From Candidatus Nomurabacteria bacterium (GTDB lineage Bacteria; Patescibacteriota; Minisyncoccia; Phycocordibacterales; UBA918): a stretch of DNA of 64,000 nt. Shown here piece by piece: positions 1 to 64,000 of the stretch. The translations under genes and the position numbers were made by a program. Within the stretch, counting starts at the first letter, position 1, and every line of letters starts with the position of its first letter. The notes under the pieces were generated by a model that did no database searches, was not told the origin of the DNA, and saw nothing but the letters and a program-made list of their open reading frames with translations. Where the stretch lies: positions 6,549 through 70,548 of the forward strand of contig JACKGF010000001.1 in the NCBI GenBank assembly GCA_020632095.1. Reading direction: 5' to 3'.

Positions 1-38
1 CACTGTTTGCCTTTACTGCCGGTAAGGATCCGACTGTA

Positions 39-377
39 GTGTGTCTTGGTGAAGCAGTCGCTAAGCGCTGTAATGATAGTAAAACAGAGATACAGAAAGA
101 TGGTTTGCTGGCTGGTTTTGTCTATGTGATTGAACGTCCAGATAAAGTTTGTAGCGTCGGTTTATCGACTGAATCTTCGGAGGTGGTGTCACTATGTAGT
201 ATTGAAAAAATTATGAATAGTAACGTTGAAAAGAAAAAGAATTTTACAGAATGGCAGAAAGTCTTTAAGGCAGAACCAGGTACTACTTTTGCATCAATGT
301 ATTTTGATAATTCAAGTAAGTTATCTGACCCAGCGCTAGCTAGTCAGTTTGATTGTCAAACATTCAAGTTTGAGTAA
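39..377 (+). CDS. hypothetical protein, possibly a T5orf172/GIY-YIG-like fragment
   Basis: ORF from the six-frame track. The motif GFVYVIERPD...VGLS is weakly reminiscent of T5orf172/MUG113-type domains, but no secure family assignment is possible. Confidence 0.3.
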   Translation: MCLGEAVAKRCNDSKTEIQKDGLLAGFVYVIERPDKVCSVGLSTESSEVVSLCSIEKIMNSNVEKKKNFTEWQKVFKAEPGTTFASMYFDNSSKLSDPALASQFDCQTFKFE

Positions 378-756
378 GTACATTTATAAATAAAAGAAAA
401 GTCACCTCAAAGAGATGACCTTGACTTCGGTGATACAAAAGTCATTTGTGGCGTTTGTGGCGTTCGGCGTTTGTTTTACGAAAAGGAAACTCACCTTCAC
501 TTATTGTCCTGTGAATCACTGGTGGGGCTTCATTATCAATACCGTGCGGAATTACAACAAACGGAGCATCCTTGCTCCCTTTGCTTCCTTTGCTATCTTG
601 AGATTCGTCGCACAAAACTTCAGGGTTTTGAGGATTATACACAGTTTTTTCTCCTGGTTGGTTTAGATGGAAGAAAATCCATCTTGGGCATAAATTAATA
701 CCATATACATAAAATGTCAAATTATTATGACGAATAATCTGTGTTATAAATCCCCA

Positions 757-946
757 TATTCCCCGCGGCTCTGCCGCGGGGTCTCCGCTTCGGAAAGTTT
801 GAAAACCTAAGGTTTTCAACTAAACTAAGAGTATGAGCATTGTCAAAAGTAACCACTGCGTGTTCGATACCCACTACCACATAGTCTTTCCTGTGAAATA
901 CCGTAAAGCACTGTTAGAACCACCTATTACCAGGGCAAGTTGTTAA
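757..946 (+). mobile_element. IS200/IS605-family insertion-sequence remnant, with left-end hairpins and a truncated tnpA
   Basis: Two tandem perfect hairpins, CCCCGCGGC-tctg-GCCGCGGGG at 761-781 and GTTTGAAAACC-taa-GGTTTTCAAC at 797-820, lie immediately upstream of a 37-codon ORF. That ORF's product, MSIVKSNHCVFDTHYHIVFPVKYRKALL..., matches the conserved N-terminus of Y1 HuH TnpA transposases (compare ISHp608 ...YKSNHNVVYSCKYHIVWCPKYRRKVL). The rest of the element is absent. Confidence 0.55.
833..946 (+). pseudogene. tnpA: truncated IS200/IS605 tnpA (Y1 transposase), N-terminal 28 aa only
   Basis: The ORF 833..946 encodes MSIVKSNHCVFDTHYHIVFPVKYRKALLEPPITRASC*. The HYHIVF.PKYR block is the hallmark start of IS200-type TnpA. 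A full TnpA is about 130-150 aa, so this is a remnant. Confidence 0.5.
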
Positions 947-977
947 TTTTCCTGCAGTCCACTCCGGTGGGCTATTT

Positions 978-1379
978 TTAGGTGTGCATGGCTAAGCGGA
1001 CTTTATTAATGACTTCTTTAGGGGAGGTGTTGGCTTTTACTATGTACTCCTCGGTACCTTGTTCGATGGCGTGTACAACATTTTCGGCGTCGCTAAGGTT
1101 GGTTAGGTAAACAATCTTGGCAGTTTTACCCCATTCGTCGAGTCTAATTTTACTCACAGCTTCGTGACCATTCATTTCTGGCATCATTATGTCGACTAAT
1201 ATTGCGTCTGGGTGGTGTTTAAGAGCTTGCTCCACACACCCAATTCCGTCGGAAGCTGTCAGGACCTTAATTCCACTGGCTGTAAAAGCATCGAGATATA
1301 AATTTCGAATTGACTTGTCGTCGTCAGCAATAAGTACAGTTGTTTCAATCATATAATAAAGAATATCATGAATAGACAA
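978..1379 (-). CDS. single-domain response regulator (CheY-like receiver)
   Basis: 133 aa. Acidic pocket DDD near the N-terminus, a phospho-acceptor Asp in ILVDIMMPEMNG, and a conserved Lys in EYIVKA. There is no output domain. Confidence 0.8.
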   Translation of the reverse strand: MSIHDILYYMIETTVLIADDDKSIRNLYLDAFTASGIKVLTASDGIGCVEQALKHHPDAILVDIMMPEMNGHEAVSKIRLDEWGKTAKIVYLTNLSDAENVVHAIEQGTEEYIVKANTSPKEVINKVRLAMHT

Positions 1380-1463
1380 AAATTTAACTCTGAGCGAATA
1401 ATATTAGTGATTAAGTTTTTGGACCCAAGTTTCAAATCTTATAAATATAATTAAACCAAGTGC

Positions 1464-1493
1464 GAAACTAGTACAGTTAACTGTACTAGTTTC
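1464..1493. promoter_or_regulatory. perfect 30-bp palindrome (candidate operator) in the divergent intergenic region
   Basis: GAAACTAGTACAGTT|AACTGTACTAGTTTC is a perfect inverted repeat. It lies between the divergently transcribed response-regulator and GGDEF genes. Confidence 0.35.
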
Positions 1494-1641
1494 GGGAAGT
1501 GTTTTAAGGTTGAGTTAATGGGGGGTGGGGAGCTATCATAGGAAATTTTATGGAATATAGATTGACTTTTGTCAATTTTGGGTATATAATTTGGGTATAG
1601 ATTTTGTACAAATTTGTAATTAAACTTACGGAGGTATCTCG

Positions 1642-2292
1642 GTGGAATATATTTTTGGTCTTGATGGGAACTCTTTATGGGCAGCTCTTGTCGTTTGTGT
1701 CGCTCTTCTCTTTGGAGAAAGGAGGGTCAATATACAGAAAAATGACAATGCCCTGCTTCAAGCGGATCTGGTGAAAGCTGTGGAGCTTTCATGCCGAGAT
1801 CAATTGACGAAGTTGTTGAATCGGCGCGGTCTTGAGGAGTGGCTCATAAAGATAGTCACCGATGCAAAACGGAAGGATGAGACGTTTTGTTTTGTCTTAC
1901 TGGATATCGATCACTTCAAGAGAATTAACGACACTTACGGGCACGACGCTGGTGACATGGTCCTGGTGGCACTGGCTGACTTAATTCGCGGCGGTGTACT
2001 ACGGACCGGTGATGTCAGAGTCAGGTGGGGCGGTGAGGAACTTCTCATCGTGATGCCTAGTACAAATGCACGGACAGCGGTTGCTGTAGTGGAACGACTT
2101 CGTCAAGTCATTGAAAGTTTGAGACTGGAGGTTCTTAAGGGAGAAAAAGTCACTGTTAGCGCTGGGGTGGCAGAATATCGTCCTGACGAGGAACCTTCAA
2201 AGACTATAAGTCGTGCCGATGCGGCTTTGTACGAGGCCAAGGCAGCAGGTCGCAACCAAGTTGTTGTTGCAGAACAAACGCTCACCGAGTGA
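1642..2292 (+). CDS. membrane-anchored GGDEF-domain diguanylate cyclase (GGEEL variant)
   Basis: GTG start at 1642 preceded by GGAGG at 1630-1634. N-terminal TM helix. GGDEF-domain blocks LLNRRGLEEWL, LLDIDHFKRINDTYGH, RWGGEELLIVMP (a GGEEL active-site variant) and RADAALYEAKAAGRN. Confidence 0.85.
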   Translation: MEYIFGLDGNSLWAALVVCVALLFGERRVNIQKNDNALLQADLVKAVELSCRDQLTKLLNRRGLEEWLIKIVTDAKRKDETFCFVLLDIDHFKRINDTYGHDAGDMVLVALADLIRGGVLRTGDVRVRWGGEELLIVMPSTNARTAVAVVERLRQVIESLRLEVLKGEKVTVSAGVAEYRPDEEPSKTISRADAALYEAKAAGRNQVVVAEQTLTE

Positions 2293-2419
2293 TTGGTGGA
2301 TTACAAACGAGTTTAGAGCCGCTTCCTTTTGACAGGGGAGCGGCTCAAGTTTATTTATAGCTAGACACGAAAAGTAATTCAGTTTGCGGGTAAAAATCGG
2401 CTGAAAAAATTTTAATACT

Positions 2420-2815
2420 GTGGTATATATGGAGTATATGGGACAATTAGAACAATTTACAGGAGCTCCAAAATCAGAGGTTAATGAAAGTGAAGTATTC
2501 TTAGGGAAAATGCACGCCCAGGAAAAATTAGTTGTGGAAATGGCTCCAACTAATGTTAGTACAAGTGAATCAGGTACTTCAGCTGAAGTTAATGAGGAAT
2601 TTCAGGCGGTTGTAATTGAGTGGGTGGGTAAGTATGCAGAATTGTTTTCTAAGATTTGGAGTGAATGTCTCCAGGATGAAAAATTCTTAACTCGAGCTAA
2701 GTCAGATACTCTGACTGATGAAGACGTAGAAAAATTACACCAGTTGCTGGTTGAGAGATCTCAACAAACTACAGGCGGGCAAACTGACACAAAACCCACT
2801 GAAACGCTTCACTAA
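2420..2815 (+). CDS. hypothetical acidic protein
   Basis: 131-aa ORF with no recognisable motif. Confidence 0.4.
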   Translation: MVYMEYMGQLEQFTGAPKSEVNESEVFLGKMHAQEKLVVEMAPTNVSTSESGTSAEVNEEFQAVVIEWVGKYAELFSKIWSECLQDEKFLTRAKSDTLTDEDVEKLHQLLVERSQQTTGGQTDTKPTETLH

Positions 2816-2887
2816 TTTTTTGGTTTAACTGGTAATTTTCCTGCGAAAAAATGATTGTTGTGCTATGGTATAGGGGTAAATATACCT

Positions 2888-4681
2888 ATGATTGAAAGAC
2901 TATTGGAGACTATTAAGGGAGATATTGCTGAATTTTTAACTGCTAAGGGGGCGGAGGTTGATTTGGTGCAGATTGAGCGGGCGACTGATGCGGCCTTTGG
3001 GGAGTATTCGACCAACTCGGCGATGAAATACGCTAAGGAATTGGGACAGAATCCTTTGTTTTTGGCGGAGGAATTGGTGGAGTTTTTAAATAGTAAAAAT
3101 TATCCCGAACTGGAAAAAATTGAATTTGTTAAGCCGGGGTTTGTAAATTTCTTTCTCACACCAGCGGTGAAATTTGCTCACGTTCAATCCGTGATTGCTC
3201 AAGGGGATGAGTTCGGCCGTAGTAACATTCTGGCTGGTCAAAAATGGGTGATTGAACACACTTCACCTAACCCAAATAAGGCGATGCATATTGGACATTT
3301 GCGTTTGAATCTAATCGGCATGGGAATTGTGAGGTTGACCAAGTGGGCGGGGGCTGAGGTGGTGGCTGACGCGGTTTATAATGATCGTGGGATTGCTATC
3401 GCTAAGGCGATGTATGGCTTTTTGGCTCATATGCGTAAGTCTGAAGCTGTGCTGATTGATATTGCCCATTTTGTATCGACTCCGACCGATTGGTATACTC
3501 CGGAAGAAAAAAATCAGAAGCCAGATTATTTTGTGACTGATTGTTATGTGAAAGCGGAAGAGGATTTTAAAAATAATCCTGAAATTGAGAGTCTGGTCAG
3601 ACAAATGGTGGTTGATTGGGAGGCTAAGGATGAAAATATCTGGAAGTTGTGGCGGCACATATTGCAGTATGCGTACATTGGTGCGGAGCGCGTGTTGGCT
3701 CGGCTGGGTAGTCATTGGGATAAGGTTTGGTACGAGCATGAGCATTACCAAAAAGGCAAGGATTACGTGGAACAAGGACTAGCTTCCGGTGTTTTCAAAA
3801 AGCTTGAAGACGGGGCGGTCTTAACTGATTTGGAAGAAGTTTATAACATTCCGGACACAATTCTTTTAAAGAAAGATGGTACTTCTTTGTATATCACGCA
3901 AGACATTGCCCTGACTGATTTAAAGAAAAAAACCTACGACGCCGATAAGTTGGTGTGGGTGGTTGGTCCTGAGCAGTCGCTCGCTATGAAGCAATTGTTT
4001 GCGGTCTGTGAACAATTAGGAATTGGTAAGCTGTCTGATTTTACCCATGTCTCCTACGGTAAAGTTGGCCTAAAGAACAAAGCTGGTGAAGCGGTGAAAA
4101 TGTCTTCACGTGACGGAACGGCTATTTTGATTGATGATTTAATTGATGAAGTAAGAGATACTATCAAAGCTCGGTTTGATGCAGAGGAAAGGCATCCAGC
4201 AGAATTGCGAGCTGAATTGTCGGAGAAGTTGGCCCTGGCGGCGGTTAAATTTAGTTTTCTAAAATCTGACAAAAATCAGGACATGTCTTTTGATGTTGAG
4301 CAGTCTGTCGATGTACAGGGTGATTCTGGGTTGTATGTGATGTATACTTACGTGAGAACTCAGTCGATAGGGCGTAAGGCGGCCGGTACTAGTCGGGCAG
4401 ATATTATCGTACCGGCCGCCGCTGGCACCGAAGCTTCACTGGTTCGCAGTTTGCTCTACTTCAATGAAGTGATGGCTAAGTCTGTAGCTGACCTTTCGGT
4501 GCATCATGTGGCTCAGTACTTGCTGGAAATAAGTTCAGAGTTTAATAGTTGGTACGCCAAGGAGACTATACTTGATGGTTCACCAGCTGAGTCCTACAGG
4601 TTGGCGATAGTTCAAGCAACTGGTATTTGCCTAAAGAACGGTTTGGCTATCTTAGGGATTGAGACAGTTGATGAGATGTAG
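2888..4681 (+). CDS. argS: arginine--tRNA ligase
   Basis: Class-I HIGH motif in PNPNKAMHIGHLR, KMSSRDG in place of KMSKS, and a C-terminal DALR anticodon-binding region. The start is placed at ATG 2888 (MIERLLE...), 11 nt after AGGGG. The track ORF begins at an upstream TTG at 2855. Confidence 0.9.
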   Translation: MIERLLETIKGDIAEFLTAKGAEVDLVQIERATDAAFGEYSTNSAMKYAKELGQNPLFLAEELVEFLNSKNYPELEKIEFVKPGFVNFFLTPAVKFAHVQSVIAQGDEFGRSNILAGQKWVIEHTSPNPNKAMHIGHLRLNLIGMGIVRLTKWAGAEVVADAVYNDRGIAIAKAMYGFLAHMRKSEAVLIDIAHFVSTPTDWYTPEEKNQKPDYFVTDCYVKAEEDFKNNPEIESLVRQMVVDWEAKDENIWKLWRHILQYAYIGAERVLARLGSHWDKVWYEHEHYQKGKDYVEQGLASGVFKKLEDGAVLTDLEEVYNIPDTILLKKDGTSLYITQDIALTDLKKKTYDADKLVWVVGPEQSLAMKQLFAVCEQLGIGKLSDFTHVSYGKVGLKNKAGEAVKMSSRDGTAILIDDLIDEVRDTIKARFDAEERHPAELRAELSEKLALAAVKFSFLKSDKNQDMSFDVEQSVDVQGDSGLYVMYTYVRTQSIGRKAAGTSRADIIVPAAAGTEASLVRSLLYFNEVMAKSVADLSVHHVAQYLLEISSEFNSWYAKETILDGSPAESYRLAIVQATGICLKNGLAILGIETVDEM

Positions 4682-4687
4682 AATTTT

Positions 4688-5710
4688 ATGACTGTGTCTA
4701 CTGCCACCAATAATAATCTACTTAAAGGCCGAGTGACTGAGGCTCATCGGACCAACTTCACAGTGACAATGGCCGAAGGTAATGAAGTGACGGCGACTGT
4801 GCGTGGGGTATTTCATGCTGATAAGGATTTTCCTAAGGTTGGAGACTATGTTTTGTTGACCTTACTTGAAGATGAGAAGGCAGTTATTGAAGAGATTTTG
4901 CCCCGCCAGAGCGTTATTAAGCGTCGAGCAGCTGATAGTGATGAAGAGCAAATTATCGCTACCAATGTCGATTTGATATTTGTAGTGATGGGGTTAGATA
5001 GTGATTTTAATATTAGTCGCTTGGAGCGTTATTTATTGTTAGCGAAACAGAGTGATATTAAGGTGGTTGTGTTATTGAATAAATCAGACGTGGTAGATGA
5101 TACAGAGTCATGTCTGCAGGAGGTGAAACAAGTAACAGGAGAGGTTTCGGTGCATCTAGTGTCAGCCAAGGAAGGGGCTGGTATGCCGACAGTTGCTGAT
5201 TATTTTACTCCCGATACAACAGCGGTTTTGCTCGGTTCGTCGGGAGCGGGGAAGTCGACGATTACGAATTGGCTATTGCAGTCAGAGAGACAAGCGGTGA
5301 ATGAGCTTAGAGAAACGGATGGGCGAGGTAGACATACTACCACCTCACGGCAACTATTTGCTATTCCACACGGAGGGTATCTGATTGACACCCCTGGTAT
5401 GCGTGAGCTTGGCGTGCTGGACAGCGATACTGAAGACGAGTTGGCGGTGTTTGAAAGAATTGAAAGCTTTATGTCTGAGTGCCAATTTAGCAACTGTGAC
5501 CACACTAAGAGCCAAGGGTGTGCTGTATTGGCTGCTCTCAAGGACGGTCTATTAACAGAACGTGAACTGCAAAACTACCATAAAATTCTCCAAGAACGCG
5601 CCTTCCAAGAGAGCAAAGAAAGCACTACCGCCGCTCGCCACTTCAAACAAAACCAAAAACGCCTGCACCAAAAATACTCAGCTATCCAGAGGCAGAAGTA
5701 TAGTCGGTAG
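4688..5710 (+). CDS. rsgA: ribosome small-subunit biogenesis GTPase RsgA (YjeQ)
   Basis: Circularly permuted GTPase order: G4 (LLNKSDV) comes before G1 (GSSGAGKSTI) and G3 (DTPG). There is a C-terminal zinc finger, CQFSNCDHTKSQGC. Confidence 0.85.
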   Translation: MTVSTATNNNLLKGRVTEAHRTNFTVTMAEGNEVTATVRGVFHADKDFPKVGDYVLLTLLEDEKAVIEEILPRQSVIKRRAADSDEEQIIATNVDLIFVVMGLDSDFNISRLERYLLLAKQSDIKVVVLLNKSDVVDDTESCLQEVKQVTGEVSVHLVSAKEGAGMPTVADYFTPDTTAVLLGSSGAGKSTITNWLLQSERQAVNELRETDGRGRHTTTSRQLFAIPHGGYLIDTPGMRELGVLDSDTEDELAVFERIESFMSECQFSNCDHTKSQGCAVLAALKDGLLTERELQNYHKILQERAFQESKESTTAARHFKQNQKRLHQKYSAIQRQKYSR

Positions 5711-5756
5711 AACATTAGGTTTAATAGGGTAACTTAAGTAAAAAGTTTATATCTCA

Positions 5757-5827
5757 CTAAGCCGGTCTTAGGGAGAATCCTGATTAATAAATTTTATACC
5801 CGACCCTAAGACCGGCTTAGGGAGAAT
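5757..5827. repeat. two direct copies of a 22-bp palindromic element, CTAAG-N-CCGG-N-CTTAGGGAGAAT
   Basis: One copy at 5757-5778 (ctaagccggtcttagggagaat) and one at 5805-5826 (ctaagaccggcttagggagaat). Each forms a CTAAG..CTTAG hairpin around CCGG followed by GGGAGAAT. A third diverged copy is at 36529-36550. Confidence 0.5.
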
Positions 5828-5840
5828 TTGTATTTTGTAT

Positions 5841-5876
5841 AAAAAAGCCGCTGGTGTAGCGGCCTAATTTTTATAC
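5841..5876 (+). terminator. rho-independent terminator downstream of rsgA
   Basis: A-run, then GCCGCT-ggtgt-AGCGGC, then CTAATTTTTAT. Confidence 0.5.
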
Positions 5877-5909
5877 TCTATCTCGGCTGGTGATTTTTTA
5901 ATATGTTAG

Positions 5910-6257
5910 TTAACCTAAATAACTTTGCTTTATTCTAATTGGTTTAACTGCAGAATGTAACTCGGTAACAGTGTGATAGTGTCTGGTCGGAGGGCCAGAC
6001 AGTACCGGGTATACCCTGCCTGGTCTAATGTTCTTGGCGACCTCGGTCGTTTCTTCTACTCTGCTACTAAGTTTGCGAACATCTTTTATCAACCCACTAA
6101 CTGAAGTTGATAAGCTACCGACATTGGTTCGTATTTCACCGACATTGGTTCGTACTTCACCGGCAGAAGTTCGTAACTCACGTACAGCGGTACTTATAGG
6201 ACCAAAATATTCTGCAAATAATGTTTCGATCTGTTCAAGGGTAACTTCCTCAGTCAT
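5910..6257 (-). CDS. hypothetical protein with a tandem 7-aa repeat
   Basis: 115 aa. The DNA carries 21-bp tandem repeats at about 6118-6180 that encode RTNVGEIRTNVG / RTSAGEV. No known domain. Confidence 0.45.
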   Translation of the reverse strand: MTEEVTLEQIETLFAEYFGPISTAVRELRTSAGEVRTNVGEIRTNVGSLSTSVSGLIKDVRKLSSRVEETTEVAKNIRPGRVYPVLSGPPTRHYHTVTELHSAVKPIRIKQSYLG

Positions 6258-6468
6258 ATTTTTCTCCTTTACCTGTATTTGAGTTGTTTGGACTCAGTAA
6301 CTCATTTTTTTAAAAAAACTACTCCTCCTGAGTAAGGTAAATATTGCTATGGATTAATTTACCGCTCCTCAGGATTACTGTATTGCATAATACTATTTCA
6401 GGAGCATATATCAAGGAAGGAGAGTGGTTGCAAAATATTTGAATAAATACTGAGATGTAGAGTATAAT

Positions 6469-7779
6469 TTGTTGATTATGCGTAGAAATATTGTGCATCC
6501 GGGGGCTAGTGAGCTGACTTATGAGATAAGGGAAATTGTGGCGGTGGGGGAGCGGCTGAAGACACTGGGCGTGCCGGTTTATTGGGAAAATATCGGCGAC
6601 CCAATTGCGAAAGGGAGGCAAATGCCACAGTGGATCAAGGATATTGTGGCGGATTTAGTCGCCAACGATGACTCTTCTTGGGGTTATTCGCCGACTAAGG
6701 GAATTTTGGCCACGCGGCAGTTTATCGCCAATGAACGCAATGCAGAGGGTGGGGTGCAAATTACGCCAGACGACATCCTATTCTTTAATGGGCTGGGTGA
6801 TGCGATTCAAACTACATTCATGTATCTTCATTCGTCTGCTCGGGTGCTAGGCCCAAGTCCGGCTTACCCAGCGCATAGTTCGGCCGAGGGAGCGCACGCT
6901 AAAAGTGAACATCTTACCTACGATCTACTGCCCGAAAATGGTTGGTTGCCTGATCTCGAAGATTTGCGCAACAAGGTCAAATACAATCCAAATATTGCCG
7001 GAATTCTGATTATTAACCCTGATAATCCAACCGGTACCGTTTATCCGGAAGAGACCCTGCGCGGGATGATAGATATTGCACGTGAGTTTGACTTGTTTGT
7101 GATTAGTGACGAAATTTATTCTAGAATTACTTACGGAGAGACCAAAATGGTGCCTTTGTCGGCAGTTCTGGGTGATGTGCCAGGGATGGCGATGAAGGGC
7201 TTGTCGAAGGAAATTCCTTGGCCAGGGAGTCGCTGTGGTTGGGTGGAATTTTACAATAAAAATGTTGATAGTAATTTCGCCAAGTTTGCGAAGTCGCTGG
7301 TAGACGCTAAACAGCTTGAAGTGTGTTCTACTACGCTGCCCCAAAAAGCTTTACCAAGGATTTTTGCTCATTCAAACTATCAAGCACATTTGGCTGGAGT
7401 AGCTGACGAGTACGCAGGTAAGGCAGATTTTTTGGCTGATGCCTTTGCCGACATAGATGGTTTAACTTTAGTGAAACCGCAAGGCGCCTTCTATGCTTCG
7501 CCGACTTTTGATGCTGGTAAGTTACGAAATGACCAGACTTTACCAATCGCGGATGAAGCGGTGCGTGCTTACATTGAAGAAATAGTCACCAATGTACCAA
7601 ACGACAAACGATTTGTTTATTATCTACTTGGTGCGACCGGTATCTGTGTCGTGCCACTGTCTGGCATGAATAGTCGTCTAGAAGGCTTCCGAATGACCCT
7701 TCTTGAACCAGATGAAGAAGTTTTTGCCGATATAGTAGAGCGATTAGCTACAGCGATAAAGGAATATTTAGAGAGTTAA
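6469..7779 (+). CDS. PLP-dependent aminotransferase, class I/II (AlaA-like)
   Basis: Typical fold-type-I aminotransferase blocks, including the PLP-lysine context GLSKEIPWPGSRCGW (SxSK.....G.R.G) and IINPDNPTG. Confidence 0.8.
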   Translation: MLIMRRNIVHPGASELTYEIREIVAVGERLKTLGVPVYWENIGDPIAKGRQMPQWIKDIVADLVANDDSSWGYSPTKGILATRQFIANERNAEGGVQITPDDILFFNGLGDAIQTTFMYLHSSARVLGPSPAYPAHSSAEGAHAKSEHLTYDLLPENGWLPDLEDLRNKVKYNPNIAGILIINPDNPTGTVYPEETLRGMIDIAREFDLFVISDEIYSRITYGETKMVPLSAVLGDVPGMAMKGLSKEIPWPGSRCGWVEFYNKNVDSNFAKFAKSLVDAKQLEVCSTTLPQKALPRIFAHSNYQAHLAGVADEYAGKADFLADAFADIDGLTLVKPQGAFYASPTFDAGKLRNDQTLPIADEAVRAYIEEIVTNVPNDKRFVYYLLGATGICVVPLSGMNSRLEGFRMTLLEPDEEVFADIVERLATAIKEYLES

Positions 7780-7808
7780 ATGTAACACTCACTGTCTATA
7801 AAGTAGAG

Positions 7809-8660
7809 TTGAGGGTGATGAATGTGTATAATAGTGACACAAAAAGAAAATTTGATCGTAATATAAAACATATGCAAGAAGACAAAAACACCGAACTGCG
7901 AGAAGAAAGAGTTGAGAGTCGAACCGTTACGCCGTCTCAGTCAAGCTCACTACTAAAAGATCTAATGATACCGATTTCAATTGTAATTGCGGGTATTTTT
8001 GTAGCTGGAGGATTGTACTTTAGTGGATCACCAGTTTCAAAGCCGGTAGCTGGTAATCCAAATCAGCCAGCAGCTGAGGTTGATAATACAAATAAAGTTA
8101 AAGAGGTTACGGCTGATGATCACATAAAAGGAAGTATAGATGCTCCGATTAAGATTGTAGCTTATTCAGATTTTGAGTGTCCGTTTTGTAAGAGGTACCA
8201 TGAAACTATGACTAGTATCATGAAAAAGTATGGCGATAGTGGTGAAGTAGCGTTTATTTTTAGACAATTTCCACTTGATGCTCTTCACCCTGTGAAGGCG
8301 AGGGCAGTGGCAGTAGCTTCTGAGTGTGCTAATGAATTGGGTGGAAATAACACATTTTGGAAATTTGCTGACCGTTACTTTGAGTTAACTTTGACTAATA
8401 ATCAAACAGACATTGAGAAAGTGATTCCCCAAATTGTAACCGAGATTGGTCTGGATAAAACCGCCTTTACTAGTTGTTTTAGTAGTGATAGACATAATGC
8501 AAGAATTGAGGCTGATACAGCCAATGCTGCTGAAACTGGAGGTCGAGGAACACCGTGGAGTATTTTGATTGGTCCATCAGGTAAGACTTACCCAATCAAT
8601 GGTGCTCTACCACAAGCTTCGATTGAACAAATGATAGAAGTAGCTAAGAAGGAAGCTTAA
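7809..8660 (+). CDS. membrane-anchored DsbA-like thiol-disulfide oxidoreductase (CPFC)
   Basis: One N-terminal TM helix, then a thioredoxin/DsbA fold with the active site FECPFCKRYH. Confidence 0.7.
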   Translation: MRVMNVYNSDTKRKFDRNIKHMQEDKNTELREERVESRTVTPSQSSSLLKDLMIPISIVIAGIFVAGGLYFSGSPVSKPVAGNPNQPAAEVDNTNKVKEVTADDHIKGSIDAPIKIVAYSDFECPFCKRYHETMTSIMKKYGDSGEVAFIFRQFPLDALHPVKARAVAVASECANELGGNNTFWKFADRYFELTLTNNQTDIEKVIPQIVTEIGLDKTAFTSCFSSDRHNARIEADTANAAETGGRGTPWSILIGPSGKTYPINGALPQASIEQMIEVAKKEA

Positions 8661-8662
8661 AC

Positions 8663-9211
8663 ATGGTTTTGACTGTGTTCAAGCGAGTGTTTTGTAATGC
8701 TCGCTACACACAGTTGGCAATAGTAGTCACATTCATCGTTTTGAGTGTGGCTATTTTGTTGCCGAGCCGTGACATTGTTTGGCAGGTGTTTTCTTCAAAA
8801 TTACTTAATGTGGGAGATAAGTTTTCTTTTCTTGGTAGTTTATATGGCTTGATTGCTAGTAATTTTACTATCTATTCGGCAGTTTTTATGGTTGTTTCGT
8901 CTGTTTTATTGGGAATTAATATTGCTCTCTTGGTTTATTATGTCAGACGAAGACAGGTCGGTTCACACAGTCGAGCGGCCGAATGGAATAGTTTAGGTGG
9001 AGTAGTGAGTGCTGTACTGGGGGTGGGTTGTGCAGCTTGTGGGTCGATCATTTTGACTTCGTTTTTAGCCACCTTCGGTGCCGGCGGGCTTTTACTGTGG
9101 CTGCCATTGCACGGAGCAGAGTTTAGTTTGTTGGGAATTGTTTTGCTTTCAATTTCTATTTTTCAATTAACAAAAAGAATAAACGACCCGTTGATTTGTC
9201 CGGTAAGTTGA
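8663..9211 (+). CDS. polytopic membrane protein with an intramembrane CAAC motif (candidate DsbB/VKOR-like partner)
   Basis: Begins 3 nt after the DsbA-like gene. 4-5 predicted TM helices. GVGCAACGS lies in a hydrophobic segment. The assignment is by gene context plus the CxxC motif only. Confidence 0.45.
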   Translation: MVLTVFKRVFCNARYTQLAIVVTFIVLSVAILLPSRDIVWQVFSSKLLNVGDKFSFLGSLYGLIASNFTIYSAVFMVVSSVLLGINIALLVYYVRRRQVGSHSRAAEWNSLGGVVSAVLGVGCAACGSIILTSFLATFGAGGLLLWLPLHGAEFSLLGIVLLSISIFQLTKRINDPLICPVS

Positions 9212-9396
9212 TAAAATTTTAGTGGTTTAGTATAGATAAGGAAGTTTTATGACTGTGTGTCTAGTGGTCAGCTTGTAGTTGATAAATCATTGACTATTAT
9301 AGGTAAATGTGTTATTAAGGAAATTGTTTTGATCGTTTAAAATATTCGAATTGTAAAGAAAAGTAGAACATTTCTACAAATAACTCACAAAGGATA

Positions 9397-10098
9397 GTGA
9401 TCATGAAATTAGCTAAATACTGTGACGGGCTTAAGGATCTGGCAGACTGCTTTGAAAAAGGTCAGTCTATGTACTCTCATAGCGCAGCTTGTAAAGGGAG
9501 GTTGGTCAGGCTGCAGATTATCGAGGTTTCTGTGTTGGGTACTTCATATACTACAGAATATGGTTCTTCAACTGCCTTGGTTCCGGCAGGGTATCAAAAT
9601 GAGTATGGAGGGTTTGAGTTTATTGACTTCATTACAGCACAGGCTCTCGTACAGAATTTTCTTGAATTAGAAAGAAATAAATTACTGGCCCAAGTGTCTG
9701 ATGTTGAGCAAGCAATGAGTAAAAATTTAGCTGGCAAACCAGCCAAAGGTGACTATTTGCCAAATGGTTTTAATACCGAGGTGACTATACGAGCCTCGAG
9801 CTGGAATGTTGATCGTGAGTTTGATCAGTTTTATCGTACTAGGGTAGCTCATCCTGATTTTGTTCCGCCTAAAGTAGGTGACAAGGTTACCGCCTTGGTT
9901 AACTATAATACAGGCGCTAGTACTGGAGATATAGTAATTCGAGCTGGCTCAATGGGTACCTTTATGAATATTAATTCCGGAGATGATGCGGGATATCACG
10001 GGTGCGTTATATATTTTGAGGGAATCAAGCAATGGTATCCTGCAGGAGTCGTGGTTCCGCTGAATGATATTCATTACTTTAAATTCACTTCAGAGTAG
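9397..10098 (+). CDS. hypothetical protein
   Basis: 233-aa ORF preceded by a 185-bp AT-rich spacer. No recognisable motif. Confidence 0.5.
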   Translation: MIMKLAKYCDGLKDLADCFEKGQSMYSHSAACKGRLVRLQIIEVSVLGTSYTTEYGSSTALVPAGYQNEYGGFEFIDFITAQALVQNFLELERNKLLAQVSDVEQAMSKNLAGKPAKGDYLPNGFNTEVTIRASSWNVDREFDQFYRTRVAHPDFVPPKVGDKVTALVNYNTGASTGDIVIRAGSMGTFMNINSGDDAGYHGCVIYFEGIKQWYPAGVVVPLNDIHYFKFTSE

Positions 10099-10175
10099 TA
10101 GAAGATACTACTCTGAATTAGGCCGCCATTGCTTCACTGAATGGCGGTCTTTCAAATTATATTTTTATAAAACAA

Positions 10176-11180
10176 TTATCTACCTTGTCCGTAAATTGAT
10201 TTAAGCTTGGACACATGTTCCTCGTAGGTGGGTGAACAGTAGTACTGACCACCCTTTGCATGAAAATAAAATATACAGTCGGTGACGACGGGATTTAGGG
10301 CCGCTAGGAGGGCTTCTGCTGAAGGATTAGCAATTGGTGCGGGAGGCAAACCGGGGTTTTTGTAGGTGTTATAGGCAGATTTAATATATTTGTCGGCGGG
10401 TTTAATAGCGGGCCACCACTTAGCTTCATACTGACTGCTACCACGTACGTACTGAAGAGTGGCATCAAGTTGGAGAGGCATATTTTTAAACAGGCGATTC
10501 CAGATAACTCCAGAGACCTCTCTCATGTTGTTAAAATCACTAGCTTCACGCTCGAGAAGAGAGGCTATTATTAAAGCGTCGTTTAAAGGTACTTGTTTTT
10601 CCACTTCGGGGGTATAACGACTTAAAATTTTAGTCTGAAATTCTTGTTCTATTAAGTCTTTCATGTCGTTTGGGGTGGCTCCTTTATGGGCTACATATTG
10701 CCCAGGGTAATATTTCCCTTCGGCTATAACAGGAGAAGTTGAGTCGACCAATCTAATAAATTCGGATCGATCTGCTTTGTTCCAACCAAGAATATCCCCA
10801 ATATTTTTGGCTGCTTCTTCCTTGCGGTCACCAGGCCAAATAACCACGATTCGACCAACCGGAGAGGCAAGGTTTTGGTACCACTCGTGACTAGAAAAAA
10901 TTGAAGCTATTTTATTCCACCAGTTATTTTTTGATTCTGGAGCAGAGGCAAGAGTTTCATCGAAGAAGTTTTCTACCGCTGGATTTTCGATTATTGCTCT
11001 AGTAGCTAGATTTACACTAACTGGAAAAGGGGTAACAGACATTTCATTCTGACTTGAGTTAATCATTGAAAAAATCTGTTGCTTTGATTCGAGCAATAAA
11101 ACTATACCAATAGTGGCCGTAATTGATAGGAAAATCACTATGGTAAAGACCGATCGGATTACTGTTTCTTTGGAAATCAT
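10176..11180 (-). CDS. mltG: endolytic murein transglycosylase MltG (YceG family)
   Basis: N-terminal TM anchor. YceG-family blocks LIIASLLEREA, VIWNRL, NTYKNPGLPPAPIANP and CIFYFHAKG. Confidence 0.8.
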   Translation of the reverse strand: MISKETVIRSVFTIVIFLSITATIGIVLLLESKQQIFSMINSSQNEMSVTPFPVSVNLATRAIIENPAVENFFDETLASAPESKNNWWNKIASIFSSHEWYQNLASPVGRIVVIWPGDRKEEAAKNIGDILGWNKADRSEFIRLVDSTSPVIAEGKYYPGQYVAHKGATPNDMKDLIEQEFQTKILSRYTPEVEKQVPLNDALIIASLLEREASDFNNMREVSGVIWNRLFKNMPLQLDATLQYVRGSSQYEAKWWPAIKPADKYIKSAYNTYKNPGLPPAPIANPSAEALLAALNPVVTDCIFYFHAKGGQYYCSPTYEEHVSKLKSIYGQGR

Positions 11181-11263
11181 CCTTGGTATTATGACATATA
11201 ACCATGTGTTTTTTCTTTAAATAAGGTAAAATTAGTCTGAAAACAAATTAAAATTAATTTCAC

Positions 11264-11896
11264 TTGATTATGAAGTACTTAAAATTTTTAGGGTTGTCAA
11301 CGGTAGTCATTGCAATTTTTGCGTATTTTCTAATTTTTTATGTGCCAGCCTCTGATAAAAAGGAAGATGTTAGTCAGGCTGACGATAAGCAAGCTCTAAG
11401 TCAAGTTGAAAAAACAAAAGCCAAAGAACCATTTTCTGGTGCTGGTACGATGGATAGCTTGAAGCTACTTGGCGAAGACCTTGAATGTTCAATCTCATAT
11501 GTACCGACAGAAGGGGAGAAGGAGGTAGAGGGAACATATTTTGTTAGTGAGGGAAAGATCAGAGGAGATTTTTTGGTACCATCACCCGATCTTGAAGGAA
11601 CAATATTGTCTTCAATGATTATGGATCAGACGTATTTCTACTCATGGACTGAAATTGATGATCAGATGTATGGGGCAAAAGTAGCGATAGTTGATATGAA
11701 AAAAGACGAAAACAATACTAGTCAGTCTGTAACACTTGATACTGAAGTTAAATATAACTGCAAGCTATGGGAAAATGTCGATGATAGTGTTTTTTTGCCT
11801 CCAAGTACAGTGTTGTTTCGAGATATGAATGAGACTATGAAGGCTGGTATGGAATACGGAACGACATATGAAGAGGGGGCAGAGTTACCGTTTTAA
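11264..11896 (+). CDS. hypothetical secreted/membrane-anchored protein
   Basis: N-terminal hydrophobic signal/anchor. No known domain. Confidence 0.5.
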   Translation: MIMKYLKFLGLSTVVIAIFAYFLIFYVPASDKKEDVSQADDKQALSQVEKTKAKEPFSGAGTMDSLKLLGEDLECSISYVPTEGEKEVEGTYFVSEGKIRGDFLVPSPDLEGTILSSMIMDQTYFYSWTEIDDQMYGAKVAIVDMKKDENNTSQSVTLDTEVKYNCKLWENVDDSVFLPPSTVLFRDMNETMKAGMEYGTTYEEGAELPF

Positions 11897-11917
11897 AATC
11901 CAACAAACTAGGATAAC

Positions 11918-12005
11918 TGTGGATAACTCAACTTGAGATTTGGCAATTATTATGAATCAAGCCTGTGTTCTGTCGGTGATTATTGTGTTTACAAACCGTG
12001 GATAA
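11918..12005. promoter_or_regulatory. pair of DnaA-box-like 9-mers in an AT-rich convergent intergenic region
   Basis: TGTGGATAA at 11918-11926 is the reverse complement of the perfect DnaA box TTATCCACA. CGTGGATAA at 11997-12005 has one mismatch. A GGATAACT half-site lies adjacent. Confidence 0.3.
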
Positions 12006-12097
12006 ATGGTATTGAGATTATTTGAAGTTTGTGAATTTTTAGGTTATGTCCTGTTTGTATAACTGAATCGACGTGGACGATGTCTGTGTAAATTTAG

Positions 12098-12454
12098 CTA
12101 CATCAACCTCTCCCAACCGATCGACAACAATACAATAATCAAAAATGTTCCAGCTGTTAGGACAGCGCCGGCTGCCATGTCTTTGGCGTGCATGATGTCT
12201 TCGTGCTGTTCAGGGTGTAGTCGGTTTAGAGTAACTTCAAGAGCTGAGTTTTGTAGTTCAGTGATAACAATTAGAACCCAGGCTAGCAGGATAAAAAGAA
12301 GTTCCCAAGTCTCTAGTGGTTTAAATAAAATTGCTACTACGATAGCAATAAAAACTCCGAGGTAAAGCTGGGTACGGTAACCAAAGTCATTAATAGCGGC
12401 GTGAGAAATTCCACGCCAAGCATGTTTAAATCGGTTGAAATATTTTTTAGACAT
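12098..12454 (-). CDS. dgkA: diacylglycerol/undecaprenol kinase family protein (DgkA-like)
   Basis: 118 aa with 3 TM helices and the DgkA signature TELQNSALE. Confidence 0.65.
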   Translation of the reverse strand: MSKKYFNRFKHAWRGISHAAINDFGYRTQLYLGVFIAIVVAILFKPLETWELLFILLAWVLIVITELQNSALEVTLNRLHPEQHEDIMHAKDMAAGAVLTAGTFLIIVLLSIGWERLM

Positions 12455-12479
12455 GGTTACTTTAAGTTTTTTATAATTT

Positions 12480-13691
12480 CTAATTCATATCAATGACCAT
12501 CGCGCCCCAAGTAAAATCGTTGGCACCCATACCGATACCAGTAATCGGGTGATAATATTCTCTAAATCCTTCGTTCTTTACTAAGGCTAGACTTTTTTCT
12601 CTAACTTCATTAGCTATATCGTAATAACCATAGTTTTTTAGACCTTGATAGAGAAACCAATGAACAGTCATCCAGATTGGTCCGCGCCAGTGTGGGTGCT
12701 GCCAAGCTTGGCCCCAGATTGGCTCTTCTGGGCTGAAAGCTGGCCCATTTTGAGCGACTGTTGAGACGCCGTAAGGTAACCAAAAACGTTCACGGTTAAG
12801 TAATTCGTCCTTAACCAAGGCTTTGGCTTCAGCTGGGGTGTATTGTTTGGTTAAAAGTGGTGCAAAACGCGACCAAGTATTTTCAGTAGTTTTGACAGCC
12901 TTAAGGCCAGAGAGGGGATGAAAATAACCATTTTCAAACATGTTGACACGCATAGAGGCAGCTACTTGCTTAGCTTTACTTAAGTATTTTTTGGCTAATT
13001 GTCTATCGTTTAATTCGGTGGCAATTCTAGATAGTGATTCTAGATTCCAAATTAGGAACACATTTCCGGGTACGTCTTCAATCCAGAAAGTTTCACTAGT
13101 GCACCTAGTGTCCAAGTTGCATTTTTTATGTGTTTCGAATAAAGCATAGCGTTTATTGAGATTATCTTCCACCTCGTGTTGGGGTGGAAGTAATAGAGCG
13201 TTATCAAAACGAGGCGAGTTATCTTCGCCAGACTCATCAGGATTAACATAGCCTATTAAGTTTACTTTACGTAGGTCACGTTCTTCTAGTAGGAAATTAT
13301 AATAATTTACCAGAGCTGGGAAGACAGATTCCAGAAAGGGACGGTCACCACACTTTTCATACACTCGCTCAGTCGCGTAGGCAATAATAGGGGGTTGGAT
13401 AATATTACTGGTTTTCTTTAGTCCCCAGTCGACGTTGAAAATCTCTTTTTGTTGGTCCCAAAAGATAACATGGGCCATCATGCCGTTGTCAAATTGGTGT
13501 GAAATCAGGGATTGGATTTCGGCCATAGCAGCCTTGGTGTCAATGTGGGAGAGGATGATGGCGTGAAAACAAGAGTCCCAAAACCATTGGTAGGGGTAGG
13601 AAGAGCCAGACGGGACAGTATAAGAAAAGCCGTCAGTCATCCGCCGGTTGTTTAGCATCAGACTTTCAATTTGATTTTCTAGACTCGACAT
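12480..13691 (-). CDS. (alpha/alpha)6-barrel glycoside hydrolase (GH63/GDE-like)
   Basis: YPYQWFWDSCFHAI and other six-hairpin glycosidase blocks. The exact family is not resolvable by eye. Confidence 0.55.
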   Translation of the reverse strand: MSSLENQIESLMLNNRRMTDGFSYTVPSGSSYPYQWFWDSCFHAIILSHIDTKAAMAEIQSLISHQFDNGMMAHVIFWDQQKEIFNVDWGLKKTSNIIQPPIIAYATERVYEKCGDRPFLESVFPALVNYYNFLLEERDLRKVNLIGYVNPDESGEDNSPRFDNALLLPPQHEVEDNLNKRYALFETHKKCNLDTRCTSETFWIEDVPGNVFLIWNLESLSRIATELNDRQLAKKYLSKAKQVAASMRVNMFENGYFHPLSGLKAVKTTENTWSRFAPLLTKQYTPAEAKALVKDELLNRERFWLPYGVSTVAQNGPAFSPEEPIWGQAWQHPHWRGPIWMTVHWFLYQGLKNYGYYDIANEVREKSLALVKNEGFREYYHPITGIGMGANDFTWGAMVIDMN

Positions 13692-13712
13692 TACTATCTA
13701 TCATAGCAAACT

Positions 13713-14444
13713 CTAGTAGTCTTTTTCGGCGTAGATGGAGATAGTACGACGTTTGCGTGCACGACCTTTGAAGGCGTGTTTATGGGAGCGGTAAATTTGC
13801 CTGACGATAAATTTCTCAGATAAAAAGTTCACTAGTTCTTCTTCACTGTAGACATACTCAGCTACGCCCATGACAGGGTGGATATAACTACCTTCTTCCT
13901 GGCCTGGTTTTTCGGCGATAAGGCGTTTGGTGTGAAGATCTTTGTCTTTGAGGAAGGTTTTCATAAATAGATAACCTCCAGGGACTAGGACACGGAAAAA
14001 TTCATCGCGTAGCTGTTTGCGCGCGGTGGCATCCAAGAAGTGTGAGGTCATCATGTCTAGGGCAAGCGATTGAGAGCCATCCTCTAGTTTCAGCAGATCG
14101 CCGGCGTTGCCGACTTCATATTTAATCGGTAAATCAACTGAAGCTTTTTTTGCTTGGGCGATAGCGGCTGAGGAAATATCAATACCGACACCCTGCAGGC
14201 CAAATTCTCGAGCTAGGTAAATAAGGTTGCGTCCATTGCCGCAACCGGCGTCTACAACACTCATTGGTCCATTTAAAATGTCCTCTCGTTCGCGACGGGA
14301 TATCCAGCGGGTAAATTTTGCTAAATCCTCACTTTCGTTTTCAGATAGTTTAAGGTGAGAAGGATTGGTGTATTCTTGATCCCAAAAAGTAGCCCCGTGC
14401 ACTTTACGCTTTTTCTTCTTAGTAAAATTGGGTTTCATGGCCAT
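13713..14444 (-). CDS. class-I SAM-dependent methyltransferase
   Basis: Motif I VVDAGCGNGRN and the rest of a Rossmann-fold methyltransferase. Confidence 0.75.
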   Translation of the reverse strand: MAMKPNFTKKKKRKVHGATFWDQEYTNPSHLKLSENESEDLAKFTRWISRREREDILNGPMSVVDAGCGNGRNLIYLAREFGLQGVGIDISSAAIAQAKKASVDLPIKYEVGNAGDLLKLEDGSQSLALDMMTSHFLDATARKQLRDEFFRVLVPGGYLFMKTFLKDKDLHTKRLIAEKPGQEEGSYIHPVMGVAEYVYSEEELVNFLSEKFIVRQIYRSHKHAFKGRARKRRTISIYAEKDY

Positions 14445-14457
14445 AATGGTAATGAAA

Positions 14458-17130
14458 CTACAACACTTTTGGCTTTTTGTCCACTAGTTTCACTATGTAA
14501 GTATTAGCAAACCATTTAGCTCCCTCGACCACTAGAATGTTCAGAACACTCCAAAGCCCGATGAAACCAACCCAGTATAAAGATAGTGGTTGGACATTAA
14601 ATAGGTCTCGAATGTACGGGACGGTAAAAGTGATAATCATCATTAGTAGACCAACTCCAATTCCGAGTAACAAAAAACGGTTTTCAATTAATGAATAATG
14701 ATGAATTGGTCGGCTTAGGTCGCGGAAAGAGAAGGCAATGAATAAAGTATAGGTGCCAAAACTAGCAAATAAAATACTGCTTGCTAGAGCGTGTGGTACA
14801 TGGAAGGTGAGCAATCCTATATAAAGCCCGAAGAGCATCAACGAAACCATAATACCAATAAAGATAGTTAAGAACATTACCCGCGGGTCAAAGAATTGTT
14901 TATTGGTCGTTTCGGTCTCTTTCATTTTTTGGTTGTCAAAGGCAAAAGCAATGGCCGGTAAACTACCGGTAAAGAGATTAACCCAAATAATTTGCACAGC
15001 CGTAAGGGGCATGGCGACACCTGCGATAATTGCTCCGCCGATTAAAATTAATTCATCGAGTGAGTTAGACATTAGGTAAACAAACATTTTTTTAATGTTA
15101 GATAGTATTTGTTTGCCTTCTTCAATGGTGGATACAATGGTCTTAAAGTTATTGTCGAGTAGGATTAGGTCGGCTACACTCTTAGCGACATCGCTGCCAG
15201 AACCAAGTGCTATACCAATATTGGCTGCTTTAAGTGATGGGGCATCATTTACTCCATCACCAGTCATGGCGACAATTTCGCCTTGAGCCTGGTGGAGTTT
15301 AGTGATGCGAAGCTTGTCTTCAGGGGTAACCCGGGCGTAGATATGAATTCGGTCTAAGATTGGGATTAATTCAGCGTCAGTTAGTTGTTTGAGTTGGGAG
15401 CCGGTTAGGACGTTGGATTCGTCGACCTGCCAACCGAGTTCGTTGGCAATAGCGACAGCAGTGCCCGGTAGGTCGCCGGTTGCCATAATCACTCTCGTAC
15501 CATAGGAATTGATTCTTTTGAGGGCTTCTGGTACCTCGGGGCGGATAGGGTCATGGAAGCTAAGGACTCCAAGAAAGGTTATATCCTTAACATGATCAAT
15601 GGTCATGGAAGCAGGATCGGCGTGCGGAGTTAGTAAGCCAATACCAAGCACGCGACGACCATACTGACTATGTTCAGCGATTGATTTACTTAATTTATCA
15701 AAATCTTCATGGTCAAGAAAGGAGCGATTCAGCATAATATCAGGCGCACCCATAACAATGTGAGGGTCTTCAAATTGACTGAGATGATCTGGAAGGTAAC
15801 GGGTTGGAATTCTGATGACGGAAAATTTATACTTCGAACTAAAGGGAATTCGTATTTGAATATCAGAGCGGTCGGGCACGGTTTGGGTAATGTTATGTCT
15901 AGCGGCTGAGCGGACAATGTTGGTTTCCAGATCAGAACCACTTATCACCCAAGATTCTAAATCGTCCTCGGGATTTTCGATAGATACATCACTGGCACAA
16001 AGGGCCAAAGTTAGAATGTCTTGTTGCAGCTTGTTAAAATTGTCATGATGATCTGAGGGGGTAAAAGTAGGTTCGAGCAGTTGTTCAGTAGTGTCTATGT
16101 CGATTAGACGCATGTTGGCTTGGGTAAGCGTACCAGTTTTATCTGTGATAATGAGTGTTGTTGAACCCAGAGTTTCGGCGGCGGTTAAGCTTCGCATGAT
16201 ACCTTTTTTCTTAGCAATTCGGGTGACTCCAATCGCTAGAATTGAGGTTAGGCCAATTGGTAAGGCTTCCGGAACTGAACCAACAAATACCGCAATCGAA
16301 ACAATCAGCATCTCTGTTAACTCACGGTCTTGAGAAATACCGATAATAAACAATGCAAAAACAGCTATGACTGTGAAAGCAATAATCACCCAAGTGAGTT
16401 TGTTGAGAGCTTTTTGTAGGGGGGTTTGTTCAGATTCTGTGTCTTCAACTAATCTAGCTAGTTTACCTATTTCTGTATCGTAACCAGTGGCCGTAACAAC
16501 TGCATAAGCGGAACCACTAATCCCAAGTGTGCCAGCAAAAACCATGTTGGTTTGGTCTGGTAAGGGGGTGGTTTCAGATAACGGGCCGACTTCTTTTTCT
16601 ACTGGTAAAGATTCACCAGTCAGAATTGATTCATCAGAAGCGAAGTTTATTTCTTTGGTTATTCTAGCGTCAGCTGTAATCCGTGAGCCAGTAGTAATAT
16701 GGATAATATCACCGGGCACCAGTAGTCGTGGGTCAATCTCAAATTCGTGTCCATCACGGATTATTCTAGTACGGTGAGTGATATATGAGCGCAGGTCAGT
16801 AATGGCTTTTTCGGCCTTGAATTCCTGTACGAAGCCGAGAACGGCATTTACAATTACTGCAAAAGCAATAATGGTCATGTCTAGCCATTCTGCTAAGTAG
16901 GCAGTAATAGCGACGGCGACACAAAGAATAATGATTAATGGGCTGGCAAACTGTTGAAAAAATATTTCAATGGCCGTCTTACCTTTAGTAGACTCAAAAA
17001 TATTTTCGCCAGAGGATTTTAAGCGAGTTTTGGCTTCATCATCGCTCAGTCCTTTTTCTAGGTTGGTTTGTAATTGGGTGCCAATAGTGTCAAGTGGATC
17101 CGACCACGGATTATAAGGTTTTTGATACAT
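14458..17130 (-). CDS. P-type cation-transporting ATPase (P2-type)
   Basis: Phosphorylation site DKTGTLTQ, plus TGD and GDGVNDAPSLKAANIGIALG. There is an N-terminal cation-ATPase domain and 10 TM helices. Confidence 0.9.
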   Translation of the reverse strand: MYQKPYNPWSDPLDTIGTQLQTNLEKGLSDDEAKTRLKSSGENIFESTKGKTAIEIFFQQFASPLIIILCVAVAITAYLAEWLDMTIIAFAVIVNAVLGFVQEFKAEKAITDLRSYITHRTRIIRDGHEFEIDPRLLVPGDIIHITTGSRITADARITKEINFASDESILTGESLPVEKEVGPLSETTPLPDQTNMVFAGTLGISGSAYAVVTATGYDTEIGKLARLVEDTESEQTPLQKALNKLTWVIIAFTVIAVFALFIIGISQDRELTEMLIVSIAVFVGSVPEALPIGLTSILAIGVTRIAKKKGIMRSLTAAETLGSTTLIITDKTGTLTQANMRLIDIDTTEQLLEPTFTPSDHHDNFNKLQQDILTLALCASDVSIENPEDDLESWVISGSDLETNIVRSAARHNITQTVPDRSDIQIRIPFSSKYKFSVIRIPTRYLPDHLSQFEDPHIVMGAPDIMLNRSFLDHEDFDKLSKSIAEHSQYGRRVLGIGLLTPHADPASMTIDHVKDITFLGVLSFHDPIRPEVPEALKRINSYGTRVIMATGDLPGTAVAIANELGWQVDESNVLTGSQLKQLTDAELIPILDRIHIYARVTPEDKLRITKLHQAQGEIVAMTGDGVNDAPSLKAANIGIALGSGSDVAKSVADLILLDNNFKTIVSTIEEGKQILSNIKKMFVYLMSNSLDELILIGGAIIAGVAMPLTAVQIIWVNLFTGSLPAIAFAFDNQKMKETETTNKQFFDPRVMFLTIFIGIMVSLMLFGLYIGLLTFHVPHALASSILFASFGTYTLFIAFSFRDLSRPIHHYSLIENRFLLLGIGVGLLMMIITFTVPYIRDLFNVQPLSLYWVGFIGLWSVLNILVVEGAKWFANTYIVKLVDKKPKVL

Positions 17131-17202
17131 TAGTTAAGTGTAACAAATAATCCCGTGTCTAGAGTGAGTAACTGTTAGCTAATATGGTACACTTTTATTC
17201 AT

Positions 17203-17871
17203 ATGAAAAATCCATGGATAGTAATTGGGGTGATATTTGTAGTCTTGTTTGGAGGCGCAATTATGTATTCAAATATCTCTGCTAAGAAAAGTAATGAAGG
17301 AATTGTAATTAGTCAAAATATTAAAGGAAATCCTGAGGCGGAGGTTAAGTTGGTTGAATATAGTGATTTTCAGTGTCCAGCTTGTGCCTCCTTTCAGCCA
17401 GTTCTTGAGCAAGTAATGTCTGAGTATGGCGACAAAATTAGTTTCGAATATAAGCATTTTCCTTTGCCAATACACCCTTATGCTATGCCAGCAGCGGTAG
17501 CGGCTGAAGCGGCTGGTCAGCAGGGTAAATTCTTTGAATTCCATGATTTGTTGTTCAAAAACCAAAATACATGGGTTTCTGCTTCAGTGCCAAATTCATT
17601 ATTTATTCAGTATGCCGGTGAACTCGGCTTAGATATAGATAAGTTTAAAAGCCAGATGTCATCTACTATGCTGCGTGACCGAGTAAAGGACGATACTTCA
17701 GATGGACGAGCAGCTAACCTGACTGGCACACCAACTTTCTTTTTGAATGGCAAAAAGATGGAGTTTGACACTTTTCAAGCCTTTGTTGAGCAGATTGTAA
17801 AAGCGGTAGATCCGACTGCTCTAACGGCTTCTAGTACAGATTCAACTCCCGAGGTGAAGTTTGGTATTTAG
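17203..17871 (+). CDS. membrane-anchored DsbA-family thiol-disulfide oxidoreductase (CPAC)
   Basis: N-terminal TM helix, then a DsbA fold with the active site FQCPACASF. It is the first gene of the MATCAP-like/7TM/ATP-grasp operon, with a 23-bp gap to the next gene. Confidence 0.7.
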   Translation: MKNPWIVIGVIFVVLFGGAIMYSNISAKKSNEGIVISQNIKGNPEAEVKLVEYSDFQCPACASFQPVLEQVMSEYGDKISFEYKHFPLPIHPYAMPAAVAAEAAGQQGKFFEFHDLLFKNQNTWVSASVPNSLFIQYAGELGLDIDKFKSQMSSTMLRDRVKDDTSDGRAANLTGTPTFFLNGKKMEFDTFQAFVEQIVKAVDPTALTASSTDSTPEVKFGI

Positions 17872-17894
17872 TTAGACAAATAAGTGTATTTATT

Positions 17895-19166
17895 ATGAAT
17901 CAACCTGCTGTTTTTGATGAAGACTTGAGTTCATCCTTACGTAGGGTTGTTTCATATTTTGATGAAGACGAGTGGTTGTTGGACAATTTAAAAATTAAGT
18001 ATGAAGAAAAGGAACAGTTTTTGAACAATGAAATAGAAAACCCACAATTTAAATATAGACAACTCACACCTCATGTTGATTACACTCTAAGGCTTGATGA
18101 GTTTTACTACTGCATGAATCAATCACAGGCTCCATCGGTGGTGCTTGATCTGTATAGTCGTAAACTAGAGAAGCAGTTGTTGAGGAATGCTCTAATCGCT
18201 GCCTCGATTAGTAAGGATGATGAGTCTTTCTTTAGGGCTAGTTGTAGTCTTTATGGTAAGCCAAAGAAGAAGTATTTTTCTTACGTGGCTAAGAGATTAT
18301 TGATGCTCTGTGAGAGTAAAGGAGAGACTCATAAAGGTAGTGTTAGACGTTTGAAAAAGGTGGCTTCAAAAATTAATCATACACAAGTAGACATTGACGT
18401 GACAATGTTACCATCACCGATTACTACAGGTAGACAAATCAAATCGGTTAAAGAAGTAGAGAATATATTCAAGTCCACGCTTGAGCGCTGTGAAATTGTA
18501 GATTGGTCAGTTCAGGTGGATGAAACAAATACCAGAACTATTTTTGCTGTTAATCCACAGAAAAAGACTATATTTGTGCCGAGTGAGGAAAAGATATTTT
18601 CTAGACCTAAAGTTATGACAGATGTGGCTGTTCAGGCGTTGGCTGAACATGAAGTTGGTGTTCATGCTCGTCGCTATTTTGAGGCACAGAAGGGGCCATT
18701 AAAGATATTAGAAATTGGTCTAGATAGTTATTTGGCTGGTGAAGAAGGTTTGGCTAGTTATGTGCAACAGCAGATTGAAGGTTCTGATGAATTTTATGGT
18801 TTTGACCGATATTTGGCTGCTTGCTTGGCGGTGGGGATGGATGGTGAGGTGAGAGATTTTCGAGCGGTTTTTAGTTTGATGTTGGACTATTATACATTGG
18901 TTTTGGATGATAAAGATACAGATAAAATTGCAACTTATAATGCTGCTTGGGATGTCTGTGTAAGAATTTTTAGAGGGACTACAGGGCAGTCTGCGGGTTT
19001 AATATTTACTAAAGATATTGTCTACATGGAGGGGAATATTGGTATATGGAATTTGTTATCAGAAAAGCCACAAGTATTTGAGTCTTTATTCGTCGGGAAA
19101 TATAATCCACTTTTGTCAAGGCATGTCCAGACTTTACAAACGCTTGAAATTCTGGAACAGTGGTAG
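17895..19166 (+). CDS. DUF1704/MATCAP-like putative metallocarboxypeptidase (HExxxH + EEGLA motifs)
   Basis: AEHEVGVHARRYFEAQKGPLKILEIGLDSYLAGEEGLASYVQ carries an HExxxH motif followed by a QEGLA-like EEGLA motif. These are characteristic of the DUF1704 (TIGR02421 QEGLA-motif protein) family, which is homologous to the eukaryotic tubulin detyrosinase MATCAP. Assigned by recall of the motifs, not by search. Confidence 0.55.
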   Translation: MNQPAVFDEDLSSSLRRVVSYFDEDEWLLDNLKIKYEEKEQFLNNEIENPQFKYRQLTPHVDYTLRLDEFYYCMNQSQAPSVVLDLYSRKLEKQLLRNALIAASISKDDESFFRASCSLYGKPKKKYFSYVAKRLLMLCESKGETHKGSVRRLKKVASKINHTQVDIDVTMLPSPITTGRQIKSVKEVENIFKSTLERCEIVDWSVQVDETNTRTIFAVNPQKKTIFVPSEEKIFSRPKVMTDVAVQALAEHEVGVHARRYFEAQKGPLKILEIGLDSYLAGEEGLASYVQQQIEGSDEFYGFDRYLAACLAVGMDGEVRDFRAVFSLMLDYYTLVLDDKDTDKIATYNAAWDVCVRIFRGTTGQSAGLIFTKDIVYMEGNIGIWNLLSEKPQVFESLFVGKYNPLLSRHVQTLQTLEILEQW

Positions 19167-19167
19167 T

Positions 19168-20112
19168 ATGAAAAAAACATATTCAACAATTGTTACAATT
19201 GGTATTTTTGTGGCCTTACTGGTTTTGCCGTCATTTTCCTTTGCTCAGACGCCGGTTGGTCAGTTTGGTTTCAAAAATGATACCGCTCCAACCACGACCG
19301 AAGAACAGCCAGCATCCTCGACCGCAGTAACCGCTTCAACCACAGCTGCCAATATTATTAGCCAACAAGAAATATCGGCTCCCTCAAATGACCTTACACG
19401 GCCAGAGCAACTGCCAGAAAAAGTAGCGATTATTACTCTCTTTCAAGACCGTCCGGTCACTGAGTACAGTATTATCAATACAATGGCTTACTGGGTGCAG
19501 GAGTCAGTGCGCGATGGTGTACCAGCTAACACAATCTTTTTGATCTTACTTACACCATTGCTTGGTTTTTTGGTGAGTTTTGTACGGGTAGTGATTGGTT
19601 TGCCTACCTTGGACATGTTGGTACCAATCGCGTTAGCTTTTGCCTTTGTGGCGGTAGGAATCAACGTTGGTCTATTGGTGTTGGGAGCAATTTTGATAGC
19701 TTCATATATTTCAAAGAAATCATTGTCAAAGTTCAAGATTATGTTCTACCCGAAGCGTTCATTATCCATGGTTTTGTTAGCAATATCAGTTTTTGCAGCG
19801 CTTACTATAGGAGTCGGTCTCCATTTTGATCGTATTTTGAGTGTCTCTATTTTCCCGATTTTGGTGTTGATGTTACTTGGCGATATGATCGTGTCGGTAC
19901 AACTACACAAAAGTTCATTTGAAACTTTTGTCATTACTGGTACTACAATTGCGATTGGTTTGATTGGTTACTTTATGGCGACTAGTAATGCTATTCAAGG
20001 TACAGTAATTCTGTATCCGGAAATAATCCTGCTGGTTATTCCAGCTAATCTAGCTATTGGGCGATACTTTGGTTTGAGAATTCTCGAGTTGTTTCGCTTT
20101 AACAAAATCTAA
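19168..20112 (+). CDS. secreted-N-terminus 7-TM membrane protein (7TM_transglut-like, without the transglutaminase domain)
   Basis: ATG at 19168 lies 2 nt after the upstream stop (MKKTYSTIVTIGIFVALLVLPSFSFA signal). A Thr/Ala-rich low-complexity linker is followed by 7 predicted TM helices. Its position between a QEGLA-family gene and a RimK-related ATP-grasp gene mirrors the known 7TM-transglutaminase neighbourhood. Confidence 0.5.
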   Translation: MKKTYSTIVTIGIFVALLVLPSFSFAQTPVGQFGFKNDTAPTTTEEQPASSTAVTASTTAANIISQQEISAPSNDLTRPEQLPEKVAIITLFQDRPVTEYSIINTMAYWVQESVRDGVPANTIFLILLTPLLGFLVSFVRVVIGLPTLDMLVPIALAFAFVAVGINVGLLVLGAILIASYISKKSLSKFKIMFYPKRSLSMVLLAISVFAALTIGVGLHFDRILSVSIFPILVLMLLGDMIVSVQLHKSSFETFVITGTTIAIGLIGYFMATSNAIQGTVILYPEIILLVIPANLAIGRYFGLRILELFRFNKI

Positions 20113-20136
20113 ACTTACTAAATTAATCAATCTATT

Positions 20137-21429
20137 ATGGCAGTAAGTAATTCACTGTTAGGGATGAATGCTCGCAATTATCTCTATATTCAAAAGTTTA
20201 ATTCTAAACGAAATAAGCAAGTAGCTGATGACAAGTTGTTGACTAAAGAGCGGTTGTTGAAATTTGGTGTTCCAACTAATTCTTTTTTGGCAAAATTTTC
20301 TTCTCTACACGACGTTCGTGAATTTGACTGGAAATCACTCCCAACTGATTTTGCGATTAAACCTTCTCATGGTTATGGTGGTAGAGGAATATTTGTGGTG
20401 CGTAAGTGGGACGGAGAAAAAGGTTCGGCCGGGAAAGGTAAGCCAGTTGATATCCTTGAGTTGGAGCGAGTGATTTTTGGTGCGCTTGATGGTGAGCACT
20501 CACTTAACAATCTACCGGATACGGTTTTTATTGAAGAAAGAATTCGTTCTCATTCTTTTTTTAAAAAGTATATCCCTAAAGGGGTGCCAGATATTCGGTT
20601 AATTGTTTGTAATATGGTACCAGTGATGGCGATGATGCGTTTGCCAACGATATACTCAGAAGGAAAAGCCAACTTGCATATGGGTGCATTGGGGGTTGGA
20701 ATTGATCTTCGGACTGGAATTACTACTTCGGCGGTATTGAATAATAAACAGGTCTCAGTTATTCCAGGCGGAAAGATTAAAGTGCACGGTATAAGAATTC
20801 CAGATTGGGATAAAATTATGGAAATCGCTGTCCAAGCGCAACAATGTTCAAAACTTGGTTTTGCTGGGATTGATATTGTCTTAGATGAAAAATTAGGCCC
20901 CTTAGTATTGGAGGTTAATGCTAGACCTGGTTTAGGAATTCAGATTGCTAATCAAGCTTCGTTGCGAACCCGTCTAGAAAGAATTGCTGATTTGAAGGTC
21001 CAGACAGTTAGTCGGGGGGTTGAATTGGCGAAAAAGTTGTTTGCTGAAGAGTCACTAGAGGAAGTGAGTGAACAACAATCTACTTTGCTAGGTGTAATTG
21101 AAAAAATTACTATATTTGGAAATGATAAAAATAAGACAGTCAGAGCCAAGGTAGATACTGGTGCTTATCGAACTTCAATTGATAGTGATTTAGTAGAAGA
21201 ATTAGACTTGGACTCACATCATAAATTGATTCAGGTGCGTTCAGGTAGTGGAAGACAAAAAAGGCGTACAGTTAAATTGCGCTTTAAAATGAAAGGTAAG
21301 GAAATAGAGACAATTGCTACGTACACACCACGCGGCCACTTGCGTTTCCCTGTAATTATTGGTCGAAAGGACATGGGAGGATTTTTGGTTGATCCTAAAA
21401 GTATTCCGGAAGGGGTTTTGGTTAAGTAG
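20137..21429 (+). CDS. RimK-related ATP-grasp ligase (alpha-L-glutamate-ligase-like) fused to a C-terminal retropepsin-like aspartyl protease domain
   Basis: The N-terminus LLGMNARNYLYIQKFNSKRNKQVADDKLLTKERLLKFGVPT matches the TIGR02291 rimK-related ligase family, and ATP-grasp blocks are present (EVNARPGLG). The C-terminal 120 aa carry KVDTGAYRTSIDSDL...GRKDMGGFLVDP, a DTGA aspartyl-protease signature of the RimK-associated Zn_protease/retropepsin-like family. Confidence 0.7.
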   Translation: MAVSNSLLGMNARNYLYIQKFNSKRNKQVADDKLLTKERLLKFGVPTNSFLAKFSSLHDVREFDWKSLPTDFAIKPSHGYGGRGIFVVRKWDGEKGSAGKGKPVDILELERVIFGALDGEHSLNNLPDTVFIEERIRSHSFFKKYIPKGVPDIRLIVCNMVPVMAMMRLPTIYSEGKANLHMGALGVGIDLRTGITTSAVLNNKQVSVIPGGKIKVHGIRIPDWDKIMEIAVQAQQCSKLGFAGIDIVLDEKLGPLVLEVNARPGLGIQIANQASLRTRLERIADLKVQTVSRGVELAKKLFAEESLEEVSEQQSTLLGVIEKITIFGNDKNKTVRAKVDTGAYRTSIDSDLVEELDLDSHHKLIQVRSGSGRQKRRTVKLRFKMKGKEIETIATYTPRGHLRFPVIIGRKDMGGFLVDPKSIPEGVLVK

Positions 21430-21620
21430 TTAAGAACCTGTCCACACCTTTCCTCGGGGTCCCCAAGGGGCTAAAAACATGAGCTAAAATTGGGTAGGTA
21501 GTGGAAACAAACTTTAATTCGTTGAAGAAACATAAGTAATTTGTAGCCAAATTTTTAGACAATTACCTCGAATAAGTATTTTGTTATATTCCGTTTTGAG
21601 ATTGTGTAATAGTTGTGCAG

Positions 21621-21649
21621 AAAAGTGGCGAGCTTTGCTCGCCACTTTT
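21621..21649 (+). terminator. terminator-like hairpin downstream of the ATP-grasp gene
   Basis: AAAAGTGGCGAGC-ttt-GCTCGCCACTTTT followed by a T-rich stretch. It lies inside the N-terminal extension of the track ORF 21613. Confidence 0.5.
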
Positions 21650-21663
21650 GTTATTATAATGAC

Positions 21664-22473
21664 ATGTTTCGTACTAGGGATTTTATTCTTATTTTTGTCG
21701 CAGTAGTTTTCTTGGTGATGGCAATTGGTGCTACTTTATTAAGTCGGACTAATTTTTTTAAAGCTGGTTCGGAGGTAGTTATGATTACTGATAATGATGA
21801 TATAGAGTATGGGGCGACAGAGGTTATTCCAGAGAAAATTTCTCGAGCAGATCATTTGGCTTCGATGCGTGAGAAGATCGCTGCTGGTAAAGGAATAAGT
21901 ATATCGGCAGCAACTGAACCAATTATTGTTGAAGGTGAGAAAGAAGTAAGTGGTGAGGAAGATGAGAGTGTAGAGGAACAGGAAAAAGAAGTAGATGAAA
22001 TGCTTTGTGCTAGTTATACTAAATATAAGGGTGCATGGTCACCGTTTGGTCTCCAGACTGAAGTAACTGAAGGAGCCAGGGTTTTTTTCTTCGAGACAAT
22101 AGCTGGTTATGAGGTGACGGAGGCTACTTCGTCTGCTGATAGGGTGATGGCTCAGCCTATGAAAAAAGACGTAGTCTTGCAACTGCCAGTTAGATCCTTG
22201 CCAGTTGGTATGCCAACTTGTTTGTACTCTGATGTGGTTGGAATTGCTCAAGACGGATCTTTGATACGCAATAATGAGGTTGGTTTGTATTCAGTCTTTG
22301 GCTCCGACACTTTGATTGGTTATGCTTTCGATGGTTTTCCGATTTATGGAAAAGTTAAGGAGTCTGGTGATAAGTGTGGCGGGTCAGTAGTAAATGGTCA
22401 ATATCGTTATTCTTTGTCAGATCAGCGCGAGTTTATCTTAAATTGTTTTTCTGCCCCACCAGTTAGAATGTAA
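21664..22473 (+). CDS. hypothetical membrane-anchored acidic protein
   Basis: Start moved to ATG 21664 (MFRTRDFILIFVAVVFLV, a TM anchor) because the upstream part of the track ORF overlaps a terminator hairpin. There is an acidic E-rich linker. No known domain. Confidence 0.5.
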   Translation: MFRTRDFILIFVAVVFLVMAIGATLLSRTNFFKAGSEVVMITDNDDIEYGATEVIPEKISRADHLASMREKIAAGKGISISAATEPIIVEGEKEVSGEEDESVEEQEKEVDEMLCASYTKYKGAWSPFGLQTEVTEGARVFFFETIAGYEVTEATSSADRVMAQPMKKDVVLQLPVRSLPVGMPTCLYSDVVGIAQDGSLIRNNEVGLYSVFGSDTLIGYAFDGFPIYGKVKESGDKCGGSVVNGQYRYSLSDQREFILNCFSAPPVRM

Positions 22474-22480
22474 AATTTGT

Positions 22481-23212
22481 ATGTCTACGCTGATTTTAGA
22501 TATTGAAACAGTCGGGCATAAGTGGGAAGATATTGACGAGATTACTAGAGAGTCATTGACTAAACAAATTAGTGGTGTTGATTCAAAGAAAGAAAAAGAG
22601 TCTAAATTACTTGATGTAAAGAATCGCCTGGCCTTGTTTCCTTTTACAGGATCGATTGTGTCACTAGCTATTTATGATTTGGAGCGCTCGCTCGGCGCAG
22701 TTTATTACGTGTCAGATACACTAGGAGAGACTTTTTCTGACGAAACTTTTACTTATAAGGAAAGAACCGAGTCTGAAATACTGGAAGATTTTTGGGAAGG
22801 AGCGCTCGAGTATGATACTTTTGTAAGTTTTAACGGGCGCAGTTTTGATATGCCATTCATTCTTCACCGGTCAGTGGTAAATGAGGTTCGGCCGACGGTA
22901 GATATTGCACAGGGCAGGTATTTGAGTAAGCAGACTATTCCTTATCACGTTGATTTACTAGATGAGTTAACTTTTTACGGAGCGATGCAAAAGCGACCGT
23001 CACTACATCAAGTATGTGTGACTTACGGGATTGAGAGTCCTAAGGCTGGTGGGGTGAGCGGGGAAGATGTCGCGGAACTTTTTCTCCAGAAAAAGTTCCG
23101 CGACATCGCCACCTACAACGCCCGCGACGTCATCGCCATCACCACCCTCTATAAAAAATGGAAAACCTACCTAGCCCCCGCCAGCTTTATTAATAGTACG
23201 GAGATGTTATAA
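22481..23212 (+). CDS. RNase-H-like 3'-5' exonuclease-fold protein (DEDD-like, PolB-exonuclease-related)
   Basis: Exo I-like ILDIETVG and Exo II-like SFNGRSFDMPFI blocks, with a C-terminal YNARDV. Confidence 0.5.
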   Translation: MSTLILDIETVGHKWEDIDEITRESLTKQISGVDSKKEKESKLLDVKNRLALFPFTGSIVSLAIYDLERSLGAVYYVSDTLGETFSDETFTYKERTESEILEDFWEGALEYDTFVSFNGRSFDMPFILHRSVVNEVRPTVDIAQGRYLSKQTIPYHVDLLDELTFYGAMQKRPSLHQVCVTYGIESPKAGGVSGEDVAELFLQKKFRDIATYNARDVIAITTLYKKWKTYLAPASFINSTEML

Positions 23213-23223
23213 AAACTTTAAAT

Positions 23224-25089
23224 TTGGTAAACTTAATAGATATGGAAAAAATACCTGTCACTGTAAATTCGTTGTATCCAGAGCGACCTTCTAGCAATAT
23301 TGCTGTCAAAGTAGAAAATTTAGAAAAGTTCGTTTCGGGTGAAGTACCTGTCTGGGAAATACCTGAAGCGGAGCGTGCCGAAATTCTAGAAATTGAGGCT
23401 GGTTTAGCAAAAGTTCTGGAAGACGTTGTTGCTATCAAAACAAAAAGCGTCTCATTTAATTTTAACTATTTACTTTCTGTCGAAGGAGGTAATGATTTTG
23501 AAGCGGTTGTAGGAGTAAAGATTCCTCCTGAGGCGCAGGATTTTGATAGTTTAAAGAATTTTTTATATACCCAAACCAGTGTACTTAATGGGAGTAACTA
23601 TAAAAAAATATTAGACTTAGCTGGTCGATCAGTTTCTTATCGGGAAGATGAAATATACCAATCTATCACAAGCTCAATGTCCGAGGACGGAAATGTTGAT
23701 ACAAGCAATATCCCGTCAAGCGATTCTGTGAACATAAGATTGACTCCAGAACTTGATTATGGAAAGTCAACTCTCCTTAGGCAGCTGAAAGCAGATATAA
23801 AACAACAACGTGAACAACTTGCCTCCTCTGATCAGGGAGAAACTTATAAAGCATTTCTAGATGGTATTTTTGACTTATACCAAAGAAAAGTAAACGAGAT
23901 GATTGCAGAAAGTTCAACCGTATTTCTAAGTTTGGCAAAAAAAGCTGATTTTGTAGGAGAGGAATCTTTAACCGAAGACGAAAAGAAAGCTTATGATGAG
24001 GATACTATCGGAAGTAATGTGTCGGCAAACCTAAGTCGTTATGACAAATTTTTATTTGGTGCAGATACTGATTATGCCGATGACGGTTGGAAAAAACAAA
24101 TATCTGCGGAACTCATTGAGTACGCAGATGAACAGGAAAGAAAAATAATTGCAGAGAGCCAAGAAAAGAGTGCTGGCATCGCCGAGAAGGGTCTTGATGA
24201 GGATAAGTTGTTTGCTTTAACCATCGAACCAGCCGAGATAGGCAGTCTCTGTGAAGAGGCCCTAGCCCATTATGATTTATTGAGTGCTGTTCCTCCTTCT
24301 GAATATGTCGCCAACCGACCGGGGCCAGCGGAGGACAATAAATGGCAAGTAATCGTTAGTGATTCCTTCAAGTCACTTAGTGTAAACGGGACTCAAAAAG
24401 TTATAAAATGCCCAAATAAGCCTCAGTCAGTAGATAAGTTAATCAGTGTATCAATCGGTCACGAAATCGAGGGACACGCTATTCAACATAATAATCTCTC
24501 GAAAATACCACTTAAGTTATTTGAAAAGGTGGGCACAGACCGCTCATCAATTTTTGCGGAAGCTGGTGCTATGAGTAATCAAGATTATGTGACAAAAAGC
24601 GCTTTTGGTTATAGCTCTAGTCCCCATCCGAACTACATCAGGGCAATGGCGACTAAGCTTGAAGGAGGGGATTACTCAGATTGTTTGAAAGCCTTTTATG
24701 AAAGTGCCACCAAACCCCATCAAGCACAGCTAGAAGGTGGTCTAATTGATCAAGAAAAATTCAAAAAACTTTGTGAGAAAGATCTTAAGATTGCAATTAA
24801 TCGAACCGGAAGATTGTTCAGAGGTGGCATGAGTCGGTCTGACACATCAGGCTTCATAGCTGAAAGTAAGGCTACTGTTTATGTGGAGCAAACCAAGCTG
24901 GCGGCTGAGTTGAAAGAAAGAGGTTTAGAGAAGTTTTTGTATCTAACTAGAGTTAACTTTTCCTCTATCGAGTTCCTATTGCGAGCCGGATTAATAAATC
25001 TAGACGATATTCAAACCCCAGATTTTTACTGTCTGAAAATATGGGACAGAATTAAGTCAAGATACGAAAAGGAGCCAGTAGCAGATTAG
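23224..25089 (+). CDS. diverged DUF1704/MATCAP-like paralog with a 390-aa acidic N-terminal extension
   Basis: The C-terminal region GHEIEGHAIQHNNLSKIPLKLFEKVGTDRSSIFAEAGAMSNQ aligns position-for-position with HEVGVHARRYFEAQKGPLKILEIGLDSYLAGEEGLASYVQ of the 17895 gene (HExxxHA, PLK(I/L), xAxEGxA). Confidence 0.45.
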   Translation: MVNLIDMEKIPVTVNSLYPERPSSNIAVKVENLEKFVSGEVPVWEIPEAERAEILEIEAGLAKVLEDVVAIKTKSVSFNFNYLLSVEGGNDFEAVVGVKIPPEAQDFDSLKNFLYTQTSVLNGSNYKKILDLAGRSVSYREDEIYQSITSSMSEDGNVDTSNIPSSDSVNIRLTPELDYGKSTLLRQLKADIKQQREQLASSDQGETYKAFLDGIFDLYQRKVNEMIAESSTVFLSLAKKADFVGEESLTEDEKKAYDEDTIGSNVSANLSRYDKFLFGADTDYADDGWKKQISAELIEYADEQERKIIAESQEKSAGIAEKGLDEDKLFALTIEPAEIGSLCEEALAHYDLLSAVPPSEYVANRPGPAEDNKWQVIVSDSFKSLSVNGTQKVIKCPNKPQSVDKLISVSIGHEIEGHAIQHNNLSKIPLKLFEKVGTDRSSIFAEAGAMSNQDYVTKSAFGYSSSPHPNYIRAMATKLEGGDYSDCLKAFYESATKPHQAQLEGGLIDQEKFKKLCEKDLKIAINRTGRLFRGGMSRSDTSGFIAESKATVYVEQTKLAAELKERGLEKFLYLTRVNFSSIEFLLRAGLINLDDIQTPDFYCLKIWDRIKSRYEKEPVAD

Positions 25090-25104
25090 AATTAGCTATG
25101 ATGA

Positions 25105-25938
25105 TTGATTATTATGAACAACATGGAAATTCATCTTGCGATACCTTCATATAACAATGCTACCGGTTTGAAAAAGCTGCTGCCACAGGCTGTGCTTCAA
25201 GATTTTGCATCTATTACTGTGCTGGATGATGGTTCTACAGACGACACGTCGAAGGTTGTTGAAATGTTCAGTGGTGTCAAATACATTAAATCAAATGAAA
25301 ATCATGGTTCGGTAGCGGCGAAAAATCTAATCTTGAAGCAACTACCTCAGAACGGTTGGTTGCTTTTCATAGATTCTGATATGGAAATAATTACAGATGA
25401 TATACCCGCTAAATTGCAGGACTTTTCCCAAAGACATACAGAGGCTGGGGCTGGCGTTCGTCTAATAAAAACTCATGACGGAAGTCCCATGCGCTTTAAT
25501 AAAGGATTCGATCTTAATCCATTAAGAATGGTATTGGCGATGGTTTTTTACGCAATTATGTATATTCTGCCTAGTAACTTCGCCTTAAGAGAGTTTGTTA
25601 GAAAATTGTCGTCTCCCTTTTCTATGGATTTTCACACTATTAAGGAGGAGAAAGTTGATTGGGCAGTTGAAGGATTCTTTTTTGTTAAGGTAAGTTTATT
25701 CAAAAAATTTGGAGGGTACGATTCTAGATTTATCCGAAATCATGAAGGTCCCGATTTATGTTTAAGATTAAGGCAGGCTGGACACCAAATTTGGTTTTTT
25801 CCAGGAATTATAATCCAAGATCACGACCAACATAGTCATAGTAATTTTTATCGCCGTTATCATTGGTGGCGTTCGCTTATAATCTATTATTATAAAAATC
25901 CTAGCAGATTATTAATTTGGCATTGGCCGAATCCGTAG
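25105..25938 (+). CDS. family-2 glycosyltransferase
   Basis: GT-A fold blocks: AIPSYNNATGL, VLDDGSTDDT and DSD (the DxD motif). Confidence 0.75.
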   Translation: MIIMNNMEIHLAIPSYNNATGLKKLLPQAVLQDFASITVLDDGSTDDTSKVVEMFSGVKYIKSNENHGSVAAKNLILKQLPQNGWLLFIDSDMEIITDDIPAKLQDFSQRHTEAGAGVRLIKTHDGSPMRFNKGFDLNPLRMVLAMVFYAIMYILPSNFALREFVRKLSSPFSMDFHTIKEEKVDWAVEGFFFVKVSLFKKFGGYDSRFIRNHEGPDLCLRLRQAGHQIWFFPGIIIQDHDQHSHSNFYRRYHWWRSLIIYYYKNPSRLLIWHWPNP

Positions 25939-25968
25939 TTATTAGTTAACTAGCTTGTCTGATATAGT

Positions 25969-27201
25969 ATGTCCATGCAAAAGAAATTTCCGGAGAATTT
26001 TTATTGGGGGGCGGCGACAGCTTCTTATCAGGTGGAAGGGGGGATTGAGAACAATGACTGGGCGGAGGCGGCACGCGCGGGGCGCGTGCCGCCGTGTGGC
26101 CGTGCTTGCGACCATTATAATCGCTACGAAGCAGATTTTGATATAGCAAAATCATTGGGACATACTGCCCACCGGTTTTCGGTTGAATGGTCACGGGTTG
26201 AACCAGAAGAGGGTAAGTTTGATGAGGAAGCTATGGCTCATTATCGGCGGGTTCTAATTGCTTTGAAGGAACGTAACATAAAACCCTTTGTGACTATTTG
26301 GCACTTTACTTTACCTCTGTGGTTTTCTCAGTCGGGGGGTTTTGAAAGAAAAGATGCTCCTGAAATTTTTGCTAAATATGCCTCCTTCGTTGTGCATGAG
26401 TTGGGTGATTTGTGCGAACATTTTTCGACTATGAACGAACCAAATGTTTTTGGTAGTAACGGGTGGTTGCGTGGTTCGTGGCCTCCATTTAAACGTTTTA
26501 AATTAACTGATACAGTATCAATTACCAATTCAGGTCGTTCATATGAGGCAGCACCAGATAAAGGTTTTAAGCCTGCGCTCCTATACTTTAGAGTGATGAA
26601 GAATCTTGCTCTCTCACACAATGCTGCTTACAAGGCGATTAAGGAATTTTCTCCCAAGACAGAGGTTAGTGTTGTAAAGCATGTGATTGTATTTGATGCA
26701 AATTGGAACCCGTTCAATAAAATTAAAGCGGCAGTAGCAAATTATTATTGGACTCGCATTTTTATGTATCGGACACACAAAAATTGTGATTCAATTGGTC
26801 TCAATTATTATTTTTACACACAGTTTGGTGACAAAAGAAATTGGAAGAAAACTGATATGGATTGGAATTTTGCTCCTGAACATATTTATGACGCGTTAAT
26901 GATGCTTAGTAAATATAAAAAGCCTCTGTTTGTGTCAGAAGGTGGTGTGGCCGATAGCGATGATTCTGATCGAGCTGAATACATTACCAAACAAGTTGAG
27001 GCAACCTGGCGTGCTATTCAGAACGGAGCTGATGTACGAGGTCATTTATATTGGTCAGGTATGGATAATTATGAGTGGGCACTTGGTTTTGGAAAGCGTT
27101 TTGGCTTAGTTGAGATTGATTACGATACTCTGGAGCGCAAGATACGACCTTCAGCTTACGTGTATAAGGAAATCATTGAGCGGAACGGCATAGTAGAATA
27201 G
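25969..27201 (+). CDS. glycoside hydrolase family 1 (beta-glucosidase-like), short variant
   Basis: N-terminal FYWGAATASYQVEGG, the acid/base MNEPNV (NEP), and a nucleophile region VSEGG in place of ITENG. It carries an unusual GC-rich insert. Confidence 0.65.
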   Translation: MSMQKKFPENFYWGAATASYQVEGGIENNDWAEAARAGRVPPCGRACDHYNRYEADFDIAKSLGHTAHRFSVEWSRVEPEEGKFDEEAMAHYRRVLIALKERNIKPFVTIWHFTLPLWFSQSGGFERKDAPEIFAKYASFVVHELGDLCEHFSTMNEPNVFGSNGWLRGSWPPFKRFKLTDTVSITNSGRSYEAAPDKGFKPALLYFRVMKNLALSHNAAYKAIKEFSPKTEVSVVKHVIVFDANWNPFNKIKAAVANYYWTRIFMYRTHKNCDSIGLNYYFYTQFGDKRNWKKTDMDWNFAPEHIYDALMMLSKYKKPLFVSEGGVADSDDSDRAEYITKQVEATWRAIQNGADVRGHLYWSGMDNYEWALGFGKRFGLVEIDYDTLERKIRPSAYVYKEIIERNGIVE

Positions 27202-27207
27202 AACTAC

Positions 27208-28140
27208 ATGACATGGATTCTATTGGCGACGGCTGGGCAGTTTTTGAACGCCGTGGTGGCGATTTTTGATAAGTATATTGTCTCTGACGAAAAGGTTTTA
27301 CCGCGCCCTTTTGTTTATGCGTTTTATTCCTGTTTATTTACTGGGGGTTGGATTGGAATATTTTTGTTAGGCCTCATACCAGGCTTTAGTGATGTCGGTT
27401 TTCCATCATACGAGAATGTGAAAGCTCCTTCACTTCAAGTGGTAGCTATGTCATTTTTGGCAGCTTACACTTTTTTTATTGCCTTAGTTTCAATGTATGA
27501 CGCTTTAAAGCGTGCTGATGCCACCAATACTATCCCGATTATTGGTGCTGTGTCAGCTCTGTCTTCGTTTGGAATGAGTTACTTGTTTTTGGATGCAAAA
27601 ATCAATGATAATTTTATTTGGGGTATTGTTTTGTTGGCAGTCGGTACCATGTTGGTCGCTCAAACCTTACCAAAAGCAAATGTTATTGTGCAGGTTTTTC
27701 ATAGCGGTATTTTCTTCGCTATGCACTACATTACTATGAAAGGATTATTCCAAGAAACCAGTTTTGATAATGGATTTTTCTGGTCTCGAGTTGGCTTTGT
27801 TTTGTTTACCTTGTCACTTCTCTTAGTACCAGCTTACTATGAAAAAATTCGTGAACAAACGAAAAATACCTCTAAGCGGGCTGGTGTGATTGTGATGTTG
27901 GCCAAAATAATTGCTGGGTTATCAGCTTTTATGCTACTAAAAGCCACCGACCTAGGTGAGGTTTCGGTTGTGCAGGCACTTGATGGTTTACGTTTCGTTT
28001 TTATTCTTTTGATCAGTATTGTTTTTGGACAGTGGCTACCTGAATCGGCTACTGACCGCGATACCAGACCGGATGTTTTCTTTAGACGTCTTCTGTATGT
28101 GGTGGTTATATTAGTTGGCTTTGTGGTGCTGTTCACATGA
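27208..28140 (+). CDS. polytopic membrane protein (about 10 TM, DMT/EamA-like?)
   Basis: Hydrophobicity pattern only. It is embedded in a glycan-enzyme cluster. Confidence 0.45.
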   Translation: MTWILLATAGQFLNAVVAIFDKYIVSDEKVLPRPFVYAFYSCLFTGGWIGIFLLGLIPGFSDVGFPSYENVKAPSLQVVAMSFLAAYTFFIALVSMYDALKRADATNTIPIIGAVSALSSFGMSYLFLDAKINDNFIWGIVLLAVGTMLVAQTLPKANVIVQVFHSGIFFAMHYITMKGLFQETSFDNGFFWSRVGFVLFTLSLLLVPAYYEKIREQTKNTSKRAGVIVMLAKIIAGLSAFMLLKATDLGEVSVVQALDGLRFVFILLISIVFGQWLPESATDRDTRPDVFFRRLLYVVVILVGFVVLFT

Positions 28141-28155
28141 TAGTATAAAGGTAGT

Positions 28156-29184
28156 ATGTGGAAAAAAATTCTCTATGTCGTAATTGGTTTTGTGACCCTC
28201 AGTTCTTTTGCGGTTTTTGTACTAGCCCAGAAAGATGTACCTAAAAACATTACCTACGGCATGTCGTTTAACACCCTCTACGCGAGAGAGTTGGGTTTGA
28301 ATTGGCAAGAAACTTACGATGCTATACTTGATGATTTACAAGTGAGAAATTTACGCTTGGCAGCTCACTGGCCAATGGTAGAGCCGGCCCCGAATGTCTA
28401 TAATTTTGTTGAGTTAGATTATCAGGTTAAGCGAGCGGAAGAAGTGGGGGCAAACGTGATAATGGCGGTTGGTCGTCGGTTGCCACGCTGGCCGGAGTGT
28501 CATGTGCCGGAATGGGCGAGAGAAATTGATGCTAAAGAGCGCGACGCTGCGCAACTACGCTATATGGAAGCGGTGATTGCTCGTTATCAGAGTAGTCCGG
28601 CAGTGATAATTTGGCAGGTAGAGAACGAGCCATTTCTAGAGGTTTTTGCTTTTGAATATTGTGGCAAGTTGGATGAAAATTTTCTTGATCAGGAAATCGC
28701 CCTCGTTCACAAACTTGACCCAACTAGACAAATTTTGGTTACAGATAGTGGTAATCTTGGTACCTGGAAAGGAGCATATTCAAGAGGCGATATTTTTGGT
28801 ACTAGTGTTTACGTTCATTTTTGGAATCCTGAACTTGGACAGTTTAAGACTGTATTGCCACCATGGGCTTATAGGGTAAAAGATAACTTAATGGGTGTGT
28901 TTTATGGCCGGAAACCTTCCTACCTTATAGAGCTTTCGGCTGAGCCTTGGTTGTTAGAACCGATTACTGAAGTTCCTCTAGAAACTCAGTTTACCCGTAT
29001 GAATCTTGAAAAATTTGAGGATATTTTGACTTATGCTAAAGATACCCGCTTTGATACTCAGTATCTCTGGGGCGCAGAGTGGTGGTATTGGTTGAAACAA
29101 CAAGGTCATTCTGAGATGTGGGAAAGAGGTCGAAGACTTTTTGTAAGTGAACCTCTTGATGAAACGAAAGAAGTTCGTGAGTAA
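28156..29184 (+). CDS. clan GH-A glycoside hydrolase (GH5/GH113-like), secreted
   Basis: Signal peptide. VIIWQVENEPF carries the NEP acid/base of clan A (beta/alpha)8 glycosidases. Confidence 0.55.
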   Translation: MWKKILYVVIGFVTLSSFAVFVLAQKDVPKNITYGMSFNTLYARELGLNWQETYDAILDDLQVRNLRLAAHWPMVEPAPNVYNFVELDYQVKRAEEVGANVIMAVGRRLPRWPECHVPEWAREIDAKERDAAQLRYMEAVIARYQSSPAVIIWQVENEPFLEVFAFEYCGKLDENFLDQEIALVHKLDPTRQILVTDSGNLGTWKGAYSRGDIFGTSVYVHFWNPELGQFKTVLPPWAYRVKDNLMGVFYGRKPSYLIELSAEPWLLEPITEVPLETQFTRMNLEKFEDILTYAKDTRFDTQYLWGAEWWYWLKQQGHSEMWERGRRLFVSEPLDETKEVRE

Positions 29185-29202
29185 ATTCGTATTAGGAAAA
29201 GT

Positions 29203-30405
29203 ATGGAAATAGAAAATCAAACAGCAAAAACTGTATTTTTAAGTAGCACAATTACGTTATTGGTTGTTATCAGTTTATTTTTTATCGGGAGGGAGCAATT
29301 TGTGGGATATATACAATCTCGATTGGTTTTGTCTCCGGCCACAAACCTGCCAGAGTCCACAATTTCTTCTAGTCAACAGATAGTCTCTGCAATTGAGCGG
29401 GTCAATCCAGCAGTAGTTTCGGTGGTTGTAACTAAAGATGTTCCGGTTTATGAAAGATATTACGAAGAGGTTAACCCTGGAGGATTTTGGGGTGGTTTTA
29501 GTGTTCCTAGGGTACGAGAAAATGGTACCGAGGAAAAGGAAGTGGGCGGAGGGTCTGGTTTTATAGTTAGTAACGATGGTTTGATTGTAACCAATCGACA
29601 TGTGGTCACTGATGAATCTGCTCATTATTCAGTATTATTAAATGATGGAACTTCATACAAAGTTGATGTTCTGGCCCGCGACAAAGACCTTGACGTAGCA
29701 ATTTTGAAAATTAATGAACCGATTAAAGAGGCTTTGACTTTTGTAAATTTTGGTGACTCTGAGTCAATTAAGCTGGGTGAGACTGTGATAGTGATTGGAA
29801 ATGCTTTAGCCGAGTTTAGAAATTCGGTATCAGTGGGAGTGGTGTCTGGCTTGTCACGCTCAATTGTGGCGGGTGATGGAATGGGAATGAATGAACAATT
29901 GGATCATGTAATTCAGACGGATGCCGCCATTAATCCGGGTAATTCAGGTGGTCCGTTGTTGAACATTAAGGGAGAGGTGATTGGTGTTAGTGTGGCTACT
30001 TCAAGAGGGGCCGACAATATCAGCTTTGCTTTACCTGCTCACTTGGTAAAAGCAGTAGTCGATTCGGTGCGTGAACACGGGGAGATCGTACGACCATTTC
30101 TTGGCGTAAGATACACTGCTATTACAAAACAGATGGCAGAAGACAATAACCTACCTTCAGATTATGGGGCCTTGGTAATCCTGGGGGCGACGCCGGAGGA
30201 AGGAGCAGTAGTGAAAGGCTCACCGGCAGACAAGGCTGGTTTGACTGTGGGAACAATTATTTTGGCCGTCGATGGGGTAGAGTTACGTGACGATAAGGAT
30301 TTGGCTACTATTTTACGAGGTAAGGAGGTCGGACAGGAAATCGAGTTAAAAATAATTCAAAATGGTCAAGAGCAAAAAGTTAAAGTAACTTTAACTAAAG
30401 GATAA
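29203..30405 (+). CDS. htrA: HtrA/DegP-family serine protease with a PDZ domain
   Basis: N-terminal TM anchor. Catalytic triad context HVV, D, GNSGGPLLN, and a C-terminal PDZ domain. Confidence 0.85.
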   Translation: MEIENQTAKTVFLSSTITLLVVISLFFIGREQFVGYIQSRLVLSPATNLPESTISSSQQIVSAIERVNPAVVSVVVTKDVPVYERYYEEVNPGGFWGGFSVPRVRENGTEEKEVGGGSGFIVSNDGLIVTNRHVVTDESAHYSVLLNDGTSYKVDVLARDKDLDVAILKINEPIKEALTFVNFGDSESIKLGETVIVIGNALAEFRNSVSVGVVSGLSRSIVAGDGMGMNEQLDHVIQTDAAINPGNSGGPLLNIKGEVIGVSVATSRGADNISFALPAHLVKAVVDSVREHGEIVRPFLGVRYTAITKQMAEDNNLPSDYGALVILGATPEEGAVVKGSPADKAGLTVGTIILAVDGVELRDDKDLATILRGKEVGQEIELKIIQNGQEQKVKVTLTKG

Positions 30406-30474
30406 AAGTTTATGGGCAAGTTAAGTGAACAAATGATTGAAACTAGTGAAGAGGTACTTAAGAAAACTGAATAG

Positions 30475-30621
30475 ATGGACGATAAGTTGGATGAGCTGAT
30501 CCTTTCAACTAGTCGGTCTATTGATACGTCAATAGAACCAGTGAGAAAAAGTGTTATCAAATGTTTTCCGACCCTCTTTCTTCTGATGGTAACATTCGGC
30601 GCTTCAGCTACTTTTTTGTGA
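30475..30621 (+). CDS. small ORF (48 aa) with a C-terminal TM helix
   Basis: MDDKLDELILSTSRSIDTSIEPVRKSVIKCFPTLFLLMVTFGASATFL. Speculative. Confidence 0.2.
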   Translation: MDDKLDELILSTSRSIDTSIEPVRKSVIKCFPTLFLLMVTFGASATFL

Positions 30622-30802
30622 TTGACAGTTGTTTACTCAGACGAAACTCTTTAACGATAATCCTTGGTTTGTCCTTATGATCGGTATTGGCACATTGGTG
30701 TTAACTGGTAAACTATATAAGAAACTAGAATAATTATGAATTATGAGTTTTTTTAAATTCGCATTTTCTTTTCTTTACGTTAGAGATTGGAATACTGGCA
30801 AG

Positions 30803-30916
30803 ATGGAGCTGTCTCGACCGCGAGTGACTTTGTTGTGTGCTGGAATATTTCTTTTGATTCTTGCTCTAACTATAATCACTGTTTTGCAGGCCAGTGTTGA
30901 GTATGTGTCACCATGA
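30803..30916 (+). CDS. small hydrophobic peptide ORF (37 aa)
   Basis: MELSRPRVTLLCAGIFLLILALTIITVLQASVEYVSP has a single TM helix. Its stop overlaps the next start (ATGA). Speculative. Confidence 0.2.
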   Translation: MELSRPRVTLLCAGIFLLILALTIITVLQASVEYVSP

Positions 30917-31005
30917 AGAAATACTTAATTATTTCAACCCTTTTACTGCTCTTTTCTCTATTGGTTGTGGTTGTGGTTTTCTGGTTAATTTATAATTCTA
31001 TTTAA
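30913..31005 (+). CDS. small hydrophobic peptide ORF (30 aa)
   Basis: MKKYLIISTLLLLFSLLVVVVVFWLIYNSI. Translationally coupled to the preceding small ORF. Speculative. Confidence 0.2.
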   Translation: MKKYLIISTLLLLFSLLVVVVVFWLIYNSI

Positions 31006-31043
31006 ATCGTGAGGAGATTCAGTTAATTAATTAACAAAATTTT

Positions 31044-32405
31044 CTATAGTTCATCAATAAATACTTCAGTCTCAGTTTTAGGCTTAAGGTCTCGCATTGG
31101 GTTATGTCTAACTAAGACTTTGTTATGTAAGTAAAATATGATTGTAAAGATTGCTACAGCAGCGTTCAGATTAAATAAAACAGTTACGCTAGCTGTACCA
31201 AGAATTATAATCATCTCACGATTGGTGACGAATATTTTTTCGTAGTCATGTCTCGAAAAGAAATTCTTTAAAAGTTTTATTGGTCCCCGTTGTATCTCTT
31301 TAAGGTAGAGTTTTACAGGTAACCAGTCAAATACGTCATAGCCGACTTTGAGCAATATTCCAGAAAATACTGCTTGCGGAATTAGGTTAACAAGATCTTG
31401 AAAAATTATCATTTCAATAAAAGCAAATACCCCGACCAAAATTCCTGCCAAACGCATACTAGCTTTCTCTTTTACCATAAGCACAGATCTGATGGTTGCT
31501 TGAGCTCCAGGTATACCGCCCACTAAGGCTACTAAACTATTGGAAACACCTTGAGCCACTAATTCTTTATTAGCCTTGGTCTTTTCCTTGTTCATCTTAT
31601 CAATAACTAATGAAGTCATTAAAGTATCTAAATAACCGAGAACAGCCATTTGGAGAGCAAAAGGGGTTAATAATATTACAAGTCCCCACGTCCATTCTGT
31701 AGGAATTTGTGATGTGACTAAGGTAGTAATGTCACCAATATTTTTGATTGAACCGACTAGCGAGACTCTTTCAATGTCTGGAAATAAGAAGTACGCAATT
31801 AAAGTCATTAAAAATAGCGTAATCAAGGTGCCAGAAAATAGACCATATATCCGAGATTTAGCCTTTTGAACAATTTGTTGGAAAAAGAACACAAAGAAAA
31901 CACTGGATCCTGCCAAAACAATATTCTCCCACATCAACCCTCCGATTGCGGTTTTACCACCTAGACCAAATAGTCTTTTAATCTGGTCTAGCCAGATAAT
32001 AATTGCAATTCCATTCATAAAGCCTGATATGACTACATTGGGAACAATTGTTATGTACTTACCAAGACGAAGAACACCAAACATAATCATGAAGAAACCT
32101 CCTAACAATATCCCCATGTTTACTAAATGATCAGGGTTGACTCCAGGAGCAACATTTAGCACCGTGTCGTGGGCAAGCGCTATTAAAGTAGCAGTGGCTG
32201 CAGTCATTGGACCAGTTGGTCCTGAGCATTGGATTCGAGTTCCTCCCAACACAGAAGTAACGGTAGCAATAAGAGCTGATGACAACATGCCCGCAAAAGC
32301 TCCGCGGCCAGAGAGTATCCCGAACGCTGCGCCTAGACTAAGTGCTACAAAACTAACTGTCAGTCCGGCGACTACGTTTTTTAGAATATCTTTATTGGTT
32401 GTCAT
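31044..32405 (-). CDS. SulP/SLC26-family anion permease (no obvious STAS domain)
   Basis: GILSGRGAFAGMLSSALIATVTSVLGGTRIQCSGPTGPMTAATATLIA and about 11 TM helices. The start is placed at the internal Met (MTTNKDIL). Confidence 0.65.
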   Translation of the reverse strand: MTTNKDILKNVVAGLTVSFVALSLGAAFGILSGRGAFAGMLSSALIATVTSVLGGTRIQCSGPTGPMTAATATLIALAHDTVLNVAPGVNPDHLVNMGILLGGFFMIMFGVLRLGKYITIVPNVVISGFMNGIAIIIWLDQIKRLFGLGGKTAIGGLMWENIVLAGSSVFFVFFFQQIVQKAKSRIYGLFSGTLITLFLMTLIAYFLFPDIERVSLVGSIKNIGDITTLVTSQIPTEWTWGLVILLTPFALQMAVLGYLDTLMTSLVIDKMNKEKTKANKELVAQGVSNSLVALVGGIPGAQATIRSVLMVKEKASMRLAGILVGVFAFIEMIIFQDLVNLIPQAVFSGILLKVGYDVFDWLPVKLYLKEIQRGPIKLLKNFFSRHDYEKIFVTNREMIIILGTASVTVLFNLNAAVAIFTIIFYLHNKVLVRHNPMRDLKPKTETEVFIDEL

Positions 32406-32623
32406 AAGGGTGAGGTTTCGCTTGATAAAAATTTTAAACACCAAATATTTTGGTGCGAGCCAAGTATATTCCTACTTAATAATTTTGTATAATTACAAAA
32501 GGGGATATCTGTTTGGATATGCTATTTTGTTTTTTTAATCATTTAATTTTAGTTAATTTAGATGGGTATATTTGATTGCTTTGCTTTGTAAACAACGTAT
32601 ACTATTTACATTAAATATATATT

Positions 32624-33403
32624 ATGTCAGTTTTTGCACGTTTTCGGGCTTTACCAGATAAAGACAAGGCTTCATTAATCAGGAAACTAGTTGAAAACGG
32701 GACCCCGGATTTTGACTATTTCTATCTGGTCGGTTTATCTACCTTGATGGCTACGCTCGGTCTATTATTAAATAGCGGATCGATTGTGATTGGGAGTATG
32801 CTAATCGCGCCTTTGATGTATCCAATTTTGGGCGTGTCACTTGGCTTGGTGATGATGGAAGAGAACGTTAATTTATTATCTCGCGCCCTCTCAACTTTGG
32901 TTAAGTCGCTTGGGGCTGGACTAGCTTTGTCTGTTATAGCCGCTTTCTTTTTTGGTAGTGATGAAATGTATACTACGGCTGAAGTAATGGCTCGTACTGT
33001 TCCTTCTCATCTCCATCTATTAGTGGCAATGGTAGCGGCTGCTGCGGTAGCGTATATGCTGGCTAAGCCAGAGTGGGGAGATGCTTTGCCAGGGGTTGCG
33101 ATTGCTGTGGCTTTGATTCCACCGTTGGCTGCAATTGGTATCGGAATAGCTTCCCTAAACCCTGTCATAATAAAAGGGGCTACAATGATTTTAGCTCTCA
33201 ACTTATTTGGCATTATTACTGTTTCAGTGGTAATGTTCTTATTGATGAATTTGTCAGAGAAAGGAAAAATAGCTGAATCAACAATCAGAAGAGAAGAAGA
33301 AAAGAGAGTTGTTGAGGATAAAATTATTGCCGATATGACAGAGCAAATTTCACCTAAACCACAATCACAAAACGTAGTAATTAAAGAAAATATTCAAGCA
33401 TAA
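32624..33403 (+). CDS. DUF389-family membrane protein
   Basis: LIAPLMYPILGVSLGLVMM is a signature of the TIGR00341/DUF389 hydrophobic domain. Confidence 0.6.
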   Translation: MSVFARFRALPDKDKASLIRKLVENGTPDFDYFYLVGLSTLMATLGLLLNSGSIVIGSMLIAPLMYPILGVSLGLVMMEENVNLLSRALSTLVKSLGAGLALSVIAAFFFGSDEMYTTAEVMARTVPSHLHLLVAMVAAAAVAYMLAKPEWGDALPGVAIAVALIPPLAAIGIGIASLNPVIIKGATMILALNLFGIITVSVVMFLLMNLSEKGKIAESTIRREEEKRVVEDKIIADMTEQISPKPQSQNVVIKENIQA

Positions 33404-33406
33404 CTT

Positions 33407-34537
33407 ATGAAAAAAGTACCATTTTTGAATTTAGTTTTTTCAATTATCGCTATAACTCTAGCTGGTAGTTTAATGGTGCCAACTGTTCATGCCGAGTCCG
33501 TGGTTAGAATTAACGACGAGGTTTCTATTACTGAAAATGAAAATATTGAGGGTGACTTTTATCCCGCTGCCTACAAAATAAATGTATCAGGTGTAATCGA
33601 TAATGATATTAATGCGGTCGGGGGACAAATAACGGTTAATGGTGAAGTTGGTAATGATGCGTTATTGGTAGGGTTTAAGACAGATGTGCACGGTCCTATT
33701 GGAGATGATTTAAGGATTGTTGGCTATGAAGTAACTATTGCTGAGCCAGTGATGGGCGACGTGTTTGTGATTGGTGGCACAGTAGATATCTTGTCTACAG
33801 CATCAATTTCTGGAGATCTGATTATTTTTGGAGGAAAGGCTACTATTGAAGGTTCTGTGGGAGGGGGTGTTCTTGGAACAGTAAATGAATTAAGGATTGA
33901 CGGTCCGATTGCTGGTGATGTGGATGTCACAGTTAATCAATTGACACTTGGTGATAAAGCTGTTGTGGATGGTAATATTCACTACATAAGTAGTTTGTTG
34001 GCTACTCAAGCGTTGAATGCAACAATTGGCGGTGACTTAGTGCGCAATGACCCTGTAATTCCTGTAAAAGACGTTACTGTACGTACTGCAGTAATGCCAG
34101 TTTTGATATTATTGTTTTCGACTCTCGTGTGGTACTTGGTATCAAGAAAGTCGCTTGATCTAGTTGTTGAGAGGGTGCTTACGAGAAGTTTACGGCCATT
34201 TTTACTAGGTTTTGTTACATTTATCTTCGGTCCAGTAGCTATTTCAATTTTGTGGGTCAGTATAATTGGTAGTTTGGTTGGTCTGGTTGGTCTATTTAGT
34301 TATATCTTGCTTGTACTGCTTAGTTTGATAGCTTTGGCTGCGGTGTTAGGTCAGTTATTGATGAAGGTATTCAATCAACCTTCTTCACAATTGAATCTTC
34401 TGACTCTAGTTGTGGGGGCGGTAGGTGTTATTTTGCTCATGTTACTGCCAATTCTTGGTGTCGCAATATTGTCTGGTCTGGGAATTATTACCTTCGGCGC
34501 GATGGTCGACTTGCTGATTAGACCCAAATTGAAGTAA
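33407..34537 (+). CDS. secreted beta-helix repeat protein (bactofilin/DUF342-like) with a C-terminal multi-TM anchor
   Basis: Signal peptide. Repeated G-D-V/I hexapeptide-like units (GDDLRIVGYEVTI..GDVFVIGGTVDI..GDLIIFGGKATI..) followed by 3-4 TM helices. Confidence 0.45.
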   Translation: MKKVPFLNLVFSIIAITLAGSLMVPTVHAESVVRINDEVSITENENIEGDFYPAAYKINVSGVIDNDINAVGGQITVNGEVGNDALLVGFKTDVHGPIGDDLRIVGYEVTIAEPVMGDVFVIGGTVDILSTASISGDLIIFGGKATIEGSVGGGVLGTVNELRIDGPIAGDVDVTVNQLTLGDKAVVDGNIHYISSLLATQALNATIGGDLVRNDPVIPVKDVTVRTAVMPVLILLFSTLVWYLVSRKSLDLVVERVLTRSLRPFLLGFVTFIFGPVAISILWVSIIGSLVGLVGLFSYILLVLLSLIALAAVLGQLLMKVFNQPSSQLNLLTLVVGAVGVILLMLLPILGVAILSGLGIITFGAMVDLLIRPKLK

Positions 34538-34546
34538 AATACACAC

Positions 34547-35401
34547 ATGATAAATGCTTTTTTCGAGGTCGTTAAAGACCTGTGGTTTTTTGCGTTTGGA
34601 GTAACATTGGTAGAAAAGCCTATACCCTTAACTTTAAAGGCTGGGGATGTTGTTAATGATGCTGTGACAAAGACAGAGGTTAAATCAGAGACCAAAGCTG
34701 ATTCGCGAATTGGTACACCAAAATCCAATTCTCCTTCCTATGCACCCAGTGTGGCGGCAGGTCGACTGGCCTATGTTGTTAAAGATTCAGTTGCCTGTGT
34801 GCAACAGCCGTCACATATTTTTGATACAGTAGTTGGATTTTTGTCTTATGGTGACGAAGTGATGGTGGGGGATATGGGTGAGCGTTTAGTGCATGTCGAT
34901 ACTCCAAAATTTAGTGGCTGGGTCGAGACAGAGGCCTTGTCTGACGACAGAAAGAAGGTGTTTCCAAATCTAGTGCCCGGGTTTAGTTACAATGCTTCTA
35001 GTGAGGAAGCTTTTCGGTTGAGACGATATATAAAAGATGAATTACTTGGTCACGAATTAAGACTTCCTTTGCAGTCAATTGAATTCATTATCTATACTCT
35101 CAAGCGCTCAAATGTGACGATAGCTTGGCCAAACGAGCGTCCGCGGACTCCTGGTACCTGGAAGACTATTTTGCGTGGTGTGGCCGGTGTCTCTATGAGT
35201 ATTGAACCTCATACAGGAGCTGTCTTTGAATATGCCGGTAATGGTACTCCGGGTTTTCTTGGTTATGTACTGGAGGTTCGCCCTGATAAGTCAATTAAGA
35301 TGGCTAGTGTAGGTAGGATCAAGGAGGGTGAATATCTAGTTGAAGAGTTTACCTCTGACGAATGGAAAGAGTGGCGTCCAGTATATATTTCGTTTGCCTA
35401 G
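34547..35401 (+). CDS. hypothetical protein with an SH3b-like segment
   Basis: The SYGDEVMVGDMGERLVHVDTPKFSGWVETEAL pattern resembles bacterial SH3 domains. Confidence 0.4.
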   Translation: MINAFFEVVKDLWFFAFGVTLVEKPIPLTLKAGDVVNDAVTKTEVKSETKADSRIGTPKSNSPSYAPSVAAGRLAYVVKDSVACVQQPSHIFDTVVGFLSYGDEVMVGDMGERLVHVDTPKFSGWVETEALSDDRKKVFPNLVPGFSYNASSEEAFRLRRYIKDELLGHELRLPLQSIEFIIYTLKRSNVTIAWPNERPRTPGTWKTILRGVAGVSMSIEPHTGAVFEYAGNGTPGFLGYVLEVRPDKSIKMASVGRIKEGEYLVEEFTSDEWKEWRPVYISFA

Positions 35402-35436
35402 TCCAGTTTTGCCTAGAGTCAAAAGCTTGGTAAACT

Positions 35437-36129
35437 GTGGGTATGAAATCAGTCGCTTTTTTTGATATAGATGGAACAGTTTTTCGGTCCAGTCTCTTAA
35501 TTGAGCTGGTGGAGAAGTTGGTGGCTGAAGGGATTTTCCCTCATGAAGCTAGTGAGGAGTATATGTCTGAGTGGATGGCTTGGCAGTCTAGAGAGGGGAC
35601 TTATGAGCACTATATAAACGCTATTATTCAAACATTCTTGCGACATATTAAAGGAGTACACTATGGTGATTTTGCTGATGTTGGACGGAGGGTGGTGGCG
35701 GTACAAAGTAAGCGGGTCTATCGTTACACTCGTGACTTAATTCAAAAACTTAAGGCCGAAGGGTATTTTGTGGTGGCAATTTCACAATCTCCTAAGACAG
35801 TGCTGGATGAATTTTGTCGTCAGTACGGCTTCGATAAAGTGTATGGAAGGATTTATGAGATTGGCCCACAAGATAGATTTACTGGTGCAGTAACCGATGA
35901 ACATTTGATAAAAAATAAAGCTAGTATCGTAAAACGAGTGTTTGATAGAAATCCTGATTTGTCTCGAGAAGGTGCTTTGGCAGTTGGTGACACTGAAGGA
36001 GATGTCCCGCTGCTCGAAGCAGTTGATAATGCCATTTGTTTTAATCCTAATCAGCATTTATTTAATTACGCTAAGCGCAAGGGGTGGGAAGTGGTTGTAG
36101 AAAGGAAAGACGTAATATATTATTTATAG
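35437..36129 (+). CDS. HAD-superfamily hydrolase (subfamily IB, PSP-like)
   Basis: Motif I FFDIDGTVF and motif IV GDTEGDVPLL. Confidence 0.75.
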   Translation: MGMKSVAFFDIDGTVFRSSLLIELVEKLVAEGIFPHEASEEYMSEWMAWQSREGTYEHYINAIIQTFLRHIKGVHYGDFADVGRRVVAVQSKRVYRYTRDLIQKLKAEGYFVVAISQSPKTVLDEFCRQYGFDKVYGRIYEIGPQDRFTGAVTDEHLIKNKASIVKRVFDRNPDLSREGALAVGDTEGDVPLLEAVDNAICFNPNQHLFNYAKRKGWEVVVERKDVIYYL

Positions 36130-36132
36130 TCT

Positions 36133-36354
36133 ATGAAGAAAAAAAGATTAGAACGAGATGAAGAGAAAGCGGTGGTGTCTGGAGTAATGGCTGGTATGGC
36201 TAATTACTTTGAACAAGACCCCGTCTTGTTTCGAGTGGCAGCTATTGCTTTTTTGTTACTGACAGGAATATTCCCTGGAATACTGTTGTATCTGGCAGCT
36301 TGGTGGGTGATGCCAAAACGGGATAAGAATCGGGTTGATTATGAGATTGAATGA
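36133..36354 (+). CDS. PspC-domain protein
   Basis: VSGVMAGMANYFEQDPVLFRVAAIAFLLLTGIFPGILLYLAAWWVMP matches the PspC domain. Confidence 0.7.
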   Translation: MKKKRLERDEEKAVVSGVMAGMANYFEQDPVLFRVAAIAFLLLTGIFPGILLYLAAWWVMPKRDKNRVDYEIE

Positions 36355-36373
36355 GAAAAGGAGCCTATAGGCG

Positions 36374-36408
36374 GTCAGAATTTGCCCAAGGGCAGAGCAA
36401 ATTCTGAC
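36374..36408. terminator. 12-bp-stem hairpin downstream of pspC
   Basis: GTCAGAATTTGC-ccaagggcaga-GCAAATTCTGAC. There is no clear T-run. Confidence 0.4.
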
Positions 36409-36528
36409 ATACAAAAATTATAGTCATTGCATTCCTTAATTTTTGCAACTATTTCGAATTTATGCAGGCGCTTAGTCAGATTGCTGGAAAATAATGACTA
36501 GAAGGAATATATTTTCTGTATGCAAGGC

Positions 36529-36550
36529 TCAGACCTGCCTAGGGAGAATA
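36529..36550. repeat. third copy of the CTNAGNCC-NGC-YTAGGGAGAAT element
   Basis: ctcagacctgcctagggagaat matches the 5805 copy ctaagaccggcttagggagaat at 19 of 22 positions. Confidence 0.45.
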
Positions 36551-36598
36551 TGACTGTAGCGAGCTGCAAAGAACTCCAACTATCAAAGTCTGACCTCG

Positions 36599-37798
36599 CT
36601 ACTTAGTATCCTCAATATTAAGAGTGAAAAACATAGCTGGAATCATTAGGCTAGCGGTTACGATAAACAGTAGGTTGAATGGTAAATAGAGCAAAGCGAG
36701 GCTGGCCAGTAATGCCCCCATTACATAAGCTAAGGGGCGAGTAATGCGAAAAAAACTAATGATTTGAGCGTCGCTACTGGTTGTCTGTTTGAAGAAGTAG
36801 CTTTCGGTGGTTACCTCAACAAAGCTAGCCCCTACTCTAGTACAGAACATAACGATTGACCAAACCAATACACTACTGACGGTAATAAATGACATCCATG
36901 ACACAGAGACCGCTAAAATTAAAAAACCAAATCCCATCATCTCTTTTTCTCCGATGTATTTGTCTGCAATAATACCGATAGGGTACTCTAATATCACATA
37001 AGCCATTTGTGCAAAGAACATTACGACGCCAAATTCAGCCCAAGATAAACCGATGGTGTTGGTTAAGTAAAGAGGTGTGTATACCACCATCACCATAAAA
37101 AACATTTGCAGTACGAAGTGAGCTAAAAATACAAACCGAATATTTTTTTTCAGCCAAAAAGTTCTAAGAGCGGAAAGTAAATCAATTTCTTTATATTCAG
37201 GATCAGAAAAATCTTTAAAGAAGAAAATCAGGATGGCAATTATCGGTAATAAAGTCACAGCACTTACTACGTAGGCGTTAGTAAAATCGCCAGTGGATTG
37301 GTCGATAAGTAGACTACTAATAAGTGGAGATAGTGCGCCGATGAAACTGGTGATAGTTAAAAGCAGACCACGTCGACTGCCAGTGCTTGTTTCGTTGTTG
37401 CCGATTTGCTCTTCCATGAAGACGTCTATATTAAAGACGATTAATGGAACTGAAATTAAGTGAATAAGAAATAAAGGGACAGCTACTCTAAGACTGTCTG
37501 CAAAGGCCATACCAGAAACCGCCATTAAGTCTAATACAAGCAGGATAAGAGTTAGTTTGAAGTTACCTACTCGATGCAAAACGCTTGAGATAAACAAAAA
37601 AATTAAAATACTTAAGGCTGAGCCGACCGTGTAAATTGTTCCGACCGCCGTGGTTGAAATAAACTGCTCAAGAAAGGATGAGTTGATGTAGGCAACTATG
37701 AAAGCATGAAAGATTAGTAGTAAGCTGGCAACATAGATGGGTACAAGGTGACGTTTTGGGTGGTGTGGTCGAACGAAGGTGTGTGAGGTACGAGGCAT
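36599..37798 (-). CDS. MFS-type transporter (12 TM)
   Basis: Hydropathy pattern and size only. Confidence 0.5.
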   Translation of the reverse strand: MPRTSHTFVRPHHPKRHLVPIYVASLLLIFHAFIVAYINSSFLEQFISTTAVGTIYTVGSALSILIFLFISSVLHRVGNFKLTLILLVLDLMAVSGMAFADSLRVAVPLFLIHLISVPLIVFNIDVFMEEQIGNNETSTGSRRGLLLTITSFIGALSPLISSLLIDQSTGDFTNAYVVSAVTLLPIIAILIFFFKDFSDPEYKEIDLLSALRTFWLKKNIRFVFLAHFVLQMFFMVMVVYTPLYLTNTIGLSWAEFGVVMFFAQMAYVILEYPIGIIADKYIGEKEMMGFGFLILAVSVSWMSFITVSSVLVWSIVMFCTRVGASFVEVTTESYFFKQTTSSDAQIISFFRITRPLAYVMGALLASLALLYLPFNLLFIVTASLMIPAMFFTLNIEDTK

Positions 37799-37809
37799 AA
37801 TGAGTCTAT

Positions 37810-37888
37810 TATAGCCGGTTAAAGCAAAGCTTTAACCGGCTATAAACAGTTAGTAAACGACCATCGGTCCTAAGGCCGATGGTCGTTT
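37810..37888 (-). terminator. twin perfect hairpins downstream of rnj
   Basis: TATAGCCGGTTAAAGC-aaagc-TTTAACCGGCTATA at 37810-37844 and AAACGACCATCGGTCC-taa-GGCCGATGGTCGTTT at 37855-37888, immediately after the rnj stop. Confidence 0.45.
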
Positions 37889-37892
37889 ATGG

Positions 37893-39917
37893 TTATATCC
37901 CAATTAGTACTGGAATCACCATTGGGTTCTTTTGGGTCTTTTGGAGGAGGAAGCCACTGACAGTATCGGCTAGTTCGTCTTTGACATATTCAAGGTCTAG
38001 GGGATGCATGCCCTCAGTGTGCTTTTCAACGGTTCGTTTAATTAGGACACGAGCCTCAGATAGTAGTTGTTGATTTTCTCTTAGGTAAATAAATCCACGA
38101 GAAATAATGTCTGGAGACTTACGCAATTTACCGTTTTTGGTATTGACTGTAGCAATAATGACGAACATTCCGTCTTCGGAAAGGCTTTGTCGGTCGCGTA
38201 ATACGACTTCCTGACGAGTTCCTACTGTAAAGCCATCAACCATCATTTCTTCAGTCGGAATTTTCATTGGTTGAATCTTCATGTCGGTACCATTGGTAAT
38301 ATCGATGATGGTCCCGTTGTCTGGGACAGCGATATGGTCACGCGGGAAACCATTTTCCACCGCTGCATACATATGACTCTTAAGGTGATAGTGGTGTCCG
38401 TGAACAGGAATTAGGAACTTTGGCTTAAGAGTCTGGTGTACCCAAACTAGTTCGCCAGCGTTACCGTGACCAGAAGAGTGAACGTGTGAACCTTGGTAGT
38501 TAATCACCTTAACATTCTTACGGTAAATATTATCTTTAAGCTTTTGGACAGCAATTTCATTACCTGGAATAACTGAAGAGGAAAGGACAATCGTGTCTCG
38601 CTCGGTCAGGGTAATAAACTTATGCTTATCAGTGGCCATACGCATCAGGGCAGCAAATTGTTCACCTTGGGCGCCAGTAGAAAGGATGACAATTTTGTCA
38701 GATGGATAGTCGTTGATATCTCCGGCGTTGATGAAAGTATGAGGTTTAACTTCTACTAGCTTGGCTTGAATAGCGATATCAATATTGGTTTTAATACTCC
38801 GTCCTTCCATCACTACTTTCTTGCCAGTCGCTTCACAAACTTTAATAATACTAATCAGACGGTCGAATTGTGAGGCAAAGGTACCAATAATCAGTCGTCC
38901 GGTTGAATTTGTGATAATTTCTTCGAGAGTATCAAACACTTTTCCTTCAGAGGCAGAGAAGCCTGCTCGGTCGGAGTTAGTGGAATCACAAAGTAGAGCT
39001 AGGTTGTTGTTTAGACCAACTTTTTCCCATGATGAGCGTTCTTCAACCACCACTTCACCATCTTCGTGAACTAACTTAATGTCACCAGTAACAACTACGT
39101 CGCCATACTTGGTTTCGATCTGTACGCCCATCGCGTCTGGAATTGAGTGAGTAACCGGGAAAGTTTTAATCTTAGTAGTTCCGACAGTAAAAGATTCCCC
39201 TTCCTTAATTACATTCATTGTTAGTTTTTCCATGTGAGGAAATTCCTCTTGACGCTTTAGAATCATTAAAGAGGTTAAGTATTGAGTATAAACTGGAGGA
39301 TTACCAATTCTTTCCATGATAAAGGGAATTCCGCCGATGTGGTCGAGGTGACCGTGAGTAACTACTAGGGCACGGATTTTGTCCTTTCTTTCTTCAAGAT
39401 ACTGAGTGTTGGGTAGGATGTAGTTTATACCAGGCGCGTTGCTTTCTTCTGATACGAATTGAAAACCAGCGTCCACCACAATAATGTCGTCCTTGGTTTC
39501 AATAATGTTCATATTGCGACCAATTTCTTCCACACCAGACACTGTTATGATTCGAACTGTGTTTTCGTCGGTGATTTCTGGGATAACGGGTAATTTTTCA
39601 TCAGTCACATCCATGCGGTGGGTGAGAGCTGGTGAAGTGTTTGAACGACGACGTTGTTGATTGTTGCGTCGGTTTCGATTGTTTCGCCTGGCTGGTTTTG
39701 TTCCAGTTCCAGTACCTGGTTGAGTTGATGGACGAGTACCATGTTGAGCTGAAGGGCGACCACTTGGTCGGGGGGAACCGCTAACATAAGGCCTTCGGGC
39801 TGGCCTGGTAGTCGAAGTTCCGCCATTAGTGTTTAATCTAGCATGATGAGGTCGGGGAGTTCTGCGTTGGGGACGAGTGTTGCCACCGCTGGTATTTGTA
39901 TTTTCTGTTGAATTCAT
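37893..39917 (-). CDS. rnj: ribonuclease J (beta-CASP metallo-beta-lactamase RNase) with an Arg/Pro-rich N-terminal extension
   Basis: VTHGHLDHIGG and the beta-CASP and C-terminal domain blocks. The first 100 or so aa are low-complexity R/P/T/N-rich. Confidence 0.85.
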   Translation of the reverse strand: MNSTENTNTSGGNTRPQRRTPRPHHARLNTNGGTSTTRPARRPYVSGSPRPSGRPSAQHGTRPSTQPGTGTGTKPARRNNRNRRNNQQRRRSNTSPALTHRMDVTDEKLPVIPEITDENTVRIITVSGVEEIGRNMNIIETKDDIIVVDAGFQFVSEESNAPGINYILPNTQYLEERKDKIRALVVTHGHLDHIGGIPFIMERIGNPPVYTQYLTSLMILKRQEEFPHMEKLTMNVIKEGESFTVGTTKIKTFPVTHSIPDAMGVQIETKYGDVVVTGDIKLVHEDGEVVVEERSSWEKVGLNNNLALLCDSTNSDRAGFSASEGKVFDTLEEIITNSTGRLIIGTFASQFDRLISIIKVCEATGKKVVMEGRSIKTNIDIAIQAKLVEVKPHTFINAGDINDYPSDKIVILSTGAQGEQFAALMRMATDKHKFITLTERDTIVLSSSVIPGNEIAVQKLKDNIYRKNVKVINYQGSHVHSSGHGNAGELVWVHQTLKPKFLIPVHGHHYHLKSHMYAAVENGFPRDHIAVPDNGTIIDITNGTDMKIQPMKIPTEEMMVDGFTVGTRQEVVLRDRQSLSEDGMFVIIATVNTKNGKLRKSPDIISRGFIYLRENQQLLSEARVLIKRTVEKHTEGMHPLDLEYVKDELADTVSGFLLQKTQKNPMVIPVLIGI

Positions 39918-39962
39918 ATCTTCTTTTCTGAATAATAATTGTTTATAAATTTTGTTTTTAAA

Positions 39963-41702
39963 CTAAATGTCTTGTTGAAAAATAGGCCACAAGGAATCAC
40001 TTTCAGTATGCCAATCGTCAATATTGGAAAATCTATCTGCGGGTCGGCCTGGGTTGGTAATTGGTACGACAGTTACGTCTTTACTCACCAAATATGTAAA
40101 GTTTGGCTGAAACAAAAAGATAGCTGGCCGTTCATTTTCGATAATTTCACTTGCTTTGGTTAAGGTCTCGTTTCTAGCTACAATGTTCTGTTCAGTTCGG
40201 GCTTCTTCTAATAAAGCATCAACACTAACGTTGGCGTATTGTGCAATATTAAGCCCTGGATCATCTTGTTGTGATGAGTGCCAAAATGGATATAAGTCAT
40301 ATGTACGACTCATATCAAGTCCAAATAATAAAGCTTCAAAGTCACGCGGACGAATTACTGATTGAACTAATCCTGTTTGTTCAAACTGCTCGGTCACCAC
40401 TTCAACCCCAATTGCTTCCCATTGTTCAATTATTGTATTGGCTAATGGTCCAAATAGTGGGGCGTTGCTGGTGCGCAGGGTAATACTTAGTGTCACTGGT
40501 CCGCCGTTAATGGATTTTTCCCACAAACCGAGGTTGTTTTTTATCCAACCAGCTTTTTTAAGAATGGCTATGGCTTCTTCTTGTCTAGTGCTGGTGGCTG
40601 TGTCTTCTGTGCTGTCCATAGATTCTAGCTCAGTCTGGCTCAAGGGGGTAGGGCCGTTAATGGGGATACCGTAACCAAAGAGTGTTTTTTCAATCAATTC
40701 ATCTTTATTAAGTGCAACTGTCAATGCTTGCCGGACGGCACTATCTCTTAGAATAGGGGAGCGATTTTGGTTAAAGAAAATACCAAAAGTGCGGGGCAGA
40801 GGTTCGTTTATTAGCTGAAAGTTTTTGATGTCCAACTCAGAAACTCTTTCGGCTGATATGTAGGCAGTAGCATCTACCATTTTGTTTTGTACAGCCGTAA
40901 TTAAATCGTCTTCATTTTGATAAAAGTCTAATTCCAGCGTATCAATTTTTGGGTTGGAGTTGTTTTTGCGGTAGGCAGTTAGAGTGTAGTTTTTAATTAA
41001 GCCAGAAGTGTTGTGTTCGGTTTTGGTGATTGCAAACGAGCCAGAGCCAATTGGTTCGGTGTTTAGTTGGCTAAAAGGAAGTTGTTCAACCGGTAGACTG
41101 CTCCACGAGTGAGCTGGCATGATACCAAGAGTAAAGTTCTCGATAAAAGGAGCATAAGGCTCTTTAAGAACTATATTTAGCTCGTATTCCCCAACTTCTT
41201 CCAAGGTCACATCAGACCAGTTACCTCGTAAAGGACTTTTAAGGTCGGGGTTTTGAATTAGTTGTATGGTAAAAATAACATCTTTAGCGGTGAGTGGTGT
41301 TCCATCGTGGAAAGAAACGTCTTGACGAAGGACTATGTTGTAGGTCAAACCATCATCGCTGGTGGTAATACTCTCGGCAAGATCGTTAACCAGATTCCCT
41401 TCAGAATCGATTTTCATTAAACCACTATATACCAAGGCTGTAACATCCTGATCGGCTCTAGTGATAGCAAGAGCGGGGTTTACAAATCTTGGGGTTCCAA
41501 TAATGCCTTCAGTAATTGAACCACCACGAACTGCTGTTTGTTCGGAGTATTGTTGATTAATAGTAAATAATAACCAAATAACACTCGAAACTACCGCAAA
41601 AAAAGCTAATCGAAGGATTAATTTATCGCTACCTGGGACTGACTCAATTAGGCTTAGAAAGCGGTCTAGAAGTCGCCGTGACGGTTTAATGGAGATTTTC
41701 AT
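39963..41702 (-). CDS. family-5 extracellular solute-binding protein (peptide/nickel ABC-type), membrane-anchored
   Basis: SBP_bac_5-like blocks and an N-terminal TM helix. The start is placed at the internal Met (MKISIKPSRR). Confidence 0.65.
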   Translation of the reverse strand: MKISIKPSRRLLDRFLSLIESVPGSDKLILRLAFFAVVSSVIWLLFTINQQYSEQTAVRGGSITEGIIGTPRFVNPALAITRADQDVTALVYSGLMKIDSEGNLVNDLAESITTSDDGLTYNIVLRQDVSFHDGTPLTAKDVIFTIQLIQNPDLKSPLRGNWSDVTLEEVGEYELNIVLKEPYAPFIENFTLGIMPAHSWSSLPVEQLPFSQLNTEPIGSGSFAITKTEHNTSGLIKNYTLTAYRKNNSNPKIDTLELDFYQNEDDLITAVQNKMVDATAYISAERVSELDIKNFQLINEPLPRTFGIFFNQNRSPILRDSAVRQALTVALNKDELIEKTLFGYGIPINGPTPLSQTELESMDSTEDTATSTRQEEAIAILKKAGWIKNNLGLWEKSINGGPVTLSITLRTSNAPLFGPLANTIIEQWEAIGVEVVTEQFEQTGLVQSVIRPRDFEALLFGLDMSRTYDLYPFWHSSQQDDPGLNIAQYANVSVDALLEEARTEQNIVARNETLTKASEIIENERPAIFLFQPNFTYLVSKDVTVVPITNPGRPADRFSNIDDWHTESDSLWPIFQQDI

Positions 41703-41806
41703 AATTATAAATTGAAAAAGAAATGATTTTGTGTAATTGAAAATATTTACACAGATCAAAATGCTTGTTTGAAACAATACAATAGGTAAGTGACCAGTTA
41801 TGTAAG

Positions 41807-42046
41807 TTAAGCTATTACGTTAAGAAAAGCTGAGAGTACAAACAGGATTGCGATACCGATTGAGAATTTAAACAAGAAAAGCTCAGCGCCTCGGCGCTTA
41901 TGGAAAGCTGAACTAAAGTTGTCGCCACCAAATGCTCCTCCCAAACTAGAACCACGCTGTTGCAAAAGAATCGCAGCAACGAGAAGGATGGAGAGAATTA
42001 TCTGGATATAAGGCAGTGCTGGAAGCACTGATTCGATAATATTCAT
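41807..42046 (-). CDS. secG: preprotein translocase subunit SecG
   Basis: 79 aa with 2 TM helices and LLQQRGSSLGGAFGG, typical of SecG. Confidence 0.75.
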   Translation of the reverse strand: MNIIESVLPALPYIQIILSILLVAAILLQQRGSSLGGAFGGDNFSSAFHKRRGAELFLFKFSIGIAILFVLSAFLNVIA

Positions 42047-42153
42047 GCCCCGAGAGCATAGCAGAAAGTAGGGCAGTAGGCAAGCTCTGGGCTCCTGTGT
42101 TCGAATAAGAAACGACCCCTGGTGTAGGGGTCGTCAAGACTTCTAGTTTTTTG

Positions 42154-42417
42154 TCAGTAGGCAAACTTTGTGCTGATTTCAACACAGTACTTGTTACCCT
42201 CGTTGTCAGTTACAGTCAAAGGGATGACCCCGTGACGTGCGCCCGGCGCACTAAGGGCAGCTGTGATCTCAGTGGTCATTACCAGGCCAGGTATGGCGAC
42301 CAATCCAGATTGGGATATGACCATATTACCGTCCTTGAGTTCACACTGACCCGCGTCAGGGTTAAACGCGTCACCTGCTCTGCGTACACTTTTAAACTTA
42401 TTCATGCATTTCTCCAA
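42154..42417 (-). CDS. hypothetical small protein
   Basis: 87-aa ORF, GC-richer than its neighbours. No motif. Confidence 0.3.
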   Translation of the reverse strand: MEKCMNKFKSVRRAGDAFNPDAGQCELKDGNMVISQSGLVAIPGLVMTTEITAALSAPGARHGVIPLTVTDNEGNKYCVEISTKFAY

Positions 42418-42484
42418 TCGGTGCGTACATTTGGTTAAGGTTGCTGTAAAACAGTAGCATAAATAGCTAATTTGTCAAGCAAAA

Positions 42485-42511
42485 TTGCAAACATTCTTGG
42501 CTGTCGTATAA
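42485..42511 (+). promoter_or_regulatory. candidate sigma70-type promoter for groES-groEL
   Basis: TTGCAA, 16 nt, TATAAT, about 85 nt upstream of the groES start. Confidence 0.35.
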
Positions 42512-42595
42512 TGGCGGGGCGACAGGGATGTTGGACGTTTTTGGTGTCGCGTGAAAAAGTTGAATTATTATTACGTTCTTAAGTTTATAGATATT

Positions 42596-42928
42596 ATGTC
42601 AGCAGACGCAAAGAAAAGCACTAGCCCGATAAAACCTTTGGGTGATCGAGTGATTGTTAGACCACTTCTAGATGAGGAATTAGGGACAGTTTCAGCCTCT
42701 GGAATCATAATTCCAGACTCAGCTAAGAAAGAAAAACCAGAACAGGGAATTGTAATTGCAGTTGGACCAGGTAAATGGGATGAAGATGGAGAAAAACGAA
42801 TTCCAATGGAGGTTAAAGAAGGAGATAGAGTAGTTTTCTCAAAATATGGCTTCGATGAAGTAAAGTTTGATAACAAGGAGTACTTCATCGTTTCAGAATC
42901 TGGTATTTTGGGGATATTTAATGCGTAA
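42596..42928 (+). CDS. groS: co-chaperonin GroES
   Basis: IKPLGDRVIVRP...GIIIPDSAKEKPEQGIVIAVGPG. The start is placed at ATG 42596. Confidence 0.85.
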   Translation: MSADAKKSTSPIKPLGDRVIVRPLLDEELGTVSASGIIIPDSAKKEKPEQGIVIAVGPGKWDEDGEKRIPMEVKEGDRVVFSKYGFDEVKFDNKEYFIVSESGILGIFNA

Positions 42929-42987
42929 GTAAACTAGCGTAGGTGAAATAGTCTGGGAGATTATTTCATGATTGCGAAAGTACGTTC

Positions 42988-43016
42988 GAATTCGCGCTGT
43001 TCCTAGCGCGAATTCC
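42988..43016 (+). promoter_or_regulatory. 11-bp-stem hairpin in the groES-groEL spacer
   Basis: GAATTCGCGCT-gttcct-AGCGCGAATTC, overlapped by an alternative GTTCC..GGAAC pairing. The spacer is 135 bp. Confidence 0.3.
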
Positions 43017-43063
43017 TGGACGCGGAACTTGGAAACTATTGAATTTAAAATTTAACAAACATT

Positions 43064-44719
43064 ATGGCAAAACAAGTATTATTTGGAGAAGAAGTAAAAA
43101 AGAAGTTACAGAAAGGAGTGGATACCGTGGCTAATGCAGTGAAAGTAACCCTAGGTCCCCGCGGTCGCAATGTGATTCTTGATAAGGGTTATGGTGGACC
43201 AACTATCACCAACGATGGTGTTTCTATCGCTAAGGAAATCACACTTAAGGATAAGTTTGAGAACATGGGGGCTGAAATCATCAAGGAAGTAGCCAACAAA
43301 ACTAACGAAATTGCTGGTGACGGAACTACAACTGCTACTGTGTTGACTCAAGCCTTGGTCAATGAAGGTTTGAAGCAAACCACCATGGGAGTGAATGCGA
43401 TGGCTGTCCGTAATGGAATGGAACACGCTTCACAAGATGTGGTGGAAGCTTTGAAGGAAATGGCTACCAAAATTGGGTCAGTTGATGAGATTAAGCAAGT
43501 AGCGACTATCTCAGCTGAAAGTGCAGAACTGGGTGAAAAAATCGCTGAAACCATTGATAAGGTCGGAAAGGACGGTGTAGTGACTGTTGAAGAGTCACAG
43601 TCCTTTGGGATTGAGACCGAATTGACTGAGGGGATGCAATTTGACAAGGGTTATGTTTCTCCATATATGGTGACTAACCCTGAGCGAATGGAGTCAGAAT
43701 ATAAAGACGCCCAGATTCTTATCACCGATAAGAAAGTGGCGAGTGTGCAGGAAATTCTGCCTCTACTAGAAAAAATTGCCCAAACTGGCAAGAAAGAGTT
43801 GGTGATTATTGCTGATGACGTTGAAGGAGAAGCTCTGACAACTTTTGTCGTAAACAAGCTTAAGGGAGGATTTTCAGTCTTGGCAGTGAAAGCACCTGGT
43901 TACGGAGACCGTAAGAAGGAAATTCTAGCGGATATTGCGGTGACTACTGGTGGAACCCTGATTTCTGATGACTTTGGTCTAAAGCTGGAAGATGTTGAAT
44001 TGGCTCAACTAGGTAAGGCTGATCGAGTAATTGCTACTAAGGATAATACAACTATTGTTGGTGGCGGTGGAGCAAAGTCAGATATTACTGATCGTGTAGC
44101 GGCTCTTAAAGCACAGTTGGAACAGGTTACTTCAAAATTTGATAAAGAAAAGATTAGTGAACGAATTGCTAAATTGTCTGGGGGTGTAGCTGTGATTCGG
44201 GTTGGAGCGGCGACCGAAACCGAAATGAAGTATCTTAAGCTTAAAATTGAAGACGCTGTTAATGCTACCAAAGCAGCGATTGAAGAAGGTATTGTGCCAG
44301 GGGGAGGAACTGCTTTGGCTAAAGCAGCCGCAAAAGTTGAGGCTAATTTGCTTAAAAAGAAAGACTTAGGGCGAGAAGAACTAATTGGCTACAATATTGT
44401 CCTAAAAGCCCTTGAAACACCACTTAAGCAGATTGCTGACAATACCGGTAAACATGATGGAGTGGTGATTGTGCAAAAAGTTAAGGAAGCGGGTGGAAAT
44501 GCTGGTTACGATGCGGCTAAGGGTGAAATGATTGACGATATGATTAAGGCGGGGATTATCGACCCGGTAAAGGTGGCTCGTTCTGGTGTACAACATGCCG
44601 TTTCAGCTGCCGCGATTCTCCTTACTTCAGAAGCAGCGATTGCTGATGACCCAGAAGATAGTAAGCCTGATATGTCTGGTATGGGCGGTATGGGTGGAGG
44701 TATGGGCGGTATGATGTAG
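43064..44719 (+). CDS. groL: chaperonin GroEL
   Basis: Full-length Cpn60 with the C-terminal GGM repeat ([15 protein letters not shown]). Confidence 0.95.
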
Positions 44720-44757
44720 AAAGATCCAATATTTCACTTAAATTGATGTTTAAGTAG

Positions 44758-44790
44758 AAAAAGCGCAGGCCATAGGCCTGCGCTTTTTCG
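44758..44790 (+). terminator. rho-independent terminator after groEL
   Basis: AAAAAGCGCAGGCC-ata-GGCCTGCGCTTTTT. An identical copy is at 48014-48046. Confidence 0.7.
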
Positions 44791-44886
44791 TAGTCTTATC
44801 CACTCAACTACGCAAAAAAAACATAAATGATAAAACTCAGCTGATACAATTAAAATATTTAGTAATTACTTATAAATTTATTTCTT

Positions 44887-47800
44887 ATGTCATCTGTTAT
44901 CAACAATACTCTCCGTACCGCACTCATGATGCTACTAATCCTGCCGATGTTGGTTTTTGCTCAAGCTGAAGATCGGGCTATTAACGAACCGGTAGAATCT
45001 CCTGCTCCTCCTGCATTTTTAGAGAATGTCCAATCTGAAGAGGATTTCAATAATCTGACGGCTGAACAACAAGCGGAAACAAATCAGTACTTTGATGAAT
45101 TGTCCAGAGTATCAACTGTAATTGCAAACGTAAACATTCAGGATTTATCTATTGTCAGCCAAGATAAAAATGTCTTCAATGTCTCCTTTGAATTAGCTAA
45201 CGGCACTGGCGTCCAAACTGGCGTTAAATACAGTGTCTCTCTCATTCGCGAAACTGATCAGGGTCAATTTAAGATGGATACCAAGATCTATCCCGAGGTT
45301 CTTACCTTGTCTGAGAATAGTACTATTAAAAAAAGTATTACATACACCGCACCAACTGGTCTAAATGGTGAATATACACTTCTGGTAGAAAGTAGGACCA
45401 AGGGAGGATTAACTCTTGGAATTGGAGTCGCTGGTAGTGTCGTTCTTGTCACCGATACCAAAGGTCTAGAGATTCTCACCGATACTTGTTCTATGCAGGT
45501 AGAAGGCGAGGAAGGTTCACCAACTTACATTCTTCCACAAGGAGTGGACGTTACTCCAGAAGAAAACCTACTATTAACCTGCGATGTTACCAACTACGCT
45601 CCAGCCTCAGTTTCAGTTACCACTTCTTTTGAAACTCATTTCCGCACAATGTTTGGTGAAATCGTACCAGATAAAGGTGGTATAGTGGAATCAATTCAAT
45701 TTGCGGGCAACGAAACCAAAACTGTTACCTTCGTACTCCCTCAAGCAACAGCCCCTCAAGCCTACGACATAAAAGTCTCTCTCAAGAACGACGAATTAGA
45801 GACTAACTCCGTGGTCGTTCACTATGTCCTCGTTGGTTCAAGTGCTACTATCCAAAACGTTATCCTAGATAAGTCATCATACCAAGTAGGTGATACAGCT
45901 AATATCTCATTTATTTGGTCTCCATCAGCTGATAGTTTTCCTGATTCTCGGCATGAAGCCAGTTCACCTACAGCTGTTGCTTTAGATGTTTCAATTACTA
46001 GTAGCGGAGTTGATTGTATTTCTTCGCAGACCACTCCTCTGGATGCTAATACCATCAAGCAAGAACTAGCATTTCCAGTGACTGCTGACTGTGCTTACCC
46101 GTTACTTTCACTTAGTCTAAAAGACGCTACTGGCAATGTGTTAGACGATAGTATGTTAGCTCCAAATGGGGAACCACCAGTGGTTTCAGCAGTGCCAGTT
46201 TCAGATGATTCATCAAATAATAATGTAATCCTAGTCCTACTTGCCACACTGTTCTTCATTGTGTTATTGGTATATGCATATATTAGAAGAAGTTCCGCAA
46301 ATGATGTAGTGGAAGATGTGGTACTGAAGTCGTTGTTGTTGTTGCTGTTGGTTGGGGGGGTGTTTGTAGGTGGTATAGATAGGGTGGAGGCATCAGTAGG
46401 AGTGACGTTTACTGGTGAAACTCAAACTGTGTGTTTTGGTAGGTTTGGATCGTTTCCTTGCTGGCAAAATGACTCGGTGAATACTGTAAGTATTGATAAG
46501 GCTGTTTATGCTCCTGGAGAGACAATCAATTTTACTACTACTGTAACTCTAAACGCTTGTTCCAATACAGTAAGAACTTCTATTGTCAGGGCTCAATTAA
46601 ATAGTCAGTTATTTCCAATTTTTAGTGTTCAATCAAGGGGTGGTATTCCACTTGTACAATTCGCAACGACTAATGCGCCAATGACACCAGGTGTTTACAG
46701 GATGATTTATACTTCACAAATAGTTGGTATGAGATCGAGAGGTTCTGCATCTGTAAATATTACCGTTGCTGCTCCAGCCTGTGTCGCCAACGCTGGTACT
46801 CCTTGTACCTCCGCCGCCAATGCCTGTGGCACAACCCAGCAGGGTACTATTCAGTGTAACGGTTCCTGCTCGGTTGGCGCACCAGCAAATCCTGCAGGAC
46901 TTGGTTCCTTATGCTCATCTGCAGCAAATATTTGTGGGTTGACCACACCAGGCACACAACAGTGCAATGGTAGTTGTTCAGCTACTGCTGCTCCGTCAAA
47001 TAATCTATGTCCTGCTATAGGTAGTTTTGAGGGGGTAGATACTGCTGCATGTAAGGTTAGGGGTTGGACTTATGATCCAAGTGATTCAACCCAGTCGATT
47101 GATGTCCATGTGTATCAAGACAACAGTGCTTTCGCCGGAGGTACCTTTGTAGCTGCCTGTACTGCTAGTATGTTAAGAAATGACGTTAATAACTTCTATG
47201 GTATTACTGGTAACCACGGATTTGATTGTACTTTACCATCTAGTTATTTGGGTACTGGTAACCATAATCTATATATTCACGCCATCGATACAACTGGCTC
47301 TCCAAATAATGTTATCAGCAATTCCCCAAGAGCGCTGTCTTGTGCCTTACCTCCTTCAGGAAACATTAGTGTCGGTACTTGCTTCATTCAACCAGGTGAT
47401 ACTACTTGTAACGCTAATGTTACCTGGAACACAGCTAACTTCCTTGGTGCAGTAAAAGTTTTGGTTAATGCTAATCCAAACTCGGTTAGTGGCGCTGCAA
47501 CTAATCCTTTAGGGTTTAACGTTCCAGTTAGCTATGGTGCTAATACTGTAACGTTGAGGGATATCGGTAGTTCGTTCACAGTCTCTGATACAACCAACAT
47601 AGGTTGTGTAGCTGGAAGTGTGTGGGTTGATCCAACCGTTGGTTGTTTACAATTACCAGTCATGAAAGTTAATTCAAATCAAGATACTATACGCAATGGT
47701 GAAGAGGGTACAGGAACTATTTCCGTAAATTCTAGATACAAGCTAAATTGTTCTGTTGTTGGAGCGGAAGTTAATTCAGCCTCTACCTTTGTCCATGATG

Positions 47801-47955
47801 GAACAGTGGTATCTAATCAAAATTATCCATTCCTAACCCAGCCACTAACATCAGCACAAATAGTTCAAGTCGAGTGTGTTCACCAGCAATATTCGATTGT
47901 TAAAGATGATGCCCAAGGTAGAATTAATGTAACTGCTTCAGTTGAGGAGCGGTAG
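44887..47955 (+). CDS. large secreted/surface protein (1022 aa) with Cys-rich C-terminal repeats
   Basis: Signal peptide and an internal TM helix at about residue 445. The C-terminus repeats CTSAANACGTTQQGTIQCNGSCS / CSSAANICGLTTPGTQQCNGSCS. The protein is Thr/Ser/Val-rich with no known domain. Confidence 0.7.
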   Translation: MSSVINNTLRTALMMLLILPMLVFAQAEDRAINEPVESPAPPAFLENVQSEEDFNNLTAEQQAETNQYFDELSRVSTVIANVNIQDLSIVSQDKNVFNVSFELANGTGVQTGVKYSVSLIRETDQGQFKMDTKIYPEVLTLSENSTIKKSITYTAPTGLNGEYTLLVESRTKGGLTLGIGVAGSVVLVTDTKGLEILTDTCSMQVEGEEGSPTYILPQGVDVTPEENLLLTCDVTNYAPASVSVTTSFETHFRTMFGEIVPDKGGIVESIQFAGNETKTVTFVLPQATAPQAYDIKVSLKNDELETNSVVVHYVLVGSSATIQNVILDKSSYQVGDTANISFIWSPSADSFPDSRHEASSPTAVALDVSITSSGVDCISSQTTPLDANTIKQELAFPVTADCAYPLLSLSLKDATGNVLDDSMLAPNGEPPVVSAVPVSDDSSNNNVILVLLATLFFIVLLVYAYIRRSSANDVVEDVVLKSLLLLLLVGGVFVGGIDRVEASVGVTFTGETQTVCFGRFGSFPCWQNDSVNTVSIDKAVYAPGETINFTTTVTLNACSNTVRTSIVRAQLNSQLFPIFSVQSRGGIPLVQFATTNAPMTPGVYRMIYTSQIVGMRSRGSASVNITVAAPACVANAGTPCTSAANACGTTQQGTIQCNGSCSVGAPANPAGLGSLCSSAANICGLTTPGTQQCNGSCSATAAPSNNLCPAIGSFEGVDTAACKVRGWTYDPSDSTQSIDVHVYQDNSAFAGGTFVAACTASMLRNDVNNFYGITGNHGFDCTLPSSYLGTGNHNLYIHAIDTTGSPNNVISNSPRALSCALPPSGNISVGTCFIQPGDTTCNANVTWNTANFLGAVKVLVNANPNSVSGAATNPLGFNVPVSYGANTVTLRDIGSSFTVSDTTNIGCVAGSVWVDPTVGCLQLPVMKVNSNQDTIRNGEEGTGTISVNSRYKLNCSVVGAEVNSASTFVHDGTVVSNQNYPFLTQPLTSAQIVQVECVHQQYSIVKDDAQGRINVTASVEER

Positions 47956-48013
47956 GAGAAAGAGGTTAAAATTGGAAGTAATATGTTATAAGATGTGTAA
48001 ATAAGTGAGGTAC

Positions 48014-48046
48014 GAAAAAGCGCAGGCCATAGGCCTGCGCTTTTCT
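48014..48046 (+). terminator. rho-independent terminator (second copy of the 44758 hairpin)
   Basis: GAAAAAGCGCAGGCCATAGGCCTGCGCTTTTC is at least 31 bp identical to the copy after groEL. Confidence 0.65.
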
Positions 48047-48152
48047 ATCGTTAGTACTTACCTTTGAATCAATATTTTACATACACTACTGACCTAGTAA
48101 AGCCGTCTTTCCGTGATATAATCTTAATATTAAAAAATAATTAGTTTTATTT

Positions 48153-48731
48153 ATGGGTGTTATTTTAGTTGGAATAATTGTAGCGGTGGTGTTGTATGTA
48201 ATTTTTGCCTACAATAAATTCGTTACCCTTACACAAAGAGCTAAGGAAGCGTGGGCAGATATTGATGTGCAGTTGAAGCGTCGTTATGACTTGATTCCTA
48301 ATTTAGTTGAGACTGTAAGAGGTTATGCTTCACATGAAAGAGAGACTTTTGACGCTGTAACCAGTGCGCGAGCTACTGCGACTCAGGTGCATGTCGATCC
48401 AACTGGTATTACTCCTGAACAAATCGCCGCTATGGCTGGAGCAGAAGCTTCCTTGACCCAGTCGCTTGGGCGATTGCTAGCAGTAGCTGAAAATTATCCA
48501 GATTTGAAAGCGAACACAAACTTCCTTGAACTGCAACGAGAATTGTCTGATACTGAAAATAAGATTCAAGCGGCGCGACGCTTCTTTAACGGTAATGTGC
48601 GTGATCTGAATATTGCTTTGCAGTCTTTCCCGTCAAATTTGGTTGGTAAACAATTTGGTTTTAAAGCTGAAGAATACTTTGAAATTGAGGAAAATAGTGT
48701 TGAACGCGAACCAGTTAAGGTAAGTCTTTAG
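48153..48731 (+). CDS. lemA: LemA-family protein
   Basis: N-terminal TM helix, then the LemA blocks AWADIDVQLKRRYDLIPNLVETVRGYASHERETF. Confidence 0.8.
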   Translation: MGVILVGIIVAVVLYVIFAYNKFVTLTQRAKEAWADIDVQLKRRYDLIPNLVETVRGYASHERETFDAVTSARATATQVHVDPTGITPEQIAAMAGAEASLTQSLGRLLAVAENYPDLKANTNFLELQRELSDTENKIQAARRFFNGNVRDLNIALQSFPSNLVGKQFGFKAEEYFEIEENSVEREPVKVSL

Positions 48732-48737
48732 GTCTTC

Positions 48738-50489
48738 ATGGTGTCATTTGGACAACATGTAGTATATTTGAGAAAAGTTATTTCAACAATTCTATTAAGT
48801 GTCGCCTTCTGGTTGGCACTTTTTAGTTTTAGTTACGCTGAAGAAATCACTTCATTTGCTAGCGATATCGTTATAAATAGTGACAGCTCGTTCACTGTAA
48901 CTGAGACAATCGAGTATGATTTCGGATCTGCTAATAAGCATGGGATATATCGTAATATAAAGAATCAACATGCTCAGCCGGCGACTGCTTGGTATAAGAA
49001 AAGATATATTGATCTAACTCTTAAGTATGTTAAAAAAGATGGCGCGTTTGAGCCTTATAGTCTTGAAGAGTACGATGGATTAAAAATTAAAATAGGTAGT
49101 CCAGACCATTTAATAACCGGAAAGCATGTTTATGAGGTTCAGTATGAAGTAGGTGGTGCATTGGCAGTATATCCAGACACAACAGAAATTTATTGGAATG
49201 TCACTGGGGACGAATGGCAGGTACCGATAAAGAATGCAACAGCGCGAGTTAGTTTCTTAAGTGAAGGAAGGTTCGATAAAACTCATTATTGTTATGTTGG
49301 AATGCCTGGTTCAAATACTTTATGTGATGAAATAGAGCCAAGCGACAGTAAAACTATATTTCGTACTCAACTAATAAATTCTGGAGAAGGTTTTACGATT
49401 GCTCAGTCACTAAAGATTCCTTTTGAACCAGTCGTGTTGGAAAAATACAACTTGGTTCTTTTGGTGGTGTTTGTGATGTTGACTTGGTATTTATTGCTTG
49501 GATTGTGGATTTATCGTTGGCGTATTAAATACCGGCAATCAAAAACAGTTATTCCTCAGTATGAACCGTATCAGGATTTTAAACCAATGTTTACTGGGGT
49601 ATTGATTGATAATAGACTTGATAGTAAAGATATAACTGCGGGAATTATACACTTAGCTCAGCAAGGCTACATATCCATTAAACAAGTAACAAGTGAATTA
49701 CCTTGGTTGCTGAAGAAAGTTTTTAAATTTAATGATTTTGAGATAACCTTACTAAACATTTCTGAACCAAAATTGAGTACTCATAAAGAACTGCTTAAAA
49801 TACTTTTCGTATATCCTGATCAGGTTGGTGATAAGGTGAGGTTGTCAGAGATAAAGAAAGATTATTCTCGACTGCAAAGTAATTATAATATTATTAAAGA
49901 GCTTAAAAAGACAGTCAATTCAGATTTAGTGGAATTAGGTTTCTTAAGCAAGCTAGAACTAATTCGACCTACCCCAATTAAAATAATTTATTATGTGGTC
50001 ATTGTATTATTGCTTATCTTCGGTTCCGTTATTTTCTTTAAGGAATATAGCATAGTGGTTGTTGTATTGGTTTGTTTCGCTGTTTCGCCAATATTTACGT
50101 TTGCGGCTGAGCGTCGTACACAGAAAGGTTATGAGGCTCTGTATTACCTTAAAGGGTTTAAGGAATTTTTGTCTGTTACTGAAAAAGAGCGTTACAAATT
50201 TCATAACGCACCCGCACTTAGTCCGCAACAGTTTATGGAATATTTACCATATGCTATAGCTTTTGGAGTGGAAGAAGAGTGGGCAGAAGTGTTTAAAGAT
50301 ATTCAGATTGATTTTCCTGATTGGTATGAATCGAATGAAACTGTTAGTTTCAGTGCAAAATCATTCAATAGTAACTTATCCTCATTCTCAACAGCTTTCT
50401 CAGCAAGTACTGGTACTGGAGGGAGCGGTTCAAGTGTTGGTGGTTCATCAGGTGGGGGTTCTGGAGGGGGAGGTGGGGGTTCTTGGTAG
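48738..50489 (+). CDS. DUF2207-family membrane protein (LemA partner)
   Basis: Signal peptide, internal TM helices, and a Gly/Ser-rich C-terminus GGSSGGGSGGGGGGSW typical of DUF2207. It lies directly after lemA. Confidence 0.6.
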   Translation: MVSFGQHVVYLRKVISTILLSVAFWLALFSFSYAEEITSFASDIVINSDSSFTVTETIEYDFGSANKHGIYRNIKNQHAQPATAWYKKRYIDLTLKYVKKDGAFEPYSLEEYDGLKIKIGSPDHLITGKHVYEVQYEVGGALAVYPDTTEIYWNVTGDEWQVPIKNATARVSFLSEGRFDKTHYCYVGMPGSNTLCDEIEPSDSKTIFRTQLINSGEGFTIAQSLKIPFEPVVLEKYNLVLLVVFVMLTWYLLLGLWIYRWRIKYRQSKTVIPQYEPYQDFKPMFTGVLIDNRLDSKDITAGIIHLAQQGYISIKQVTSELPWLLKKVFKFNDFEITLLNISEPKLSTHKELLKILFVYPDQVGDKVRLSEIKKDYSRLQSNYNIIKELKKTVNSDLVELGFLSKLELIRPTPIKIIYYVVIVLLLIFGSVIFFKEYSIVVVVLVCFAVSPIFTFAAERRTQKGYEALYYLKGFKEFLSVTEKERYKFHNAPALSPQQFMEYLPYAIAFGVEEEWAEVFKDIQIDFPDWYESNETVSFSAKSFNSNLSSFSTAFSASTGTGGSGSSVGGSSGGGSGGGGGGSW

Positions 50490-50522
50490 GATGTGAGAGT
50501 TTGCTGTAGTATAATTATTATC

Positions 50523-50906
50523 ATGTCTGAAATTAATAGAATCTACTATAATAAATTGGTTCGAGATAATATCCCGGCCAAAATTAAAGCTAAACGAGAA
50601 GATTACGAGATACGAAATCTAACTGACGTTCAAGAGCTACAACAAGAGTTGTTTAAGAAAATTAAAGAAGAGGCCGCTTCTCTGGCTATGTGTCGCACTA
50701 AGGAACACTTTCTTGAAGAGTATTGCGACTTAATGGTGGTAATCGAAACTTTGATTAAACAATTAGAAATTCCTCGTGAGGATATAATTGCTGCTCGTAG
50801 AGAAAATCTCATTCGAAAAGGTCAGTATAAACATGGTTATTACTTACATTGGTCGGCTGATGTCAACTATAAGTCAGACGAAAGTCCGCAAGGAATTCCT
50901 CTGTAG
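50523..50906 (+). CDS. MazG/PRA-PH-like all-alpha NTP pyrophosphohydrolase
   Basis: YYNKLVRDNIPAKI, with EE(Y/A)..L..V.E.L. The start is placed at ATG 50523. Confidence 0.45.
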   Translation: MSEINRIYYNKLVRDNIPAKIKAKREDYEIRNLTDVQELQQELFKKIKEEAASLAMCRTKEHFLEEYCDLMVVIETLIKQLEIPREDIIAARRENLIRKGQYKHGYYLHWSADVNYKSDESPQGIPL

Positions 50907-50939
50907 TAAGTAATATAATGTAGTCAATTATCTGTCAGA

Positions 50940-51842
50940 ATGGCCACTCTTTATACTCAACAATCAAGCAATATAACCAAAACCTATTTACTAATGGGGA
51001 CTTTTCTAGTGTTAGTGATTGCTATTTGTTATGGCGTTTCGTTTTATTTTGATAATCCAGCTATCTTGTATATTGGGGCGGTGTTAGCTTTGTTTATGAG
51101 TATTGGTAGTTATTGGTTTTCTGACAAAGTAGTACTCAAAATGACTAATGCTAGACAAGTTACTAAGGAGCAAGCTCCAGATCTTTATAATATTGTTGAA
51201 AATCTATCCATTACGGCTGGTTTACCAATGCCGAGAGTGTTTGTTGTTGATGATCCATCGCCAAATGCCTTTGCAACTGGCCGTGACCCTGAACATGCTG
51301 TCGTGGCTGCAACTACTGGTCTTCTAAGGATTCTTGATCGGTCTGAGCTAGAAGGGGTCATGGCTCATGAACTGTCTCATATTGGTAATCGCGACATGTT
51401 GGTGATGACGGTGACGGTAGTGTTAGCTGGATTTATTGCTATCGTGGCTGATATGTTTACTCGGTTAATGTTTTTTGGTGGAGGTAATGATAACCGTGAT
51501 CGACACCCAGCATTTTTAATTGTAGGGATTATCGGCATTGTCTTGGCTCCCTTGGCTGCTAAGATGATTCAGTTAGCTATTTCGCGCAAACGTGAATATT
51601 TGGCTGACGCAACGGGTGCTTTACTGACTCGTTACCCTGATGGTTTAGCTTCAGCTTTGGAGAAAATTAGTCAGTTTTCAATGCCGATGCGAAATGCTTC
51701 TCACGCTACTGCCCATTTGTTTATTTCAGATCCCTTTAAATCAAATGGTAAGGGGATAAAGAATGCTATCAACAGTTGGTTTCAAACTCATCCACCGGCT
51801 GAGGACAGGATTCGTCGACTTCGTGGTATGAACTCTCTATAA
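50940..51842 (+). CDS. htpX: protease HtpX (M48 Zn-metalloprotease)
   Basis: HExxH in VMAHELSHIGNRD, 4 TM helices, and a C-terminal QTHPPAEDRIRRL. Confidence 0.85.
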   Translation: MATLYTQQSSNITKTYLLMGTFLVLVIAICYGVSFYFDNPAILYIGAVLALFMSIGSYWFSDKVVLKMTNARQVTKEQAPDLYNIVENLSITAGLPMPRVFVVDDPSPNAFATGRDPEHAVVAATTGLLRILDRSELEGVMAHELSHIGNRDMLVMTVTVVLAGFIAIVADMFTRLMFFGGGNDNRDRHPAFLIVGIIGIVLAPLAAKMIQLAISRKREYLADATGALLTRYPDGLASALEKISQFSMPMRNASHATAHLFISDPFKSNGKGIKNAINSWFQTHPPAEDRIRRLRGMNSL

Positions 51843-51850
51843 TATAAAAA

Positions 51851-52861
51851 ATGAAAACTATCAAGGAAAGAATACCAGATATTAAAACTTTAGAATCACT
51901 ACTTGATGGAGTTATTGAGAGTAGTCTTACTGATTTCTTGCAGTCAACTCATGCTAGAAGGGAAGAGGTGATTGTTAACTTTAAATTAACACTTCTGTCT
52001 TTGTTTTTTTCGATAGCGATATTAATCGGATTGTCTTTCCTTGAGGGTTCACATAAAGATACTATGGTAGAAAAAATCTTGACTGGAAGTTCAGCGGTGT
52101 GGCTGACAGTTGTTTTGTTATCTGGACGACAATGGCTAACTAAGAGTAAATTGTTAGCTCGAGAGATGAATATGGCGTTGGTGCCGATTTTTACTAACAC
52201 TCTCGATAGAATGATGATGTATACCAACGATTCTGAACATAGAGATGATATTAAATCGTTGTTAGAAGAGTCTTCCTTAATGACAATAGAAGAAAAATAC
52301 CAAATTTTTTCTGATGACACTTACACAATTTATGCCGACACTGATATTTTGGTAAGGGAGTTAATGGTAATTAAAGTGGAGAAAAATAGAGATGGTAAAC
52401 TAGATTCAAATACTGTTATTTTTAAAGGTGTGTTAGTGTCAACAACACTCAATCGTAGTAATGAAGCTGAAATATACATCTCTACCGAAGGTGATAAACG
52501 AGGGTTTGCTCATCAAAGTTTTTGGTCAAGGTTAACGGGCTTGTCGGAAGTAAAAGAAACAATCTTAGAGTGGAACGACTTTGAAAAAGATTTACATGTT
52601 GCTACTACTAATCCTACTGCCGCGCGAGAAATTCTGACTCCAGAATTCATGCAAGACTTACACGCTTGGTGGAGTGAACATAAGTTAAACATCCGTATTG
52701 CTTTTAAGGGAAATAAGATGTATATGCTTTTACCTGAGGAATCTATTAAGATAGATTCTACCACCACTTCAACCAAACTGCCCGCTATAAAACGTTACGC
52801 TTGGTCACTATTGCGGCCAATTTGGCGCAGTTTGGTCTTAATCGAAGATGTGTCAAAATAG
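51851..52861 (+). CDS. hypothetical membrane protein (2 TM)
   Basis: ORF directly after htpX. No known motif. Confidence 0.5.
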   Translation: MKTIKERIPDIKTLESLLDGVIESSLTDFLQSTHARREEVIVNFKLTLLSLFFSIAILIGLSFLEGSHKDTMVEKILTGSSAVWLTVVLLSGRQWLTKSKLLAREMNMALVPIFTNTLDRMMMYTNDSEHRDDIKSLLEESSLMTIEEKYQIFSDDTYTIYADTDILVRELMVIKVEKNRDGKLDSNTVIFKGVLVSTTLNRSNEAEIYISTEGDKRGFAHQSFWSRLTGLSEVKETILEWNDFEKDLHVATTNPTAAREILTPEFMQDLHAWWSEHKLNIRIAFKGNKMYMLLPEESIKIDSTTTSTKLPAIKRYAWSLLRPIWRSLVLIEDVSK

Positions 52862-52935
52862 TGTTCGTGGTAATATTCATTGCTGTAAATCTCTAAAATA
52901 GATTTATCTGTAGAATAAACACGATTATATAAAAC

Positions 52936-53025
52936 GGAGAGATGGCAGAGTGGTCGAATGCGCATCCTTGGAAAGGATGTATACGAGCAATCGTATCGGG
53001 GGTTCGAATCCCCCTTTCTCCGCCA
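52936..53025 (+). tRNA. tRNA-Ser (anticodon GGA), CCA encoded
   Basis: Cloverleaf: acceptor GGAGAGA/TTTCTCC, D-stem GCA/TGC, anticodon stem CATCC/GGATG with loop TTGGAAA, a long variable arm ATACGA-gcaa-TCGTAT, T-arm GGGGG-TTCGAAT-CCCCC, discriminator G, then CCA. Confidence 0.85.
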
Positions 53026-53061
53026 AGACAAAATAGCGTTTACAACGCATATTTTGTTGGT

Positions 53062-53195
53062 GGAGAAAGAGTAAAGCGCGGGGCGCTTTACGTGGGGATT
53101 CGAAGCTGTTGCCAGCTAGATTATGAACGGAGTGAAATAATCTAGCGACAACGGATACTGGTTGTGTAACAACCGAAATTCCCCCTTTCTCCGCA
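53062..53195 (+). ncRNA. structured tRNA-like element of unknown identity (pseudo-tRNA, att-site remnant or ncRNA)
   Basis: The perfect 7-bp stem GGAGAAA/TTTCTCC closes three internal hairpins: GTAAAGCGC-gggg-GCGCTTTAC, GCTAGATTAT-13nt-ATAATCTAGC and GGTTG-tgtaa-CAACC. The 3' end ATTCCCCCTTTCTCCGCA duplicates the 3' end of the adjacent tRNA-Ser. A GGGGATTCGAA T-loop-like segment is present. Confidence 0.3.
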
Positions 53196-53746
53196 TCTTA
53201 AGGCTAGCACGAGACACGTGTCTGGTGCTGGTTTTAAATATGAGACTCTGATATGATTAAATCTTGGAACCCGCTCACACTGACCCCGGAGGATACTATG
53301 AGCACAGTACCTGAAAGTCTCGAACAAATTTTGGAGAACTGGAAACCAAAGTGGTACTACCGCTGGTTTCCGTTTCTGCCAAGGTTTGTAAACAATAAGT
53401 CATTGCGACTCTTTAGCGTCTCGTGGCGCGACTGTAGCTATACAGAGAAAGCGTTTGGTAAACCGCATCTGCTTGACTTGTTGGTCGCGAACCACAAAAC
53501 ACCTTGGTACTTGCCAAAACTGGCAGGATTCCAGATTTGGTATTAGCCACTTCCCGCACTTCGATATATCTGTCGGCGTGCGGGAAAACTTTTGCGCACG
53601 AGACACTATCAAACCAGAATCTGAAAGGTGGTTAATTGGTCAAGCAGGGCTTGGCATCACATGGTTCCAACTCGAAACACTCCACATCATCGAACCAACA
53701 CGAGACGCCTTGTCTCATACTAACTTTGCTATACTACCCACAACAT

Positions 53747-54049
53747 ATGGAACTACTCACTAATCAATCAGGTCAAATATTAGTCGGTATTGTGGTTGTA
53801 ATAAATATAATCGCTTTCCTAGTTATGGCTCATGATAAGCGTAAGGCTATTCAGGGGCACAGCGAACGCCGCACTCCTGAAGGATTGGTTTTCTTTATGG
53901 CTGTTATGTTTGGTGGTGTTGGTGTGTACCTAGGTATGCAAGTTTTTCGTCACAAAACCCGAATCTGGTACTTTCAACTTGGTATTCCTTTACTTATCCT
54001 GCAAAATTTTGCTACCATCTATGTAGTAGGGAGGTTGGTTGCGGGTTAG
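53747..54049 (+). CDS. DUF1294-family small membrane protein
   Basis: AHDKRKAIQGHSERRTPEGLVFFMAVMFGGVGVYLGMQVFRHKTR matches the DUF1294 signature. The start is placed at ATG 53747. Confidence 0.55.
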   Translation: MELLTNQSGQILVGIVVVINIIAFLVMAHDKRKAIQGHSERRTPEGLVFFMAVMFGGVGVYLGMQVFRHKTRIWYFQLGIPLLILQNFATIYVVGRLVAG

Positions 54050-54410
54050 GGTTGGTGGCTTATGTATCTTTGTGATTTAGACAGAGGCAATAATAGCGTT
54101 GCGTGTGAAGTGACAAGTGTTAGAAGTTCCTCCCTCTCTTTGAGAGAACAAAATACTACCGTAAGGTACATATTTTGTTCGAGGATAGAGAATACACGCT
54201 GGGGATCATGAACTCGATGTCTAGCACTATGTCTTAGGACCCCTGGTGGTTTTCTTTCTTCATAAAACAATATGTAAATAAATATATGTAAAAATATTGC
54301 ACATCCATCGCTATGTGTTTATTAAGAGTAAGTTGTAGTAAATCTACTTATTTTGGTTTAATGCTGACTAAGTGTTTATTTTGTTGGAGAAGAGAGACTG
54401 TAAAATAATT

Positions 54411-54890
54411 CTATTTTTTCTTGAAAAAAATATTGGTAATGAAGGCGAATATCAAGATGGATATAACTGATAAAGGTATAATCGAAGTGTATAGTTCTTC
54501 CCTCGGAGTTACTCCATAGTGAGGGGTTTGGTCGGCTAAATATAATAATAACCAGTAGGATAGGTTAAATAAAACAGACCACTTCAGGCTTTTTTGTAGA
54601 ACTAAGTTCGGGTTAAGTCTTTGATTTGCTATTTGTCTGCCAATTATCCATGATGACAGGCTAGTTCCTATTGTTGTGATGACAATGATATTGGTTAACT
54701 CTTGGGTGAAGGTGGAGAAATAGAAACCAAAAATATCAGACACCAAAGGAAAGTCAGAAAAAATTAACGACACTATTATGGCTTGTGTCATAAGCATGAA
54801 AAGTAGACTTAAGACGATATGTTTGAACCCTAATTTTGTGATCAAAGAAAGACTGATTGGATTTTTTATTTCTTTATTTAAAAACGACAT
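54411..54890 (-). CDS. hypothetical membrane protein (4 TM)
   Basis: Hydropathy only. Confidence 0.45.
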   Translation of the reverse strand: MSFLNKEIKNPISLSLITKLGFKHIVLSLLFMLMTQAIIVSLIFSDFPLVSDIFGFYFSTFTQELTNIIVITTIGTSLSSWIIGRQIANQRLNPNLVLQKSLKWSVLFNLSYWLLLYLADQTPHYGVTPREELYTSIIPLSVISILIFAFITNIFFKKK

Positions 54891-55043
54891 GATTTAAATA
54901 TATCACAGCAATTATGTAAAATACGAAAGAAATAAATCATGTGTAGTGGAAACAATCTGTTGAGTGTGGTGTTCACTATAAATGTTAACAAATTAGACTT
55001 GTTCACTACCATATGCAAATTCTAGTTACGTATAATTATGTTG

Positions 55044-55784
55044 CTATTTCTCGGATGCGTTATTCCAAAGTAAATCAAAAAGGGAAGTAATCATCTGGTT
55101 GATGTTTTTGTCCTCAAGGACTACGATTGAAACTTTGTTGTCTAGTGATACTGTTGCTATTTTTTTACCCCAAATAAGCATGATTGACTCGAAGGGGATT
55201 GGGGGTTTGATGGCGCGAGTTTCGTGTTGGGCTATTAGGTCGAAACCTTTAACTTTGTCGGCAATTGGGGACTCTTCAATCAAAATACGGGCGCGGATGT
55301 TGTGTTTGAGTCTACGAATCATAAAACCAGGGAAGTGGTCGGGAAGTAGTTGGTCTAGGTCGTGAGCTGGGGTAATTAAAAGTATTTCTTTTGCTTCAGA
55401 AATAATTTCACTTTCAACTACTCTAAAACCCGTTTCGTCATAGAATGAACGAACGGTTGGTTGATTTTCAGCTGAGAATTGTGTCAGTTTTAATTTTGGG
55501 AGCAAGTCATCAATCAATGTCTTGTTTCTATCTAACCATACCGAAATTGAGCTTGGGTCAGATGGGGTAAAATGAAATCGGTTTTTATGCTTGTATCGCG
55601 AAACAAAGCCTCGCTCGTGTAATGATGACAAAGTGTCTTTAGTGGTAGATTTAGGCAGCTTAGCTTCCTCGGCTATACGTGAGACCCGAGCGTTCCCAAC
55701 TCTAAGACTGGCTAGGTAGACAATGGCTTCATTCTCAGTAAAGCCTAGTTTTACTAATTGATTGGTGTATTTCATATAAAACAA
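55044..55784 (-). CDS. TrmB-family sugar-responsive transcriptional regulator
   Basis: N-terminal winged HTH LGFTENEAIVYLASLRVGNARVSRIAEEAKLPKSTTKDTLSSLHERGFV plus a TrmB C-terminal sensor-like domain. It lies divergent to a glycosidase gene. Confidence 0.65.
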   Translation of the reverse strand: MFYMKYTNQLVKLGFTENEAIVYLASLRVGNARVSRIAEEAKLPKSTTKDTLSSLHERGFVSRYKHKNRFHFTPSDPSSISVWLDRNKTLIDDLLPKLKLTQFSAENQPTVRSFYDETGFRVVESEIISEAKEILLITPAHDLDQLLPDHFPGFMIRRLKHNIRARILIEESPIADKVKGFDLIAQHETRAIKPPIPFESIMLIWGKKIATVSLDNKVSIVVLEDKNINQMITSLFDLLWNNASEK

Positions 55785-55949
55785 CGACGAATCCGTCGAT
55801 ATATACTATACAAAATAGCTATATAAATAGCAAGTATTTTAAATATTAAGACAAAATCGTGCGTAGTACTTGTGTATTTTTGTAAATTTTGTATGTTGCT
55901 GTAGGTGGTAGTTCATTGATAGTTAACTGTTATACAAAAGGAGAAAGAT

Positions 55950-57020
55950 ATGAAAATCACTACAAATAAAAATGATGAAGCGTCTCAAATTCTGTACTCA
56001 TGCTTGAGTGAAGGAAATGGTGTCTTTGCTTCACCAGATCGCTACAAATACCAGTGTTGGACTCGTGATCTGGCGCTTGCTGTGGCTCCACTATTACTTG
56101 AAATGGGTGAGACGGTGATTGTTCGAACTCATCTTAAAAATCTCTCTGAAAAGCAATGTGAAAATGGTCAGATTCCAATATTGTTCTTGAGTGACGAGGT
56201 GGCTTGGAGGAGTAAAAAAGTATCCGAGCGGGGCCAGAACTCATTTATGGTCGTTAGGTATGATAAAGGAAGGTTGTGGAATTTGACGCCAGGAACAAAA
56301 GACTCTGAAATATTGTATGTGATTGCGATGTATGAATATGCTATTGCAACCGGTGATCTAAGTCTTATTGATGAATATGGAGACAGAATAAAGCTTGCGA
56401 TGAAGTATGTTGAAGTTCACAATCTTAATGACTCTGGTTTGGCAGTTGGAGCAGATTGGCGGGATACGATGGAGGTATTTTTGTCTGATAAAGCACTACT
56501 TTCAAATAATGTGCTTCTTGCTCAGGCTTACAATCTAATGGGTGAAAAGGAAAAAGCCGAAAAGCAAAGGAGGATGATTATGATGTATTTCTGGAAGAAT
56601 AAAAACTTTACGGACTACATTCCAGGTGGTAACAGACCAGATCCGCTGGGAATTGCTCTCGGGATACTTTGTGAAGCTGTACCAAGAGAAGTTTATCCCC
56701 ATGCACTCAGATTACTGCACTCAGTCGATAGTGATTTTGGGGTAACGATTAAGTGTATTCATAACCCTTATACAGACGGCGAAGAAGAGGTTTTTGAAAG
56801 GACCAAAGGAATCGTGGTATGGCCGTTTGTGGTGGGCTTTTCTGTGATGGCTCTGCATAAAATGGGCTATTATGATGAAGCTCAAGCACTCTTTCAAAAA
56901 ATGGAAAATCTAGACGGTTTCTACGAGTGGTACGACCCAACAACCGGTAAAGGCTGGGGTGCAAAAGAACAGTTGTGGAGTGCATCGCTCTACCTAAGAG
57001 CAAAGATGTGTATCAGTTAA
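55950..57020 (+). CDS. (alpha/alpha)6-barrel glycoside hydrolase (GH15/GH63/GH100-like)
   Basis: YKYQCWTRDLALA (W-x-RD) and other six-hairpin glycosidase blocks. Confidence 0.5.
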   Translation: MKITTNKNDEASQILYSCLSEGNGVFASPDRYKYQCWTRDLALAVAPLLLEMGETVIVRTHLKNLSEKQCENGQIPILFLSDEVAWRSKKVSERGQNSFMVVRYDKGRLWNLTPGTKDSEILYVIAMYEYAIATGDLSLIDEYGDRIKLAMKYVEVHNLNDSGLAVGADWRDTMEVFLSDKALLSNNVLLAQAYNLMGEKEKAEKQRRMIMMYFWKNKNFTDYIPGGNRPDPLGIALGILCEAVPREVYPHALRLLHSVDSDFGVTIKCIHNPYTDGEEEVFERTKGIVVWPFVVGFSVMALHKMGYYDEAQALFQKMENLDGFYEWYDPTTGKGWGAKEQLWSASLYLRAKMCIS

Positions 57021-57199
57021 CAATTTGTCGTACAAACTGCTGTCCGGTTTCAAGGATGGCAGTTTTTTGATACCTTATAACCTAATCATTATACATTTTT
57101 ATTGTATAGAGTTTAAGCTCGTAAACATAATTTATAGTACTTGTTTGGTTATTAATGGTTCAGGGTCTTTATTGTATTGTAATTTGGTATAGTTAGTAG

Positions 57200-57517
57200 A
57201 TGGAAAGTCCAAAAATTAGACAGAACAATATTGAGTCAAATATGGAGCTGATTCCTTTGACAGAAATGGCCGAACAGCTTGATAAACTGCAATCTGATGA
57301 GAGTTCTGGTCGAGGTATTTCTTGTGTTAAAGATATTATAGGCCAATTAAAGCTTGATAACCTGGATTATGCCCGTCGAACTGCCTCGATGAATCATGAT
57401 AAAATTAGTAATTATCCTGAAGTGATGATGTACATTCGTGATGAATTGTTTAAAGGAGAAAGTGACCATCCTTGGAAAATTCTCGATCGCCTGCGTGAAT
57501 TAGATATGCCGGAATAG
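57200..57517 (+). CDS. hypothetical protein
   Basis: 105-aa ORF with no motif. Confidence 0.4.
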   Translation: MESPKIRQNNIESNMELIPLTEMAEQLDKLQSDESSGRGISCVKDIIGQLKLDNLDYARRTASMNHDKISNYPEVMMYIRDELFKGESDHPWKILDRLRELDMPE

Positions 57518-57534
57518 TACCATTTGTCTTAAGA

Positions 57535-58735
57535 ATGCTCGAAAAAAGTCTACAAAATAACATATGGAAGTTTACGGTGATGCTTATATCGAATAAGCGT
57601 ATTTTTGTTGCTATTTTGGGAGCTTATTATTTAACCGTTCCAGGGGTTACTCCGGCTGTAATTGGTACGATTTTGTTAATCAGTACTTTTGCGGGTTTCT
57701 TGTTGGAGATCCCAAGTGGTTACGTGTCAGATAAGTTAGGGCATAAACAGGCTTTGGTTACTGCAAGAGTAATGATGATAATTTCAACCAGCCTCTACAT
57801 TTTTGCTAATGATGAAATATTTTTAATTCTGGCAGGGATATTTTTGAGTATTAGTCAGGCCTTTAATAGTGGTACAGCAAGTGCTTTTCTGCATGAGACA
57901 CTTCGAGCACTCAATCAAGAAGATAACTATACTAACGTAATGGGTAAGGCGCGATCGATAGGTTTTGCGGTTCCGATTGCACTTATGGTCTTGGTACCAT
58001 TCTTTGTCAGTATTAGTTATAAGGCACCATTTGTTTTGGCTCTAGTCATAGATATTATCGGATTTTTTGCGGTCGCTTCACTAGTAGTTCCGCCAGTAAC
58101 TCAAGAACATATTGATGAGGTTGGGGTGACTAATTTCAAACAAGTTATGCTGGAGGGGTATAGATTTAACTATTTAGGAATAGCAATTTTCACTGGTATT
58201 GTCAGCGGAGTTTTGTTTAGTACTGGTATATATAGGGCTGTGTATCAAGTTTTTTTTAGAAGTTCCAATTATTTGGTTCGGAGTGTTTTTTGGAGTTGGT
58301 AGAGTGTTCGCTTCGCTCCTGCTTGCTTATAGTGGAAAAATTAAGTCACACTTTACACTAGCTTCATTTTATGGAATGTATGTGACGTTTTGTGCTGTAT
58401 TGATACTAATCTTAGGAGTTACAGATATAGTATGGATAGTGGTTTTGATTTTTATTACTCTTAACGCCATTCAATGGGGTTTAAGTGGTGTTGATGAAGG
58501 CTTTCAATTGGGCATAATAAAGTCTAGTAAGTTTAAGGCTACTTTGTTGTCTGTTAGTTCACAGGTAAAATTGTTGTTTCAGGGAATTTCTAGTTTTGGA
58601 TTAGGGCTGGCAATTGAAAAATTTTCTTATCAATACGGATTTTTGTTACTTGGGATTGTCTTTTTGTTGGTTCTTGGACCTTTGTATTTATATATTTTGA
58701 AGCGGAGTAAGGAGGGAGCTTATGGGAATGTCTAA
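57535..58735 (+). pseudogene. MFS-type transporter interrupted by a frameshift at a T8 homopolymer
   Basis: Track ORFs 57535..58302 and 58199..58735 are both multi-TM and overlap in different frames. The frame switch maps to TTTTTTTT at 58250-58257. This is a possible slip-strand phase-variable gene or an assembly error. Confidence 0.45.
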
Positions 58736-58830
58736 TATTGTGTCGTTGTGTTTTAGGGTAATGTTATATTCTGTATTAAGCGAAGTAGTTCCCGCGGACT
58801 TTCCGCAGTAAACAAATTGGAGGTGGGTAT

Positions 58831-59067
58831 ATGGTAGAGATTATTGGCCTGATTGTAGTAGTTTTCATTTCGTCGGCCTTTGTCGGTTTCTTGGCAGGCT
58901 TAGAATGGTTTCAAATTCTAGTATTTCTTTTAGGAGGCCCATTAATTGGGCTCGCTATAAGCATGGCGTGTGAACCGCCTGCCAAATTCAGGCTAGAGTC
59001 ACGGCTGGGTGGGTTCGACAAGAACAGTAGGAAGCTGACAATACTCGGTGTCAAAAATCGGTACTGA
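58831..59067 (+). CDS. small membrane protein (78 aa)
   Basis: Two TM helices and no motif. Confidence 0.3.
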   Translation: MVEIIGLIVVVFISSAFVGFLAGLEWFQILVFLLGGPLIGLAISMACEPPAKFRLESRLGGFDKNSRKLTILGVKNRY

Positions 59068-59223
59068 ACCATTTGGAAGAGGGTATGAATAAACTGATTG
59101 AGAAGATAAAAAGCTGGCGCTTATGAGCCAATAAATGTTGAGATTATTAGGTAACATTTGTCCAGCTTAACTTAAAGTAGTTAATTTTGATATATATAGT
59201 AATATTTCTTACAGGAGGTAATT

Positions 59224-59409
59224 ATGTTAAGAGAATTTGTTTGTTTTGTAGTGCTGAGTCTGTTGTCATATTGGCTCAGTATATATTTTGAAAAGGGATT
59301 TTTGGTGGCTATCTGGCTATCTGGTGTTTGTGCATTTTTTTGCCTTTTTATCCACTCCATCTACTTATTCGTGAAATGGAGTGATAATCGGAGGGGAATA
59401 AGACGATAG
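59224..59409 (+). CDS. small membrane protein (61 aa)
   Basis: Preceded by AGGAGG at 59212-59217. Two TM helices. Confidence 0.35.
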   Translation: MLREFVCFVVLSLLSYWLSIYFEKGFLVAIWLSGVCAFFCLFIHSIYLFVKWSDNRRGIRR

Positions 59410-59430
59410 TAAAAGTCTAGCTCAAGCAGT

Positions 59431-59455
59431 AAACCGCCCGCTCAGGGCGGTTTTT
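59431..59455 (+). terminator. rho-independent terminator
   Basis: AAACCGCCC-gctca-GGGCGGTTTTT. Confidence 0.55.
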
Positions 59456-59559
59456 CTAGCTATTTACAAAAAATCAAGTTCGTGGCATTATCGTTGAAGG
59501 AAAAGTGGCTATGAAGTTGTTTTTAAACTCGTTCTCAACTCAAGATATGGAGGTCTCAA

Positions 59560-59958
59560 GTGAATATTGATACTCAGCGAGAAATTGATTTGGTTAAGTT
59601 GGCTTTTGGACAGTTTTTTGGGGTCTTTTTACCTTACATTTTATTTGTGGCGGTCGAGTTCAGTTCCGAGGATCGTGCAGCAGGGTATGATTACATGTAT
59701 TATTCCTTGGTGTTTTCAGTAATTATTTCTCTTGTTTACTTCATGGCTATTCATTTCCAGACGAAAGTCTTACTGAACGAACATGAGTTCCCTGTGTGTA
59801 AGAACGGTATACACGATGATGTTAGGCTACTGCTAAGAGGAAATCGGTGCTGGCAGTATTTAACGCCTGTCCTCGGATTTTGGTGGTTTGATAATCATCC
59901 AAAGTTATACCGGGGTGTAAAAGCAGTTCTGGCAAATAAGGGGTATCTAGAGGAGTGA
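59560..59958 (+). CDS. hypothetical membrane protein
   Basis: GTG/ATG start and 2 TM helices. Confidence 0.45.
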   Translation: MNIDTQREIDLVKLAFGQFFGVFLPYILFVAVEFSSEDRAAGYDYMYYSLVFSVIISLVYFMAIHFQTKVLLNEHEFPVCKNGIHDDVRLLLRGNRCWQYLTPVLGFWWFDNHPKLYRGVKAVLANKGYLEE

Positions 59959-59965
59959 GGGTTAT

Positions 59966-59994
59966 AGACGGCAGAAGCTTTGCTTCTGCCGTCT
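59966..59994 (+). terminator. 13-bp-stem hairpin after the 59560 gene
   Basis: AGACGGCAGAAGC-ttt-GCTTCTGCCGTCT. Confidence 0.4.
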
Positions 59995-60041
59995 ATTCGA
60001 TTCTACTAACCAACTCAACCTTCAAGTGCTATAATATTTAG

Positions 60042-60563
60042 ATGAAAAAAGCGGATTTTCTTAGTGTATTAATCACTTTTGTGGTTGGAGCTTTGGCGGG
60101 GGCGTATTTGTATACAACACAATTTGCTCCAACAGCGACTATCAGTGCCTTGCCAACCAAGGAAAAACTCTCTGAATTCTCTATCACTAGTGAAGTTTAT
60201 GGTGGTTGTCGCGATGCTTGCCCGACTTTTCATGTAGAAAATGACGGTTCTTATAGATATTTTTATAATCCAATTCAAGGTGAAGCTCCAGTGTCGAGAA
60301 AGGGTAGTTTGCCAGCCAAACTTCAAAAAGAGTTAAGAAATACCCTAACTCCAGATTTATTAAAGGTTCAATCAAAAACAAAACAGCCTGTAGTTTGTAA
60401 TTCCTATACTGACGGGATTGATGTTTCTTACGTGGTGGTGGTAGATGGTCAAGAATTCAAGCTTAATTCATGCGGAACAGCAGTTGATGCTGAGGGAAAA
60501 CTTTGGAAAACTCTAGGTAGTGTGTGGGACTACTTTGAAACCTCTGGGAGTACGGAAGGCTAG
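60042..60563 (+). CDS. hypothetical secreted protein
   Basis: Signal peptide or anchor. No motif. Confidence 0.5.
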   Translation: MKKADFLSVLITFVVGALAGAYLYTTQFAPTATISALPTKEKLSEFSITSEVYGGCRDACPTFHVENDGSYRYFYNPIQGEAPVSRKGSLPAKLQKELRNTLTPDLLKVQSKTKQPVVCNSYTDGIDVSYVVVVDGQEFKLNSCGTAVDAEGKLWKTLGSVWDYFETSGSTEG

Positions 60564-60748
60564 TTTTAGATAGTAGACATTTACTACGGCTAATTATATA
60601 GGTCTTTAAGGTTGTTTGCTTGTCAAAACGAAATTCTATTTCACAGTGTCTGTTTGGTGAAATGAGTTCAGGAGTCGTTCGTAATAAATAGGGCAAAGAA
60701 ATTTAGTTTTTGCGCTAGGAAATTATCGATTTACACTGATATTATTTT

Positions 60749-61360
60749 ATGCAATCAAAATCATTACTAATTGCTATTGCTGCTTTTGCAGTGACAGCCA
60801 CTGGAGTTCATGCTTACGGCGGACCAAATATATTAAGTAGGGCTGGTTTGTCGGAAAAACAAGTAATTGCTATTCAAGAAGCCCAACAATTAAAAGCGAC
60901 TGGAAACGACACTGCTGCTAGGGACAGATTGGCTGAAGCTGGGATTACTGAAGAGACATTAAAATCGATTCATCGAGCAGCCAAAGCGGTTAAGGTAGAA
61001 ATGAGAGAAGCTTTGAAAGATGGTGATTATGAGGCTTTTAAGAAAGCAGTAGCAGATGGTCCTTTGTCAGACGTAGTTGTGTCTGAAGATGACTTTAAAA
61101 AGTTTCGTCAAGCACATGATTTAAGATTAAATGGTGAATGGGCTGAAGCGGCTGATATTCTGGAGGAGCTCGGAGTTGATGTAGACAAAAAACACTTTTA
61201 CCAGAAGGGTTTAAAGAAAGGTTTTATGAGTCATTTGAGTGAAGATCAGAGAAGCGCACTTCAGGTAGCAAAACAAGCAAATGACAGAGCAACTATGCAG
61301 GCGATTATGGATGAAGCTGGGTTAGATTTTGGACATCGGTTTGGACATCGAGGAGAATAA
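60749..61360 (+). CDS. hypothetical secreted helical protein
   Basis: Signal peptide MQSKSLLIAIAAFAVTATGVHA. Lys/Glu/Ala-rich. Confidence 0.5.
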   Translation: MQSKSLLIAIAAFAVTATGVHAYGGPNILSRAGLSEKQVIAIQEAQQLKATGNDTAARDRLAEAGITEETLKSIHRAAKAVKVEMREALKDGDYEAFKKAVADGPLSDVVVSEDDFKKFRQAHDLRLNGEWAEAADILEELGVDVDKKHFYQKGLKKGFMSHLSEDQRSALQVAKQANDRATMQAIMDEAGLDFGHRFGHRGE

Positions 61361-61376
61361 TTGTTGACATAAAAAT

Positions 61377-61407
61377 GAGCGGCACCTAACGGCGCCGCTC
61401 TTTTTTT
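61377..61407 (+). terminator. rho-independent terminator
   Basis: GAGCGGC-acctaacggc-GCCGCTC followed by TTTTTTT. Confidence 0.6.
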
Positions 61408-61421
61408 GATATGATAATGGA

Positions 61422-62081
61422 ATGAACTATTTTCTCTTTACTCTGGTGTTTGTTTTTTTAATTTCTGGTACGGCTTTGGCTTATAGCCCAATCGTGTCTG
61501 AGGTAAAAAGACCTTATGATATTATTTCGCTTGAAGAGAAGCCTGAAGCTAAACAAGAGTATCTCGGCGAATTACTTGATTACCCAGTAATGTATGAGAT
61601 TACGTCAGAAGAATCATTTACCCTTAAGGCTGAGGTTAGTCAGTTGTACGTGTCAGGGTCTCTACCAGTTCCATTTTCTTTAATTATGGTCAGAAAAAAT
61701 GATCGCGGTGGGGGAGTGACTGAGGTAGCAAGACTCAAAGCTGATGATGTTAATTGGGTAACAAAAAAAGACCCAGTACTAGGTCTTAATTTTTGGTATG
61801 GAGAAAGTTTGTCTAGAGAAGTTGAGGCTGGAACTTATCGAATCGAGATTAGTACAGTAGACAATTCAGGTAAGTACCTAATTACATTTGGTCAAGAGGA
61901 ACAATCGGTTGGGTATTTGCAAATGTTATCTAATATTAGAAACACTCAGAAGTTTTTCGGTTTTTCGGTTTTTAAAATGTTGATGTCTTCATATGTGTAT
62001 TATATGCTTGGAGTTATTTTGCTAGTCTTTGTAATTTATCAGACGTGGCGTAACCGTAAGTTATTGGCTCATGTTAAGTAA
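61422..62081 (+). CDS. hypothetical protein with a signal peptide and a C-terminal TM anchor
   Basis: N-terminal and C-terminal hydrophobic segments. No motif. Confidence 0.5.
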   Translation: MNYFLFTLVFVFLISGTALAYSPIVSEVKRPYDIISLEEKPEAKQEYLGELLDYPVMYEITSEESFTLKAEVSQLYVSGSLPVPFSLIMVRKNDRGGGVTEVARLKADDVNWVTKKDPVLGLNFWYGESLSREVEAGTYRIEISTVDNSGKYLITFGQEEQSVGYLQMLSNIRNTQKFFGFSVFKMLMSSYVYYMLGVILLVFVIYQTWRNRKLLAHVK

Positions 62082-62258
62082 AGCGATTGTATTAATTATT
62101 GCAGCTATTGTTTTTGCTTACTTTGCCAACCAAGCTTTCCTTGGTCATCTGTAGACAAATCAGTTAAAATTCAGTATTGTAGCAGGGTTCGATGGCACGC
62201 GAGCTAAGCTTGCGTGCCTCTCTTATTCAATTATTATTTTTTAACACTGGTTTTATTT

Positions 62259-64000
62259 ATGTCACAAGAAATTCGCAACATCGCTATTATTGCTCACGTA
62301 GACCACGGCAAGACCACCTTGACCGACGGTTTGATGGAGTTTACTGGTTCACGCGATGAAGGAGCGTCTATGGATAGTAACGCGCTGGAACAAGAGCGAG
62401 GAATTACTATCTATGCAAAAAACACCTCTGTGACCTATAAGGACACCAAAATAAATATTGTTGACACTCCTGGTCACGCCGACTTTGGTTCTGAGGTGGA
62501 ACGAGTTTTGCGTTCTATCGACTCAGTGTTGTTGGTGGTGGACGCACAGGAAGGACCAATGCCACAAACACGCTTCGTTCTCAAGAAGTCCCTTGAGCTT
62601 GGTTTGAAGCCAATAGTGATTATCAATAAGATTGATAAACCGGCTGCTAATCCTGATCTCTGTGAAGAACAAGTGCTTGAGTTATTTCTTGAACTAGGGG
62701 CCACCGATGAGCAATCAAATTTTCCAGTAGTATATGCGATTGGTCGTGATAATGTCGCGAAATTGAAAATGGAAGATGAGTTGGTTGACCTATCACCGGT
62801 ACTTGATACTGTGCTGGAACACGTCCCAGCTGCTAAAGTTTATGTTGAAGGCGAAGCCTTGCGTGCTCAAGTGTTTAATCTTGGCTACGATAACTTCCTT
62901 GGACGGCTCGCAGTAGCTCGCATTTACGATGGAAAGGTTTCTAAAGGACAAAATGTAATTATTAAACACGAAGGTCAGGAAAATAAGAAAGGAAAGGTGG
63001 TGAAGCTGTCTGGCTACGTAGGAGTACATCAAATTGAGCTACAAGAAGCTTTTGCAGGCGATATTGTACTGATTGCTGGACTGTCTGATATTAACATTGG
63101 TGAAACTATCACTGATAGTGAATCGGCTGAAGTTTTGCCCGCTATCTCTGTCGATGAGCCAACGGTTAAAATGCAGTTTTTGGTAAACAGTTCTCCTTTT
63201 GCTGGGCGAGAAGGGAAGTACGTCACATCACGCCAGATTGGCGATCGACTAGAAAAAGAAATGGAGATTAACGTTGGTCTACAAGTGGAGCGACATGGTG
63301 ATGTTTACGATGTGAGTGGCCGAGGTGAAATGCATATTGCTATTTTGCTAGAAAATATGCGTCGAGAAGGTTACGAAATGTCAGTTTCTCAACCGCGCGT
63401 AATCATTAAGGAAATTGACGGTGAGAAATGCGAGCCATTTGAGGAAGTGACAGTTGATGTGCCAGTTGAATACCAAGGGTCTGTGATAGAAAAATTGTCT
63501 AATCGCGCCTTTATAATGCAAAACATGATTCCGCACGAGAATCAGGTACGACTTCTTTTTGAAGGTCCAACTCGAGGATTGCTTGGTTATAAGAATCAAT
63601 TTGTTATTGATACGAGAGGTGAAGGAATTTTGGCTTCTCGATTTATTGAGTTCCGTAAATACGCTGGTGAAATTAAGAAGCGACAGGTTGGCTCAATGAT
63701 TTCAATGGCGACAGGAAAGGCACTTGGTTTTGCACTCTTTGGTCTACAAGACAGAGGGGAGCTATACATAGGGGCAGGAACTGAAGTTTATGAAGGAATG
63801 GTGATTGGTAACACTAGTAAAGGTGAAGAAATGACCGTTAATCCAACCAAAGGAAAACAGTTGACTAACATGCGAGCGGCTGGAAACGACGATGCTACTA
63901 CTTTGGTACCACACCGACCACTTTCGATTGAAATTGGACTTGAAATCGTCCAAGCTGATGAGTACTTAGAAGTTTGTCCAATTTCTGTGCGCTTGAGAAA
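62259..64000 (+). CDS. typA: translational GTPase TypA/BipA (3' end beyond the window)
   Basis: MSQEIRNIAIIAHVDHGKTTLTDGLM (G1), DTPGHADF (G3) and NKIDK (G4), then trGTPase domains II-V. There is no stop before the end of the window. Confidence 0.9.
   Translation, partial: MSQEIRNIAIIAHVDHGKTTLTDGLMEFTGSRDEGASMDSNALEQERGITIYAKNTSVTYKDTKINIVDTPGHADFGSEVERVLRSIDSVLLVVDAQEGPMPQTRFVLKKSLELGLKPIVIINKIDKPAANPDLCEEQVLELFLELGATDEQSNFPVVYAIGRDNVAKLKMEDELVDLSPVLDTVLEHVPAAKVYVEGEALRAQVFNLGYDNFLGRLAVARIYDGKVSKGQNVIIKHEGQENKKGKVVKLSGYVGVHQIELQEAFAGDIVLIAGLSDINIGETITDSESAEVLPAISVDEPTVKMQFLVNSSPFAGREGKYVTSRQIGDRLEKEMEINVGLQVERHGDVYDVSGRGEMHIAILLENMRREGYEMSVSQPRVIIKEIDGEKCEPFEEVTVDVPVEYQGSVIEKLSNRAFIMQNMIPHENQVRLLFEGPTRGLLGYKNQFVIDTRGEGILASRFIEFRKYAGEIKKRQVGSMISMATGKALGFALFGLQDRGELYIGAGTEVYEGMVIGNTSKGEEMTVNPTKGKQLTNMRAAGNDDATTLVPHRPLSIEIGLEIVQADEYLEVCPISVRLR

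What the first reader, a model, noticed from the sequence alone, without database searches (positions are those of the whole stretch)
17203..21429. Uncharacterised operon: DsbA-like, MATCAP/DUF1704-like HExxxH protein, 7-TM protein, and a RimK-related ATP-grasp ligase fused to a retropepsin-like protease
Four genes on the + strand are packed with 2-25 bp gaps (17871 to 17895, 19166 to 19168, 20112 to 20137). The second gene (17895..19166) carries HEVGVH followed about 30 aa later by EEGLA. This is the HExxxH plus QEGLA arrangement of the DUF1704 (TIGR02421) family, whose eukaryotic homolog MATCAP is the tubulin detyrosinase, a C-terminal carboxypeptidase. The third gene (19168..20112) is a secreted-N-terminus 7-TM protein. 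The fourth (20137..21429) starts like the TIGR02291 rimK-related alpha-L-glutamate-ligase-like family and ends in a DTGA retropepsin-like domain. RimK-type ligases add amino acids to protein C-termini. In eukaryotes, the homologous ATP-grasp enzymes (TTL/TTLL) and MATCAP write and erase tubulin C-terminal tails. The inference is that this operon is a bacterial C-terminal amino-acid ligation and removal module whose substrate is unknown. The fusion of the ligase to an aspartyl protease, and the loss of the usual inactive-transglutaminase domain from the 7TM partner, appear to be novel arrangements. The 7TM/ATP-grasp/QEGLA neighbourhood is conserved in proteobacteria but has no assigned function.
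Basis: partly seen in the sequence, partly recalled or inferred. Interest (0 to 1): 0.8.

Follow-up and report, generated by a model that had tools for sequence, protein, structure and literature searches.

The report
Rlo-like ligase and peptidase operon
A small-genome bacterium (Candidatus Nomurabacteria) has a compact operon encoding a seven-helix membrane protein, an ATP-driven amino-acid ligase fused to a retrovirus-type protease, and a relative of the human tubulin-trimming enzyme MATCAP; it is a new variant of the recently described bacterial Rlo/Rim polyglutamate systems, not something without precedent.

Summary

Ligase, peptidases and 7TM protein do form one module:
- The 7TM gene lies directly upstream of the fusion gene in 71 of 80 related loci.
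- Relatives fuse 7TM to ligase.
- Many relatives fuse ligase, retropepsin-like domain and MATCAP into one ~800-aa protein.

The module is not unprecedented. The core is a Patescibacterial variant of rloABC (Pseudomonas, 2025), whose protease cuts polyglutamate. A RimB–RimK hybrid is already published, and the window's fusion is common in public data. The one proteobacterial QEGLA neighbourhood examined holds a different ATP-grasp and no 7TM gene.

Most likely function: ATP-dependent addition of acidic residues (probably glutamate) to a peptide or protein C-terminus at the membrane, trimmed by an endopeptidase and a carboxypeptidase. The substrate is unknown.

New here: the ligase–MATCAP fusions, loss of the retropepsin active site in those fusions, and -EE tails on their 7TM partners.

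The parts
17203..17871 (+). Gene 1: membrane-anchored DsbA-like thiol-disulfide oxidoreductase (CPAC at aa 58-61, 17374-17385). A peripheral or uncertain member of the module.
   Evidence: Pfam Thioredoxin_4 1.1e-28 and DSBA 1e-17. One N-terminal hydrophobic helix, aa 5-23. CPAC motif. A DsbA-like gene lies at position -1 or -2 in 9 of about 88 loci, carrying three different CxxC variants.
17895..19166 (+). Gene 2: MATCAP/DUF1704-family metallopeptidase, predicted cytoplasmic carboxypeptidase. HEVGVH at 18648-18665; EEGLA at 18741-18755.
19168..20112 (+). Gene 3: RloB-like multi-pass (7TM_transglut) membrane protein without a transglutaminase domain. Signal-peptide-like N-terminus (aa 1-26), S/T/A/P-rich ectodomain (aa 27-119), membrane core (aa 120-314).
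   Evidence: Pfam 7TM_transglut 6.6e-20. RloB NCBIfam model matched only at 313-503 of 508. Hydropathy. AF2 pLDDT 75.9, membrane core 80-93, aa 26-56 disordered. Many invariant charged or polar residues in the core. A 7TM gene lies directly upstream of the ligase fusion in 71 of 80 loci. It is fused to the N-terminus of the ligase in P0330, P0332 and P0361.
20137..21429 (+). Gene 4: RloC-like ATP-grasp ligase (aa 13-283, 20173-20985; E259-x-N261 at 20911-20919) fused to a C-terminal retropepsin-like aspartic protease (aa ~326-430, 21112-21426; DTGA at 21154-21165; GRKD at aa 409-412, 21361-21372).
   Evidence: ATPgrasp_ST 4.4e-65, RimK 4.5e-8, Asp_protease_2 2.2e-7. TIGR02291 1.9e-75, RloA3 6.7e-8. 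K75, R154, D246, E259 and N261 are invariant. PDB hits: RimK 5zct/4iwx, and PF05618 structures 2pma/9g59 aligning AKxDTGA and the GR motif. The protease domain has net charge +9, median +12 in 116 homologues. 117 of 117 close homologues keep D[TS]G[AS].
21621..21649 (+). Terminator-like hairpin (13-bp perfect stem, A-run before and T-rich tail after) in the 234-bp gap after gene 4. Probable 3' end of the transcription unit.
   Evidence: The next gene starts at ATG 21664 according to public gene calls, not at the TTG 21613 given by the ORF list. The scan found no more terminator-like sites than shuffled sequence gives overall, so this rests on the quality and position of this one hairpin.

Best explanation
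This is a Patescibacterial variant of the Rlo/Rim class of ligase-plus-peptidase systems, working at the cytoplasmic face of the membrane.

Proposed mechanism:
1. The ATP-grasp domain of gene 4 uses ATP to add amino acids, most likely L-glutamate or another acidic residue, one after another. The acceptor is either the C-terminus of a peptide or protein, or free amino acid giving a poly-alpha-amino-acid chain.
2. The retropepsin domain fused to the ligase, acting as a dimer, cuts such acidic chains internally.
3. The MATCAP-like metallopeptidase (gene 2) trims them from the C-terminal end.
4. The 7TM protein (gene 3) holds the ligase at the membrane. It either passes the product outward or couples ligase activity to the state of the cell envelope.

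The physiological role is probably envelope or osmotic homeostasis, as for rloABC.

Shown here: family membership, intact catalytic motifs, the MATCAP fold, physical linkage through fusions, and conserved gene order.

Inferred: glutamate as the residue added, the division of labour between endo- and exo-peptidase, the role of the 7TM protein, and the physiology.
For: Family and active sites.

Module integrity:
- The 7TM gene lies immediately upstream on the same strand in 71 of 80 loci whose ligase is only 43-80% identical.
- MATCAP is in the locus in at least 17 of 82 loci, in different positions.
- Pairwise fusions link everything: 7TM+ligase (P0330, P0332), transglutaminase+7TM+ligase (P0361), ligase+retropepsin+MATCAP (P0248, P0250, L004-L007).
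- 43 of the best 150 clusters at 50% identity carry the MATCAP motif; 41 of them are 741-830 aa.

Shared substrate: the retropepsin D[TS]G[AS] motif is kept in 72 of 74 two-domain fusions but in 0 of 7 three-domain fusions in the loci, and in only 3 of 42 three-domain representatives, while 41 of 42 of those keep HExxxH..EG. Loss of one peptidase site when the other is attached suggests overlapping jobs.

Acidic substrate:
- RloA and RimB cleave polyglutamate, and loss of RloB or RloC suppresses loss of RloA1-3 (PMC12239564; PMC11957791).
- MATCAP/TMCP enzymes remove C-terminal Tyr/Glu and shorten polyglutamate chains, using HExxxH plus an EEG ligand (PMC10499314).
- The window's protease domain is strongly basic.

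Recurrence of the pairing: a proteobacterial MATCAP-family gene lies next to a GshB-type ATP-grasp. The QEGLA gene, the GshB gene numbered next to it, and RimK are all induced at low salinity in Photobacterium.
Against: - No biochemical data exist for any ATPgrasp_ST/TIGR02291 ligase, RloC included, so the residue added and the acceptor are unknown.
- Pfam's name for the ligase family ('sugar-transfer associated') points to glycopolymer modification.
- Gene 4 scores below the TIGR02291, RimK and RloA cut-offs, so specificity cannot be transferred.
- The published RimBK hybrid showed no S6 glutamylation.
- No polyGlu or clearly acidic-tailed candidate substrate is encoded in the window, and rpsF is not in the window.
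- Both peptidases are predicted cytoplasmic here, whereas RloA is secreted, so the logic may differ from Rlo.
- Many related loci carry one to three extra ATP-grasp genes that the window lacks.
Confidence: 0.5

Rival explanations
1. Cell-envelope glycopolymer or peptidoglycan-precursor modification. The ATP-grasp amide-links amino acids to a sugar acid or stem peptide on a lipid carrier. The 7TM protein is the flippase or membrane acceptor. The peptidases edit or recycle the appended peptide.
For: - Pfam names PF14397 'sugar-transfer associated ATP-grasp'.
- Relatives fuse the ligase-protease to a YdjC-like carbohydrate deacetylase (P0244).
- L008 has a GT4 glycosyltransferase and a GNAT between the ligase and MATCAP.
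- A class-A PBP lies 2-5 genes downstream in 19 loci.
- rlo mutants show cell-shape and beta-lactam phenotypes.
- The 7TM core has many invariant charged residues, as expected for a transporter or enzyme rather than a simple anchor.
Against: - The window operon has no glycosyltransferase.
- The PBP and yebC/ruvC neighbours co-occur in the same sub-lineages, so they may be inherited synteny.
- Retropepsin and MATCAP homologues with known activity act on polypeptide tails.
Confidence: 0.2
2. Reversible C-terminal tagging of one specific protein, in the way RimK tags ribosomal protein S6. In one clade the target could be the cytoplasmic tail of the 7TM partner itself.
For: - RimK/RimB precedent.
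- In all 4 three-domain-fusion loci that have a 7TM gene, the 7TM protein ends in -EE; 0 of 71 others do.
- Most close homologues of gene 3 end in D or E.
- The C-terminus is predicted cytoplasmic, because relatives carry the ligase fused there.
Against: - The window's gene 3 ends in -NKI.
- Where 7TM and ligase are fused there is no free tail.
- Only four loci, with no control for shared ancestry.
- Gene 4 is not a RimK-family member by score.
Confidence: 0.2
3. Synthesis and turnover of a free small peptide or poly-amino-acid metabolite in the cytoplasm (osmolyte, storage compound or signal). The 7TM protein acts only as an anchor or regulator.
For: - RimK also makes free poly-alpha-glutamate, and RimB stimulates this.
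- Lormand et al. consider free polyglutamate as the RloA substrate.
- Many loci hold 2-4 ATP-grasp genes, suggesting stepwise assembly.
Against: The near-obligatory 7TM partner, and its fusions to the ligase, argue for a membrane-linked step. The window has a single ligase.
Confidence: 0.08
4. The four genes are merely neighbours in a dense genome, with no shared function.
For: Close relatives are syntenic across the whole region, unrelated flanking genes included. The promoter/terminator scan is not enriched over shuffles.
Against: Domain fusions, and conserved adjacency at 43-60% identity in otherwise different contexts. For gene 1 alone this reading remains plausible.
Confidence: 0.02

Closest known systems
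rloABC of Pseudomonas aeruginosa (Lormand et al., mBio 2025, PMC12239564)
   Same: The same three protein families: a PF14402 7TM protein (RloB), a TIGR02291/ATPgrasp_ST ligase (RloC) and a PF05618-type retropepsin (RloA). The 7TM gene is adjacent to the ligase gene. Genetic data show that the three act in one process, and RloA cuts runs of at least 8 Glu.
   Different: - Here the retropepsin is fused to the C-terminus of the ligase and has no signal peptide, so it is cytoplasmic; RloA is secreted.
- The 7TM protein lacks the periplasmic inactive transglutaminase domain.
- A MATCAP-family peptidase is added.
- All scores fall below the Rlo equivalog cut-offs.
- The host is a Patescibacterium, not a proteobacterium.
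RimK/RimB and the RimBK hybrid (Little et al., JBC 2025, PMC11957791)
   Same: A cytoplasmic ATP-grasp ligase working with a cytoplasmic retropepsin-like endopeptidase that cuts polyGlu tails. A ligase-protease hybrid protein exists and is proteolytically active.
   Different: - In RimBK the protease is N-terminal to a true RimK. Here it is C-terminal to an RloC-type ATP-grasp (TIGR00768 51 bits against a cut-off of 143).
- The Rim system has no 7TM partner and no MATCAP.
Eukaryotic tubulin tail enzymes: TTL/TTLL ligases with MATCAP/TMCP carboxypeptidases (PMC10499314)
   Different: - In eukaryotes the two are separate, unlinked genes acting on tubulin. Here they are operon partners, or one polypeptide in relatives.
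- The ligase is not a TTL-family member; the only match is a 42-aa local ATP-grasp motif.
- There is no tubulin, and the substrate is unknown.
Proteobacterial QEGLA (TIGR02421) clusters
   Same: A MATCAP-family protein adjacent to an ATP-grasp ligase (Shinella plasmid; V. vulnificus COG3930 next to COG0189). Induced at low salinity in Photobacterium.
   Different: The partner ligase is GshB-type (PF02955/PF02951). An FGase is present. No 7TM protein and no retropepsin. Gene 2 scores 95 bits against the TIGR02421 cut-off of 339.

Membership tests
Pfam MATCAP / DUF1704 (PF08014) | Profile score above the gathering threshold | tested here: met
   87.3 bits against 27, E 1.3e-24
Pfam MATCAP / DUF1704 (PF08014) | HExxxH motif plus a downstream EEG metal-ligand motif | tested here: met
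   HEVGVH 252-257 and EEGLA 283-287. Invariant in the family. The motif definition comes from PMC10499314.
Pfam MATCAP / DUF1704 (PF08014) | MATCAP three-dimensional fold | tested here: met
Pfam MATCAP / DUF1704 (PF08014) | Metal-dependent carboxypeptidase activity on acidic C-terminal tails | not testable with these tools
   Needs an enzyme assay
NCBIfam TIGR02421 (QEGLA equivalog) | Score above the curated cut-off | tested here: not met
   94.8 bits against 338.65
rloABC system | RloC: TIGR02291-type ATP-grasp | tested here: inconclusive
   TIGR02291 is the best NCBIfam hit (253.8 bits, E 1.9e-75) but falls below the cut-off of 314.2. Pfam ATPgrasp_ST is met at 220 bits.
rloABC system | RloB: inactive transglutaminase domain fused to 7 TM helices | tested here: not met
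   Only the 7TM part matches (profile 313-503 of 508; 51 bits against 900). No Transglut_core hit.
rloABC system | RloA: separate, secreted retropepsin with a signal peptide and a catalytic DTG | tested here: not met
   DTGA is present, but the domain is fused to the cytoplasmic ligase with no signal peptide or TM segment. RloA3 32 bits against 210.
rloABC system | 7TM gene and ATP-grasp gene adjacent and functionally linked | tested here: met
   Adjacent in the window. 71 of 80 related loci show the same. 7TM-ligase fusions exist.
RimK family / RimBK hybrid | RimK-family ligase (TIGR00768 / PRK10446) score | tested here: not met
   51.2 bits against 143.4, and 25.5 against 331. The PDB RimK match covers only aa 227-269.
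RimK family / RimBK hybrid | RimB domain N-terminal to the ligase | tested here: not met
   The domain order is reversed here: ligase aa 13-283, protease aa ~326-430 (RimBK order).
Retropepsin-like aspartic peptidases (clan AA; PF13650 / PF05618) | Profile match, D-T/S-G-A catalytic motif and C-terminal G-R-D/N-type motif | tested here: met
   Asp_protease_2 31.9 bits against 24.3; PF05618 25.2 against 27, just below threshold. DTGA 340-343 and GRKD 409-412. Aligns to 2pma and 9g59.
ATP-grasp superfamily | Conserved Lys and the D...E-x-N Mg-ATP residues | tested here: met
   K75, D246, E259 and N261 are invariant in alignments A1 and A2 and present in gene 4.
TTL/TTLL family (PF03133) | Full-length profile match | tested here: inconclusive
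   22.7 bits against 20.1, but over aa 238-279 only, which is a generic ATP-grasp motif. This is not evidence of TTL membership.
DsbA-like thioredoxin fold | Profile match and CxxC motif | tested here: met
   Thioredoxin_4 100.9 bits, DSBA 65 bits. CPAC at aa 58-61.
Known anti-phage defence systems (PADLOC) | Any significant model hit | tested here: not met
   Only PDC-M08B at E 4e-4, 18.5 bits, on the retropepsin region.

The most novel reading that the evidence does not exclude
In a clade of Patescibacteria (Peribacteria/Gracilibacteria-like), an ATP-grasp ligase and a MATCAP-fold carboxypeptidase on one polypeptide add and remove residues on the Glu-Glu C-terminal tail of their own 7TM membrane partner. 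This would be a prokaryotic writer/eraser cycle formally equivalent to tubulin tail tyrosination/glutamylation and its removal, and possibly ancestral to the eukaryotic pairing. The window's operon would be the unfused relative of that machine, acting on a different or still unknown tail.
Probability: 0.12. Interest if true: 0.85.

Novelty: new variant of a known kind. Interest (0 to 1): 0.55.

Why it matters
Rlo-type systems affect osmotic tolerance, antibiotic sensitivity, biofilm formation and cell shape in Pseudomonas, yet the chemistry of RloB and RloC is unknown. The Patescibacterial variants give natural 'Rosetta stone' fusions: 7TM–ligase, ligase–retropepsin, and ligase–retropepsin–MATCAP. 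These fusions establish three things:
- The ligase works at the cytoplasmic face of the 7TM protein.
- A MATCAP-fold carboxypeptidase is a true partner of this ligase class.
- The two peptidases appear to overlap in function.

This offers compact, soluble constructs for finding the product of the ligase. It also shows that the pairing of an ATP-grasp tail-ligase with a MATCAP-type tail-trimmer, known from the eukaryotic tubulin code, exists as a physically linked unit in bacteria. For organisms with genomes of about 1 Mb, keeping this module suggests a significant role in the cell envelope.

Tried and rejected
3. A single-sequence PDB search with gene 2 was only marginal (E 0.14).
4. PADLOC gave no significant defence-system match.
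5. The substrate search inside the window found no polyGlu or acidic-run ORFs. One unannotated 132-aa ORF ends in -LEE and has no family. No rpsF is present.
6. The 2009 Iyer/Aravind amidoligase paper, which defined several of these Pfam families, is not held, so I could not check whether it already noted the DUF1704 link.
A 10-sequence alignment worked.
8. My regular expression for the ExN motif was too strict and misclassified many representatives. I rely on the alignment-based count and the locus-based count instead.
9. The promoter/terminator scan was not enriched over shuffles. Only the one strong hairpin is used.
10. yebC/ruvC, ribosomal-protein and PBP neighbours were considered as functional partners. 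Most were set aside as lineage synteny. The PBP is kept only as weak support for the envelope rival.

Full report
**1. The observation**

The gaps between them are 23, 1 and 24 bp. Two public assemblies carry identical proteins and call the same four genes of 222, 423, 314 and 430 aa. NCBI names them as Candidatus Nomurabacteria proteins on a 997-kb contig.

The motifs are real:
- HEVGVH at aa 252-257 and EEGLA at aa 283-287 in gene 2
- DTGA at aa 340-343 in gene 4
- CPAC at aa 58-61 in gene 1

A perfect 13-bp hairpin with a T-rich tail lies at 21621-21649. This is inside the 234-bp gap between gene 4 and the true ATG (21664) of the next gene, so it gives the unit a plausible 3' end.

**2. Family assignments**

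Pfam places all four proteins above gathering thresholds:

| Gene | Pfam family | E-value |
|---|---|---|
| 1 | Thioredoxin_4 / DSBA | 1.1e-28 |
| 2 | MATCAP PF08014 | 1.3e-24 |
| 3 | 7TM_transglut PF14402 | 6.6e-20 |
| 4 | ATPgrasp_ST PF14397 | 4.4e-65 |
| 4 | Asp_protease_2 | 2.2e-7 |

NCBIfam's best hits are TIGR02421 (QEGLA), RloB, TIGR02291, and RloA3/RloA2. All score well below the curated cut-offs, and RloB is matched only over its 7TM part. These proteins are therefore relatives of those named families, not members.

The ATP-grasp residues K75, R154, D246, E259 and N261 are invariant across diverse relatives.

For gene 2:
- H252, E253, H257 and E283-E284-G285 are invariant.
- The family profile hits only human MATCAP in the PDB, E 3.8e-7.
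- Foldseek missed MATCAP.

The retropepsin domain aligns to the PF05618 structures 2pma and 9g59 across the AKxDTGA and GR motifs. It is strongly basic: +9 over 105 aa, with a median of +12 in 116 homologues.

**3. There is a known system**

NCBIfam's Rlo names led to Lormand et al. 2025 (PMC12239564). In P. aeruginosa:
- RloA is a secreted retropepsin that cuts runs of at least eight glutamates.
- RloB is an inactive transglutaminase fused to a 7TM domain.
- RloC is a cytoplasmic ATP-grasp protein.
- Deleting rloB or rloC suppresses the hypo-osmotic lethality of the triple rloA mutant.
- The chemistry of RloB and RloC is unknown.

The related RimK/RimB pair polyglutamylates ribosomal protein S6 and trims the tail. 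A natural RimB-RimK hybrid, with the protease at the N-terminus, is proteolytically active (PMC11957791). MATCAP/TMCP enzymes are HExxxH/EEG metallocarboxypeptidases that remove C-terminal Tyr/Glu and shorten polyglutamate chains (PMC10499314).

**4. Is the module real beyond close relatives?**

The two-domain ligase-retropepsin protein is common. More than 120 full-length clusters at 58-87% identity carry the same domains. An exhaustive search found 1,938 representative clusters at E <= 1e-3.

Among the best 150 representatives, the length classes are:
- 47 of 346-520 aa (mostly the two-domain form)
- 42 of 741-830 aa, of which 41 carry HExxxH..EG (43 of the 150 carry the motif in all)
- 42 of 345 aa or less
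- several with the ligase at the C-terminus

Pfam confirms these architectures:
- ligase + RimB-like + MATCAP: P0248, P0250, L004, L006
- 7TM + ligase: P0330, P0332
- transglutaminase + 7TM + ligase: P0361
- ligase + protease + YdjC: P0244
- ligase + protease + a second ATP-grasp: P0264

A metagenome scan gave 80 further loci whose ligase is 43-80% identical. Of 82 loci with a fusion ORF:
- 71 of the 80 with an upstream ORF have the 7TM gene immediately upstream on the same strand.
- MATCAP is fused in 7 and a separate gene in 10. This is a lower bound, because many contigs are short.

In L008 the order is 7TM, ligase-protease, a second ATP-grasp, a glycosyltransferase, a GNAT and then MATCAP. 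The trio therefore persists while order and content change.

Other recurrent neighbours:
- extra RimK-like ATP-grasp genes (54 loci) and a ~500-aa ATP-grasp (10 loci)
- a class-A PBP (19 loci)
- yebC (with ruvC in L008, and ruvB in 7 loci) and ribosomal-protein genes, which I read as lineage synteny
- a DsbA-like gene at position -1 or -2 in 9 loci, with three CxxC variants

Gene 1 is thus a weak, unresolved associate. Gene 3 contains no cysteine, so it is not an obvious DsbA client.

**5. Active-site pattern**

The retropepsin D[TS]G[AS] motif is kept as follows:

| Set | Motif kept |
|---|---|
| Close homologues | 117 of 117 |
| Two-domain fusions in the loci | 72 of 74 |
| Three-domain fusions in the loci | 0 of 7 |
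| Three-domain representatives | 3 of 42 |

The MATCAP motifs in the three-domain proteins are almost always intact. The simplest reading, which is inference, is that both peptidases act on the same product. When MATCAP is attached in cis, the retropepsin would then survive only as a binding or dimerisation module. The window's organism keeps both sites intact.

**6. Mechanism**

I propose that the ligase adds acidic residues, most likely glutamate, to a C-terminus or into a free chain at the inner face of the 7TM protein. The fused retropepsin dimer cleaves such chains internally. The MATCAP-like enzyme trims them from the end.

Cytoplasmic location of both peptidases follows from the absence of signal or TM segments. 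A cytoplasmic C-terminus for the 7TM protein follows from the relatives that carry the ligase fused there.

The physiological role is probably related to the envelope or to osmotic stress, by analogy with rlo. The QEGLA gene, the GshB gene numbered next to it, and RimK are all induced at low salinity in Photobacterium. This role is inferred, not shown.

**7.

- The system is not unassigned, because rloABC has been described.
- The fusion is neither rare nor conceptually new, because RimBK has been described. The domain order and the ligase clade do differ.
- Absence of the transglutaminase domain is typical of the lineage. 7TM partners are mostly 210-330 aa, and the ~500-aa forms include one confirmed PKD domain (L004).
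- The proteobacterial QEGLA neighbourhood I could inspect contains an FGase and a GshB-type ATP-grasp, with no 7TM gene.

MATCAP-family peptidases do pair with ATP-grasp ligases in more than one phylum, but with different ligase clades. The combination with the Rlo-type core appears to be characteristic of Patescibacteria in the data I saw.

**8. Leads**

- In all four three-domain-fusion loci that have a 7TM gene, that protein ends in Glu-Glu (…DDSEE, …HIQEE, …RHIEE, …KHAEE). None of 71 other 7TM ORFs does, although most close homologues of gene 3 end in D or E. Gene 3 itself ends in -NKI. Since RimK and TTL act on -EE tails and MATCAP acts on -EEY/-EE tails, the 7TM tail could be the substrate in that clade. 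This rests on four loci with no control for shared ancestry.
- The 621-aa ORF at 23224-25089 has no Pfam hit but is a divergent MATCAP-like protein: hhalign 92.6%, E 4.7e-7, with HExxxH, EEG, RxFRG and VYxE aligned.

**9. Verdict**

This is a real, conserved module and a new variant of a known kind (Rlo/Rim-type ligase-peptidase systems). Its chemistry is unknown. The most useful outcome of this work is the network of fusions, above all ligase-MATCAP.

Noticed in passing
window 23224-25089 (+); public gene calls start at ATG 23242 (615 aa): This 621-aa ORF has no Pfam or NCBIfam hit but is a very divergent MATCAP/DUF1704-like protein. hhalign against the gene 2 family gives 92.6% probability, E 4.7e-7, over 184 columns. 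It aligns HEIEGH (24460-24477), AEAG (in place of EEG), RLFRGG and VYVE. It was not found downstream in relatives L002/L003.
   Followed up: partly
L004:65-1648, L084:5440-6948, L085:5433-6980, L088:1173-2678: The long 7TM partners of the ligase-retropepsin-MATCAP fusions all end in Glu-Glu (DDSEE, HIQEE, RHIEE, KHAEE); 0 of 71 other 7TM ORFs do. They are possible acceptor tails for the ligase/MATCAP pair. The window's gene 3 ends in -NKI.
   Followed up: partly
L004-L007, L084, L085, L088; representatives P0248-P0341: The retropepsin catalytic D[TS]G[AS] motif is lost in nearly all proteins that also carry a MATCAP domain (0 of 7 loci; 3 of 42 representatives keep it). It is kept in 72 of 74 two-domain fusions.
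   Followed up: yes
L013-L090, positions +1 to +3 after the fusion gene: A family of ~308-aa proteins (the annotated representative is RimK-like; 49 of its 92 ORFs hit my ligase HMM) follows the fusion gene in 54 loci, and a ~500-aa ATP-grasp_3 protein follows it in 10 loci. The window operon has none. This suggests multi-step ligation in many relatives.
   Followed up: partly
L008, L029, L039, L045, L053, L055, L060, L072-L075, L079, L080 and others: A class-A penicillin-binding protein (Transgly + Transpeptidase + Big_7) lies 2-5 genes downstream of the module in 19 loci. In 23 loci yebC lies upstream (followed by ruvC in L008). This may be lineage synteny or a link to peptidoglycan.
   Followed up: partly
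window 21613-21664: The mechanical ORF list starts the YHYH-like gene at TTG 21613, but public gene calls and the 21621-21649 hairpin place the true start at ATG 21664.
   Followed up: yes
window 59560-59958 (+): A 132-aa ORF with no Pfam family ends in ...GYLEE. It is the only ORF in the window with a Glu-Glu C-terminus, and it is not ribosomal protein S6 by BLAST.
   Followed up: partly
L005-L007 and other loci classed as code 25: In L005-L007 the ligase frame contains in-frame TGA codons (5, 3 and 17), so these must be read with genetic code 25 (Gracilibacteria-type). In those three loci the upstream gene is FtsX-like and no 7TM gene was seen nearby. Eighteen metagenome loci were also classed as code 25, but only by an ORF-length heuristic.
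   Followed up: partly
L002, L003, L011, L022, L034, L042, L046, L061, L082: A DsbA-like gene (CPSC, CPAC, CPHC or CPFC) sits directly upstream of the 7TM or MATCAP gene in 9 loci with differing CxxC motifs. The association with the module is weak but recurrent and remains unexplained.
   Followed up: partly
window 1-64000: GC skew is positive in every 2-kb window, so cumulative skew rises steadily. The whole window appears to lie on one replichore.
   Followed up: no
L093 (Shinella sp. HZN7 plasmid pShin-02, NZ_CP015738.1 288832-292576): A proteobacterial three-gene cluster: FGase (PF05013), a 617-aa MATCAP-family 'QEGLA' protein with an unassigned 266-aa N-terminal extension, and a GshB-type ATP-grasp. 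This is a different ligase partner for the same peptidase family.
   Followed up: partly

What the first reader, a model, noticed from the sequence alone, without database searches (positions are those of the whole stretch)
20137..21429. ATP-grasp peptide ligase and retropepsin-like DTGA protease encoded as a single polypeptide
In most bacteria the RimK-associated aspartyl protease (Zn_protease/DUF785 family) is a separate small gene next to rimK. Here the C-terminal about 120 aa of the ATP-grasp ORF contains KVDTGAYRTSID...GRKDMGGFLVDP, with no intervening stop. A covalent ligase-protease fusion suggests tightly coupled tail addition and processing, or self-processing of the enzyme.
Basis: seen in the sequence. 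Interest (0 to 1): 0.6.

Follow-up and report, generated by a model that had tools for sequence, protein, structure and literature searches.

The report
Ligase–retropepsin fusion enzyme of Patescibacteria
One gene really does encode an ATP-dependent peptide ligase joined to a small HIV-protease-like enzyme; this is the normal, conserved form in a large group of tiny uncultured bacteria, a rearranged version of the recently described Rlo/Rim "add and trim glutamate tails" systems.

Summary
Window 20137..21429 (+) is one uninterrupted 430-aa ORF. Residues 1-303 are an RloC-type ATP-grasp ligase (PF14397, E 4e-65), residues 304-320 an acidic flexible linker, and residues 321-430 a retropepsin-like domain (model pLDDT 92). 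The best structural matches of that domain are RloA, Lpg0085 and HIV-1 protease. It is not a sequencing artefact. The same one-ORF architecture occurs in 83 of 86 related loci (40-87% identity) from many Patescibacteria lineages, and the catalytic residues of both domains are nearly invariant.

The ligase is the "alpha-L-glutamate ligase-like" RloC type. Its constant partner is a 7TM membrane protein encoded directly upstream (RloB-like, but without the transglutaminase ectodomain). In this lineage a MATCAP/DUF1704 carboxypeptidase gene precedes that.

Ligase-protease fusions are already known (RimBK, 2025), but with the opposite domain order and a true RimK. In other lineages the same protease domain is fused to the outer side of the 7TM protein, so it sits across the membrane from the ligase. 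Here both are cytoplasmic.

Verdict: a real, new variant of a known kind. The biochemistry is inferred only. Moderate interest.

The parts
20137..21429 (+). Single ORF (430 aa plus stop) encoding the ATP-grasp ligase / retropepsin fusion
   Evidence: The identical protein is GenBank MCA9357105.1, annotated 'aspartyl protease family protein'.
20137..21045 (+). ATP-grasp ligase domain, aa 1-303, RloC / PF14397 / TIGR02291 type
   Evidence: PF14397 E 4.4e-65. TIGR02291 scores 253.8 bits. Foldseek best matches are ArgX, LysX, RimK and cyanophycin synthetase. It is 38% identical to the 314-aa Legionella 'alpha-L-glutamate ligase-like protein', and that protein's C-terminus aligns to LFA303. K75, E133, D246, E259, N261 and R263 are conserved in 76-81 of 81 homologs.
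21046..21096 (+). Acidic, low-confidence linker, aa 304-320 (EESLEEVSEQQSTLLGV)
   Evidence: pLDDT is below 50 at aa 311-314. Positions 304, 305, 307, 308, 309 and 311 are acidic in 40-68% of 81 homologs, and many lineages have GGE[IV]EEE[LV]EE[IV]SG.
21097..21426 (+). Retropepsin-like (clan AA) aspartic protease domain, aa 321-430
   Evidence: Model pLDDT 91.8. Foldseek finds 2pma, 9g58 and 9g59 (RloA) at E about 1e-7, then HIV-1 protease at TM-score 0.6-0.68 normalised to the 99-residue protease and rmsd 2.4-3.1 A. The profile-to-PDB sequence search agrees. The domain has pI about 10 and net charge +9.
21154..21165 (+). Catalytic D340-T341-G342-A343 motif
   Evidence: D is present in 81 of 81 homologs, T in 79, G in 80 and A in 80. 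K338, two residues upstream, corresponds to the substrate-contact residue K46 of RloA.
21355..21372 (+). IIGRKD motif (aa 407-412), the retropepsin hydrophobic-hydrophobic-Gly signature
   Evidence: G409 is present in 81 of 81 homologs. R410 is R, K or H in 79 of 81. D412 is D or N in 81 of 81.
19168..20112 (+). Upstream partner gene: signal peptide, about 100 aa of low-complexity ectodomain, then a 7TM_transglut domain (RloB-like, no transglutaminase domain)
   Evidence: PF14402 E 7e-20. NF052267 RloB matches only positions 313-503 of 508. The protein aligns to aa 306-501 of the Legionella inactive-transglutaminase protein. A homolog lies directly upstream of the fusion in 83 of 86 loci.
17895..19166 (+). 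MATCAP / DUF1704 / QEGLA-family metallopeptidase gene (HEVGVH and EEGLAS motifs), first gene of the three-gene cluster in this lineage
   Evidence: PF08014 E 1.3e-24. TIGR02421 scores 94.8 bits. It is found next to the 7TM gene in close relatives and in 14 of 86 loci by tblastn. In the 800-aa protein P0173 it is fused to the ligase-retropepsin.
17203..17871 (+). DsbA/thioredoxin-like gene on the same strand, 24 nt upstream of the MATCAP-like gene; peripheral, probably co-transcribed
   Evidence: PF13462 E 1e-28. It is conserved next to the cluster only in close relatives, 9 of 86 loci.
21621..21649 (+). Terminator-like hairpin (13 base pairs followed by a T-rich tail) that probably ends the operon
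   Evidence: This is a consensus match only.

Best explanation
The ORF encodes a genuine, conserved, cytoplasmic bifunctional enzyme, and I read it as a writer-eraser pair. The N-terminal RloC-type ATP-grasp amidoligase most likely builds an acidic, probably alpha-glutamyl, peptide chain or tail using ATP. The C-terminal RloA/RimB-type retropepsin domain most likely cuts such poly-acidic chains. To do so it must pair with the same domain of a second subunit to form the two-aspartate active site, presumably brought together by oligomerisation of the ligase. Fusion fixes a 1:1 ratio and keeps the trimming enzyme at the site of synthesis. This parallels the non-covalent RimK-RimB complex, in which the protease both trims Glu tails and stimulates the ligase. 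The enzyme works with the 7TM membrane protein encoded directly upstream, which I take to be the acceptor, exporter or sensor of the product. In this lineage it also works with a MATCAP-like carboxypeptidase, which would nibble the same tails from the C-terminus. Shown here: ORF continuity, the identity and fold of both domains, conservation of the catalytic and substrate-contact residues, conserved synteny, and alternative fusions of the same parts. Inferred: glutamate as the substrate, both enzyme activities, dimerisation, and the role of the 7TM protein.
For: The ORF and its domains are established. The two-domain model has pLDDT 85.5 with a flexible linker. The ligase domain resembles ArgX, LysX and RimK and is 38% identical to a canonical rlo-operon ligase. 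The protease domain resembles RloA, Lpg0085 and HIV protease. The Mg/ATP-site residues, DTGA and IIGRxD are nearly invariant in 81 homologs. Residues K46, R114 and R137 are needed by RloA for poly-Glu cleavage (PMC12239564). By the alignments they correspond to K338, R376 and R399, conserved in 79 or more of 81 homologs. The protease domain has pI about 10. The 7TM gene is adjacent in 83 of 86 loci. Rosetta-stone fusions link all the parts: retropepsin+7TM (12 representatives), retropepsin+7TM+ligase (P0153), and ligase+retropepsin+MATCAP (P0173). Experimental precedents exist. RimB cleaves Glu tails and stimulates RimK, and the RimBK hybrid is proteolytically active. Deleting rloB or rloC suppresses the rloA1-3 defect. 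MATCAP-family enzymes remove C-terminal Glu and polyglutamylation.
Against: No biochemistry exists for any member of this fused family. The TIGR02291 score (253.8 bits) is below its equivalog cut-off (314.2), so ligase specificity is not established. Pfam names PF14397 'sugar-transfer associated', and no substrate of RloC is known even in Pseudomonas. In Pseudomonas, and in the retropepsin-7TM fusions, the protease is outside the membrane. A cytoplasmic protease may therefore have a different target here. No poly-Glu or poly-Asp run of 5 or more is encoded anywhere in the window, so no candidate substrate is visible. Dimerisation of the tethered protease domains was not modelled.
Confidence: 0.62

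Rival explanations
1. Self-processing polyprotein. The retropepsin cuts the acidic linker in cis or trans, as retroviral proteases excise themselves. This would release a free RloC-like ligase (about 34 kDa) and a free RimB-like protease (about 12-14 kDa). On this view the fusion is only a way to co-express and time the activation of two separate enzymes.
For: The linker is flexible (pLDDT below 50). It is acidic in character across 81 homologs, with many lineages carrying E[IV]EEE[LV]EE. It lies immediately upstream of a protease predicted to prefer acidic substrates. The canonical unfused ligase ends exactly at the LFA motif that precedes the linker. Retropepsins are classic autoprocessors (established knowledge).
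Against: The longest acidic run in any linker is 4 residues, and 2 in the window. RloA needs 8 or more consecutive Glu and is blocked by interrupting residues. The linker sequence is poorly conserved within the window's own clade. The related RimBK hybrid was purified and assayed as a hybrid protein. The hydrophobic i/i+4 spacing of the linker also fits a simple amphipathic helix.
Confidence: 0.15
2. The retropepsin domain is mainly a regulatory or substrate-holding module. It would bind the growing acidic chain, or allosterically activate the ligase as RimB does for RimK, and proteolysis would be secondary or lost. The acidic linker would act as a pseudo-substrate that occupies the basic cleft until product displaces it.
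For: RimB binds RimK and stimulates its ATPase and poly-Glu synthesis. The linker is acidic and the domain is basic. The RimBK hybrid showed protease activity but no RpsF glutamylation, so coupling can be unusual.
Against: D340, T341, G342, A343 and G409 are essentially invariant over sequences down to 40% identity. That is hard to explain without catalysis.
Confidence: 0.13
3. Artefact: a lost stop codon, a frameshift or a mis-assembly joined two adjacent genes in this assembly.
For: None found. One relative (L071) does have a frame break between the domains.
Against: The identical protein was seen on 3 contigs from several sources. All 80 of the best-matching species-level genome loci cover about aa 1-420. 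In 83 of 86 loci the two domains are in one frame with no stop. The linker length is conserved at 71-80 residues between NARPG and DTG.
Confidence: 0.01
4. The ligase does not make a glutamate peptide. It amidates a cell-envelope glycan or lipid, or ligates another amino acid, and the protease processes an unrelated protein such as the 7TM partner or a secreted precursor.
For: Pfam names PF14397 'sugar-transfer associated'. The equivalog cut-offs are not reached. rlo mutants have envelope phenotypes: osmotic sensitivity, altered cell shape and beta-lactam sensitivity. Membrane-vesicle overproduction was seen in Shewanella.
Against: The closest solved folds are amino-acid and peptide ligases (ArgX, LysX, RimK, cyanophycin synthetase). 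The RloA poly-Glu contact residues are conserved in the fused protease. The module co-occurs with, and is sometimes fused to, a MATCAP-type carboxypeptidase.
Confidence: 0.09

Closest known systems
rloABC operon of Pseudomonas aeruginosa (Lormand et al. 2025, PMC12239564); a canonical example is on Legionella adelaidensis plasmid 5 (L091)
   Same: The same three kinds of part are present. The ATP-grasp is 38% identical end-to-end. The retropepsin matches at E 5e-11 pairwise, with RloA crystal structures as top fold matches. The 7TM domain matches at E 1e-14. The 7TM gene precedes the ligase gene in both.
   Different: Here the protease has no signal peptide and is fused to the C-terminus of the cytoplasmic ligase, so it cannot be secreted. 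The 7TM protein lacks the inactive transglutaminase ectodomain. A MATCAP-like peptidase gene is added. The host is Patescibacteria, whereas 96% of RloB hits were reported in Proteobacteria.
RimK-RimB system and the natural RimBK hybrid (Desulfotalea psychrophila DP2392; Little et al. 2025, PMC11957791)
   Same: A cytoplasmic ATP-grasp Glu ligase is paired with a retropepsin-like protease that cuts Glu tails. In RimBK the two are covalently fused, and the hybrid is proteolytically active.
   Different: The domain order is reversed: protease at residues 1-163 then RimK, against ligase then protease here. The ligase is true RimK, whereas the window protein scores only 51 bits on the RimK family model against a cut-off of 143. 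RimBK has no 7TM partner and is found mainly in Flavobacteriales and Rhodobacterales.
Tubulin tyrosination/glutamylation cycle (TTL/TTLL ATP-grasp ligases against MATCAP/TMCP and CCP carboxypeptidases)
   Same: The logic is the same: an ATP-grasp ligase adds C-terminal residues and peptidases remove them. The neighbouring gene is a true homolog of MATCAP, with PF08014 and the HExxxH and EEGLA motifs.
   Different: This system is bacterial and linked to a membrane protein, it adds an aspartic endopeptidase, and its substrate is unknown.
Retroviral Gag-Pro-Pol polyproteins
   Same: A retropepsin monomer is embedded in a larger polypeptide and must dimerise to become active.
   Different: No evidence of autoprocessing was found here. 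The fusion partner is a ligase that probably makes the protease's substrate.

Membership tests
ATP-grasp superfamily, PF14397 (ATPgrasp_ST) / RloC-like clade | Pfam model score above the gathering threshold | tested here: met
   220.1 bits against a cut-off of 31.4, aa 13-283.
ATP-grasp superfamily, PF14397 (ATPgrasp_ST) / RloC-like clade | ATP-grasp fold and conserved ATP/Mg2+ site (Lys, and the Asp/Glu/Asn triad with Arg in NARPG) | tested here: met
   Foldseek finds ArgX, LysX and RimK at E about 1e-10. K75, D246 and E259 are present in 81 of 81 homologs, N261 in 80 of 81 and R263 in 76 of 81.
TIGR02291 'alpha-L-glutamate ligase-like protein' (hypothetical equivalog) | Score at or above the NCBIfam cut-off of 314.2 bits | tested here: not met
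   253.8 bits, E 1.9e-75, covering positions 11-295 of 317. It is a clear relative, 38% identical to an annotated member, but below the equivalog threshold.
RimK (S6:Glu ligase; TIGR00768 / PRK10446) | Full-length match above the family cut-off | tested here: not met
   51.2 bits against 143.4, and 25.5 bits against 331. Only about 40 residues around the NARPG motif align.
Clan AA retropepsin-like aspartic peptidases | Asp-Thr/Ser-Gly-Ala/Ser active-site motif plus the C-terminal hydrophobic-hydrophobic-Gly motif | tested here: met
   D340-T-G-A and I407-I-G-R-K-D are present and nearly invariant in 81 homologs.
Clan AA retropepsin-like aspartic peptidases | Retropepsin fold | tested here: met
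   Model pLDDT 91.8. Foldseek matches 2pma, 9g58, 9g59 and many HIV-1 protease chains, the latter at TM-score 0.6-0.68 normalised to the 99-residue protease and rmsd 2.4-3.1 A. PF13650 scores 31.9 bits, above its cut-off of 24.3.
Clan AA retropepsin-like aspartic peptidases | Homodimer that forms the two-Asp active site | not testable with these tools
   No multimer prediction was available. Dimerisation is inferred from the family.
RloA (secreted retropepsin-like osmotic-stress peptidase) / PF05618 RimB-like | Family model above cut-off | tested here: not met
   PF05618 scores 25.2 bits against 27. NF052264 RloA3 scores 32.4 against 210, and RloA2 20.6 against 250. The domain is a homolog (profile E 6e-12 to 9g59) but not an equivalog.
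RloA (secreted retropepsin-like osmotic-stress peptidase) / PF05618 RimB-like | N-terminal signal peptide and extracytoplasmic location | tested here: not met
   The domain follows a 300-aa ATP-dependent domain, and the 430-aa protein has no hydrophobic segment.
RloA (secreted retropepsin-like osmotic-stress peptidase) / PF05618 RimB-like | Basic substrate-contact residues for poly-Glu (K46, R114, R137 of RloA) | tested here: met
   By the HMMER alignments these map to K338, R376 and R399. They are conserved in 80, 79 and 81 of 81 homologs. The numbering transfer assumes equal spacing between RloA orthologs.
rlo operon (RloA + RloB + RloC) | RloB: 7TM domain with an N-terminal inactive transglutaminase ectodomain | tested here: not met
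   The 7TM part is present (PF14402, 72 bits). The ectodomain is about 100 aa of low-complexity sequence. Matches to RloB and to the Legionella homolog cover only their C-terminal 200 residues.
RimBK hybrid | RimB domain N-terminal to a RimK domain | tested here: not met
   The order here is ligase then protease, and the ligase is not RimK.

The most novel reading that the evidence does not exclude
The fusion may be a self-regulated writer-eraser enzyme. Its conserved acidic linker would be a built-in pseudo-substrate or self-cleavage site for the attached poly-acid-specific protease. With the 7TM protein it would form a minimal machine that makes an acidic peptide in the cytoplasm, sizes it, and passes it across or into the membrane. 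The same protease domain is wired to the outside of the 7TM protein in other phyla but to the inside here. If the product is the protease's substrate, this would mean the product is accessible on both faces of the membrane. That in turn would identify the 7TM_transglut domain as its conduit, and would give the still-unknown Rlo product a tractable single-polypeptide model.
Probability: 0.15. Interest if true: 0.7.

Novelty: new variant of a known kind. Interest (0 to 1): 0.45.

Why it matters
The Rlo system was described only in 2025. It affects osmotic tolerance, biofilm formation, cell shape and antibiotic sensitivity in Pseudomonas, but the product of its ligase and the role of its membrane protein are unknown. 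The Patescibacteria version reduces the system to two genes: a 7TM protein, and one polypeptide that carries both ligase and protease. That makes a convenient in vitro handle for finding out what the ligase makes and what the protease cuts. The comparative pattern adds two things. The protease is fused to the ligase on the inside here, to the 7TM ectodomain on the outside elsewhere, and all three parts sit in one chain in P0153. This is strong Rosetta-stone evidence that the parts act on one pathway. It also raises a concrete topological question about where the substrate lives. Finally, it extends the family far beyond Proteobacteria and links it to bacterial MATCAP homologs.

Tried and rejected
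- Sequencing or assembly artefact: rejected on conservation.
- Membership in RimK proper: rejected on NCBIfam and PDB scores.
- Fold search with the full-length model returned only ATP-grasp enzymes. The C-terminal domain therefore had to be modelled separately.
- A single-sequence PDB search with the C-terminal domain was only marginal (E 0.007). A profile was needed.
- Rfam scan of 16900-22000 found nothing above chance.
- A search for encoded poly-Glu or poly-Asp runs of 5 or more in the window, as candidate substrates, found none.
- A search for a second retropepsin or RloC-like gene in the window found none.
- No further ATP-grasp genes lie downstream in the window, unlike locus L087.
- The afdb50 fold library was unavailable.
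- Iyer et al. 2009 (PMC3268129) first described these ATP-grasp / 7TM-transglutaminase / protease neighbourhoods. It is not held, so I could not check whether it already lists this architecture.
- Literature searches for the Patescibacteria fusion found nothing specific.
- The taxonomy of MAGs labelled 'uncultured Gammaproteobacteria', 'Bdellovibrionales' or 'Pseudomonadales' that carry the fusion was not verified.
Full report
**Observation.** Window 20137..21429 (+) is a single ATG-initiated ORF of 430 codons with no internal stop. Pfam places ATPgrasp_ST (PF14397) on aa 13-283 (E 4.4e-65). It places Asp_protease_2 (PF13650) on aa 330-391 (31.9 bits, above the 24.3 cut-off). Zn_protease/RimB-like (PF05618) falls just below its cut-off (25.2 against 27). 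NCBIfam gives TIGR02291 'alpha-L-glutamate ligase-like protein' at 253.8 bits (below the 314 equivalog cut-off). The RimK family model scores only 51 bits, and the RloA3 and RloA2 models give weak hits.

**The fusion is real.**
- The identical protein is in GenBank as MCA9357105.1 / MCB9813802.1, 'aspartyl protease family protein', from Candidatus Nomurabacteria/Kaiserbacteria MAGs.
- The 120 best-scoring homolog clusters are almost all 420-430 aa and 58-87% identical, and each carries Pfam hits to both domain types.
- A scan of one genome per species found 494 candidate relatives. All 80 of the best cover query residues 1 to about 420 at 40-83% identity. They come from Nomura-, Kaiser-, Pacei-, Roizman-, Levy-, Woese-, Moran-, Andersen- and Beckwithbacteria and Saccharimonadales.
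- In 83 of 86 related loci the two domains are in one frame with no stop. One exception (L071) has a frame break, and two lack a detectable protease hit.

**Domain anatomy.**
- AlphaFold2 with 51 homologs gives mean pLDDT 85.5 for two confident domains. A weak segment spans residues about 303-320, with pLDDT below 50 at 311-314.
- The full-length model matches ArgX, LysX, RimK, cyanophycin synthetase and Ddl.
- The C-terminal 125 residues, modelled with 65 diverse homologs, reach pLDDT 91.8. Their best matches are Lpg0085 (2pma) and the two RloA crystal structures 9g58 and 9g59 (E about 1e-7). Dozens of HIV-1 protease chains follow, at TM-score 0.6-0.68 normalised to the 99-residue protease and rmsd 2.4-3.1 A.
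- A sequence profile of the domain finds 9g59 (6e-12), 9g58, 2pma, Ddi1, foamy-virus protease, ApRick, and the HTLV, FIV and HIV proteases.
- The second refutation (not a retropepsin fold) therefore also fails.
- Across 81 distinct fused homologs, the ATP-grasp residues K75, E133, D246, E259, N261 and R263 are present in 76-81 sequences. The protease residues D340, T341, G342, A343 and G409 are present in 79-81, and position 412 is D or N in all 81.
- The protein has no hydrophobic segment, so it is cytoplasmic. The protease domain is strongly basic, with pI about 10 and net charge +9.

**Which system it belongs to.** The ligase is not RimK.
- On a Legionella adelaidensis plasmid there is a canonical three-gene operon. 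It encodes a retropepsin, an 'inactive transglutaminase family protein' (508 aa) and an 'alpha-L-glutamate ligase-like protein' (314 aa).
- The window ligase domain is 38% identical to the 314-aa ligase from end to end (E 6e-65). That protein's C-terminus ('...EMFA') aligns exactly to LFA303, the point where the window's linker begins.
- The window protease domain matches the Legionella retropepsin (E 5e-11).
- The gene directly upstream of the fusion (19168..20112) matches only the C-terminal 7TM half (aa 306-501) of the 508-aa protein. It has PF14402 7TM_transglut but no transglutaminase domain.
- This three-gene layout is the rloABC arrangement described in Pseudomonas aeruginosa in 2025. 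RloA is a secreted retropepsin that cleaves runs of 8 or more Glu. RloB is an inactive-transglutaminase 7TM protein. RloC is a cytoplasmic ATP-grasp protein. Loss of rloB or rloC suppresses the osmotic, biofilm and shape defects of the triple protease mutant (PMC12239564).
- By tblastn a 7TM homolog lies immediately upstream of the fusion in 83 of 86 loci. The conserved core is therefore two genes: the 7TM protein plus the ligase-protease fusion.
- In the window's lineage a MATCAP/DUF1704/QEGLA metallopeptidase gene (17895..19166; HEVGVH and EEGLAS motifs) precedes them. This holds even where the outer flanks differ; by tblastn it was detected in 14 of 86 loci.
- A DsbA-like gene and a terminator-like hairpin at 21621-21649 bracket the probable operon.

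**Prior knowledge of such fusions.** Little et al. [quoted passage not shown] It removes Glu tails from RpsF and stimulates RimK. They also described a natural hybrid, RimBK, from Desulfotalea. Its RimB domain occupies residues 1-163, N-terminal to RimK. It occurs in 12% of rim-bearing genomes and is proteolytically active. A covalent ligase-retropepsin enzyme is thus already a known kind. The window protein differs in domain order, in ligase subfamily, in its 7TM partner and in host phylum. I found no paper that describes it. The 2009 survey by Iyer et al., which first described these neighbourhoods, is not held.

**Comparative result that goes beyond the finding.** An exhaustive search with the protease domain alone returned 581 cluster representatives. 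They fall into several architectures:
- Standalone proteins of about 105-160 aa.
- Tandem doubles.
- Ligase-retropepsin fusions like the window's (P0121, P0141, P0160, P0177, P0254 by Pfam; in P0205 Pfam finds only the ATP-grasp domain, and the protease domain is supported by the phmmer match at residues 316-428).
- Retropepsin-7TM fusions. All 12 checked representatives with an N-terminal protease domain are of this kind. One (P0212) is from Chloroflexota. In P0144's locus an unfused 288-aa ligase gene follows directly.
- One ligase-retropepsin-MATCAP triple fusion (P0173, 800 aa, from a CPR metagenome).
- One all-in-one protein (P0153, 657 aa): TM anchor, retropepsin, 7TM, then ATP-grasp.

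In P0153 there are eight hydrophobic spans in all, and the ligase must face the ATP-containing cytoplasm. The protease must therefore face outward. This agrees with secreted RloA. In the window's architecture the protease is necessarily inside. The same protease family has thus been wired to opposite faces of the membrane in different lineages.

**Mechanism.** I commit to a writer-eraser model. The ATP-grasp domain builds an acidic (most likely alpha-glutamyl) chain or tail. The tethered retropepsin dimerises through ligase oligomerisation and cuts that chain, controlling its length or turnover and possibly stimulating the ligase as RimB does. The MATCAP-like enzyme trims from the C-terminus. 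Its eukaryotic homologs remove C-terminal Tyr and Glu and also polyglutamylation (PMC10499314). The 7TM protein receives, exports or senses the product.

Supporting evidence:
- RloA residues K46, R114 and R137, needed for poly-Glu cleavage, correspond to K338, R376 and R399 by the alignments. All three are nearly invariant.
- The protease domain is basic.
- The Rosetta-stone fusions described above link all the parts.

None of the activities has been measured. TIGR02291 specificity is unproven, and the RloC product is unknown even in Pseudomonas.

**Linker and self-processing.** The linker is acidic in character across the family. Positions 304-311 are acidic in 40-68% of 81 homologs, and many lineages read GGE[IV]EEE[LV]EE[IV]SG. 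However, the longest acidic run in any linker is 4 residues (2 in the window), far short of the 8 consecutive Glu that RloA requires. The i/i+4 hydrophobic pattern also fits a plain amphipathic helix. I give self-processing about 15%.

**Verdict.** It is a new variant of the Rlo/Rim ligase-protease kind rather than a new kind. Interest is moderate. It offers a compact model for an unsolved 2025 system and raises a clear topological puzzle, but it rests entirely on inference from homologs.

Noticed in passing
P0153 (657 aa), P0144/L089, P0212, P0221: The same retropepsin domain is fused to the N-terminal, outward-facing end of the 7TM_transglut domain in other lineages (12 of 12 checked; one is from Chloroflexota). 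In P0153 a TM anchor, retropepsin, 7TM and ATP-grasp form a single chain. There the protease faces outside and the ligase inside, the opposite of the window's all-cytoplasmic fusion.
   Followed up: partly
P0173 (800 aa, GenBank EKD49309.1), locus L087 1870-10678: A triple fusion of ATP-grasp, retropepsin and MATCAP, misannotated as 'ketopantoate hydroxymethyltransferase'. Its locus also holds a PKD-PKD-7TM_transglut gene, three more ATP-grasp genes and a second MATCAP gene, making a much larger peptide-ligase cluster.
   Followed up: partly
window 21046-21096 (fusion aa 304-320): The inter-domain linker is conserved in acidic character, with hydrophobic residues at i/i+4. Many lineages read GGE[IV]EEE[LV]EE[IV]SG. 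It could be a pseudo-substrate, a cleavage site or an amphipathic helix.
   Followed up: partly
window 23224-25089 (+), 621 aa: This ORF has no Pfam or NCBIfam hit. It carries HEIEGH (an HExxxH motif) and AEAGAMS, which align with the HEVGVH and EEGLAS motifs of the MATCAP-like protein at 17895-19166 (BLASTP E 0.006). It may be a very divergent second MATCAP-like peptidase, three genes downstream of the fusion. A homolog was seen in only one other locus (L070).
   Followed up: partly
window 21613-21666: The mechanical TTG start (21613) of the downstream ORF overlaps the 13-bp terminator-like hairpin at 21621-21649. The real start is probably the ATG at 21664 (MFRTRDF...).
   Followed up: partly
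L091 2987-3445 (Legionella adelaidensis plasmid 5, WP_232048481.1): The retropepsin gene of this canonical rlo-type operon is annotated 'RimK/LysX family protein' and starts at an internal Met. An in-frame upstream ATG adds MRLVLFFIFSWTFLCGS, a signal-peptide-like (possibly lipoprotein) leader. The RefSeq start is therefore probably too short and the name is misleading.
   Followed up: partly
L017, L023-L025, L029, L031-L035, L050, L052, L058, L072, L084 and others: Many MAGs that carry the fused gene are labelled 'uncultured Gammaproteobacteria', 'Bdellovibrionales' or 'Pseudomonadales' (TPA assemblies, 33-43% GC). Their 7TM neighbour is the short Patescibacteria type. The labels look doubtful but were not checked.
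   Followed up: no
L071 5001-6262 (Candidatus Paceibacterota AC1.72): This is the only relative in which the ligase and protease parts are in different frames with stops between them. It is a likely assembly error or pseudogene.
   Followed up: no
window 14458-17871 and loci L001, L002, L007-L009: A divergently transcribed P-type cation ATPase (890 aa) and a DsbA-like gene flank the module in the closest relatives only. The PolB-exonuclease-like gene (22481-23212) and the 286-aa ORF downstream are conserved in the same subset. This is local synteny rather than part of the core module.
   Followed up: partly
H3, CP007061.1 Halobacterium sp. DL1 plasmid, 106116-107015: An archaeal plasmid encodes a 37%-identical homolog of the ligase domain (aa 5-300 only). 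The RloC-type ligase therefore reaches Archaea.
   Followed up: no

Follow-up and report, generated by a model that had tools for sequence, protein, structure and literature searches.

A conserved structured element behind tRNA-Ser(GGA) of a Parcubacteria (CPR) bacterium and its likeness to the RtT repeats of E. coli

The locus behind tRNA-Ser(GGA)

The window analysed here is a 64-kb stretch of DNA from a Parcubacteria (CPR) host; loci and contigs compared with it are designated by L-numbers. A gene for tRNA-Ser(GGA) with encoded CCA is located at positions 52936-53025 of the plus strand (ARAGORN; 58.1 bits with the Rfam tRNA model). It is followed by a trailer hairpin, ACAAAATAGCGTT-TAC-AACGCATATTTTGT (53028-53057, +), which is terminator-like on both strands and has homologues in L139, after the tRNA, and in L122, between its two units. 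The element under study, which we term a type A unit, comprises 134 nt on the plus strand (53062-53195; 141.5 bits with our covariance model R1). A spacer of 36 nt separates it from the tRNA gene. The initial annotation had described an element of this length and spacing with a closing stem GGAGAAA/TTTCTCC, three hairpins, a T-loop-like segment and an end that copies the 3' end of tRNA-Ser. All these parts were found, and the closing stem turned out to have 8 bp.

This stem, P1, is formed by the acceptor-5'-like strand GGAGAAAG (53062-53069, +) and its partner 53185-53192. The first hairpin, hp1 (53071-53091, +), has a 9-bp stem (53071-53079/53083-53091) and occupies the position of the variable arm of tRNA-Ser. 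Next comes the P3 5' strand GGGGATTC, which corresponds to the T-stem 5' strand plus half of the T loop, and then a GAAG junction (together 53094-53105, +). Neither strand nor junction varies among type A and type B copies. The T-loop-like segment GGGGATTCGAA is located at 53094-53104. Two hairpins are placed inside the former T loop. The long bipartite hp2 (53106-53154, +) consists of an outer helix CTGTTG/CAACGG and an inner 10-bp stem (53115-53124/53137-53146), with GGAGTGAAAT in its loop. A junction ATACT leads to hp3 (GGTTGT-GTA-ACAACC; junction and hairpin 53155-53174, +) with a stem of 5-6 bp (53160-53165/53169-53174). The junction and the hp3 loop are kept, and the stem covaries. The P3 3' strand, the P1 3' strand, a discriminator G and CA complete the element (53175-53195, +). 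This part repeats the 3' end of the tRNA, without mismatch at 53180-53194.

The predicted folding energy amounts to -52.1 kcal/mol compared to -34.1 +/- 3.6 for shuffled sequences (z = -5.0; equalled by 0 of 200). P1 is stacked on the T-stem-like P3, each with 8 bp, and the 3' strand is continuous as in a tRNA. Both the D arm and the anticodon arm are absent, and the T loop, which is used by tRNA enzymes at the elbow, is destroyed. This means, the fold is that of a stripped tRNA-Ser. In contrast to a functional tRNA it lacks a cloverleaf, and both ARAGORN and the Rfam model RF00005 call only 52936-53025.

The sequence copied in the element is the 3' part of tRNA-Ser(GGA) from the T loop to the discriminator. 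There are exactly two occurrences of the 15-nt sequence TCCCCCTTTCTCCGC in the window (53009-53023 and 53180-53194), whereas 0.07 matches are expected by chance, and two matches were found in none of 100 shuffles. In L122 and L123, the copy comprises 21-22 nt. In addition, the tRNA 3' end recurs in inverted orientation in the 5' part of the element (TTGGTGGAGAAAG...GGGGATTCGAA). Therefore, the tRNA end, the spacer hairpin and the start of the element form one long palindrome. A third, decayed copy of the tRNA tail, GGTTCCAACTCGAAACACTCCACATCA (53663-53689, +), was detected by repeat search and junction alignment. It is followed by a second junction/hairpin motif, CATCATCGAACCAACACGAGACGCCTTGTCTC, so that the whole feature spans 53663-53715 (+). 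Thus, the window holds one intact unit and a decayed third tail, whereas L122 holds two units in tandem.

Adjacent to the element lies a GC-rich 0.5-kb cassette (53196-53678, +), a separate neighbouring module outside the fold. It contains a hairpin/terminator (53207-53230) and an 82-aa ORF (53298-53546). In other CPR genomes the cassette is found directly behind a genuine tRNA-Ser(TGA), in one case with 81% nucleotide identity, and in L132 it occurs in tandem. The 82-aa protein has no family in Pfam or PHROG, and its predicted structure is unusable (pLDDT 42). The repeat-bounded segment itself holds no ORF. Among 47 ORFs scanned in the 64 kb, no recombinase, integrase, transposase or reverse transcriptase domain was found. 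With three tRNA tails and a cassette that elsewhere follows tRNA-Ser(TGA), the locus does look like a site of serial module addition at a tRNA 3' end.

Homologues, compensatory changes and distribution

Some relatives do carry the duplicated tRNA end. Type A units were identified behind tRNA-Ser(GGA) of two other organisms (L122 and L123); in L122 the unit is followed by a diverged second copy. Covariation was assessed with four sequences, the three full type A units and one degenerate copy, in an alignment (A2) fitted to the model. For the three full sequences RNAalifold yields 51 pairs, 22 of which have changed on both sides. With all four, 96.1% of the cells pair and changes on both sides are found in 26 of the 51 pairs. 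This level of pairing and double changes was reached by none of 500 shuffles, and slid partners give 1-4 pairs. The double changes are distributed over hp1 (7 of 9 pairs), hp2 (12 of 18) and hp3 (4 of 6). P1 is paired in 90.6% of cells across the homologues. The unpaired junctions GU-GGGGAUUCGAAG and RUACU as well as the GUA loop do not vary among type A units. Compared to the window, the tRNAs of L122 and L123 are 84-88% and the flanking proteins 29-55% identical, and type A is hosted by three distinct gene neighbourhoods.

The closing stem follows the tRNA of each organism. In the window, CTTTCTCC is common to the tRNA and the element and has the compensating partner GGAGAAAG. L122 and L123 carry CTCTCTCC/GGAGAGAG instead, and the P1 pair that is A-U in the window is G-C there. 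The likeness between the three units is, however, a mosaic: The window resembles L123 in hp1 and L122 in hp2, and L122 resembles L123 in hp3. Hence, some of the apparently compensatory changes may reflect recombination or replacement of whole hairpins. A count of G.U versus A.C cells (three versus one) gives no clear preference for either strand, and 49 of 51 pairs are Watson-Crick. Outside the three full sequences, R1 independently retrieves the second unit of L122 (26.2 bits, E = 3e-5) and the syntenic unit of L139 (24.6 bits, E = 1e-5). Genuine tRNA-Ser genes are weak R1 matches (9-17 bits). In the hits displayed with the region resolved, the variable arm is matched by hp1, the T arm by P3 and the acceptor stem by the P1 3' strand. 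The element belongs to a family that is conserved, with compensatory changes of base pairs in other organisms, and is neither a dead scar nor a decaying pseudogene.

Syntenic relatives carry units of type A, B or C or none at all; in type B units P1 is degenerate. Three of six syntenic DUF3137-tRNA-Ser loci are devoid of any unit, as is the non-syntenic tRNA-Ser(GGA) locus L134. Two other syntenic loci have different unit types. The absence at the three syntenic loci and L134 indicates that the element is dispensable. In L122 and L123, the spacer between tRNA and unit comprises 16-19 nt without a terminator, and a terminator is located behind the unit. The repeat period is 178 nt in E. coli RtT; for the window it comes to 171 nt, and for CPR relatives it ranges from 149 to 198 nt.

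Contigs were scanned with the 5' 26-mer of the tRNA. This query is conserved across phyla and not lineage-specific, and the scan exposed, by chance, units of 120-268 nt behind tRNA-Ser in 5-6 MAGs of Alphaproteobacteria and in one of a planctomycete (L032, L116, L015, L068, L037 and L114), which are apparently undescribed. Neither phage genomes, searched by blastn in distant mode, nor viral contigs, scanned for a pattern, yielded a match to the element.

RtT repeats and other known systems

No Rfam family claims the element at the gathering score or at E <= 10. The closest known parallel are the RtT repeats of E. coli. Its tyrT-tyrV locus contains four RtT units (RF00391, 133-137 bits, used as control). 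The last ~19 nt of tRNA-Tyr form the end of each unit, which is closed by a complementary 5' segment; one unit is annotated as a 171-nt small RNA, RttR. Both RtT and type A units are located directly 3' of a class II (long-variable-arm) tRNA gene on the same strand and terminate with a copied 3' part of the tRNA that starts in the T loop. Both are closed by a 5' segment complementary to this tail copy and have their interior placed inside a T-arm copy. The periods are similar (178 nt in E. coli, 149-198 nt in CPR), with two units in tandem in L122 and one intact unit plus a decayed tail in the window. They differ in the partner, tRNA-Tyr in an enterobacterium versus tRNA-Ser in a CPR bacterium. 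Furthermore, type A keeps acceptor-like and T-stem-like helices and a variable-arm-like hairpin, whereas the RtT 5' segment pairs with the T-stem 3' strand and part of the acceptor strand and leaves a free CACCACCA tail. RF00391 (gathering 45 bits) has no match at E <= 10 in window positions 52700-53700, L122, L123, L137 or L139. Likewise, R1 has none in E. coli RtT or the alphaproteobacterial units. As the two models do not cross-match, the RtT link is architectural, and homology is unproven.

The alphaproteobacterial and planctomycete units share with type A the partner tRNA-Ser and the order of parts: terminator hairpin, inverted tail, GGATTCGAAG-type motif, hairpins and direct tail. Short motifs are in common, too (GAGUGA in the window, L015 and L068; GAGCGAAGCGAA in L123 and L032). 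However, their interiors cannot be aligned with type A and R1 does not match them. The L032 units match RF00391 over the full length (25.4 bits, E = 0.0099 in a 521-nt search) and are thus weakly RtT-like, which the window element is not.

sX4 of Xanthomonas (RF02223), for which a northern band of 280-300 nt was reported, likewise combines tRNA-Ser and trailer, and a downstream G-rich segment pairs with the T-stem 3'/acceptor strand. The hits of its model at all these loci stay below threshold and extend over the tRNA into the first part of the unit (window: 23.7 bits, 52934-53103; L137 and L139: 37 bits). These scores are far under the gathering value of 70 and driven by the tRNA part, and the body of the element is not covered.

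The tRNA-like domain of tmRNA and mascRNA-type RNAs share with the element an acceptor/T-stem stack without anticodon arm and the inferred release by RNase P and 3' processing. The initial annotation had judged the element not to be a tmRNA, and this holds: It has neither a tag reading frame nor the alanine identity pair, and a three-way junction replaces the T loop. ARAGORN finds neither a second tRNA at the element nor a tmRNA in the window, and tmRNA_permuted attains 14.3 bits (gathering 47) with a match over the tRNA end. Small ORFs that lie in the loop of hp2 (window, MNGVK*; L122, MSL*) were considered as tag or peptide, a reading that was rejected because they are not conserved. TGGTGGAGAAAG in the window is complementary to the tRNA 3' end including CCA. 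A primer-binding site is, however, unsupported, because L122, L123 and the alphaproteobacterial units lack complementarity to CCA.

With att sites of integrative elements in tRNA genes, the element shares the direct repeat of a tRNA 3' end from the T loop and the serial accretion of modules at one tRNA. It differs from them by the lack of an integrase among the 47 ORFs scanned, the small unit of ~150-170 bp and a covarying fold instead of cargo genes. Of the features of integron attC-like sites, conserved structure and an array-like locus are seen, an integrase and R'/R'' core sites are not.

Origin and possible role of the unit

We favour, with about an even chance of being right, that the element is a unit of a modular array on the 3' end of tRNA-Ser(GGA), derived from tRNA-Ser, with RtT-like architecture and belonging to a new family, type A, so far found in Parcubacteria. 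As judged from sequence, such RtT-like tRNA-trailer modules are probably part of the tRNA transcript, from which processing would release them. The spacers of 16-19 nt without terminator in L122 and L123 suggest that the element is co-transcribed with tRNA-Ser inside its precursor. In the window, the terminator-like hairpin sits between tRNA and element, so that read-through may be low. The mimicry of the acceptor/T-stem stack and of the tRNA 3' end would allow the processing enzymes to cut out the element: RNase P at G53062 and 3' trimming at G53193 would generate a stable RNA of ~132 nt. The release of rtT RNA from the tyrT transcript offers a parallel, and a comparable trailer, that of sX4, is transcribed, as judged from its northern band. 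The destroyed T loop, by contrast, speaks against this reading. The released RNA could regulate proteins that bind tRNA-Ser or act as a decoy for them, or the release could merely be a harmless removal of an inserted module from the precursor. Repeated tRNA tails might let arrays gain, lose and swap units through recombination.

Alternatively, albeit with a clearly smaller chance, we are dealing with a mobile or recombination module, small and non-autonomous, whose fold matters in DNA. In single strands the inverted tail copy would pair with the direct one and rebuild an image of the double-stranded tRNA-gene target, and a recombinase acting in trans would insert modules serially at the tRNA-Ser 3' end. 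Folded single-strand sites that mimic a double-stranded target are known from integron attC sites and CTX-phage attP, and integrases that target tRNA genes usually cross over in the T loop, where the identity of the element with the tRNA begins. Three tRNA tails, each followed by a hairpin, make the locus an array. The 0.5-kb cassette lies behind the element tail here, behind tRNA-Ser(TGA) elsewhere and in tandem in L132. Syntenic relatives have type A, B, C or nothing, type A units are embedded in three gene neighbourhoods that differ, and many metagenome contigs end at tRNA-Ser(GGA). The Watson-Crick character of 49 of 51 pairs suits DNA as well as RNA. On the other hand, no integrase, transposase or reverse transcriptase was found among the 47 window ORFs that were scanned, phage genomes and viral contigs yielded no match, and 150-170 bp are very short for a circular intermediate. 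Moreover, a multi-branched fold with conserved junction nucleotides is unlike the known folded att sites, and for the counterpart in E. coli a processed RNA is known, annotated as RttR.

Besides a novel structured ncRNA, the initial annotation had offered the scar of an excised integrative element. The locus does look like a place where modules accreted at the tRNA 3' end. An inert attL/attR remnant of a nearly deleted element with incidental hairpins is improbable, even though the direct repeat starts in the T loop and other insertions are present at the locus. Its 130-nt interior is retained where proteins are only 29-55% identical, its junctions are invariant and every helix has paired changes. 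In addition, the 5' strand compensates the C-to-T change specific for the tail in the window, units occur in tandem and the fold has z = -5. A dead scar is thus contradicted by a covarying conserved family, and no recombinase was found among the 47 ORFs.

Similarly, of the suggested pseudo-tRNA with T-loop insertion the anatomy is right and the decay is not. Acceptor, variable-arm-like and T-stem parts of tRNA-Ser are retained, and E. coli tyrT/tyrV are tandem tRNA duplicates with such units between them. However, there is no drift: Stems are maintained and the inserted hairpins are conserved. Truly decayed copies, the third tail (53663-53689) and type B with its degenerate P1, look different, and neither ARAGORN nor the Rfam tRNA model calls the element. 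A decaying tRNA-Ser duplicate is therefore very improbable. Least probable of all is a functional RNA from the minus strand that ends in ...UUCGAAUCCCC-hairpin-CUUUCUCCACCA before the bidirectional hairpin: Its ACCA tail in the window, pairs that are almost all Watson-Crick and let both strands fold, and a trailer hairpin scored as terminator on both strands are outweighed by the missing CCA-like end in L122, L123, L139 and the alphaproteobacterial units, by the direct tail copy on the plus strand (with GCCA in several lineages) and by the 16-19-nt spacers and the terminator after the unit, which fit plus-strand co-transcription.

The RtT repeats have been treated as an enterobacterial curiosity and, to our knowledge, those of E. 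coli tyrT have been without accepted function or origin for decades. Their construction is now found in a CPR bacterium, Alphaproteobacteria and a planctomycete, here on tRNA-Ser, and in each case a tail copy, a complementary closing strand and an interior placed in a T-arm copy make up the unit. This turns a single-organism oddity into a comparative problem. Many independent families allow us to ask which parts are constrained, whether they are RNA or not and whether they move. A broader proposal is speculative and, in our view, unlikely to hold: Genes for long-variable-arm tRNAs (Ser, Tyr) across phyla might dock modules that end in a tail copy, RtT-like units as well as ORF cassettes, with the tRNA-like fold as the working part. 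If so, the fold could be a single-strand recombination site, and an integron-like cassette system would exist with a tRNA gene as attachment site. Alternatively, it could be an RNase-P-cleavable insulator through which the tRNA precursor is freed of inserted modules. On this proposal, RtT of E. coli would represent a local case of a widespread, so far unrecognised class. For CPR genomes, in which few are known, a conserved structured non-coding element is added. Furthermore, tRNA-Ser loci are flagged as hotspots at which small modules turn over and metagenome assemblies break.

The fold behind tRNA-Ser(GGA)

The tRNA-Ser(GGA) gene of the window (52936-53025; ARAGORN and Rfam agree) is followed by a 134-nt element (53062-53195). 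The element agrees with the initial annotation and comprises a closing stem (GGAGAAAG/CTTTCTCC, 8 bp), three hairpins (a 9-bp one, a long one with a 10-bp inner stem and one of 5-6 bp) and the segment GGGGATTCGAA (53094-53104). The duplication of the tRNA 3' end proposed there was borne out, too: The 15-mer TCCCCCTTTCTCCGC is present in exactly two copies in the window, 171 nt apart, where 0.07 matches are expected by chance and 0 of 100 shuffles contain two. Fold stability is far above that of shuffled sequences (z = -5.0), and the G+C content amounts to 46-47% over 53000-53800 versus about 31-40% in the flanks. In the 64 kb, ARAGORN and Rfam detect no other tRNA or tmRNA. Over the element, no Rfam family reaches its threshold; at E <= 10 just noise or tRNA-driven matches appear, including sX4 (23.7 bits, threshold 70) and tmRNA_permuted (14.3 bits, threshold 47). 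The scans suggested earlier leave the element unclaimed by any Rfam family.

The element is best described as a tRNA-Ser derivative without D and anticodon arms and with an expanded T loop. This description follows from its helix layout and from the alignment of R1, a covariance model of this unit (type A), on tRNA-Ser. The helices P1 (8 bp) and P3 (GGGGAUUC/GAAUCCCC, 8 bp) have a continuous 3' strand in common, exactly like the acceptor and T stems of a tRNA. Hairpin hp1 leaves the 5' strand at the point of departure of the D, anticodon and variable arms, and hp2 and hp3 occupy the former T loop. On genuine tRNA-Ser genes, R1 yields weak matches (9-17 bits). In the alignments displayed with this region resolved, hp1 corresponds to the variable arm, P3 to the T arm and the 3' strand of P1 to the acceptor strand.

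A pattern scan of metagenome contigs yielded two loci of other organisms, L122 and L123, with homologues. Their tRNA-Ser(GGA) genes share only 84-88% identity with the window gene, and the genes flanking the L122 tRNA share 29-55% protein identity with window genes 7 kb away. In both loci, only 16-19 nt separate tRNA and element, and a hairpin comes after the element. Beyond this hairpin, L122 carries a second, diverged unit that is found independently by R1 (26.2 bits, E = 3e-5). RNAalifold predicts 51 pairs from the three first units, 22 of them changed on both sides. In the four-sequence alignment, a small sample fitted to R1, 96.1% of the cells are paired, and double changes occur in 26 of the 51 pairs. 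None of 500 shuffles attains any of five covariation measures, and when the partners are slid by 1-3 columns, 1-4 double-change pairs remain. Every variable helix contributes (hp1 7/9, hp2 12/18, hp3 4/6, P1 2/8). Invariant nucleotides are located at the junctions (GU-GGGGAUUCGAAG, RUACU, GUA loop). P1 tracks each organism's own tRNA: In the window, CTTTCTCC occurs in tRNA and element and is matched by GGAGAAAG; in L122 and L123, the corresponding pair is CTCTCTCC/GGAGAGAG. Because similarity is a mosaic (hp1 of the window resembles that of L123 and hp2 that of L122; hp3 is the same in L122 and L123), part of the covariation signal may originate from hairpin replacement or recombination instead of stepwise compensation.

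Turnover at the 3' side of tRNA-Ser(GGA)

Syntenic loci were obtained through homologues of the upstream DUF3137 gene, and in all of them this gene is followed by tRNA-Ser(GGA). The duplicated tail seen in the window recurs in some relatives and is absent from others. In L139, the trailer hairpin of the window recurs and precedes a type B unit (R1 24.6 bits, E = 1e-5); this unit and the second one of L122 are homologues, and 4 of their pairs show compensatory changes. L137 contains a hairpin and a type C unit, in which the P1/P3 frame is the same and the hairpins are different (z = -4.1). No unit follows tRNA-Ser(GGA) in the syntenic L142, L146 and L147 or in the non-syntenic L134. Since relatives carry type A, B or C or no unit at all, the 3' side of tRNA-Ser(GGA) is a turnover hotspot, where units of one architecture and differing interiors come and go.

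Nine independent DUF3137 metagenome contigs stop inside or exactly at tRNA-Ser(GGA). Such systematic assembly breaks are a repeat signature, as expected if repeats come after the tRNA. In L123, the intact tRNA-Ser is preceded at a distance of 113 nt by an 18-nt fragment of the tRNA-Ser 5' end (GGAGAGATGGCAGAGTGG, about 247-264) with a hairpin; this fragment follows a copy of the promoter-like sequence. The arrangement resembles a duplication or insertion on the 5' side of this tRNA.

The 5' part of the element repeats the tRNA tail in inverted orientation (inverted repeats I1 and I12). As a result, a single long palindrome with 21-nt arms (53014-53069) runs from the tRNA 3' end across the trailer with its spacer hairpin to the start of the element. 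L137 and L139 show the same mirror arrangement; on visual inspection, so does the alphaproteobacterial locus L032. It may have arisen by fold-back copying, by tRNA-primed copying or through convergent selection.

From the element's tail copy on, the window (53180-53678) shares 81% DNA identity with another CPR genome (L125-L130), where the same 0.5-kb segment lies directly behind a real tRNA-Ser(TGA) and has other gene neighbours. This GC-rich cassette (53196-53678; similarity resumes at about 53716-53745) comprises a tryptophan-rich 82-aa ORF (53298-53546). The ORF is a real gene, as judged from its third-codon-position bias (e.g. 13/9/32) and four homologue clusters with 67-88% identity. No family could be assigned to the protein, and its structure model was unusable. 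In L132, the cassette occurs in tandem copies with a pseudo tRNA tail at the end. The window cassette ends in a decayed third tRNA-Ser tail copy (GGTTCCAACTCGAAACACTCCACATCA, 53663-53689, with sequel to 53715). Next comes CATCATCGAACCAACACGAGACGCCTTGTCTC, a second copy of a junction motif, similar to what immediately follows the real tRNA-Ser of L142; the motif also follows the real tRNA of L125. The cassette relations and tail copies identify the locus as an array: tRNA, hairpin, type A unit, tail, ORF cassette, decayed tail. The cassette looks like a small module travelling between tRNA-Ser 3' ends.

The octamer CACGAGAC is present in four copies within 500 nt (53209, 53417 as reverse complement, 53597 and 53699), two of them in hairpins behind tRNA-tail copies; L125 and L142 carry it at the same junctions as well. 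The motif might bind a protein or act in termination. For the adjacent DUF1294 gene (53636-54049), the ORF finder proposed TTG 53636 as start; ATG 53747 is more likely, since what precedes this codon is part of the cassette/tail region. A conserved TATACTAACTT..CTATAC motif, also present in L125, lies in front of this ATG.

Relation to RtT and alternative readings

Architecturally, the element is the same kind of object as RtT (RF00391). E. coli tyrT-tyrV contains four RtT units (133-137 bits) with a period of 178 nt. A copy of the last ~19 nt of tRNA-Tyr forms the end of each unit; pairing of this copy with GGGGAAGGA closes the unit, and the interior interrupts a copy of the T arm. One is annotated as the 171-nt small RNA RttR, which overlaps the tiny tpr ORF. 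The only formal test of membership, the Rfam model, fails to recognize the element, although architectural features of RtT (position behind a tRNA gene, end in a tail copy, closing stem formed with this copy) are present; RF00391 did not match the CPR units and R1 did not match RtT. The element represents a new family of a known, poorly understood kind. We know of no report of RtT-type units in this phylum.

A genome scan with the tRNA 5' end provided 102 analysable tRNA-Ser loci from many phyla. Six to seven of them (five to six from uncultured Alphaproteobacteria, one from a planctomycete MAG) display the same series of parts after the tRNA: a terminator hairpin, a degenerate inverted tail copy, a GGATTCGAAG-like motif, an interior of 100-250 nt and a direct tail copy including CCA. 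These RtT-like loci (L032, L116, L015, L068, L037, L114) belong to uncultured gut/rumen Alphaproteobacteria and the planctomycete MAG; to our knowledge, their units have not been described. L032 has two tandem 181-nt units that match RF00391 over the full length (25.4 bits; E = 0.0099 in a 521-nt search), and a terminator-like hairpin lies inside the L015 and L068 units. GAGUGA recurs in types A and B and in L015/L068, GCGAAGC in RtT, L032, L123 and L137, and CGAAGC(G) in L015/L068. These motifs are too short to prove homology.

The fold is conserved, covarying and derived from tRNA-Ser, ends in a tRNA tail, sits in the tRNA trailer and is one of several unit types at the hotspot. We see about an even chance that it is an RtT-like trailer unit. 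It would be transcribed together with the tRNA, as suggested by the short spacers in L122 and L123, the terminator after the unit and the lack of a promoter-like site in a sigma-70-type scan, which may be unsuited to CPR promoters. By analogy with rtT RNA, tRNA-processing enzymes might release it from the precursor, and recombination between tail copies could drive the array dynamics. The main rival, clearly less probable, is that the fold acts in DNA-level recombination of small mobile modules. Array, cassette and presence/absence pattern speak for it; the RNA precedent in E. coli and the lack of an integrase, transposase or reverse transcriptase among the 47 window ORFs scanned argue against it. 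Phage genomes and viral contigs did not match the element, and the gene content of the window is that of an ordinary chromosome (ArgRS, GroEL, RNase J and others). The conservation pattern makes the inert att scar considered initially improbable. The pseudo-tRNA with a T-loop insertion, also considered, holds for the tRNA-Ser-like anatomy and the expanded T loop; that it is decaying is very improbable on the same grounds. Least credible in view of this pattern is a minus-strand product; the pair counts (G.U 3 versus A.C 1) do not decide the strand.

The trailer-unit reading introduces no new principle. It extends an old unexplained object beyond one case and opens RtT-type objects to comparative and biochemical tests. 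The Rfam model of Xanthomonas sX4 (RF02223) covers a tRNA-Ser with its trailer and gives sub-threshold matches at all these loci. The northern band of sX4, 280-300 nt where 156 nt were expected (PMC3300014), would be consistent with a tRNA and a single trailer unit.
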